From Octopus bimaculoides (taxonomy: Eukaryota): 38,229 bases of DNA. The translations under genes and the position numbers were made by a program. This document shows, one piece after another, positions 1-38,229 of this stretch; the stretch's first letter is position 1, and every line of letters begins with the position of its first letter. The notes beneath the pieces were generated by a model. It saw only the letters and a list, made by a program, of their open reading frames with translations. It was not told the DNA's origin and ran no database searches. Where the stretch lies: assembly GCF_001194135.2 (NCBI RefSeq), contig NC_068992.1, positions 3,589,727-3,627,955 on the forward strand, written 5' to 3'.

Positions 1-55
1 ATATATATATATATATATATATATGTATGCATGCATGAACATATAGATATATGTG

Positions 56-248
56 TGTGTGTGTGTGTTTGTATCTGTGTTTTCCCCCACCACCGCTTGA
101 CAACCAGTATTGGCGTGTTTACGTCTTCGTAATTTAGCGGTTCGGTAGAATAAGAGTTCGATAGAATAAGTATCAGGCTTATAAAGAGTAAGTACTGTGG
201 TCTATATATTCGGTTGAAGTTTCTTGAAAGTAGTACTCCACCATGGCC
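56..248 (+). mobile_element. tRNA-derived SINE family B, 3' half
   Basis: Matches the reverse complement of 3788-3960 and the copy at 2865-3040 (accaccgcttgacaacc...tagcggttcgg...gatagaataagta). Confidence 0.75.
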
Positions 249-249
249 T

Positions 250-552
250 AATGCTCTTAGCTTAGACGTTTTGGGGGGCGACCAGTTCGAACCGTCTCAA
301 GTGTAATTGCCCGAAACGGTCGTAACTTCTGGAACTTGACTGAACAAAAAAAGCCAAGAATGACCCGTCTTTTTTTTGCCTGTCCTTCTAATTGTTGTTT
401 CTCTTGCCCGCATTTATGTCATCTATCTGTCCGAACGTTTTATTGCACTCTATATATATATATATATATATATATATGGGAGAATATACAAATAACAACA
501 ACAGACGAGGACAGGTGGTGTAAATAACAAAAGTATATATTAGTATGACGCT
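250..552. mobile_element. Penelope-like element terminal fragments (two sub-segments around an (AT)n tract)
   Basis: 311-400 is the reverse complement of 2563-2641. 478-540 recurs at 36278-36320 and inverted at ~2760-2840. GAAACGGTC at 313-321 resembles the 3' half of a hammerhead core. The family assignment is inferred. Confidence 0.5.
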
Positions 553-567
553 ATATATATATATATA

Positions 568-714
568 TTCGACAGGTTTCCATCAATGAAACACACTCAC
601 AAGGCTTTAGTCGGCCCCAGGTTATAGTAGAAGTTGCTTGCTCAAAGTGCGACGCAGTGGGAATGAACCCAGAACCATGTGGTCGGGAAGCAAGCTTCTT
701 ACCTCATAGCGACG
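568..714 (-). mobile_element. SINE family B, 5' (tRNA-like) portion
   Basis: Homologous to 4005-4160 and 35325-35475 (cactcacaaggctttggtcggcccgaggctatagtagaagacacttgccc...). The minus strand shows A/B-box-like motifs. Confidence 0.8.
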
Positions 715-922
715 CCCCAGTGTGGCCAAACACCACCGCGAAAAGAAAAAAAGTGCAGCCCCTCGATTCTGGACCCTTCATACAATCTTGTTCTTCATTG
801 TGAAATTTCTTTCAGCGACCGAAAGAGTATTTTTGCTGTTATTTCTAGCGAGCTGGTCGAGCAAGCACATAAGGACTCCTTCGTCAGCTGGGGTGTGTGT
901 CCATGTGTGCGCATATATGTAT

Positions 923-954
<32 letters not shown>

Positions 955-1172
955 TTGTGTGTATGTGAAGGGGAAAGGGGTGGTGGAATGGCTTAGATCT
1001 TTCCTTATTTCATGTTTTCTTTGAAGAAAAAAAAAAAGAATTCAAATGAAAAATATAAACAAAAACTCTACAATTCAGTGAATGCTTTGCGCGCGGTTTT
1101 GGTACACATGTGTATTGTGAACGCGTGTGTGTGAGTGTATTGTCTGTGTGCGTGAGAGACAGAGAGAGCGGG

Positions 1173-1209
<37 letters not shown>

Positions 1210-1630
1210 GTGTCAGTATGTCAGTGTGTCTGTGTGCCTGTAAGTCTGTCTTCTGTGTCTGTGTGTGCGACTCGTTTAACGGGAACGTGTAAATCAGCTA
1301 CTACGCCTGCATTCAGTTAGAAAGGGCGGTAGTGAGAGTAGTATAGACAGTCGTGGTAGCAGGAGTGGTTAGAGAGTCACGAGGTTGATAAAACTGCACA
1401 CACGCACTTTCTGGCAGATTGAAACGTAAAACAACGAAACGGAGACACCAACAGATATGTATATATATAAACACATATATATACACACACACACACATGT
1501 ATACGTTTGTATATGCGTCTCTGTATTGTGAGTACCTACATAGTATACCTCCCACACGCACACATTTATAAGGTAGAGAGAGAAAGATAGAGAACAAGAG
1601 AGTGTAATACAGAGAGAGACAGGGGATGAG

Positions 1631-1672
<42 letters not shown>

Positions 1673-2056
1673 CAACAGACAGAAAATAACGGAGAGGTGG
1701 ACAGTGTTTACAGATATTACACAAAAGTAAAGCACNNNNNNNNNNNNNNNNNNNNNNNNNNNNNNNNNNNNNNNNNNNNNNNNNNNNNNNNNNNNNNNNN
1801 NNNNNNNNNNNNNNNNNNNNNNNNNNNNNNNNNNNNNNNNNNNNNNNNNNNNNNNNNNNNNNNNNNNNNNNNNNNNNNNNNNNNNNNNNNNNNNNNNNNN
1901 NNNNNNNNNNNNNNNNNNNNNNNNNNNNNNNNNNNNNNNNNNNNNNNNNNNNNNNNNNNNNNNNNNNNNNNNNNNNNNNNNNNNNNNNNNNNNNNNNNNN
2001 NNNNNNNNNNNNNNNNNNNNNNNNNNNNNNNNNNNNNNNNNNNNNNNNNNNNNNNN

Positions 2057-2165
2057 TTTCATCTTCCCGTGATCAATAAAATTTGTACCAGTTGAGCACT
2101 GGTTTCAATGTAATCGACTTAACCTCTCCCCCAAAATTTCAGGCTTTGTGCTTTTAGTAGAAAGG
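2057..2165 (+). mobile_element. SINE family A, 3' half, ending in a (TTA)n tail
   Basis: Aligns to the 3' half of the copy at 20561-20764 (gtaccagttg...aatcgact...ccccaaaatttc.ggc..tg.gc.t...agtagaaa). The 5' half falls in an N-gap. Confidence 0.8.

Positions 2166-2231
<66 letters not shown>
2166..2231. repeat. (ATT)n microsatellite shared between two oppositely oriented SINE tails
   Basis: About 21 perfect ATT units, seen directly. Confidence 0.95.
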
Positions 2232-2235
<4 letters not shown>

Positions 2236-2311
2236 TCACTGCCTGGAATCGAACTCGGAATCTTGGGGTTAGTAGCAAGCACTCTTAACCATTACGTCAT
2301 ATGCCCGTGGG
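2231..2311 (-). mobile_element. Short tRNA-derived SINE head with (AAT)n tail
   Basis: Minus strand reads gggcatatgacgtaatggttaagagtgc...gagttcgattccaggcagtgacc-(aat)n, with A-box-like TGACGTAATGG and B-box GAGTTCGATTCC. No intact cloverleaf. Confidence 0.65.
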
Positions 2312-2329
2312 CATAATAATAATAGTATT

Positions 2330-2468
2330 GAAAAATACCTTAGGAATGAGAACCCAGGTTCGAAATTTCTCCGAGACACCTGATGAAAGCTGGAGGATAT
2401 ATCAGCTGAAATCTTGTATTAACAACAAACAAGATGAGGACAAATATCCGTCAAAGTAAATAATGTAA
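2330..2468 (+). mobile_element. Penelope-like element terminal repeat containing a degenerate minimal hammerhead ribozyme
   Basis: GACAC-CTGATGA-A-AGCTG-loop-CAGCT-GAAA-TC-TT-GTATT at 2375-2420. The downstream part recurs inverted at ~21190-21268. Confidence 0.65.
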
Positions 2469-2720
2469 ATGGGGTATAATCTGTTGTGTTTCAAGTTCAC
2501 TGTAACTGGCACTCCGTCGGATACGACGATGAGGTTTCCAGTTGATCCGATTAACAATCAGAGGACAGGCAAAAGAAAGGAAAGAGTCATTTGTGTCTTT
2601 CTTTCTTCAGTCAAGTTCCAGAAGTCACGACCGTTTCGGGCATATATATATAATGTAACCACATGTGAAACATTAGAGATTTTTTCCCTCCGTCTTCCTT
2701 TTCTATTGGACTTTCCTCTG

Positions 2721-2753
2721 TTTCTGAAGGCGAGCAATGCTCGAAACGTAAAA
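2721..2753 (+). ncRNA. Minimal type I hammerhead ribozyme-like motif (Penelope-associated)
   Basis: TTT-CTGAAGG-C-GAGC-aat-GCTC-GAAA-CG-TA-AAA. Stem II is perfect, helix III is the palindromic ACGT, and the cleavage triplet is GUA. One core change (A9 to G); stem I is only 3 bp. Confidence 0.55.
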
Positions 2754-2864
2754 ACCATCTTTCTTTCCTTCCCTGAACGTCTGCTAATACTTTACATGTA
2801 CCATGTCCTCGTGTTGTTGTCTTTTTTTTGTTTGTTCTTCGCTTTTTTGGATTTACTATTATAT

Positions 2865-3040
2865 ATATATATGCATTTGTGTGTGTTTGTCATTCCCCCA
2901 CCATCGCTTGACAAAAGGGATCGATAAAATAAGTACTAGGCTTACAAAGATTAAGTCCTGGGGTGTTTTTGTTCGACTAAAGTCGGTGCTACAGTATGGC
3001 AGCAGTCAAATGACTGAAACAAAAAAATGAATAAAAGAAT
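2865..3040 (+). mobile_element. SINE family B, 3' half (internally deleted)
   Basis: catcgcttgac...gataaaataagtactaggcttacaaaga.taagtcctgggg...gcagtcaaatgactgaaac is homologous to the reverse complement of 3788-3960. Confidence 0.8.
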
Positions 3041-3787
3041 AATGGTTCTCCGCTGAGATAGGGTACCGTTCTAAAGATGGAGCCGGGTGCGTGTGTGTCT
3101 GTGTGTCTGCGAGAAAGAGAGAGGGGCGAGAGAGGGAGGGAGAGCGTATGTTTATGAATGTGTGACAAAGTAGAGGTACGAGTTCGAAACTCCTTAGAAG
3201 ACTTGTCTTAACAGCATACAAACTTGTCATTATTTTATGGGATCGATGAATAAAGTATCGATCAAGTACTGGAATCGATTATCCGCCTCCCCCTTACTCC
3301 TCTCTCTCTCTCTCTCACTCTCTCTCTCTCTCTCTCTCTCCCTCTCCCCCTCCCTCTCTCTGTCTTCCTCTCTTGGTCGGAGTCGGTGGCATGCAGGGGG
3401 CTGCCAGTAAAGGAAAAGTTGAAACCATAAACCCAGTGATCGTTTCCGAACCACTCTCTGGACACAATGACACGACATCATATGAATGCATGCAAACACA
3501 NNNNNNNNNNNNNNNNNNNNNNNNNNNNNNNNNNNNNNNNNNNNNNNNNNNNNNNNNNNNNNNNNNNNNNNNNNNNNNNNNNNNNNNNNNNNNNNNNNNN
3601 NNNNNNNNNNNNNNNNNNNNNNNNNNNNNNNNNNNNNNNNNNNNNNNNNNNNNNNNNNNNNNNNNNNNNNNNNNNNNNNNNNNNNNNNNNNNNNNNNNNN
3701 NNNNNNNNNNNNNNNNNNNNNNNNNNNNNNNNNNNNNNNNNNNNNNNNNNNNNNNNNNNNNNNNNNNNNNNNNNNNNNNNNNNNNNN

Positions 3788-3964
3788 GACTGCGGCCATG
3801 CTGGAGCACCGCCTTTAGTCGAGCAAATCGACCCCAGGACTTATTCTTTAGAAGCCTGGTACTTATTCTATCGGTCTCTACTGCCGAACCGCTAAGTTAC
3901 GGGGACATAAACATACCAGCATCGGTTGTCAAGCGATGTTGGGGGGACAAACACAGACACACAA

Positions 3965-3997
<33 letters not shown>

Positions 3998-4162
3998 CAT
4001 ATATACGACGGGCTTCTTTCAGTTTCTGTCTACCAAATCCACTCACAAGGCTTTGGTCGGCCCGAGGCTATAGTAGGAGACACTTGCCCAAGATGCCATG
4101 CAGTGGGACTGAACCCGGGACCATGTGGTTGGTAAGCAAACTACTAACCACACAGCCACTCC
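3788..4162 (-). mobile_element. SINE family B, near full-length, with internal (CA)/(TA) tract
   Basis: tRNA-like head at ~4085-4160 on the minus strand (gtggctgtgtggttagtag...cgggttcagtccc), conserved middle, internal microsatellite and 3' domain. At least six other homologous segments occur in the window. Confidence 0.85.
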
Positions 4163-4707
4163 TACATATACACGCATCATACATATGTATGTATGTATGT
4201 ATACAATATTCACCTATAACCACACGCACAAACTCACGGCATAACGGTTTTCGATTTTTGTGAAGTTTTCAAACGAGCAAAGAAAATTTCTTTTCAAATG
4301 GTCCCCCTTCCCATAATAGAAAGACACCAACGATCACAACCACATCATCATCATCATCATAATCATCATCTACAACAACAGCAACAACAACAAGTCACAC
4401 ATTTTCAGAGATAATCTCATTATTAACTTGGTTTGTTAGTAAATATTGCGATTTATTTTGTTAAATTTCGCCCACGCAATCCAACACATGTGACTTTGTG
4501 TATTATTCTGGACGCAAATGTTTACCCTACCCCCCTCTGGCCATTTGTCTGTCTGTCAGTCAGTCAGTCAGTCAGTCTGTCTGTTAGTCTGTCTGACTGC
4601 CCATCTGTCTGTTTTTCTCTTCATGTGTGTGTGTGTAGTTGTCGATAGTTAAGTATTTCTTTTGCGACGTGTTAACTCTCTCTGTTACATGTGTGCATAC
4701 ATGTGTG

Positions 4708-4713
4708 TGTAAG

Positions 4714-4764
<51 letters not shown>

Positions 4765-5683
4765 NNNNNNNNNNNNNNNNNNNNNNNNNNNNNNNNNNNN
4801 NNNNNNNNNNNNNNNNNNNNNNNNNNNNNNNNNNNNNNNNNNNNNNNNNNNNNNNNNNNNNNNNNNNNNNNNNNNNNNNNNNNNNNNNNNNNNNNNNNNN
4901 NNNNNNNNNNNNNNNNNNNNNNNNNNNNNNNNNNNNNNNNNNNNNNNNNNNNNNNNNNNNNNNNNNNNNNNNNNNNNNNNNNNNNNNNNNNNNNNNNNNN
5001 NNNNNNNNNNNNNNNNNNNNNNNNNNNNNNNNNNNNNNNNNNNNNNNNNNNNNNNNNNNNNNNNNNNNNNNNNNNNNNNNNNNNNNNNNNNNNNNNNNNN
5101 NNNNNNNNNNNNNNNNNNNNNNNNNNNNNNNNNNNNNNNNNNNNNNNNNNNNNNNNNNNNNNNNNNNNNNNNNNNNNNNNNNNNNNNNNNNNNNNNNNNN
5201 NNNNNNNNNNNNNNNNNNNNNNNNNNNNNNNNNNNNNNNNNNNNNNNNNNNNNNNNNNNNNNNNNNNNNNNNNNNNNNNNNNNNNNNNNNNNNNNNNNNN
5301 NNNNNNNNNNNNNNNNNNNNNNNNNNNNNNNNNNNNNNNNNNNNNNNNNNNNNNNNNNNNNNNNNNNNNNNNNNNNNNNNNNNNNNNNNNNNNNNNNNNN
5401 NNNNNNNNNNNNNNNNNNNNNNNNNNNNNNNNNNNNNNNNNNNNNNNNNNNNNNNNNNNNNNNNNNNNNNNNNNNNNNNNNNNNNNNNNNNNNNNNNNNN
5501 NNNNNNNNNNNNNNNNNNNNNNNNNNNNNNNNNNNNNNNNNNNNNNNNNNNNNNNNNNNNNNNNNNNNNNNNNNNNNNNNNNNNNNNNNNNNNNNNNNNN
5601 NNNNNNNNNNNNNNNNNNNNNNNNNNNNNNNNNNNNNNNNNNNNNNNNNNNNNNNNNNNNNNNNNNNNNNNNNNNNNNNNNNN

Positions 5684-5760
<77 letters not shown>
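4708..5760. other. Assembly gap flanked by (AT)n. Other large gaps: 1736-2056, 3501-3787, 9079-9267, 16443-~16996, 23208-24108, 33124-33421, 34385-35057, 35909-36277
   Basis: N-runs seen directly. Most have (TA)n on one or both sides, typical of short-read assembly breaks. Confidence 0.98.
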
Positions 5761-5769
<9 letters not shown>

Positions 5770-7527
5770 AGTGCGTAACGTTTTAAATTTCCAGCAACTA
5801 TTTTCAAAATCATTTTTATTAATTTCTCTCTTAATTTGAAATGTCTTCGACTTCTGTGCTATTTCCACCCCCATCTGTTATATACATACATACATACATA
5901 CATACACTTACAGTTACACACACACATATATAGCGTGTAAATAATATGACTATATATAATGCATAAATAATATGATTATATATATATATATATATAAAAT
6001 GTACATGTATTGCGTATGTATATACACACATACGCGTGTATATATACATTATACGTTATACGACTGAAAGTTAAGAAGCGCAAACACTTATACAACAGTG
6101 TTTATACACACATTAGTATGCTGTATACGACGTACATATACACATACACATTTAAATTAATAATGGCTATTTTATAAACATACATATACATACATGTGTG
6201 CTTGTCTCGGTGTAAATGTATGTGTGTACGCATGTATAGATATGTATATATATGTGCGTATATATATGTATTACATCCATATGTACGTATGGTATGCGTG
6301 TATGTATGTATGTATGTATGTATGTATGTATTTATGTATGTATGTATGTGTGTGTGTCTACATATATGTGTGTATGTATATATGAATGCATATACGTATA
6401 TACACACATCACATGCAGGTAGAATAGAGTATTTGTAGATTATACTTTATTGATAATATTTGATGTGGTGGGGGGGTACTTCAATAGTTCACCCTAAATT
6501 TTGTTAACAATAGCGTTCACGTTAAGTGTAGTACGCATCTGTAAAAAAAGCATTCTCATTGGTTCATTCTACTACAACATTTTTCCATTGAAGTAAAGAC
6601 ATGGCGGTCTATATTTCAAGGGTACATGACTTGTTAAAGAAGGTATTTTTATTTGTTAGTTCGCCAAAAGAAATATACCTTTAGTCTTTACTGAATTGAG
6701 ATAAAACGATTTTAGTCATTTGTTTTCCGATAATCTTAAAGGTTTTCTCATCAGATCGAAGAACATCAATTCCAATGTAGCTATGCAACCCTACAGAAAA
6801 ATAGAACAGTCTATTGTGCTTATTCCATTAATATACATAGTCATGTGACCTGCGATTGTATGGGAGGGAAATATTCGCGCGAAGCCTTGGAGCTCATGAA
6901 TATTTATTATCTAGGCGAGTTCACTTCTATTATGGTGGAAGCAACTTAGTCTTTCATGGAAAAATACCAGCCATTCTTTTAATTTATTAACAGAAAAGTT
7001 AGTTTTAAATCTTAAAAAAATATTTTCCAACATTATTGGAAAGTGTTCAATAAGTTTCCTGCGATTCTGTGACTTTATTAGACAAGAAAATTATGCGCTA
7101 GAGTTTTTCACTAGTTACAACCTTCCACCCCCAATCTGGCATGTTCTAAATTGTTGTCAGACAGACGTCAATTGAATCTGTGCCAACGCAGCCTTATTGG
7201 TCCGATTCAATTTATGTTCTGTAGGTGCGATCGTTGAACATTAGACTTACTGCCAGGCCTTCGAGAAACAACTATTTCAGTTCTGCTCCAGACTTGGCTT
7301 TTAAACATTCTATTCCACTACTTTGGATATAATCTTTTATAATTTCCAAAACTTCTTCATTATCAACAACAATCAACTACAGTCATAAAAAACAAAATAT
7401 ATTTATTTGATTAATTAAAATCAAATAATTGTATCTGCGAGTGACTACCATTACAACTGCTAGTGTGTCAAAGAAGTATTATCCACGAGATAATTACAGC
7501 TAATCAAGACTTACTACATAACATATA

Positions 7528-7560
<33 letters not shown>

Positions 7561-7624
7561 TCTACTCTATATAATATATACACACAGATATATATTTTAT
7601 TTAATTTAACAAGGAAATTCAACA

Positions 7625-8236
7625 ATGTTTCCTAACGCTACACGTGGCTATATGCCGTTTGTTTCTAACCAGAACAAAGGTAGAAACAATAAGAACGGGA
7701 AATTAAACGAGGAGTTCAAATTGCAGCCAGGCAAGGCGTATCAAGTGACGCTGAAGGACCGTCATGGATTTACTTACAGTTACATTGTCAAGGCTGACGG
7801 TTCCAAGTCACTACCAGTTCTCTGCGACTCCAAGATGTACGGACGTCGATGTGGACCTATGTCGACATCAATGCCTAACATGGATGCTAAGCAGATTCCG
7901 GGATGCAACCGAAAGTCGGACAAATCCGGCAACGACAGGACAGATTCGTCCATTAATGGTGCCAAAGGAATTCTAACATCCATCATGCGTTTTCTCAGCT
8001 CGAAAACGAAAACTAAGGCGAAGTCGAAACGGAAACCAAAATCTTTGCCCCAACGCTGTAAGCGACAAAGGACGATATCGGCTATGTCTAACTTGGACCC
8101 TATTCAGGAAAGTCCAGATGAGAACGACGAGCGCCATTTAGGAGAAGAGGAAGAAGAAGACGATAACGACTCTTATTTACACGACAGCTGCTCCTCCACC
8201 CCCGAAAGCGATAGTATAGGAAGCGGTGATGCTTAA
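7625..8236 (+). CDS. Uncharacterised 203-aa single-exon ORF (probable lineage-restricted protein): short beta-like N-terminal segment, amphipathic helix, Lys/Arg-rich patch, acidic Ser-rich tail
   Basis: Stop-free 612-nt ORF in unique, non-microsatellite sequence that is visibly more GC-rich than its flanks. Start context is ACAATG. A candidate splice acceptor (ttttatttaatttaacaag, AG at 7612-7613) lies 11 nt upstream and a candidate donor GTAAGT at 8540-8545. No transposon motifs recognised. Confidence 0.75.
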   Translation: MFPNATRGYMPFVSNQNKGRNNKNGKLNEEFKLQPGKAYQVTLKDRHGFTYSYIVKADGSKSLPVLCDSKMYGRRCGPMSTSMPNMDAKQIPGCNRKSDKSGNDRTDSSINGAKGILTSIMRFLSSKTKTKAKSKRKPKSLPQRCKRQRTISAMSNLDPIQESPDENDERHLGEEEEEDDNDSYLHDSCSSTPESDSIGSGDA

Positions 8237-9267
8237 AGAAAGAAATAGGTTTGGTATTTTTTTTTTTAAATTATAACAACGAGGAAGAGAAGGTAACTAC
8301 AGATTCCACTTCTACTGAATGGGGGAAAAGGCACTGTGGAAGAACGAGGAAAGGAGGAGACTTTTTTTAAACGAGAAAAGTTCAATATGTACGCACATCA
8401 ACATATTTTAAATATGCGTGTGTATGTATATATATTTTTCAACGTGGAAAAAAAAAACAAAAGAAAAAACAAAGCAGAAAGACTCATACTTGAGAAATTC
8501 TAACTACTAACTCTTTCCTTAAAATGATATTTATTCAAAGTAAGTGATCCCGTTGGTTAAAAGTGTATGTATATCGTTATGTTACTAGTGTTTATATATG
8601 TAAAAACTCTACATATATCTATGTATATTTTGTATATATGTATTCCTTTACCGCGGGCACTCGATAAGTATCAACATCAGCCTGGTCTCCTCGATCAGAC
8701 AGACAACAAACGAGAGACTCCGTGTGGTGTCGTGTCGAAATCAATTTGACTAATGCTCGGTGAGTTCCTTCATCAGATGTTGAGTTGCCCCTCTTCAGGG
8801 TCAGCTACAGAATTTTAATTTTACTTTATTTTATTGTTATATATATTATATATATACATCCATATATATATATATTTTTTTTGCCACGCTGCCTCGACTG
8901 CACGCCAGTAGTTCATTCCCGTCCGTTTCATTTTATCTTTTTTTTTTCTAATATATTTTCATACGGTGGGGGACGGCAGCCCCGTTATTATATTATCATT
9001 TTTTTTATCGATTGTCAGAGAAATATGTTTAAAATGTTAGTGCCCATAATATATACATACATATATATGTAATATATANNNNNNNNNNNNNNNNNNNNNN
9101 NNNNNNNNNNNNNNNNNNNNNNNNNNNNNNNNNNNNNNNNNNNNNNNNNNNNNNNNNNNNNNNNNNNNNNNNNNNNNNNNNNNNNNNNNNNNNNNNNNNN
9201 NNNNNNNNNNNNNNNNNNNNNNNNNNNNNNNNNNNNNNNNNNNNNNNNNNNNNNNNNNNNNNNNNNN

Positions 9268-9303
<36 letters not shown>

Positions 9304-11090
9304 CTTACATGTATGTAAACATTAGTGTAGGTGTAAATTTGAGTTTTGTGTTTTCAATGGAAAATGTGGGGGAAAAGAACAGTGAGTGTGGTGGTGGTGG
9401 TAGTCACAGCGATCACCCTCCCACTTCTCTCTCTGTCTCACTCTTTAATCCCCTCCTCTCTCTCTCTCTGTGCTTGTTCCGTGAGAACAAGCTGTCTGGC
9501 GCGTTAGAAGTTGTAATTAAAAAGGCAGACAAGTTCGGTCGAGTTGCCGCATCTTTTCCCTGTCTCCACCTGCACACCGTCCGCGCTTAGCGATGGTGGT
9601 GCTGGTGCTACTATTACTAGTAAAGGTAGTAGTTGCTTACAAGGCGGAGGGGAAGGCGACTAGCAAGCGAAAAAAAGCGTGAGAGAGTAGAGAGTAGTGG
9701 GTAGAGGAAGAAATCAACTAAGATGATCGGGCACTTAATTTTTTTTCTTTTTCTTTTTCTATGGCAATCTTGGTCCAAAGTTCTCTACTGACCTTCAATA
9801 TCATTGTCATTATCTTAATACAATAATTAGAAAATAATAACTAAATCGTTTATTTATATTTGTTTACTGTTTTTCTTTCTCGTTAGTGTTGACAGGAAAA
9901 AAACTGTCGAGCAAGTTATAAAAAAAAATTACTGCTGATGCAATCCCTACCTACAAGACACAGGCAAAAATAACAATGTTACTGCTCTAATGTGGTCAGT
10001 TAATTTCACTCGGTCCGTTTTAACAACAGATCAAAGTGATTATTGTTATTATTATTATTACTAAAAAATTATTATTAGAGTGGCGCAATGGGCCAAGCGG
10101 ATAGTTCCCATTCCAAGTCAGGGAGTGTTTATGTACTCACTTGGTTTTACGTTTCGCCCGAAACTTGATATGAAAAATTTTTTTAAACAAATTTTTTTTT
10201 TTTAGTTTTCCATATGGAGGAGGAAAAAAAAAGATTCTTTACTCCCATTTTTTTTTTAAATTCAACCTTCCAGTTTTATTTTATTTCCTACTTGGATGGC
10301 GAAATCAGTGGGGAAAGATCAAATCCGTATGGAAAACCTCAAGCAGCAAAACACTTCGCAATACAAATCCACACACGTTCACTCGAACCACCACGCACCT
10401 ATCCACAACAAATCCACATTGGCTCACACTACAGAGGTGCCATAACCATCACAACCTCGCATCACTGAATGGCACTACTACGTTTGAGGTTGGTGTGCAA
10501 GTTGGTACTCATCAGACTGTACTTACATCCCAATCTCAAACCTTAGTTGTAGCTATTTTAGGTTGTATCCCTATCTTCCTTTCATGCCCATGTAGTATTA
10601 GTAGTAGTAGTGGGTAGTAGTAAAATCAGTCAGTAGCAGGAGCTATATAATAGCATTTTCCCTCTCAAAAATTTAGGGGTTTCGCTTTCTTTCTCTATCG
10701 TTCTTTCTATCTCTATATCTAGACACTTACCTTACATAAAGGTCATTCAAGGATGTCAAAGGTCTATATAATATAGAAACACACACGCACATCTCACACT
10801 AACTGTACGTGTGTGTGTGTGTAATTTAGTGTAATGAACAAGCTGTTTCAAGTTTGTGTCATTCACGGATAGACGTTGTAGCATCCCCTACAACTCCCCA
10901 CTCCACATCTTCTCTTTCTCTGCTGCTGCTGCATGTATTCTACGATCTGGGAGTTCGTCTCCTCTCAAAAATACATGCCTTTCTAGCCTTCACTCTCTCT
11001 CTCTCTCTCTCTCTCGCTCTCTCTCTGCCCTTCAATGTTTTCCTAGGTTTACAAAGCTGAGAATATGTCAGCAATGTCATGTTCACCCCC

Positions 11091-11126
<36 letters not shown>

Positions 11127-13560
11127 CCCTCCCTATCCATCTCTGTCTAATGTTGATGGGAAAAGTTCAATGAATTGAATAGGTTTCCTCATACTACTAC
11201 TACTACTACTACTACTACTATCTTTGGGAGATGAATGATTGCCACAGCGTTTAATTCTGCTTCCAACAAAGGGTATCTTTTTTTATCTGCTATATGATGT
11301 GTGAGCTTACACTTACACACATACACACTACATAAAACATGACAAAATTACACAATACACACACACACACACAGACACGCAAAAAATACATAAAATTATA
11401 CAGACGTGCATTATATCCACACACCCACACAAACATGCATATACAAATATCGTATAACCATAACAAGAAGAAAAGAATAAATATCCAAAACTGCATACAT
11501 CTGACATAAAAAAAGTAAAAGATATGTGATATATATACATATATATATATATGTATATACTTGCATATATTAATTATAATATTAATCTATTTTTTTTACT
11601 CTGAGAAAAGACGAAAAATTTGGATGAAATATTTTCACCGAAAATTGTTAAAAATGTGAAGAGAAAAATTAAAAAAAAACATATTGACCATTAAAATTAA
11701 ATTCATTTAAAGAATTTTTTCTTATATAACATGAATTTTTTTTCCCAATATTTATATTTTTTTAGTAATTTTTTTTTTCCTTTAAGCATTCCTTTGGTAA
11801 TATTCACTCAGAATTTTTTTCATCCCCCCCCCAATTCTGTTTAGTACTCTTTCTTTTCTAAACAAAATCAATGCAATTTTAATTAATTTTTCATATCTAT
11901 TATAATATATATGAAATATAAGTATTTATATGTACATTATAAGATATATACATATAATATGATCCCTTCACATTTTTCATCAATTTTCCCCTTCCAAACA
12001 ATCTTCACGTCTTGGAGGGATTTTTTTTTTTTTTTTTACAGAAAACGGTATTTCTACCAAAATGTATTCATTATAATATTCAGTTTGGACGTTGTTTTGC
12101 TTGCTATTTTATTTTTTCATAATTATTGAATTTGAATAATAATATAATATATATGTATATATATGTGTGTGCGTGTGTGTATTTATACATGTATATTATA
12201 TATAAAATATATATATCTTTTGTTGAACATTGTTATATATAAGGCTGATAATCACCACCACGATTACTATTATAAATTATCATTATTATCATTATTATCA
12301 TTATCATTACATTTATCAATATTATCAATCAATCAATCATTAAAAACATATTTATGAAACTATCCTCAATGCTGTCTGAGCTATATACCATCTTTTAATT
12401 TATTTACTTAGACTAAATTCATTATACACCATCTATCAACATAATTAATTATATATATAAAATAAAATTAATTAGAACCTTAATTAGAACCTGATTACTT
12501 CGATCAATTGCGATTTTCGGTGCTATTCTTACACGCGTCGACATTGTTTAGCAAAGACCAATATGTCTGTGTCTGAGTTAGTTACCGGTTCGTTTTCCCG
12601 ATTGATTCCAGCCAATTCATATATATACACACAAGTACCAGTAATATCCAGAGTCGATTCTATTGGCTTATAATAGCCATACTACTCTCCTTGTGTCTGT
12701 CTAGTCAGAAAGAAATTAATGCATAATGATAATATTGATAATGTATTTTTTCACATTTTTTCAAAAAAAGAAAAACCCTACATAAATGATGTTGATATTT
12801 TGAATTTGAATTTTGTGGCAGTTTAAAAATTCATAAACCATCATCATCATAATCATTATCATTATTATCACAGTTATCATTGTTATCGTTATCATCATCA
12901 TCATAACCATCACTACAATCGCCATCCACAAATTAACATCAATATAATTGTTATTGTTGTTATTATTTCCTCCCTTTCTAAAAGATATTCACCTATTTAA
13001 ATTCCATTAATATACGTACCTTGCTTATTATCCAAATACACCGCACTCTCTTCAAGATGCAGTCACTTAAAATTGCATTATTATTATTATTATTATTTAT
13101 TAATTACTAATTAACATTACAATGCTGAACGCCGTGGTGCTTCGGTGAAATCTTTACAGACTGAGTTACAGCCCCGGTTTCGTTCTCCAGTTCAAAAAAG
13201 ACGAGTTACGTCGCTTAAATACTCGAGAGTTAAAAGCGTGAATGTATCGGCCTACACCTGAACACTTTAGGCGCCAAGCTAATGTAAGAATGTATTAGAT
13301 CAACATATTATTATTAATATTATTATTATTATTATGACCATTCATTTCGTCAATTTTCTGGGAAGTTTGATCATAAAATTCTATTTTTCTCTCTCAAGAA
13401 CAAGCAAAAATTGTATGAACGCTTTTCGCTACATTTTTTTTAAACGTTATATCGTCTGTCTTTTTTATAAGTCAAAATCTGCGCTAGTAAAAAGTCCTTC
13501 CCAACTTTATTGAACAGCAATATACATACACATAACATTAATTAACATAACTTATATTAC

Positions 13561-13620
<60 letters not shown>

Positions 13621-16600
13621 ATGTATATGTATATCGTGATGAAGAGGTTAGTTATCGCAAAAGTTGGTTTCAGTAAGATGAGCAGAGATGGGGAGAATTT
13701 ATAATATATAGTCTAGGTAATTTTTCCGAATTAAAGAACTGATGCAGCAGAGGTTTTGGCAGTGAACTTGTGAATTCCATTAATTCTGTCTGCACCTTTT
13801 CTGTTGACTGACTGATATCGTTTGACGGTCACATTTTGACTTGGAAGTCAACTAAAATTTGACGGCTGCTTTTGCCTTGTAGGTCAATAATTGTGACAAT
13901 CAACCTGAATTTTTAAGGTTTTCTATTGACATTTCAACTTATATACTTATGTTAAATCTCTTTTTTTCCCCCCCTGCGGGAGTCGGATATTTCGCCGGTG
14001 CTTCTTAGGAACTTATAGTTTGTAGTTTGGGATGGAATTTAAAAACAATTTCTTGGGATCAGACAGTTTTTATTTATTTATTTTTTATTCATGGGTTAGG
14101 GTTGGGCTTGGAAATATGGGTTTCCTTGTGGATCATCAAATACTTCCTCTTCGTCTTTGTTGAAGGGCTTGCGATCCCTCACCCCTATGTTTTTGTTCTT
14201 TTTGATATGAGGATATAGAACTACAAACGTTCTGGATTGTATATTTATCAATATATATTTTTATAGAATCTTCTTATTTGTACAAATTATACCTCACTGC
14301 CTTCTGTTATTTAGGTCCTCACCCTCTCTGTTGGCTTTTCAGACTCGTACAATGGTTTCATACCAACCGTTTTTTTACCTTTTGAAGAGCGAGAAGGAAG
14401 AGGAGAGAAAAAGAGAAGGGGGTGAACCCCTAAAGAGCTCAACCATTCAAAGCAAAAGAACACAACTTAGTGTGAGAATGAGATTTTATATATTATACGA
14501 ATTCGTTTACGTTGGAAGTTATTCAATTAAACTCAATATTGGTTCAACAATTTAGCTTTAAATATTTAAAAAACTTTTTCAAAAGCCGATATCAATATCC
14601 CTCTCTCCGTGTTCCGCGCACGGATGAGCTATTTTAATAGTGATATTTGGCCTCAGAAGGCGGAAAAATAACAACAAGCATTAATAAAGAAACAAAACCG
14701 TTATATATATATATTGAGTATTCAGTAACGAAGGGAGATAATTTCGGAGTTTTGTGTAGGAGGAGTGGGTGTATGGAACCCCTTCAAGATCACAAGTGCA
14801 GTTAATGCTGTAAATGCAGCTGGCTCCTATCTTACACTATGTTCTTGACAACAGTGAGTGTGCGCATCTGCCTGCTTTGAAGGTCTATGTGTGTGTTTGT
14901 GTGAGAGTATCACATCTGTTTCTCTTTCAAAGAGAAAGTGTTACACGTATTTCTTACATATACATAGTTATATTTCTGTTGCTAAACGCTTCCATTTCAT
15001 TGGAAGCAGCTACTGAGCTCTCTATTTGATTATTGTATTCTCAAGCCTCTAATCTGTAGGATTCAGGTTTTAGTCAAGCGAATTACTTAGTGAGAGAAAT
15101 AAAAAAAAAAAAGGCCAAAAAGAAAACACACCTTTGCTAACTGAGATTAGATTAACAGATTTAGTTTGTGTGTTTCGGTGCGGTTTTTATCTAGTTTATT
15201 ACAATCAAGCAAATAACCACTCTTCGTTCGGCTTAATTATATAATGAATTCACGGCAATGATTACTGGCTGATAGAATTTTCAATGGGAAGGAGGGATTA
15301 AGATGAATCCTTTGGGATAAGTTCGATTATAGTAAATACAAGCTGTTTTACTGCTGATCATTGTCACAGTTTTTTCACTGGTCAGAGACTAACTCAAGTT
15401 AACTAACTTTCCTCGTCTAGTTTAGCTACTTCATTTTCACCATGGATCAACATTTTGCAGAGATCTTTCATAGAACCAGCCAACTGCTGAAGTCTTTCCG
15501 TTCTGCATCGTCCCCTTTAAGCTTTGACAATCTTCACATAATTCCAGATTTTGGCGGCTTCTCGAAAATTGTATCGAGAATTATTAAGTTAAATAAATTT
15601 AGAAAGAAAAAAATACTGGGCTTTTTAAAGACTGATTGAGATTGATGAATGTTCCAATGTTAGTTTGGTGCTAGTTCTGAACACTCGGACAGACCTTTGG
15701 AACTGTCACTTCACATGTCAGACACTTTGTTGGTGACGTATCACAGAATTTTACGCACATTTTCGGCCTAAAACATTTGTCCTTTTTGACAAAAATTAAA
15801 TTAAAACAAAAAAGCTTGACAGCTAAAATTTTCTGTCCGTAATTAACAAAAGTTCCGCCTTACATTCTGATATCATTCCACCGCCATTTTCTTTTTTTTT
15901 TTACCATTCTTTTCTAAATCTAATAAACATTTCCAATGCTGCTTCAATGCTCCAAATTTTCTTATGTCGCAGCAATATTGTCATTATTACTATTATTATC
16001 AATCTTTTTTTTGTTCTTATGCTAATCTGACAGTTTTGTATGTCAGTGTTACATTCGTGTCCAACATATTATATAAAATGTAATACGTTTTTTTTTTAGA
16101 TCATTAATTCTTGCTCACTTGTCCTTTTGATTCTTGTTTCATTCAAGATTAAATAAGAGGCTTTGTCTTATATTTTCATTACTACACAGATATTTCACCT
16201 TGTCCCTCTCTCCCTCTCTCTCTCTTTCTCTCTCCAGTTCATGAAATTCGTGAAAAAAAAAAAAGGAGAGGAAAATTATATATAAAAAAAATAACAACAT
16301 AATTATATTGAATTCATTGTAAAATTGGGACCAATGCATCCTGTTGTGTAAATAATGAGTGAATGGGCAAATTTGTCATTTAAATTATTATTTGAGAGTA
16401 TATGCATATGTATGTGCTCTTATGTATCATATATATATATATNNNNNNNNNNNNNNNNNNNNNNNNNNNNNNNNNNNNNNNNNNNNNNNNNNNNNNNNNN
16501 NNNNNNNNNNNNNNNNNNNNNNNNNNNNNNNNNNNNNNNNNNNNNNNNNNNNNNNNNNNNNNNNNNNNNNNNNNNNNNNNNNNNNNNNNNNNNNNNNNNN

Positions 16601-16996
16601 NNNNNNNNNNNNNNNNNNNNNNNNNNNNNNNNNNNNNNNNNNNNNNNNNNNNNNNNNNNNNNNNNNNNNNNNNNNNNNNNNNNNNNNNNNNNNNNNNNNN
16701 NNNNNNNNNNNNNNNNNNNNNNNNNNNNNNNNNNNNNNNNNNNNNNNNNNNNNNNNNNNNNNNNNNNNNNNNNNNNNNNNNNNNNNNNNNNNNNNNNNNN
16801 NNNNNNNNNNNNNNNNNNNNNNNNNNNNNNNNNNNNNNNNNNNNNNNNNNNNNNNNNNNNNNNNNNNNNNNNNNNNNNNNNNNNNNNNNNNNNNNNNNNN
16901 NNNNNNNNNNNNNNNNNNNNNNNNNNNNNNNNNNNNNNNNNNNNNNNNNNNNNNNNNNNNNNNNNNNNNNNNNNNNNNNNNNNNNNNNNNNNNNNN

Positions 16997-17066
<70 letters not shown>

Positions 17067-17619
17067 CACACAATTAGTCACAAGTAACAAGCACTGAAGT
17101 TGGTATGAAAGCAGTGATAAAAGATGTCATCACAGCTCGCGGTTGTAAAATAGCCTTGTTTTATTATTATTATTATTATTATCATTATTATTATTATTAT
17201 TATTACATTGTTCTTGTACTGTTGTTTTTACAAGACAATTTGTATGTTATTTACGTTGAACTCAACTCCATATGAAATTACATATTTAAAATTATGCTTT
17301 CATGAATGCTCAATATTCTTTTCTCCATTGGCTACTACAGAACTAGTCTATCGTCTCAATATGAGCCTGCCTTGTGTGTGTGTGTGTGTGTGTGGCTGTG
17401 TAGACATGCTTCTAGACATCAACCTTTATAAGTCCTTCTTTCTTTACATTTATATTTCAACCATTATTTGATGTAGTTGTAGTAATAGTAGTAGTAGAAT
17501 CAGCAGAAACTATAAGTATGTGTGTGTGTATGTATATATATATATATATATATGTATATACATGTATATGTGTGTGTGCGTAGAGCTAAGTAAATGCACT
17601 TCAACATGAGAAGGCAGTT

Positions 17620-17840
17620 AGCGCACCAATTGCCATATATAGTAAGAGTTATCATTCTGGCGCGAAGATACTCATTGGCTGTGTGCAATGGCCGCGTCTG
17701 CTGCTGCTGCTGTTACCATTGCTGATAATGATGATTGCCAGTGTGCTGTGGTTGCCTAGCAACTGCTGATATATCGATTTTTCGGCTTCCTCGTGACTCC
17801 GGTTTAGGGTTGGAAAGGGGCTTCTGCAGACATGGCGCGC
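17620..17840. promoter_or_regulatory. CpG-rich promoter-like segment with E2F-like, NF-Y (CCAAT) and YY1-like motifs
   Basis: TGGCGCGAA at 17658-17666, CTCATTGGCTG (AGCCAATGAG on the minus strand) at 17671-17681, AATGGCCGC at ~17687-17695, a second CCAAT at ~17629 and ACATGGCG at ~17830. CpG density is locally high. Motif match only. Confidence 0.4.
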
Positions 17841-19537
17841 ACACACACACACAGTTACTACGCATCCACACACACAGTTTTATAGATTCTATTATTTATT
17901 ACTTACATGTCGATATAGAGATAGCATGTTTGGTAGTGAGCGGTCTCTGTTCGCGTGTGTGTATGAGTGTTGTGTTGTGTCAATGGTAGTTAGTCATAGC
18001 GGTGATGAAGCTGTAAGATGCGGGAAGTAGCTACATCTTTCCTTCACTCCCACATAATAAAACTCCACATGGCATATTTTTCGCTTTCATGTTTAAAAAA
18101 AAAATGTAATACTATATTACGTCTAAACCTAAAGAGAAAAATAACTGAAATTCTAGGATTAGGAAATTAGTGTCTTCGCATTTCTTCATAGACATACATA
18201 CATACATACATACATACATCATCTGTTCTATTATTGGGTCTCTGCTAAGGCCGTTCCCGAAATATTACTACAAAATAGGGTTATTTTATTTATCGTCATC
18301 GTAAGAATGAATTCTTATCGCTGTTTTATAAAATTGAGTAGTGATAGAAAAAAAGAAAGATAATTTTAAGAATGTATGTTATAGAGAGTCTGACATAGAA
18401 AATGCGCAAAGGTTTCTAGACAGAATGTGTAGTAGTGATGGGGGAAGGGTTAGAGACATAATGCAATTATTTAATCAGACACTCAAGCGCGCGCGCACAC
18501 CGCACACGCACTATTTCCCCACTTTTCCCCCCCATTTCATACACGGTTTGTCTCACAATTTATGAGTCAGCTGTGTTCTAAATTTTTCCTTGTTATGAAA
18601 GAGTCTTATGTGAGTGTATGCATATGTTTATATATAAACATATAAGTGTATGTGTAGACATACCCGCTCTTTCCACCCCTGAAAAGTTAGGTTTTAGAAT
18701 GAAATTTTTCCTCTATCTCTCCCATTTGGTTTTTATTTCTTATGAAAATAGTAGTAGTAGCAATAATAATAATAATGATAATAATAATAATAGAAATGCG
18801 TCGGCCCTATTTCAAAAATCCCTGGTATAAACTAAACCAAACAAACTCTTTATTTATTTTTATTTTACCCAATTTAAAAAATTTTTTTTTCATTTTTTAT
18901 ATTCNNNNNNNNNNTTTTTTTTTTTTTTTTTTTTTTTTTTTTGCAAGCTTATATTGTACATATAATGAATGAGGAGAAAAAAAACTCGTGAAAGAAAATG
19001 AAGAACATATTAATAAGGGGGAAAAAACCGTCTTTTTTTTCATATTTTCCCTTCGCCTTCTTAAATTATTGTTCATGGAATGTGACTGCATTTGTTGCAA
19101 ATGATAATGATACCTGTATATATATAAGTATATATACATTCAACGTGTGTATATATATATTATGTATATCATATGGAATGTATGAAGTATGTTTGATGAA
19201 ATGAAAGAATCATGGAAACTATGCACTTTCAATGCAATATATCTCGTGGTGACCCCTCGAGTTTCTGTACAAGACTGAAAAATATAACAAAAAAAAAATC
19301 TACAAAAAGATAACATTAAATAAAATTGTTGAAACTTGAAATTATTTTGTTGAATTCGTTATTTTTCTCTTATCTTCTTGTTTATTTTGATTTGTAATAA
19401 ATTCGTCGACATTGGCAATCATTGGAGCTTTATAACATAGCTGAGACTGAAAACCAACTTTTGATTACTTAACTCCTGTAAGAACGCATCAGGATATTAT
19501 ATTAACTGCATTACTATTTGCTTACACAAAAAAACGT

Positions 19538-19564
<27 letters not shown>

Positions 19565-19581
<17 letters not shown>

Positions 19582-19942
19582 GTACTCTGTCGGTTACGAA
19601 GTCGAGTGTTCCAGTTGATCCGATCAACGGAACAGCCTGCTCGTGAAATTAACATGCAAATGGCTGATCACTCCACAGATACGTGTACCCTTAACGTAGT
19701 TCTTGGGAAGATTCAGCGTGACACGGAGTATGACAAGGCTGGCCCTTTGAAATACAAGTACAACAGAAACAGGAGGAAAGAGTTAGAGAAAGTTGTGGTG
19801 AAAGAATACAGCATGGTTCGCCACCATCCCCTGCCGGAACCTCGTGGAGCTTTAGGTGTTCTTGCTCAATAAACACAGCACCCGGTCTGGGAATCGAAAC
19901 CGCGAGTTCGCTGTCTTAACTACTGGACCATTGCGCCTCCAC
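19565..19942 (-). mobile_element. tRNA-derived SINE family C, near full-length
   Basis: The minus-strand head gtggaggcgcaatggtccagtagttaagacagc...ggtttcgattccc has A/B boxes. The 3' end is homologous to 2505-2555. Confidence 0.75.
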
Positions 19943-20560
19943 CTATACATATACATACATATTCAAAGTATACATACAGTATGTACAATTCAAAGTTCTG
20001 TCTCATTTACAAAGTGTCGTCAAATACTATTTTTAGAGAAAGGAACGATAGCATTACAGATTGAGAAGCAGCTCAACATTATGGATTAAATAATCTAAAG
20101 TGCTTCAGACAGTAAATTGTTGATAAAGGTAAATTTATTCTAGTAAGACAAAAATTAAAAGGGGCAGATACCTCTTTTTCTGGCATTCAAATCAAAATTT
20201 TTACAGGCAAAAAATGTAGGTTGACTTATACACCGAAACGACTTTGTAAAATGTAAAATGCAGTAAGAATTGGACAAAATAGCCACCAGTCATAGCAAGT
20301 TGTCTTCGCGGTTATAATCTCTAGTCATCTACAAATATTGTAAATATCGATAATAGCAAAATCTTCAGGTGTGTATAAGGAAAGTAGGAATGGCTACAGT
20401 GATGTTCATAGCTTTCCCAAAGAAAGGCTAAAAACATCTATGCTATTAATCTTTTGAATAAAGATTAGAAGCATTAATCCTTTTTGAAAGGATTAGAAAC
20501 ATTGACGTGAAAATCTGGAAATCATTACCTTGTCGCAGACGCTATTCAATGGACTTGTGA

Positions 20561-20764
20561 CGAGAGGCGGCGAGCTGGCAGATTCGTTAGCACGCCGGGC
20601 GAAATGCTTAGCGGTATTTCGTCTGCCGCTACGTTCTGAGTTCAAATTCCACCGAGGTCGACTTTATCTTTCATCCTATTAAGTACCAGTTGCGTATTGG
20701 AGTCGATCTAATCGACTGCCCCCCCTCCCCCAAAATTTCGGGCCCTATGCCTAGAGTGGAAAAG
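20561..20764 (+). mobile_element. SINE family A, full length, with 13-bp target-site duplication
   Basis: A-box-like GGCGAGCTGGCAGA and B-box GAGTTCAAATTCC. An identical AATGGACTTGTGA lies at 20548-20560 and 20765-20777. Confidence 0.9.
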
Positions 20765-21189
20765 AATGGACTTGTGATGAAGATTACACCGAGAAAATGA
20801 ATAAAGTAAGTTAAGAGAAAGCAGCATCATAAAGGTTGCAGAAACCACAGCGAAGTATAGTGATGATTAAATAACTTCAGAGATTGATCTGAAGATGAAC
20901 CAAAATGATCAAGTACCTATTAACAGCCAGATGGACTGGGGAAGTGTTCTATTCAGGAACAAATTAAAACGTGAACAAAAGCAATTCGAACTCATAGCAA
21001 TTTGCTAACCAGCAAGGGGATCTCTATGTTATCGCCCAATCTGCTAAAAAAAAAGTAGATAAATTTATTCCACTTAAAGAAAATGAAACGGCCTCAGTTG
21101 ATCTGAACAACAACTAGGTAAGTCAAGCTGAATATGAATTATGAATTTAAGATTTGGTAGAATAATTTGAAAATTCACTTCTATATTTA

Positions 21190-21270
21190 AGAGATGAGGA
21201 ATTATGTACATGATTTACAATTGACGGATATTTGTCCTCATCTTGTTTATTGTTAATACAACGTTTTTAA
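21190..21270 (-). mobile_element. Penelope-like terminal fragment (same family as 2330-2468), truncated at the hammerhead core
   Basis: ttgacggatatttgtcctcatcttgtttattgttaatacaacgttt is the reverse complement of ~2410-2460. Confidence 0.65.
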
Positions 21271-21349
21271 TAATAATGTAAATAATCTGAAAATGGTTGA
21301 AGATTAAAAGAGAGTAAAAACTGACATTACTTATGAGCTGTTTAATAAT

Positions 21350-21567
21350 AGTTTCAAATTCTGACCCAAGGCCAGCAATTATAAGGAAGCGGGCAAGTCG
21401 ACAACATCGACCTCAGTACGCAACTAGTACTTACTTTATCGACGCCGAAAGGATGAAAGGCAAAGTGGTTGTTGGCACAATTTAAAATCAGAAGGTAAAA
21501 GAGCCGGAAGAAAATGCTGTTGAGCATTTTGTCCGACGCGCTTACAAGTCAGCCATCTCGTCGCTTT
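21350..21567 (-). mobile_element. SINE family A, older diverged copy
   Basis: caaggccagcaatt...tagtacttactttatcgac.ccgaaaggatgaaaggcaaagt is homologous to the other family A copies. Confidence 0.75.
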
Positions 21568-22256
21568 GAGATGTTTGATCATAAATTCGTATCGCAGACA
21601 GTTTTGATGGTTTATTATTTACGAGAAGAATATTTGAAATATTCAGAAGATTAACAGTCTGGTTGCGATCTGATTGACTCTAATATTTTGTTTCGACGAG
21701 AATCTAGAATGCCAACAGATTTTAATGATGAGAATCAAGAATGCCAACACATTCCTAACGATCGGACAGTTCGTGGATCGTATCCTTCTTAAGATGTAAG
21801 AGTGGCTGTACCCGTAGTGAAACCGTAATTAGGCCAGAGTAGACGATGAAATTCGCTACTGCATAACTGGTTAACATTTTATTAGCTTGCAATCCAAATC
21901 TTCTTAGGGATGTGACTTGAAAAAGAGAGGATTCTTGCTGGGTTGTTTGACGGAAAATTAATTATCTTCAGACAATCAAACTGGTCCATATGAACTCAAC
22001 TCTAATAAATGTTGTCATTCAAAATAATCAAATGAAGTAATGTGAAGAGCTATGAGCAGCAAAATGCAAAGCAAGGCTTCATTGCAGACATCCAAATACT
22101 AAAAACGCGAAATGAAAATTTTCCTTTGTCCTTGTCTTGGTTTATTCTAAAGCCTTTCATAACCCGCTGCTGTATCTTTTGATGCCAAGCTGCCTGAGAC
22201 CGTCCCTAGTTCTGTGATATAAACTTGCTTAAAAAAAAAAAAATAAAGAGAAAAAA

Positions 22257-22503
22257 GTAAAGTTCCTTCTCGAGTCACAGACTCATAAGGCAGGTTTCCT
22301 GGCTTCCATGGTGTAAAGATTTCCCACCTGGATAGGACGCCAGTCCGTCGCAGGATTACTCATTTTTGCCAGCTGAGTGGACTGGAATCATGTGAAACGA
22401 AGTGTTTTGCTCAAGAACACAATGCATCACCCAGTCCAGGAATCGAAACCACAATCTTACGATTATGAGCCCAACACTCCTAACCACTAAGCCACGCGCT
22501 TCC
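22257..22503 (-). mobile_element. tRNA-derived SINE family D
   Basis: Minus-strand head gggaagcgcgtggcttagtggttaggagtgttgg...gtggtttcgattcctggac has A/B boxes. The tgttttgctcaagaacacaa motif is shared with families C and with 32190-32280. Confidence 0.75.
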
Positions 22504-24329
22504 CACCAAACCTCCTTAAAGTGAGCTAAATTAAAATCTTCTATTAAAATTTCATTTTAATTTCTGTTCTGAACAGAAATTAATAATGAGAAAGTTATTT
22601 TACTAAATACTTCATTATTTTAAAAAAATAATTGAAACAAAAGTTCTATTTCCATAGAAATACGGTAAATATGGTTGATTTACTTAGCTTTTGTTCTCAT
22701 TCTAGAGTACTTATCGTTCTTACTCGCCCTTGTAAAACACATGAGATCTCGAAAACTAAGAAGTTCTCAGATTCAATTGAATATTTACCAAATGGTTAAG
22801 AAAAGGCCGGATTAAAATAATCTGCAGACATCATCTATAGCAATCATGAATGAAAATACAAAAATAGAAGAAGAATAACGAGAAAGATTGTGAAAGACCG
22901 ATGTTATAATTAGCAAAGTCTGAATTAATCTATTTTGGAACAAATAGTAATGACTCAAAGATTATAAAAATATAACATCTTGAAAAGGTTTCTCTTGCTA
23001 TTAATGTTCTACGAGATACTCTGTCCGTCATTAATTGTTCACAAAATTCATTTGTTCGAATTCTTTCATTTCTTTGTTTCATCTCTCAGTAATCTTAGGC
23101 ATTTATCTTAGTATTGCTCTTGGAAATGGAATAAACATCACAATTTTTCATTGATTCAATTTTGTAATTGCGAAGGTTTTGAGCCTGAGTAAGAAATCAT
23201 TTATATANNNNNNNNNNNNNNNNNNNNNNNNNNNNNNNNNNNNNNNNNNNNNNNNNNNNNNNNNNNNNNNNNNNNNNNNNNNNNNNNNNNNNNNNNNNNN
23301 NNNNNNNNNNNNNNNNNNNNNNNNNNNNNNNNNNNNNNNNNNNNNNNNNNNNNNNNNNNNNNNNNNNNNNNNNNNNNNNNNNNNNNNNNNNNNNNNNNNN
23401 NNNNNNNNNNNNNNNNNNNNNNNNNNNNNNNNNNNNNNNNNNNNNNNNNNNNNNNNNNNNNNNNNNNNNNNNNNNNNNNNNNNNNNNNNNNNNNNNNNNN
23501 NNNNNNNNNNNNNNNNNNNNNNNNNNNNNNNNNNNNNNNNNNNNNNNNNNNNNNNNNNNNNNNNNNNNNNNNNNNNNNNNNNNNNNNNNNNNNNNNNNNN
23601 NNNNNNNNNNNNNNNNNNNNNNNNNNNNNNNNNNNNNNNNNNNNNNNNNNNNNNNNNNNNNNNNNNNNNNNNNNNNNNNNNNNNNNNNNNNNNNNNNNNN
23701 NNNNNNNNNNNNNNNNNNNNNNNNNNNNNNNNNNNNNNNNNNNNNNNNNNNNNNNNNNNNNNNNNNNNNNNNNNNNNNNNNNNNNNNNNNNNNNNNNNNN
23801 NNNNNNNNNNNNNNNNNNNNNNNNNNNNNNNNNNNNNNNNNNNNNNNNNNNNNNNNNNNNNNNNNNNNNNNNNNNNNNNNNNNNNNNNNNNNNNNNNNNN
23901 NNNNNNNNNNNNNNNNNNNNNNNNNNNNNNNNNNNNNNNNNNNNNNNNNNNNNNNNNNNNNNNNNNNNNNNNNNNNNNNNNNNNNNNNNNNNNNNNNNNN
24001 NNNNNNNNNNNNNNNNNNNNNNNNNNNNNNNNNNNNNNNNNNNNNNNNNNNNNNNNNNNNNNNNNNNNNNNNNNNNNNNNNNNNNNNNNNNNNNNNNNNN
24101 NNNNNNNNATATATATATATATATAAACAAATCTAATACAAAAAAGTGTAAACACACTTGGTCAGTTCGGAGCGCCCTCTATCCCGAGCGATGGATGTAC
24201 TTCGAAGCAATCATTTCCTCATTAGTAATTATGAGCTAACTACAAGACTAGGTCTCTCTCCTATTAGATTCCAATCAAAATACTTTGACTAGTAGAACTG
24301 TCTGGTCTTAACAAAACACAGATTAGAAA

Positions 24330-24600
24330 CTTTAAGCTGTGATTTATATGAATATAAATTTCTTAACCAGTTCGAATATGTTTGAGACATAGTCGTACTC
24401 GTATTTTGTCGTCACTGCATTTTGCCATCGATACTGACGAGAAAATAATTACTTCGAAATGCTTACATACATCGTTCTACATAGAGAGCGTCCTGGACTG
24501 GCCTAGTCTACTGACATTTTTTATCTACATCGAGAATATTTCTCCATAATGAAATACAGTGATACGCAGATATGCCTCTAGGTTAATTTAGGAAGATCCA
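24330..24600 (+). mobile_element. Highly degraded CR1/L2/Jockey-type reverse transcriptase fragment
   Basis: Translation ESVLDWPSLLTFFIYIENISP**NTVIRRYAS resembles the RT motif QGSVLGPLLFLIYINDL...IRxYADD. Multiple stops. Confidence 0.4.
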
Positions 24601-25069
24601 TTTGATCTGATCTCCTCTGTATTACTATATACATATATACATACACACACACATACACACATCTATACATACATACATACATACATACATACATACATAC
24701 ATACATACATACCTATAGGATAAAACTCCCGTGTGCTAACGATTCTGTCAGCTAGTCGTCTTGGATAAATAAGTAATATTCCCTCTTTAATAACTGAAAT
24801 ATTCTTACACTTAGACTTAAGACATTTCAATATACAAGCATACCTCAACTTATGTAGTTTCGAGTTATAACTTTTTCGACTTCACGTTGTTATTTTACAG
24901 AAATTAACGAAAAAATTTAGAACTTAATAAACGTCCATTTATCTGAATTTACTACAGTCTCAACGAACATATTGAAAAAGCATAACAATAAAAAAAAACA
25001 CACCCAAAACCATACTGAAGTGGAGAATCAGATTTAAAAAAATGTGAAGATATGTACAAACCATTTATT

Positions 25070-25251
25070 CGTTTCTACTCTTGGCACAAGGAACCAATAC
25101 GCAACTGGTACTTAATTTATCGACTCTGAAAGGATAAAAGGCAAAGTTGACTTCGGTGGAATTTGAACTCAGAACGTAAAGACAGACGAAATACCACGAA
25201 GCATTTTGCCCGGCCTGATAGCGTTCCTGCCAGCTCACCGCCTAAGTAGAT
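25070..25251 (-). mobile_element. SINE family A with 10-bp target-site duplication
   Basis: Family A homology. ACCATTTATT occurs at 25060-25069 and 25252-25261. Confidence 0.85.
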
Positions 25252-25477
25252 ACCATTTATTGAAACAGAAATGGGCTAAGAAATTTCTTAAACTGTATTT
25301 TTTCGTGTTACGTCGTTTTCGAGTTAAGTCGTATGTTTTGGAACCAGTTGCCGACGTAAGTTGAGGTACGTTACTTTGTAGACTGTTGTTTAGTTTATAT
25401 ATACCCTTTGTCATTCGTGAAGATTTGCTACCTGTGATAACCTTGATGTTTGGCGGGAAGCTGGCTCTGTCTGGTGC

Positions 25478-25712
25478 GATTCAAATATTTGACTCGTGTT
25501 TCAAAGAAAAGAAATAAACTTCATTCAGACTTTGAAACAGTCAGCAGCTTGAAGACAATACAATTCCCACTAAAAGTGAGTAAACCATCATGTTTCCTTT
25601 ACCTGGCAGCAGGTAAACGTGTGTCGAGATATGTGCTAAAAGTAACAGCACCGACTTCAGCAATTTCAGAAGCCAGAGTTCATTGAACTCTCCTCGTGGT
25701 TTACTTACGTGG
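25478..25712 (+). repeat. Copy 1 of a locally duplicated ~240-bp exon-like/regulatory element
   Basis: Colinear with 27036-27266: gactc.tgtttcaaagaaaa...ttcattcag.ctttgaaacagtcagcagct.gaagac...taaaccatc..atg.ttcctttacct.gcagcaggtaaa...aacagcac...ttgaac...gtttacttac.tg. Confidence 0.85.
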
Positions 25713-26088
25713 CACACACACAGCGGTATTGCAGGCAGGGGTAGAACATTGATCCTTGCGGCTTACTTGCCTGGCAAAACAGGGTAGGAAGAAGGAGAGG
25801 GAGAGAGTGGGGAAGTAGGAGAGTGAGAGAGGAAGGTAGTAAGCAAAAAGAAAGGGGGAATTTGTAGGGGGAATGACTTAGTGTTTGCTCGGGTAAGATG
25901 AGTAGAATATTAAGTTAAAGACCTCTGAGAATGGTTCTGAAACAGAAGACGGAAAAAAATGTACAGTGTTCATAAATTAACTTTGCAACATTCACATTTC
26001 CATACATCAAATTGTAAAGATTATTTATAGGCATTGTGTAGATATCGCATTAGTTGGTATATCTGTTAATTGGTTGACAATATGTTGA

Positions 26089-26511
26089 GGGCGGCGAGCT
26101 GGCAGAAACGTTAGCACGCCGGGCGAAATGCTTTGCGGTATTTCGTCTGTTTTTACGTTCTGAATTCAAATTCCGCCGAGGTCAACTTTACCTTTCATCC
26201 TTTCGGGGTCGATAAATTAAGTACCAGTTGCGTATTGTGGTCGATGTAGTCGACTTAATCCCTTTGTCTGTCCTTGTTTGTCCCCTTATGCTTAGCCCCT
26301 TCTGGGCAATAAAGAAATAAGAATCGTTAGCACGCCGGGCGAAATGCTTAACGGTATTTCGTCTGCTGTTACGTTCTGAGTTCAAATTCTACCGAGGTCG
26401 ACTGTGCTTTCATCCTTTTGGGGTCGATTAAATAAGCACCAGTTATACATTGAGATCGATGTCCTTGTTTGTCCTCTCTATGTTTATCCCCCTGTGGGCA
26501 ATAAAGAAATA
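26089..26511 (+). mobile_element. Head-to-tail dimer of SINE family A with 10-bp target-site duplication
   Basis: Unit 1 spans ~26089-26320. Unit 2 (~26321-26511) lacks the A-box. Both end in gggcaataaagaaataa. AATATGTTGA occurs at 26079-26088 and 26512-26521. Confidence 0.85.
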
Positions 26512-26519
26512 AATATGTT

Positions 26520-26960
26520 GATGGGTATACAGTCGTTAAATGGTTTAAAGTTGTTTAACTAGTACGTAGTTTGTTAATTATTATAGACATGTTTCAATGG
26601 TATATGGTTTCTTAATTGGTACAAATACGGCGTGTTAACTGCTATACAATTCGTTAAGCGCAGCACAATCTCTTAACTGATAATTAATTGGCATACACAG
26701 TATTAATTAATCTACAGTTGCTTAACTGGCATATAATTCATTAATGGTATACAGTTGTTAATATGTATGTTTGTTTAACTGGCATATTGTTCGTCAAGTG
26801 GTATACAGTATGTTAATGGGTATATAAAAAATTAATTAGTTAATGGGAATACAGAATGTTAATTAGTTACTCTGTATACAATTGTTTAATTGGTATACAG
26901 TATGTTAATTAATATTCTTTATGCTACTTTGTATGTGTACAACTTTTTAAGTGGTATGCT
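26520..26960. repeat. Degenerate ~19-bp minisatellite (approximate consensus TGGTATACAGTTGTTAAT)
   Basis: Recurrent ggtatacagt...ttaa units, e.g. at 26524, 26746, 26801 and 26892. Similar units at 26050-26075 lie on the other side of the SINE dimer. Confidence 0.6.
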
Positions 26961-27035
26961 GTATATAGATTGCGAACGTCAAATTACGTTGCTTTAACGG
27001 GAAATGTTTTGTGGGCAGTTAGATGCAACGGCTGC

Positions 27036-27266
27036 GTTTCAAAGATTCGACTCATGTTTCAAAGAAAAAAACATAAAATTCATTCAGTCTTTGAAACAGT
27101 CAGCAGCTCGAAGACGCAGCACAATGTCCTCCAGAAATAATAAACCATCTTATGCTTCCTTTACCTAGCAGCAGGTAAATGCTCGTCTACATGTGTAGCA
27201 ACAACAACAGCACGAATAGAAGACTGAGGATATTGAACCGTGTTCTCTGTTTTACTTACATGTCAC
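27036..27266 (+). repeat. Copy 2 of the locally duplicated exon-like/regulatory element
   Basis: Colinear with 25478-25712 and retains both palindromes, the acceptor, the ATG and the donor. Confidence 0.85.
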
Positions 27267-27461
27267 GGAGACACAATGATATAAATGGATCTCAGTCTGT
27301 TTCAACGATGACGAGATTCAGTTGTGTGATCACACTGTCGACCTGGCCTTTCGTCCTTCTCTCAAACTAATAAGTCCAGTCAATTAACTCTCCCTAAAAC
27401 AAATAAACAATGATCTTGTGCTGTCGAGAAAATCAAACAGGATAATTATATCCATATTAAT

Positions 27462-28416
27462 AGTTTTAAATTCTGGTACAAGACCAGCAACATATTTTTT
27501 TAGAGGGGAGAGGGTCATTAACTACATTGAAATCAGCACTTGACTGGTGTTTCATTTTATCACCCACCCACCGAAAAGATAAACGGCAAAGTTAACCTCG
27601 GCAAGATTTGAGTTCAAAACGTAAAAAATTGAGAGAAATAGTGCTAAGTATTTTGCTCGATACTCGATTCTGCCAGCTCGAATAATAATATTTTCACATT
27701 TTGGCACAAGGCCAGCAATTTCGAGGCAGTGGGTGAGTTGATTATTTCGATCACAGTAATCAACTAGTACTTATTTTATTGACTCCGAAATTGACATGCA
27801 GTTGTTTAATTAGTATAAGTTTGTCAATTGTCATCCGAAAGGATGAAAGGCAAAGTGGACCTCGGCGGAATTTGAACTCAGAACGTAAAAACAGACGATA
27901 TACCGATAAGTATTTCGCTCGGCGTACTAACGATTCTGCCAGCTCACCGGTTTCCGCGTGATTAACGAACATTAATTTCAAATTTTGACACAAGGCCAGC
28001 AATTTCAGAGGAGAGGGTAAGTCGATTACATCGACTCCAGTGCTCAACAGGTAGTTACTTTATTGACCTCGAAAGACGGGACGAAATGTCGCTTCCGGCG
28101 TGTTAACGTTTCTGTCAGCTCTTCACCCATCAGTAATTAACTAACATTAAGAAACTATATACAATTAACTAACTACATACCAAACAAACGACTAAGAATA
28201 GTATTCTTTTCTACTTTAGGCACAAAGCCTGAAAGTTTTGGGGAGGCGGCCCAGTCGATTAGATCGACCCAGTACACAACTGGTACTTAATTTATCGACC
28301 ACGAAAGGATAAAAAGGTGAAGCCAGCCTTAGCGGAATTTGAACTCAGAACGTAAATATAGAAATACCGTTAAGCATTTCTCCCCGTGTGCTAACGTTTC
28401 TACCAGTTCGCCGCCT
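27462..28416 (-). mobile_element. Cluster of four consecutive same-orientation family A SINEs (~27462-27680, 27691-27950, 27973-28125, 28201-28416)
   Basis: Each unit has the ...cacaaggcc...gtactt...ttatcgac/tgac...gaaag... backbone and ends at or near gccagctc(a/g)ccgc. The copies differ by internal indels. Confidence 0.85.
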
Positions 28417-28936
28417 TGATTAACGAATCTATTGAGTTTATATATTTTTTTAATCAAACAAGCAATTGGTTCATCAAAGCTAAGCGTTTAACACTAAAAG
28501 GTGACTCCAATACAGACGAATAAGTTTCGCGGGCTCAGCTTGCCTATTAATTGTTAGTAGGTCATGTGGTTGTATAAACCAGTCATCACCACTACCAAGC
28601 AAATCCAGGTTCAAATCCTCCCNNNNNNNNNNAAAAAAAATGGCCGAAAGAAAGAAACTATATTGATAAGCAAAAAAAAAAAAAAAGGAAATCAAAAGAA
28701 AAAAAAGATCCTCACAAAACTAGCATTTCGCCTAAAACCTTCGTTTCAAGTACATAGCGACACCTTCCGGCGGTTGCTAAACAAAAACATTCTACTCCTC
28801 TTTCTGTTTGTTTTCATTATTTCCCTGCATTAATTACATTAATCATCTCCTACCCCCATCCCCCTCTTCATTATATCAAATTTATTCCCCCCCCCATCTT
28901 TTACCTTTACATTTTTTACATTAGANNNNNNNNNNC

Positions 28937-29258
28937 TTTCTCTCTCTCTCTCTCTCTCTCTCTGTCTTTCTGTCTCTCTGTCTTTCTGTCTCTCTGTCTT
29001 TCTGTCTCTCTGTCTTCCTGTCTCTCCTCCCTATTCATCTCGTTCATTATTTTTACCCACCCCACTCATTATTCCCCCCTCCCTCTCCTCTCATTCTCAA
29101 CCTCCCCACCATCACCTCCTCCTTCTCCGTCTCACTATTTCTCCACTTACTCTCCCATTCCCGCCTTTCTACATATTCCTTTTCGATCCACACACACTCT
29201 TTCTTTCTCTCTCTCTCTCTTCAATTCTTCAACAGATACTCTCTCACTCTCTATCCTT

Positions 29259-29309
<51 letters not shown>

Positions 29310-29390
29310 CGCAATCGTTTCCTCCCTCTTTCCTTGCTCTCTATCAATCCCTATTCTCCCCTCACACTCTCTCTCTCTATACCATCTCCT
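28937..29390. repeat. (CT)n and CT-rich polypyrimidine tract
   Basis: Long (CT)n runs plus about five copies of CTCTCTGTCTTTCTGT, seen directly. Confidence 0.9.
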
Positions 29391-29464
29391 CCACTTACAC
29401 TTATATTTTCAATTCATTGATGTCCCAGTAACCTAAATATGTGTGTGTCTAAGAGAGGTGGTCA

Positions 29465-29490
29465 AAGTAGTAGTAGTAGTAGTAGCAGCG

Positions 29491-29530
<40 letters not shown>

Positions 29531-29793
29531 CATTAATGATGGAGGAGATGGTGATGACGGTAACGGTAGTGATGATAGTAGTTGTAGCAATGTTGGTGGT
29601 ATTAATAATAATAATAATAATAGCACTGGTGGTGGTGGTAGTGACGATGGTGGAGTGGTAATAATAATAATAATAGTTGTGGGGGTGGGGGTGGTGGAGG
29701 TGGTAGTGGTGGCGGTGGTAGTGGTAGTGTTGTTGTTGGTTGTGGTGGTGGTAGTGGTGGTGGTATTAGTGGTGGTGGTGGTGGTACTAGTAC

Positions 29794-29825
<32 letters not shown>
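29465..29825. repeat. Compound trinucleotide microsatellite (GTA)n/(GGT)n/(ATA)n
   Basis: Seen directly. It explains the poly-Ser, poly-Val and poly-Thr ORFs listed at 29439-29873. Confidence 0.95.
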
Positions 29826-30976
29826 CCAGCTGCCACAGCAGCAGCTAAGAGGGCTGTACATCCAAGGATTTAACGACGATTACTGTTCCATTAATGACGG
29901 CTGGCGATCATATATATATACACTGTATATATAAAAAAAACATAAAAGTAATGAAATAGAAAAAGAAAACTATTTAGGTTAATAACTCTTTCTATTATAT
30001 CTTACCCCAAATTAAGAAGATCCCTCTCTCTTCTACTTCTTTCTCATTAATCCCTCCCTCCCTATGCATACACACACAAACACACACATATATATACATA
30101 CATACACACCTACATATATATATATACAAACATACATGCATGCATACATTTATATACACATTCACACAGACATTATTTAAAGCCCCTACCATGTTCGTTA
30201 ATTACCCCCCTCCACTTCACCCATTAATTACATATCTATTCCCAATATTAGCTATCTCCTTTCAAAATCAACTTCCATAATCCTTCTCCCTACAGTTGTT
30301 ACCAGCCTCCATCAACATTAGAAAAAAGTCTACTTATTCTCATTATTTTAGCCACACTTCATAATCTAACATACTCACGTCATTCTACTATCATATAAGC
30401 TTAACCTCTTTTGTCACTACATTAACTAGCCTCAAAATCTCTGCTTTTGCCTTCAGTACTTGCCCAGCTTTTGCCACAAATATTACCTATGTTTATGTAT
30501 GGATTACATTTGAAATCACTGCAAAACAAAATCCCTTTATTATCATCACATCACGGCTCTGCGAACGAAGGTTTATAAAAGAGATTGAGTACGTCAGCTA
30601 CAGGTTCACTGATGTCTGACGAATCCAATACGAAACTTGGAGGTCAAGGTGTAGGGATCAAAGCGTAGTGACTGAAAGGGAAATGTCTGTTTCGAGTTCG
30701 TTACTGTTGTGTCATCGTTCAACCTCAATCTCCTTTCTCCTTTCTTTCCTTTGCTCTCCATTAATTACTCACTCTAGACTCTACAGTAATTACATTACAT
30801 TAATTACTTATTCTACATCGTATTATCTCTCCGTTAAACACACCACTTCACCTCCACATTAAATCCCCAAATTCAATTCTTTATTCCCTCATACGTTCTT
30901 CTTTACAACGTAATATACTGCACTAACATCTATTTAACTAATGATAATAATGATAACAACAACAATAACAAAAATG

Positions 30977-31004
<28 letters not shown>

Positions 31005-31008
<4 letters not shown>

Positions 31009-31124
31009 CTTTTTTACGAAAGGCCCAAGGCCTGAAATTCTGGGAGAGGGGCTAGTCAGTTATATCGACCCTAGTACGCAACTGGTATTTGCCAGGCTTG
31101 CTAACGATTCTGCTAGCTCACCGC
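31005..31124 (-). mobile_element. SINE family A, internally deleted, inserted in an (AAT)n tract
   Basis: The family A 3' part is joined directly to the head remnant gctaacgattctgctagctcaccgc. Confidence 0.75.
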
Positions 31125-31850
31125 AATAATAACATAAACAAGATAGAAAACAAAGATTAAACATCTCGAAAATGAAAACGATGCATGAGCAAAACCTGAG
31201 AGAAATGGAAAGGAAAGACAAGACCAATCGCTGGAGGTGGCTAAGGTAAAAAGGGGATCTGAAAAGATGTACTGAGACATTGATATGCAACGTCCAGGAA
31301 CAAGCTCTGAGAACTAATTGCACCAGGTTCCAAATAGACAAGAGCAGTGAATCGCTGCTTTGTAGGATGTGTGACTGCAAAGTCGAAACACATTGTGAGT
31401 GAATGCAACAAACCGGCCCAAAAGGAATACAAAAAAGACATGATGGCGTAGCTAAGCTTGTTCACTGGAGATTGTGTGAGAAGTAGGGTCTTGAAAGAAC
31501 ATGGAAATGGTACGAACTTAAAGGCGTCACTGAGAATAATGAGTATAAGGACCTTATGGGATTTTAAAATCCAACTATTGTCATAGTGGATAAAAAAATA
31601 AAAAAAAAGGAAGACAAGATGATAGATATTGCCATATTTGGGGATGCATGAGTGGGTGACAATGAGGTGGAAAAAACTGAAAAGTACAAGCTACTAAAAG
31701 ATGAAATTGCATGAATGTAGGCAACGAAGAGAGTAACTGTTATCCCAGGGATACTAGGAGCATTAACAACTAGGTATGAAAAATTTGTTGGAGAACTTGC
31801 TTTTTGGGGGACAGTGAGGATTTTGAGACTGTTTATCTTGATATGAGATC
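31125..31850 (+). mobile_element. 5'-truncated, degraded R4/Dong-clade non-LTR retrotransposon (CCHC finger plus restriction-like endonuclease)
   Basis: Frameshifted translation: MHEQNLREMERKDK..WRWL..GDLKRCTETLICNVQEQALRTN...CRMCDCKVE/HIVSECNKPAQKEYK/RHDGVAKLVHWRLC...WDFKIQ...IVIVDKK...MIDIAIFGD...EKTEKYKLLKDEI. It sits next to an (AAT)n tract, the known Dong target type. Confidence 0.8.
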
Positions 31851-31851
31851 A

Positions 31852-32017
31852 TCATGTCGCGCACATGTGGTTGTGATTCATGTGCCTGGTGTACCCTTAT
31901 CAGACGAGTAGTCATGATGGGTATATTGAGCTTCGTATAATTGTACCCCAGTGTCACTTTGATGGCTTGCGCTGCTCTCCCTCAATAATAATGATGATGA
32001 TGATGATGATGATGATG
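31852..32017 (+). mobile_element. Retroposon 3' tail ending in (AAT)/(GAT)n
   Basis: gtgcctggtgtacccttatcagacg...ccccagtgtcactttgatggc...tcaataataat is recalled as a common cephalopod repeat; it is single-copy in this window. Confidence 0.4.
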
Positions 32018-32119
32018 TTGATAATTTAGCGAGTCTGAGAATTGCAGTTCTGTAATTTTTCCCTGAACAACCTGCGCAGATGCTTGTTTATAGTGAACAA
32101 ACGGATTTGCTGCATATAA

Positions 32120-32285
32120 TCGACATTGCCTGTACAGCGGCATAGCGTGTCACACGTCAGATGTCGAAGTGATGGCAGAAATAGCTTTGAATGGTTTTAC
32201 ACAAGAGCACAATGCACCGCTCGATACTGGAACTCGAGTTTACTCTCTCACGATCTCGAGTGCAACAACCTAACTAATAAACCAC
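32120..32285 (-). mobile_element. Old SINE copy related to families C/D
   Basis: ggttttacacaagagcacaatgcaccgctcg.tactggaactcga...acgatctcgagtgcaacaacctaac parallels 22400-22490. Confidence 0.5.
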
Positions 32286-33574
32286 ACTAATAAACCCGCG
32301 CCTATTTACATATCTAGACATAAATTAGCAATCATGAGGGTTACTAGACACCACTGTCTATTGTTATCTGGCCCAGACAGCCAGGGAAATATCGTCTGCC
32401 TTTGCATTCATGGACGATAATTATCTAATCAGCTTTCCACGGACTTTAAGGTAAACGAAGCGCATTTACAGAAAGTAAAGAGTAGAAGAGAAAACTTACT
32501 TTCCGATCAATTTTACAAATTTGATGAATGAGTCTAAGACGACATGAATGAATAAAGGTTGAATTTCCAGTTTCATATTGAAGCTGTATTAAGGATTTAT
32601 CCAGAACAAAGAGCTTCCAATTGGCCTTTTTCTCTCTCTCTCAATAGGTATTTATTTTATATTTCTTTAGAAGCGTAATCAATGTACGTTTTATGTGTAT
32701 TGTCCGTTTCTGTGTGTGCGTATAAGTGTAAATGATATGTGGATGTTTATATATGTATGTGTATGTGTGTTTGGATGTACTAGAGTGCATGTCTATGCAT
32801 GTGGTCTGTGGGTATTTATATAATATGTATGTGTGTGTTTTCATGTGTGTGAGTGTATGAGTATGTAATATGTGGGTGTTTATATATATGGGTGTTTATA
32901 TGTATGTATGTATACATGTATATATGTATGTATGTATGTATGTATATGTGAGCGCGTGAGAGTGTGCGTGGGTGTACGCGTGGGTGTGCATGAGTGCGTT
33001 TGTGAGTGCGTGTGTGTGTATAATATTTTAACTCAGCACTAGTCTTCGAGTCTTTTATTTTGATAATGGCCTAATTAAGATGCTAAACTACCACTGTCAT
33101 ATATATATATATATATATATATANNNNNNNNNNNNNNNNNNNNNNNNNNNNNNNNNNNNNNNNNNNNNNNNNNNNNNNNNNNNNNNNNNNNNNNNNNNNN
33201 NNNNNNNNNNNNNNNNNNNNNNNNNNNNNNNNNNNNNNNNNNNNNNNNNNNNNNNNNNNNNNNNNNNNNNNNNNNNNNNNNNNNNNNNNNNNNNNNNNNN
33301 NNNNNNNNNNNNNNNNNNNNNNNNNNNNNNNNNNNNNNNNNNNNNNNNNNNNNNNNNNNNNNNNNNNNNNNNNNNNNNNNNNNNNNNNNNNNNNNNNNNN
33401 NNNNNNNNNNNNNNNNNNNNNTATATATATATATATATATGTATATATATGTATATATATGTATATATGTATATATATATGTATATATGTGTATATATAT
33501 ATGTATATATATGTATATATATGTATATATATATGTATATTTGTATATATATATGTATGCATATATATATTTAA

Positions 33575-33622
<48 letters not shown>

Positions 33623-34004
33623 GTCTATTTATATTTCTGCATGTATGTGTCTCTATGTGGATGTGTGCCTGTATGCATTCGTGTGATTGCTGTAGACGTT
33701 ACCGCTCGAACTTGAATTTGTGCCATTAGATTTATGAGTTATCGGTTACCTGTTAATTTACGTATATTTGTTTTGTGACTAATTATTGCTATATATACAT
33801 TCACCATTAATCACCAATTTTGATGGGAAAACTTGAACAGTATGGATGTGTTGTCAACTAATGTTTTTCTAACTAGTTCTGTCTCGTGTTGTGTGGTGTA
33901 TGTATGTTTGTAATTCAAACTTTCTATCCGTGTTTGAAAGTATAAAATGTATACATACACACATATTGTATAAATGTTGCCCAAATATATTTCATGGTTG
34001 CGTG

Positions 34005-34252
34005 ATTAAGAAATTTACTTCGAAACCGTTTAGTTTTGGACTCAGTCACTCTATATAGCACCTTTGGCAAGAGTCTTCTGTCCAGGCCTGCAAGTTCGAA
34101 GGAGCGGGCTCGAATGGTACTTATTTTATCGACCTCAAAAGGATGAATGGTTAAGTCGACTTCGGTGGAATTTGAACTCAGAATGTAAAGACGGACGAAA
34201 TACTCCTAAATATTTTGTCCGGCCTACTAACAACTCTTCCATCTCGCCACCT
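34005..34252. mobile_element. Family B SINE head (+, ~34005-34085) followed by a family A SINE (-, ~34114-34252)
   Basis: gcacctttggcaagagtcttct is the family B motif. ggtacttattttatcgacc...ggaatttgaactcagaatgtaaagacggacgaaatac is family A. Confidence 0.7.
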
Positions 34253-35265
34253 TAATTGGCATAACGCTTTCATTTTCTATCTTCTTCATATTCATATTTT
34301 CTATAATGTTATCTTTTATCATTTACTTGTTCTAGACATCACTCTCTCTCTTTATCTGTCTATATATATATGTATATATATATANNNNNNNNNNNNNNNN
34401 NNNNNNNNNNNNNNNNNNNNNNNNNNNNNNNNNNNNNNNNNNNNNNNNNNNNNNNNNNNNNNNNNNNNNNNNNNNNNNNNNNNNNNNNNNNNNNNNNNNN
34501 NNNNNNNNNNNNNNNNNNNNNNNNNNNNNNNNNNNNNNNNNNNNNNNNNNNNNNNNNNNNNNNNNNNNNNNNNNNNNNNNNNNNNNNNNNNNNNNNNNNN
34601 NNNNNNNNNNNNNNNNNNNNNNNNNNNNNNNNNNNNNNNNNNNNNNNNNNNNNNNNNNNNNNNNNNNNNNNNNNNNNNNNNNNNNNNNNNNNNNNNNNNN
34701 NNNNNNNNNNNNNNNNNNNNNNNNNNNNNNNNNNNNNNNNNNNNNNNNNNNNNNNNNNNNNNNNNNNNNNNNNNNNNNNNNNNNNNNNNNNNNNNNNNNN
34801 NNNNNNNNNNNNNNNNNNNNNNNNNNNNNNNNNNNNNNNNNNNNNNNNNNNNNNNNNNNNNNNNNNNNNNNNNNNNNNNNNNNNNNNNNNNNNNNNNNNN
34901 NNNNNNNNNNNNNNNNNNNNNNNNNNNNNNNNNNNNNNNNNNNNNNNNNNNNNNNNNNNNNNNNNNNNNNNNNNNNNNNNNNNNNNNNNNNNNNNNNNNN
35001 NNNNNNNNNNNNNNNNNNNNNNNNNNNNNNNNNNNNNNNNNNNNNNNNNNNNNNNNNTGTATGACGTAGTGGAAGAAATTAGTAGCAGGACTGGTTAGTG
35101 GACGCTTATAGACAGTGTTAGGTAGAAGGTCAACAGGTGGTTTTTTGAGTATGTGTGCGTTCGTGTTTGTGTGGGGTTGTAGGTGTTGGGTACGTGTACG
35201 TGTGTGTGTGTATTTTGTATGTGCGCGTGTGTGTATGTGTATGTTTTTGTGCGTGCGTGTGTGTT

Positions 35266-35299
<34 letters not shown>

Positions 35300-35314
35300 T
35301 GCATATATGTATGT

Positions 35315-35478
35315 ATACACACACATACGACGGTCTTTTCAGTTTCTGTTTACCGAAACCACTCCCAAGGATTCGGTCAGCCCAAGGCTATAGTAGAGGA
35401 CACATGCTCAAGATACCACACAGTTGGGACTGAACCTGGAACTACGTAGTTAGGATACAAACTTCATATCCCACATTC
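35315..35478 (-). mobile_element. SINE family B, 5' portion
   Basis: catacgacggtcttttcagtttctg...ggctatagtagaggacacatgctcaaga...gggactgaacc is homologous to 4005-4160. Confidence 0.8.
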
Positions 35479-35504
35479 ATTATTACTATTGTTTTTTTTG
35501 TTTT

Positions 35505-35860
35505 TGCTTCCATATTACCTTCCGATGCTTTATATTCGCCAATTCCCTTGTCTTCCAGGCCTTCTCCACATTTCGCTATAATAAATTCACATCAACTCAT
35601 AAATGACTTCTGGCTCGTTTGTTTCTTAATTGACAATCATGGGGGGAAAAACAACAAATATTGGCTACTAAATTTATCATCCTACCATTGGACATTTTGT
35701 TCAGCTATGTTTATTTTCGTAACCAGAGATGACGTCTGGCATAACGTAGACTGTTCCGTCCTAGCTGTCATTATTCTTCCTGAAAATCCTGAATATATAG
35801 GATCAAAAATATCTTGTCACCAGCATATTTTTCTTCATCACGTGACTGTCGAATTAATGA
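35505..35860 (-). pseudogene. Degraded pogo/Tigger-type transposase fragment (CENP-B-type HTH region)
   Basis: A minus-strand frame with three stops reads ...IIAKCGEGLEDKGIGEYKASEG, resembling the Tigger motif EKAxxxAxxLGIxDFKASxGW. Confidence 0.45.
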
Positions 35861-35866
35861 AAACAA

Positions 35867-35908
<42 letters not shown>

Positions 35909-36599
35909 NNNNNNNNNNNNNNNNNNNNNNNNNNNNNNNNNNNNNNNNNNNNNNNNNNNNNNNNNNNNNNNNNNNNNNNNNNNNNNNNNNNNNNNNNNNN
36001 NNNNNNNNNNNNNNNNNNNNNNNNNNNNNNNNNNNNNNNNNNNNNNNNNNNNNNNNNNNNNNNNNNNNNNNNNNNNNNNNNNNNNNNNNNNNNNNNNNNN
36101 NNNNNNNNNNNNNNNNNNNNNNNNNNNNNNNNNNNNNNNNNNNNNNNNNNNNNNNNNNNNNNNNNNNNNNNNNNNNNNNNNNNNNNNNNNNNNNNNNNNN
36201 NNNNNNNNNNNNNNNNNNNNNNNNNNNNNNNNNNNNNNNNNNNNNNNNNNNNNNNNNNNNNNNNNNNNNNNNNNNNNGAATATACGAAAAAACAACAGAC
36301 GAGGACAGGTGGTGTAAATAATATAAGCGTAAGAGGAAATGGAAAATGGATGTGCTTAGTGCGCGACAAATTTTCCGTTCTGGTTACGATTCTCATTAGT
36401 AAGAATGTCTGGGCTGAATTATTAACCTTTATTCTGTCATTTTTGTTTATATGTTAATGTATGATGTATGAGTATATATGTGTGTATGTATACACGTATA
36501 TATGTACGTATATATGTGGATGTATATACATACGTGTATGTGTGTGTGTGTGTATTTGTTTTTGTGTTTTTCTTAGTAATATATCGTTTGTTTCTGTCA

Positions 36600-36785
36600 T
36601 TGTATAGCGGCCAAGCTGGGGCTCCACCTTAAATGTTTTTAGTCAAACAAAAAAACTTCTATACTAATGTTTTTAGTCTGTCGGTATCTTTTGGTGAACA
36701 GCTAAGTTATGGGGACGTAAATTAACCATCATACATGCATACACACATATATATAGATACTTACACACGTACACACGCACACACA

Positions 36786-36834
<49 letters not shown>

Positions 36835-36922
36835 GCACACACACGACGGGTTTTATTCAGTTGCCGTCTAGCAAATCCACACAGAAGGTTTTGGTCGACC
36901 GAGGCTGTAGAAGAAGACACTT
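36600..36922 (-). mobile_element. SINE family B lacking its tRNA head, fused to a Tc1 fragment
   Basis: gcggccaagctggggctccacc...gctaagttatggggacgtaa...(CA)n...acgacgggttttattcagt...gaggctgtagaagaagacac. Confidence 0.75.
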
Positions 36923-37270
36923 TTCTGATTGCAGCCCTCACATGAAATCCGGCTTTGTGCATCTCCCGGCGAACAGTTTTTGTGGAAACTGGGATCTCGA
37001 GGAGGTTTCTGCAGTAATCTTGGGAGCTGTATTTTTGTGATCCTTTCTAACAATTCGCGAAAGAGTCAAACGGTTTCCGTCTGAAAGTTTTGGTTTTCTT
37101 TCAGAGTTTTGTTTCGACGAGGAATTTTTTCCCTCTTTCCCAAAGGCTGTCATTACTTTCGAAAGAATACTTCTTGATATACGAAGCATGTTCGCTATTT
37201 TCGTTACGCTAGCACCTGCCATACGGGCACCAAGAATTTGACCTCTTTGAAAGTCCGATAGATCTGTCAT
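36921..37270 (-). mobile_element. Tc1/mariner transposase N-terminal (paired-like HTH) fragment, frameshifted and truncated
   Basis: MTDLSDFQRGQILGARMAGASVTKIANMLRISRSILSKVMTAFGKEGKNSSSKQNSERKPKLS...LSRIVRKDHKNTAPKITAE, then after a frameshift PVSTKTVRREMHKAGFHVRAAIRK. This is the classic Tc1 GRPR-like/HTH region. No DDE domain is present. Confidence 0.9.
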
Positions 37271-37326
37271 GTGCATACGTACATATATATGCGAGTATAC
37301 GTGCGTATATGTAAGTATTCGTATGT

Positions 37327-37357
<31 letters not shown>

Positions 37358-38229
37358 TCTACATAAATAAAGGAATCTGCGAACGTAGGTGGGCAGTGAA
37401 GACAGCTAAGAAAATCGAGTAAACACTCGCCTTTAGAAAAAAAAAAGGGGGGGGGGGAATTGCCCGCGAGATTCTACAGTCAACCGAAGTATTCGTATGT
37501 TGTATATATATATTTGTATTTATGTACTATTTTGTGTATATTCCACTGATGAAGCAAAGCATTTCTTATGCAAAGTCAGAAATTCGGGATCTGGAATTAT
37601 CCAATATTTTTTTTGCTAGTTTATTTTGTCTCTTTGTCTTCTCTCCTGGTGCTGTATGAATATTTGATGCGGTTTTAGAGTCAAGTTTTGACTGCTATTT
37701 CTAGCATGATGATATCGTTTAGATACCTTGAATTATAATTTTATATATATATAGCGTGTAGTGTTTATAGTAGAAGTCTAAGGAAGGTTACAAGCAGTGC
37801 GATGTCTTAACGACGACGAAACAGAGGGTGAGGTATGGTGAGAGGAGGCTGCTGATGTGAAAAAGAAAACAAACGCACCGAACCAAAAGCAAAACAAATA
37901 AAAAAAAAGCAGCGTGTAAATGTTATAGTTGATGTTGCGTTGCGTGGTGAGGGAGTGTGAGTGTCGTGTGCAGGGGTGTGGGTGTGTCTGTGTATGTGTG
38001 GTCGAGATGGGTGGGGGTGGAGGAATGGTAGTTGCCCTGGTGAAATTACTGCTGATTGTGATAGTGTTGGTGTTAGTGGCGGTGATAGTGGTGGTGGTGG
38101 TGGTGATGGTATTTGGTTCCTGATGAGATTCGTAAGTTCAAAGAAGCTGAGGCCGTTTTGGTAAATGGTTAAAGGTTAGAAAGGTCAAAACATTCCTCGA
38201 TGGTGGGCTAAATATTTGAAGGGCGTTGA

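What the first reader, a model, noticed from the sequence alone, without database searches (positions are those of the whole stretch)
7625..8236. Orphan 203-aa protein with a PP2A-B56 docking motif (LDPIQE plus acidic tail) next to an RxRxxS site and a basic patch
Seen: this is the only convincing host ORF. Residues 157-162 are LDPIQE (nt 8093-8110), followed by SPDENDE and an E/D run. Residues 147-152 are RQRTIS (nt 8063-8080). Residues 127-139 are KTKTKAKSKRKPK. Residues 113-126 (AKGILTSIMRFLSS) look like an amphipathic helix, and 33-67 look like a small beta-rich module. Known: LxxIxE with downstream acidic or phospho residues is the PP2A-B56 docking motif (as in BubR1 and RepoMan), and RxRxxS is the Akt/RSK/S6K consensus. 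Inference: this may be a mostly disordered, lineage-restricted phosphatase adaptor or substrate with a kinase/phosphatase switch in one ~20-aa segment. I recognise no family.
Basis: partly seen in the sequence, partly recalled or inferred. Interest (0 to 1): 0.7.

Follow-up and report, generated by a model that had tools for sequence, protein, structure and literature searches.

The report
Conserved mollusc protein with PP2A-B56 dock
This octopus gene is real and encodes a small, mostly unstructured protein found across molluscs; its most conserved part looks like a strong docking site for the phosphatase PP2A-B56 next to a likely kinase target, but no binding has been tested.

Summary
The word "orphan" is wrong. 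About 100 homologues exist. Every one that carries a species name is a mollusc (cephalopods, bivalves, gastropods), all are labelled hypothetical, and none has a Pfam or PDB match. A more distant sister subfamily turns up in unnamed metagenome and SRA contigs (hhalign probability 97.9%). The gene is under strong purifying selection: dN/dS is 0.025 against Octopus vulgaris, and only the coding region is conserved against other cephalopods. AlphaFold2 predicts disorder apart from one β-hairpin and one helix. The best-conserved stretch is KRQRT[IV]SAMSNLDPIQESPxE. All 101 aligned sequences keep RxRxxS and, 4-5 residues later, [LM][DE][PT]IxE. Of these, 92 have Pro at motif position 8 and most an acidic residue after it. 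These are the features that raise B56 affinity experimentally, and a basic patch lies upstream as in KIF4A and RepoMan. My best reading is a constitutive PP2A-B56-docking protein, acting as an adaptor or pocket competitor, gated by phosphorylation of Ser152. Binding, phosphorylation and the partner of the equally conserved N-terminal peptide are all untested. This is a new, unnamed member of a known kind and of moderate interest.

The parts
7625..8236 (+). Complete single-exon coding sequence, 203 aa plus a TAA stop
   Evidence: There are 11 nt differences from O. vulgaris OX597825.1, of which 10 are synonymous and 1 is N103S. Nucleotide similarity to other cephalopod contigs runs only from 7621 to 8235.
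7607..7609 (+). In-frame TAA that closes the frame 18 nt upstream of the ATG
7625..7663 (+). Conserved N-terminal peptide MFPNATRGYMPFV (aa 1-13). Its partner is unknown.
   Evidence: M10 and P11 are invariant in 101/101 sequences, and P3, A5, G8, F12 and V13 are at or above 90%. The mean majority fraction is 0.83, second only to the B56 block. It is also kept in the sister subfamily.
7733..7831 (+). β-hairpin module (aa 37-69; strands 38-44 and 50-56) followed by the conserved KSLPxLC
   Evidence: AlphaFold2 gives pLDDT 80-95 here, the only confident part of the model. The hairpin is conserved in the mollusc-type group and absent from the sister subfamily.
7961..8005 (+). Amphipathic helix (aa 113-127), consensus G-[LI]-F-x-S-x-x-x-F-I-K-x-K
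   Evidence: AlphaFold2 predicts a helix at 115-127 with pLDDT about 65. The hydrophobic positions 116, 117, 120, 121, 123 and 124 are conserved, and the helix aligns with the sister subfamily.
8021..8041 (+). Distal basic patch KSKRKPK (aa 133-139), NLS-like, 18-24 residues upstream of the motif leucine
   Evidence: KSKRK is present in 86/101 sequences but lost in the sister subfamily.
8060..8080 (+). Proximal basic patch and basophilic-kinase consensus KRQRTIS (aa 146-152). Ser152 is the candidate phosphosite.
   Evidence: R147, R149 and S152 are invariant in 101/101 and T150 is present in 96/101. The patch lies 8-11 residues N-terminal to L157, within the roughly 15-aa range reported for B56 basic patches (PMC7108865).
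8093..8122 (+). Extended B56-type docking motif LDPIQESPDE (aa 157-166): L1, D2, P3, I4, E6, S7, P8, D9, E10
   Evidence: [LM][DE][PT]IxE is present in 101/101 sequences; E162 and E166 are invariant; P164 is present in 92/101. Codons differ synonymously between cephalopods. The affinity rules come from PMC7108865 and PMC10970375.
8123..8161 (+). Acidic run NDERHLGEEEEED (aa 167-179), variable in length and sequence
   Evidence: Mean majority fraction is 0.23; composition is conserved but sequence is not.
8162..8188 (+). Conserved C-terminal motif D-x-D-S-Y-x-H-D-S (aa 180-188), function unknown
   Evidence: D180 is present in 93/101, D182 in 87, S183 in 95, Y184 in 87 and H186 in 85. Mean majority fraction is 0.72.

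Best explanation
The ORF is a real, intronless (within the coding region) gene of an Octopus species. It encodes a member of an unnamed, mollusc-centred family of small, intrinsically disordered proteins.

Shown:
- The gene is conserved and under strong purifying selection.
- The protein is predicted to be disordered apart from a β-hairpin and an amphipathic helix.
- Its most constrained element is a 21-residue composite module, KRQR-T-[IV]-S-AMSN-L-D-P-I-Q-E-S-P-x-E.

Inferred:
- L157-E166 docks into the LxxIxE pocket of the PP2A B56 regulatory subunit without needing phosphorylation. Asp replaces the phospho-serine usually found at position 2, and P8 with acidic 9/10 matches the changes that raise affinity experimentally.
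- The KRQR patch, and possibly KSKRK, contacts the B56 acidic patch as the basic patches of KIF4A and RepoMan do.
- Ser152 sits in the 7-residue linker (aa 150-156) between the KRQR patch and the motif, within an invariant basophilic-kinase consensus. Its phosphorylation would neutralise the patch, or create a 14-3-3-type site, and so gate both B56 docking and the NLS-like basic cluster.
- The N-terminal peptide is about as conserved as the B56 block, and the hairpin and helix also look like binding surfaces. The most likely role is therefore an adaptor that brings PP2A-B56 to an unknown partner or location, or else a regulated competitor for the B56 pocket. A mere substrate is less likely.
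For: Gene reality:
- Compared with O. vulgaris there are 10 synonymous changes and 1 non-synonymous change, giving dN/dS of 0.025, while the flanks differ by 4-5%.
- Similarity to other cephalopod contigs starts 4 nt before the ATG and ends at the stop codon.
- The frame is closed 18 nt upstream.
- 82 homologues score E ≤ 0.01, including Pinctada, Ostrea, Mytilus, Magallana, Lottia, Patella, Pomacea, Biomphalaria, Lymnaea and Elysia.
- Related cephalopod sequences were assembled independently from dozens of SRA runs. Several contigs start within about 5 nt of one another, and one ends in an A-run.

Disorder: AlphaFold2 on 101 sequences gives mean pLDDT 57 and pTM 0.20, with only strands 38-44/50-56 and helix 115-127 predicted.

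The module:
- aa 146-166 has the highest conservation in the protein, with a majority fraction of 0.86 against 0.23-0.40 in the linkers.
- R147, R149, S152, E162 and E166 are invariant in 101/101 sequences. Position 160 is I in 100/101, position 157 is L (88) or M (13), position 158 is D (88) or E (13), and P164 is present in 92/101.
- Within the 21-codon block, 11 and 10 codons differ synonymously between octopus and two other cephalopods, with no amino-acid change.
- The sister subfamily keeps R-x-R-T-V-S...M-E-T-I-E-E-I-P-E even though it has lost the hairpin and KSKRK. This keeps the permitted M at position 1 and P8-E9.

Literature rules:
- L/I at positions 1 and 4 and acidic or phospho residues at positions 2, 7, 8 and 9 give the strongest binders (PMC10970375).
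- In KIF4A, changing CS to LE at positions 1-2 tightens binding 50-fold, and changing AH to PE at positions 8-9 brings KD to 0.10 µM. Basic patches within about 15 aa N-terminal to the motif enhance binding through the B56 acidic patch and resemble NLSs (PMC7108865).
Against: - No binding, phosphorylation or localisation data exist, and no complex could be modelled here.
- Motif matches in disordered regions are common: a loose B56 regex occurs in 17% of shuffles.
- The invariance covers more than the B56 consensus requires. A153, M154, S155 and N156 are also nearly fixed, so the block may serve another or an additional partner.
- Ser152 is only 4 residues from the motif. This is closer than the shortest spacing reported to support dephosphorylation in cis (12 aa), so it may not be a substrate of the docked enzyme.
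- Transcription in this Octopus species was not shown directly, and I could not verify whether the SRA runs are RNA or DNA.
- The family was not found outside molluscs and unidentified metagenome eukaryotes, so there is no characterised orthologue to lean on.
Confidence: 0.6

Rival explanations
1. The conserved block is a phosphorylation-controlled nuclear-transport or 14-3-3 switch that has nothing to do with PP2A-B56. KSKRKPK...KRQR would be an importin-α signal. Phospho-Ser152 in R-T-I-pS-A-M would bind 14-3-3 or block import. The LDPIQE match would be part of that or another partner's footprint.
For: - The basic clusters resemble NLSs, and the eLife paper itself notes that B56 basic patches look like NLSs.
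- R149-T150-x-S152 is invariant and fits the R-[ST]-x-pS core of 14-3-3 mode-I sites (my own knowledge of the motif).
- Residues 153-156, which the B56 consensus does not need, are almost invariant.
- The sister subfamily has a second invariant R-x-x-S-x-P.
Against: - The sister subfamily lost KSKRK but kept [LM][DE][PT]IxE-x-P-E exactly at the positions that matter for B56.
- The substitutions seen are only those B56 tolerates: L to M at position 1, D to E at position 2, P to T at position 3.
- 14-3-3 mode I prefers Pro at +2, whereas Met or Ile is found here.
- The two readings do not exclude each other.
Confidence: 0.2
2. The protein is simply one of many PP2A-B56 substrates. The motif recruits the phosphatase to dephosphorylate the protein's own Ser/Thr-rich tail or Ser152, with no adaptor or inhibitor role.
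For: - Most validated LxxIxE proteins are substrates or scaffolds.
- The tail is Ser-rich and acidic, with a conserved D-S-Y-x-H-D-S-S. It begins 18-25 residues after the motif, a spacing compatible with dephosphorylation in cis.
Against: - A protein whose only function is to be dephosphorylated needs some other activity, but none is recognisable: there is no domain and no Pfam match.
- The N-terminal peptide and the hairpin are as conserved as the docking module, which suggests a second binding function.
Confidence: 0.15
3. The ORF is not a functional host gene. It would be a chance ORF, a pseudogene, or a fragment of a transposon or virus.
For: - It lies in repeat-rich, AT-rich DNA with masked stretches and microsatellites.
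- It is intronless.
- Every database name for it is 'hypothetical'.
Against: - dN/dS is 0.025.
- Frames are intact across three mollusc classes.
- Conservation is restricted to the coding region.
- Pfam shows no transposon or viral domain, and there are no relatives in 2.9 million viral contigs.
- Each of the three genome assemblies looked up carried it at a single place.
Confidence: 0.02

Closest known systems
KIF4A, RepoMan (CDCA2), NHS and AIM1: PP2A-B56 interactors with a bipartite 'basic patch + LxxIxE' arrangement
   Same: A lysine/arginine cluster lies about 8-24 residues N-terminal to an LxxIxE-type motif in a disordered region. The octopus motif carries the L1, acidic-2, P3, I4, E6, P8 and acidic-9 features that made engineered KIF4A bind at 0.1-0.3 µM (PMC7108865).
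   Different: There is no sequence homology. Those proteins are large and have other domains, and their motifs mostly need phosphorylation or are weak. Here the motif looks constitutively strong, and an invariant RxRxxS lies inside the linker.
BubR1 KARD motif (KKLSPIIEDSREATH)
   Same: An L-x-P-I-x-E core followed by acidic or phosphorylatable residues, preceded by basic residues.
   Different: BubR1 needs Cdk1 and Plk1 phosphorylation at position 2 and at a downstream position (7 or 8 in the review's numbering) for tight binding. The octopus protein has Asp fixed at position 2, plus Ser-Pro at positions 7-8.
Small disordered PP2A regulators: ARPP19/ENSA and FAM122A/PABIR1 (B55 inhibitors), IER5 (B55 adaptor), BOD1 (B56 inhibitor), and the B56-binding SLiMs of CIP2A and PME-1
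   Same: Proteins of about 100-250 aa, largely disordered, that act by occupying or redirecting a PP2A holoenzyme and are controlled by basophilic or mitotic kinases (BOD1, CIP2A and PME-1; the rest from my own knowledge).
   Different: No sequence similarity was detected: the exhaustive profile search found nothing outside the family. Most of these act on B55 or on the catalytic site rather than through an LxxIxE pocket, and whether this protein inhibits anything is unknown.
Viral LxxIxE mimics (Ebola NP, HBV core linker)
   Same: They use a single LxxIxE motif as an adaptor, bringing PP2A-B56 to a neighbouring bound protein.
   Different: This one is cellular and conserved rather than viral, and no viral relatives were found.

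Membership tests
PP2A-B56 docking SLiM (LxxIxE class) | Sequence matches [LMFI]xx[ILV]xE | tested here: met
   LDPIQE at aa 157-162. The regex is met in 101/101 homologues.
PP2A-B56 docking SLiM (LxxIxE class) | The motif lies in an intrinsically disordered, accessible region | tested here: met
   The AlphaFold2 model shows no secondary structure after residue 127, and pLDDT is 50-57 over aa 131-203. This is a prediction only.
PP2A-B56 docking SLiM (LxxIxE class) | Affinity-enhancing acidic or phospho residues at positions 2, 7, 8 and 9, and a Pro-Glu type C-terminal extension | tested here: met
   Position 2 is D or E in 101/101. S7-P8 is followed by D/E/N and an invariant E.
PP2A-B56 docking SLiM (LxxIxE class) | Evolutionary conservation of the motif relative to its flanks | tested here: met
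   The block's majority fraction is 0.86 against 0.23-0.40 in the linkers. Only synonymous codon changes occur within it. It is retained in the sister subfamily.
PP2A-B56 docking SLiM (LxxIxE class) | Direct, motif-dependent binding to B56 | not testable with these tools
   Complex modelling was not available, because B56 could not be submitted to structure prediction, and no wet-lab data exist.
Basic-patch-dependent B56 interactors (KIF4A type) | A basic cluster within about 15 residues N-terminal to the motif | tested here: met
   KRQR at aa 146-149 lies 8-11 residues upstream, with R147 and R149 invariant. KSKRKPK lies 18-24 residues upstream.
Akt/RSK/S6K-type basophilic kinase substrate (RxRxxS/T) | Arg at -5 and -3 relative to a Ser or Thr | tested here: met
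   R147-x-R149-x-x-S152 is invariant in 101/101. The same pattern also fits other basophilic kinases, so the kinase is not identified.
Akt/RSK/S6K-type basophilic kinase substrate (RxRxxS/T) | Ser152 is actually phosphorylated | not testable with these tools
   No phosphoproteome data could be reached.
Orphan / taxonomically unique gene | No detectable homologues outside the species or genus | tested here: not met
   82 homologues score E ≤ 0.01, and 101 proteins score E ≤ 1 in the profile search. They come from cephalopods, bivalves and gastropods, and a sister subfamily exists.
Any curated protein family or solved structure | A significant match to Pfam-A or to a PDB sequence | tested here: not met
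   The best Pfam match has E 0.082, below its cutoff. The best PDB matches have E 0.19 on the hairpin only, and the C-terminal half finds nothing.
Transposon or viral ORF | Similarity to transposase, polymerase or viral proteins, or presence in viral contigs | tested here: not met
   Pfam shows no such domain, and no relative was found in IMG/VR.

The most novel reading that the evidence does not exclude
This family may be a dedicated, lineage-specific regulatory partner of PP2A-B56. It would be a small disordered protein that binds the B56 pocket constitutively and with sub-micromolar affinity, and that a basophilic kinase switches off (or hands to 14-3-3 or importin) by phosphorylating Ser152. 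It would therefore act as a signal-controlled inhibitor or targeting subunit. That would make it a B56 counterpart of the ENSA/ARPP19/FAM122A-B55 systems, with the conserved N-terminal peptide and β-hairpin specifying where the phosphatase is delivered.
Probability: 0.25. Interest if true: 0.65.

Novelty: new member of a known kind. Interest (0 to 1): 0.42.

Why it matters
PP2A-B56 clients are recognised through one short motif, and almost all validated examples come from vertebrates, yeast or viruses. This family shows that motif, together with its basic patch and a kinase site, frozen across hundreds of millions of years of mollusc evolution in an otherwise fast-evolving disordered protein.

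If binding is confirmed, the family would provide three things:
- a natural high-affinity B56 ligand;
- a testable example of kinase-gated phosphatase docking;
- a functional handle on a protein that every mollusc genome annotation currently lists as 'hypothetical'.

If binding is not confirmed, it still stands as a well-supported new protein family with three unexplained invariant peptides.

Tried and rejected
- **Pfam scan of the protein.** Only a chance-level PASTA-like match.
- **PDB sequence searches with the family profile and with the C-terminal half.** The profile gave only E 0.19 matches of the hairpin to phage tail-tube proteins, which I treat as chance; the C-terminal half gave nothing.
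- **Exhaustive profile search of 1.84 billion representatives.** Outside the family it found only bacterial SprB/Big/cadherin-type repeat proteins, which match the β-hairpin through repetitive T-x-T-x-V strands. I rejected these as compositional. One weak hit, P0089, proved to be a true distant relative.
- **Literature searches for LDPIQE and for locus, sample and run identifiers.** Nothing found.
- **Look-up of the exact window protein in public assemblies.** Not on record, so direct RNA evidence for this species could not be obtained.
- **Identifying the organisms behind the unnamed homologues.** Only sample codes were returned, so the taxa remain unknown.
- **Viral-contig scan.** No relatives.
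- **Fold search of the AlphaFold2 model.** Not run, because a model with pTM 0.20 would give meaningless matches.
- **N-terminal peptide and D-S-Y-x-H-D-S motif.** I compared these from memory with known short motifs: EH-domain NPF, PP1 RVxF, calcineurin PxIxIT/LxVP, PP4 FxxP, ERK FxFP, YxxΦ, LIR and the β-TrCP degron. None fits convincingly.
- **Strict NLS consensus patterns.** These are only loosely matched, so I describe the basic cluster as 'NLS-like' only.
Full report
**1. The observation**

The window carries an ATG-to-TAA open reading frame at 7625-8236 on the + strand, encoding 203 residues.

| Element | Residues | Nucleotides |
|---|---|---|
| LDPIQE | 157-162 | 8093-8110 |
| RQRTIS | 147-152 | 8063-8080 |
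| KTKTKAKSKRKPK | 127-139 | 8003-8041 |
| AKGILTSIMRFLSS | 113-126 | 7961-8002 |
| SPDENDE, then an E/D run | 163-169 onward | 8111-8131 onward |

The frame is closed by a TAA 18 nt upstream of the ATG, and the start context has A at -3.

The window itself is AT-rich animal DNA with 12 runs of N totalling 4,541 bases. Those runs explain the overlapping 'ORFs' in several frames that the ORF listing reports at, for example, 4584-5874 and 23148-24157. None of the remaining long ORFs has a Pfam match, apart from a weak Tc3-type transposase helix-turn-helix remnant at 36938-37276 (-).

**2. Where the window comes from**

The window aligns colinearly with Octopus vulgaris chromosome OX597825.1 at about 5.75 Mb, but at only 87-96% identity. 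It therefore comes from a close relative or a divergent haplotype, not from that assembly. The exact protein is not on record in the assembly collection.

**3. Is it a gene?**

Yes. The evidence is as follows.

- Against O. vulgaris the 612-nt ORF has 11 differences, of which 10 are synonymous and one is N103S. The flanks differ at 4-5% of positions and also carry indels.
- Nei-Gojobori counting gives dS 0.082, dN 0.002 and dN/dS 0.025.
- Against two more distant cephalopod sequences (L002 and L012), synonymous sites are saturated (pS about 0.8) while pN is 0.11-0.14.
- Nucleotide similarity to those contigs begins 4 nt before the ATG and ends at the stop codon, with no similarity at all in the flanks.
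- Homologous coding sequences in other genomes and metagenome contigs are also uninterrupted single ORFs.
- For the related cephalopods, the same transcript-sized contigs were assembled independently from at least 10 and at least 57 sequencing runs. Three contigs start within about 5 nt of one another, and one ends in a long A-run. This suggests an unspliced polyadenylated mRNA, but I could not verify whether those runs are RNA or DNA.

**4. It is not an orphan**

A search of 5.8 billion protein clusters found 82 homologues at E ≤ 0.01. Every one that carries a name is from a mollusc: Octopus, Pinctada, Ostrea, Magallana, Mytilus, Lottia, Patella, Pomacea, Nucella, Biomphalaria, Lymnaea, Candidula, Arion, and later Elysia and Plakobranchus. 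All are labelled hypothetical or uncharacterised.

Nothing recognised matches the family:
- No Pfam model matches.
- No PDB sequence matches.
- An exhaustive HMMER profile search over 1.84 billion representatives found only 11 family clusters at E < 1e-30. Beyond those came bacterial repeat proteins that match the hairpin by composition, a 69-residue C-terminal fragment of the family (P0087) and one weak hit, P0089.

P0089 seeds a sister subfamily of about 13 clusters, known only from SRA and metagenome contigs of unidentified organisms. Profile-profile comparison with the mollusc group gives 97.9% probability, E = 4e-13, over 150 colinear columns. No relatives occur in viral contigs. The family is therefore lineage-restricted (molluscs plus at least one unidentified animal group) and uncharacterised, but it is not unique to octopus.

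**5. Anatomy**

AlphaFold2 with a 101-sequence alignment gives mean pLDDT 57 and pTM 0.20. The only confident element is a β-hairpin with strands 38-44 and 50-56 (pLDDT 80-95). There is also a helix at 115-127 (pLDDT about 65). Everything else is predicted to be disordered.

Conservation is strongly modular:

| Segment | Residues | Mean majority fraction |
|---|---|---|
| N-terminal peptide M-[FY]-P-N-A-T-x-G-Y-M-P-F-V (M10 and P11 invariant) | 1-13 | 0.83 |
| Hairpin module | 37-69 | 0.67 |
| Helix | 113-127 | 0.55 |
| KSKRKPK region | 133-145 | 0.65 |
| KRQRTISAMSNLDPIQESPDE | 146-166 | 0.86 |
| D-x-D-S-Y-x-H-D-S | 180-188 | 0.72 |
| Linkers and the acidic run | remaining residues | 0.23-0.40 |

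The sister subfamily lacks the hairpin and KSKRK. It keeps the N-terminal peptide, the helix and the 146-166 module.

**6. The motifs**

By itself an LxxIxE match is weak evidence. In shuffles of this protein, the strict motif occurs in 2.3%, a loose B56 regex in 17%, and RxRxx[ST] in 12.7%. Both motifs within 15 residues occur in 0.04%.

The decisive evidence is conservation:
- All 101 aligned sequences have R-x-R-x-x-S followed 4-5 residues later by [LM][DE][PT]-I-x-E.
- R147, R149, S152, E162 and E166 are invariant. Position 160 is Ile in 100 of 101, position 2 of the motif is always Asp or Glu, and Pro164 is present in 92 of 101.
- The constraint is on the peptide, not the DNA. In the 21 codons for KRQR...SPDE, 11 codons (L002) and 10 codons (L012) differ from the octopus window, and every change is synonymous.

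**7. Fit to what is known about B56 docking**

The literature gives these rules:
- The strongest binders have L and I at positions 1 and 4, and acidic or phosphorylated residues at positions 2, 7, 8 and 9 (PMC10970375).
- In KIF4A, changing positions 1-2 from CS to LE increased affinity 50-fold. Changing positions 8-9 to PE brought KD to 0.10 µM, because the Pro positions the Glu for a salt bridge with B56γ R201 (PMC7108865).
- The same paper shows that a basic patch within about 15 residues N-terminal to the motif enhances binding, through a dynamic interaction with a conserved acidic patch on B56. It also notes that such patches resemble NLSs.

The octopus sequence reads L1-D2-P3-I4-Q5-E6-S7-P8-D9-E10. 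The sister subfamily reads M1-E2-T3-I4-E5-E6-I7-P8-E9. KRQR lies 8-11 residues upstream and KSKRKPK 18-24 residues upstream. Every sequence-level criterion of the class is met, and the motif looks like a strong binder that does not depend on phosphorylation.

**8. Most likely mechanism**

*Shown:* a conserved, selected, largely disordered protein whose most constrained element is this composite module.

*Inferred:*
- (a) Residues 157-166 dock in the B56 LxxIxE pocket.
- (b) The KRQR and KSKRK patches add affinity through the B56 acidic patch, and may alternatively serve as an import signal.
- (c) Ser152 lies in an invariant basophilic-kinase consensus inside the short linker. It is a control point, because phosphorylation there would add negative charge next to the basic patch. 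R-T-[IV]-pS would also resemble a 14-3-3 mode-I core (my own knowledge of the motif), whose binding would mask both neighbouring elements.
- (d) The N-terminal peptide is about as conserved as the docking module, and the hairpin and helix look like further binding surfaces. The protein is therefore more likely an adaptor, or a regulated pocket competitor, than just a substrate.

Ser152 is only four residues from the motif. The shortest spacing reported to support dephosphorylation in cis is 12 residues. I therefore favour Ser152 as a regulator of docking rather than a target of the docked enzyme. The Ser-rich tail, 18 or more residues downstream, is a more plausible target in cis.

I put 0.6 on motif-dependent B56 docking being the function of the module. 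I put about 0.25 on the stronger reading of a dedicated, kinase-gated B56 regulator.

**9. Rivals**

- The block may be a phospho-regulated NLS or 14-3-3 switch unrelated to B56 (0.2). The near-invariance of residues 153-156, which B56 does not require, argues for some additional constraint. However, the substitutions tolerated at motif positions 1-3 are exactly those B56 allows, and the sister subfamily kept the motif while losing KSKRK.
- The protein may be a plain substrate (0.15).
- The ORF may be a non-gene or derived from a mobile element (0.02). This is effectively excluded.

**10. Comparison and novelty**

The module works like the basic-patch-plus-LxxIxE arrangement of KIF4A, RepoMan, NHS and AIM1, and like the BubR1 KARD. 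It shares no homology with them.

As a small disordered phosphatase partner it recalls ENSA/ARPP19, FAM122A, IER5 and BOD1. No sequence relationship to any characterised protein was detectable, and most of those act on B55 or on the catalytic site.

I classify the finding as a new, unnamed member of a known kind (LxxIxE-type B56 interactors) and of moderate interest. The case for conservation is unusually clean, but the mechanism is a familiar one, the lineage is narrow, and nothing has been tested experimentally.

**11. Limits**

- No complex could be modelled, because B56 cannot be submitted to the structure tool.
- The organisms behind the unnamed homologues could not be identified.
- Expression in this species was not shown.
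- The partners of the N-terminal peptide, the hairpin and the D-S-Y-x-H-D-S motif remain unknown.

Noticed in passing
window 1736-2056, 3501-3787, 4765-5683, 9079-9267, 16443-16996, 23208-24108, 33124-33421, 34385-35057, 35909-36277 and three 10-base runs: There are twelve runs of N totalling 4,541 bases (masked repeats or assembly gaps). They create the very low-GC windows in the composition profile and the spurious long 'ORFs' that overlap in several frames in the ORF listing.
   Followed up: yes
whole window versus L001 (O. vulgaris OX597825.1, about 5.75 Mb): The window is colinear with the O. vulgaris reference but only 87-96% identical, and the encoded protein differs by N103S. It therefore comes from a closely related Octopus species or a divergent haplotype. 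One short segment (window 2313-2470) matches in the inverted orientation.
   Followed up: partly
window 36938-37276 (-): A 112-aa ORF has a weak match to the Tc3/mariner transposase helix-turn-helix (Pfam PF11427, E 0.0015, below the curated cutoff). It is probably a decayed transposon remnant.
   Followed up: no
window 7625-7663 (aa 1-13) and 8162-8188 (aa 180-188): Two further peptides are nearly invariant across the family and fit no short motif I know: M-[FY]-P-N-A-T-x-G-Y-M-P-F-V at the N-terminus (M10 and P11 in 101/101) and D-x-D-S-Y-x-H-D-S near the C-terminus.
   Followed up: partly
P0089-P0101; loci L009-L011 and L027: A sister subfamily (236-276 aa, single-exon) is known only from SRA and metagenome contigs of unidentified organisms. 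It lacks the β-hairpin and KSKRK, keeps R-x-R-T-V-S...M-E-T-I-E-E-I-P-E, and has an extra invariant R-x-x-S-x-P.
   Followed up: partly
window 7527-7570 and 33422-33620; also the contig ends of L012-L014: (TA)n and (TATATATG)-type microsatellites lie immediately upstream of the gene and elsewhere in the window. Similar microsatellites flank the orthologue in another cephalopod, where the assemblies break.
   Followed up: no
L002-L005 (related cephalopod contigs): About 640 nt upstream and 160 nt downstream of the coding sequence align colinearly at about 71% between two non-octopus cephalopods (L002 and L012). Neither has any similarity to the octopus flanks. Three independent assemblies start within about 5 nt of one another, which suggests a transcription start roughly 680 nt upstream of the ATG.
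   Followed up: partly
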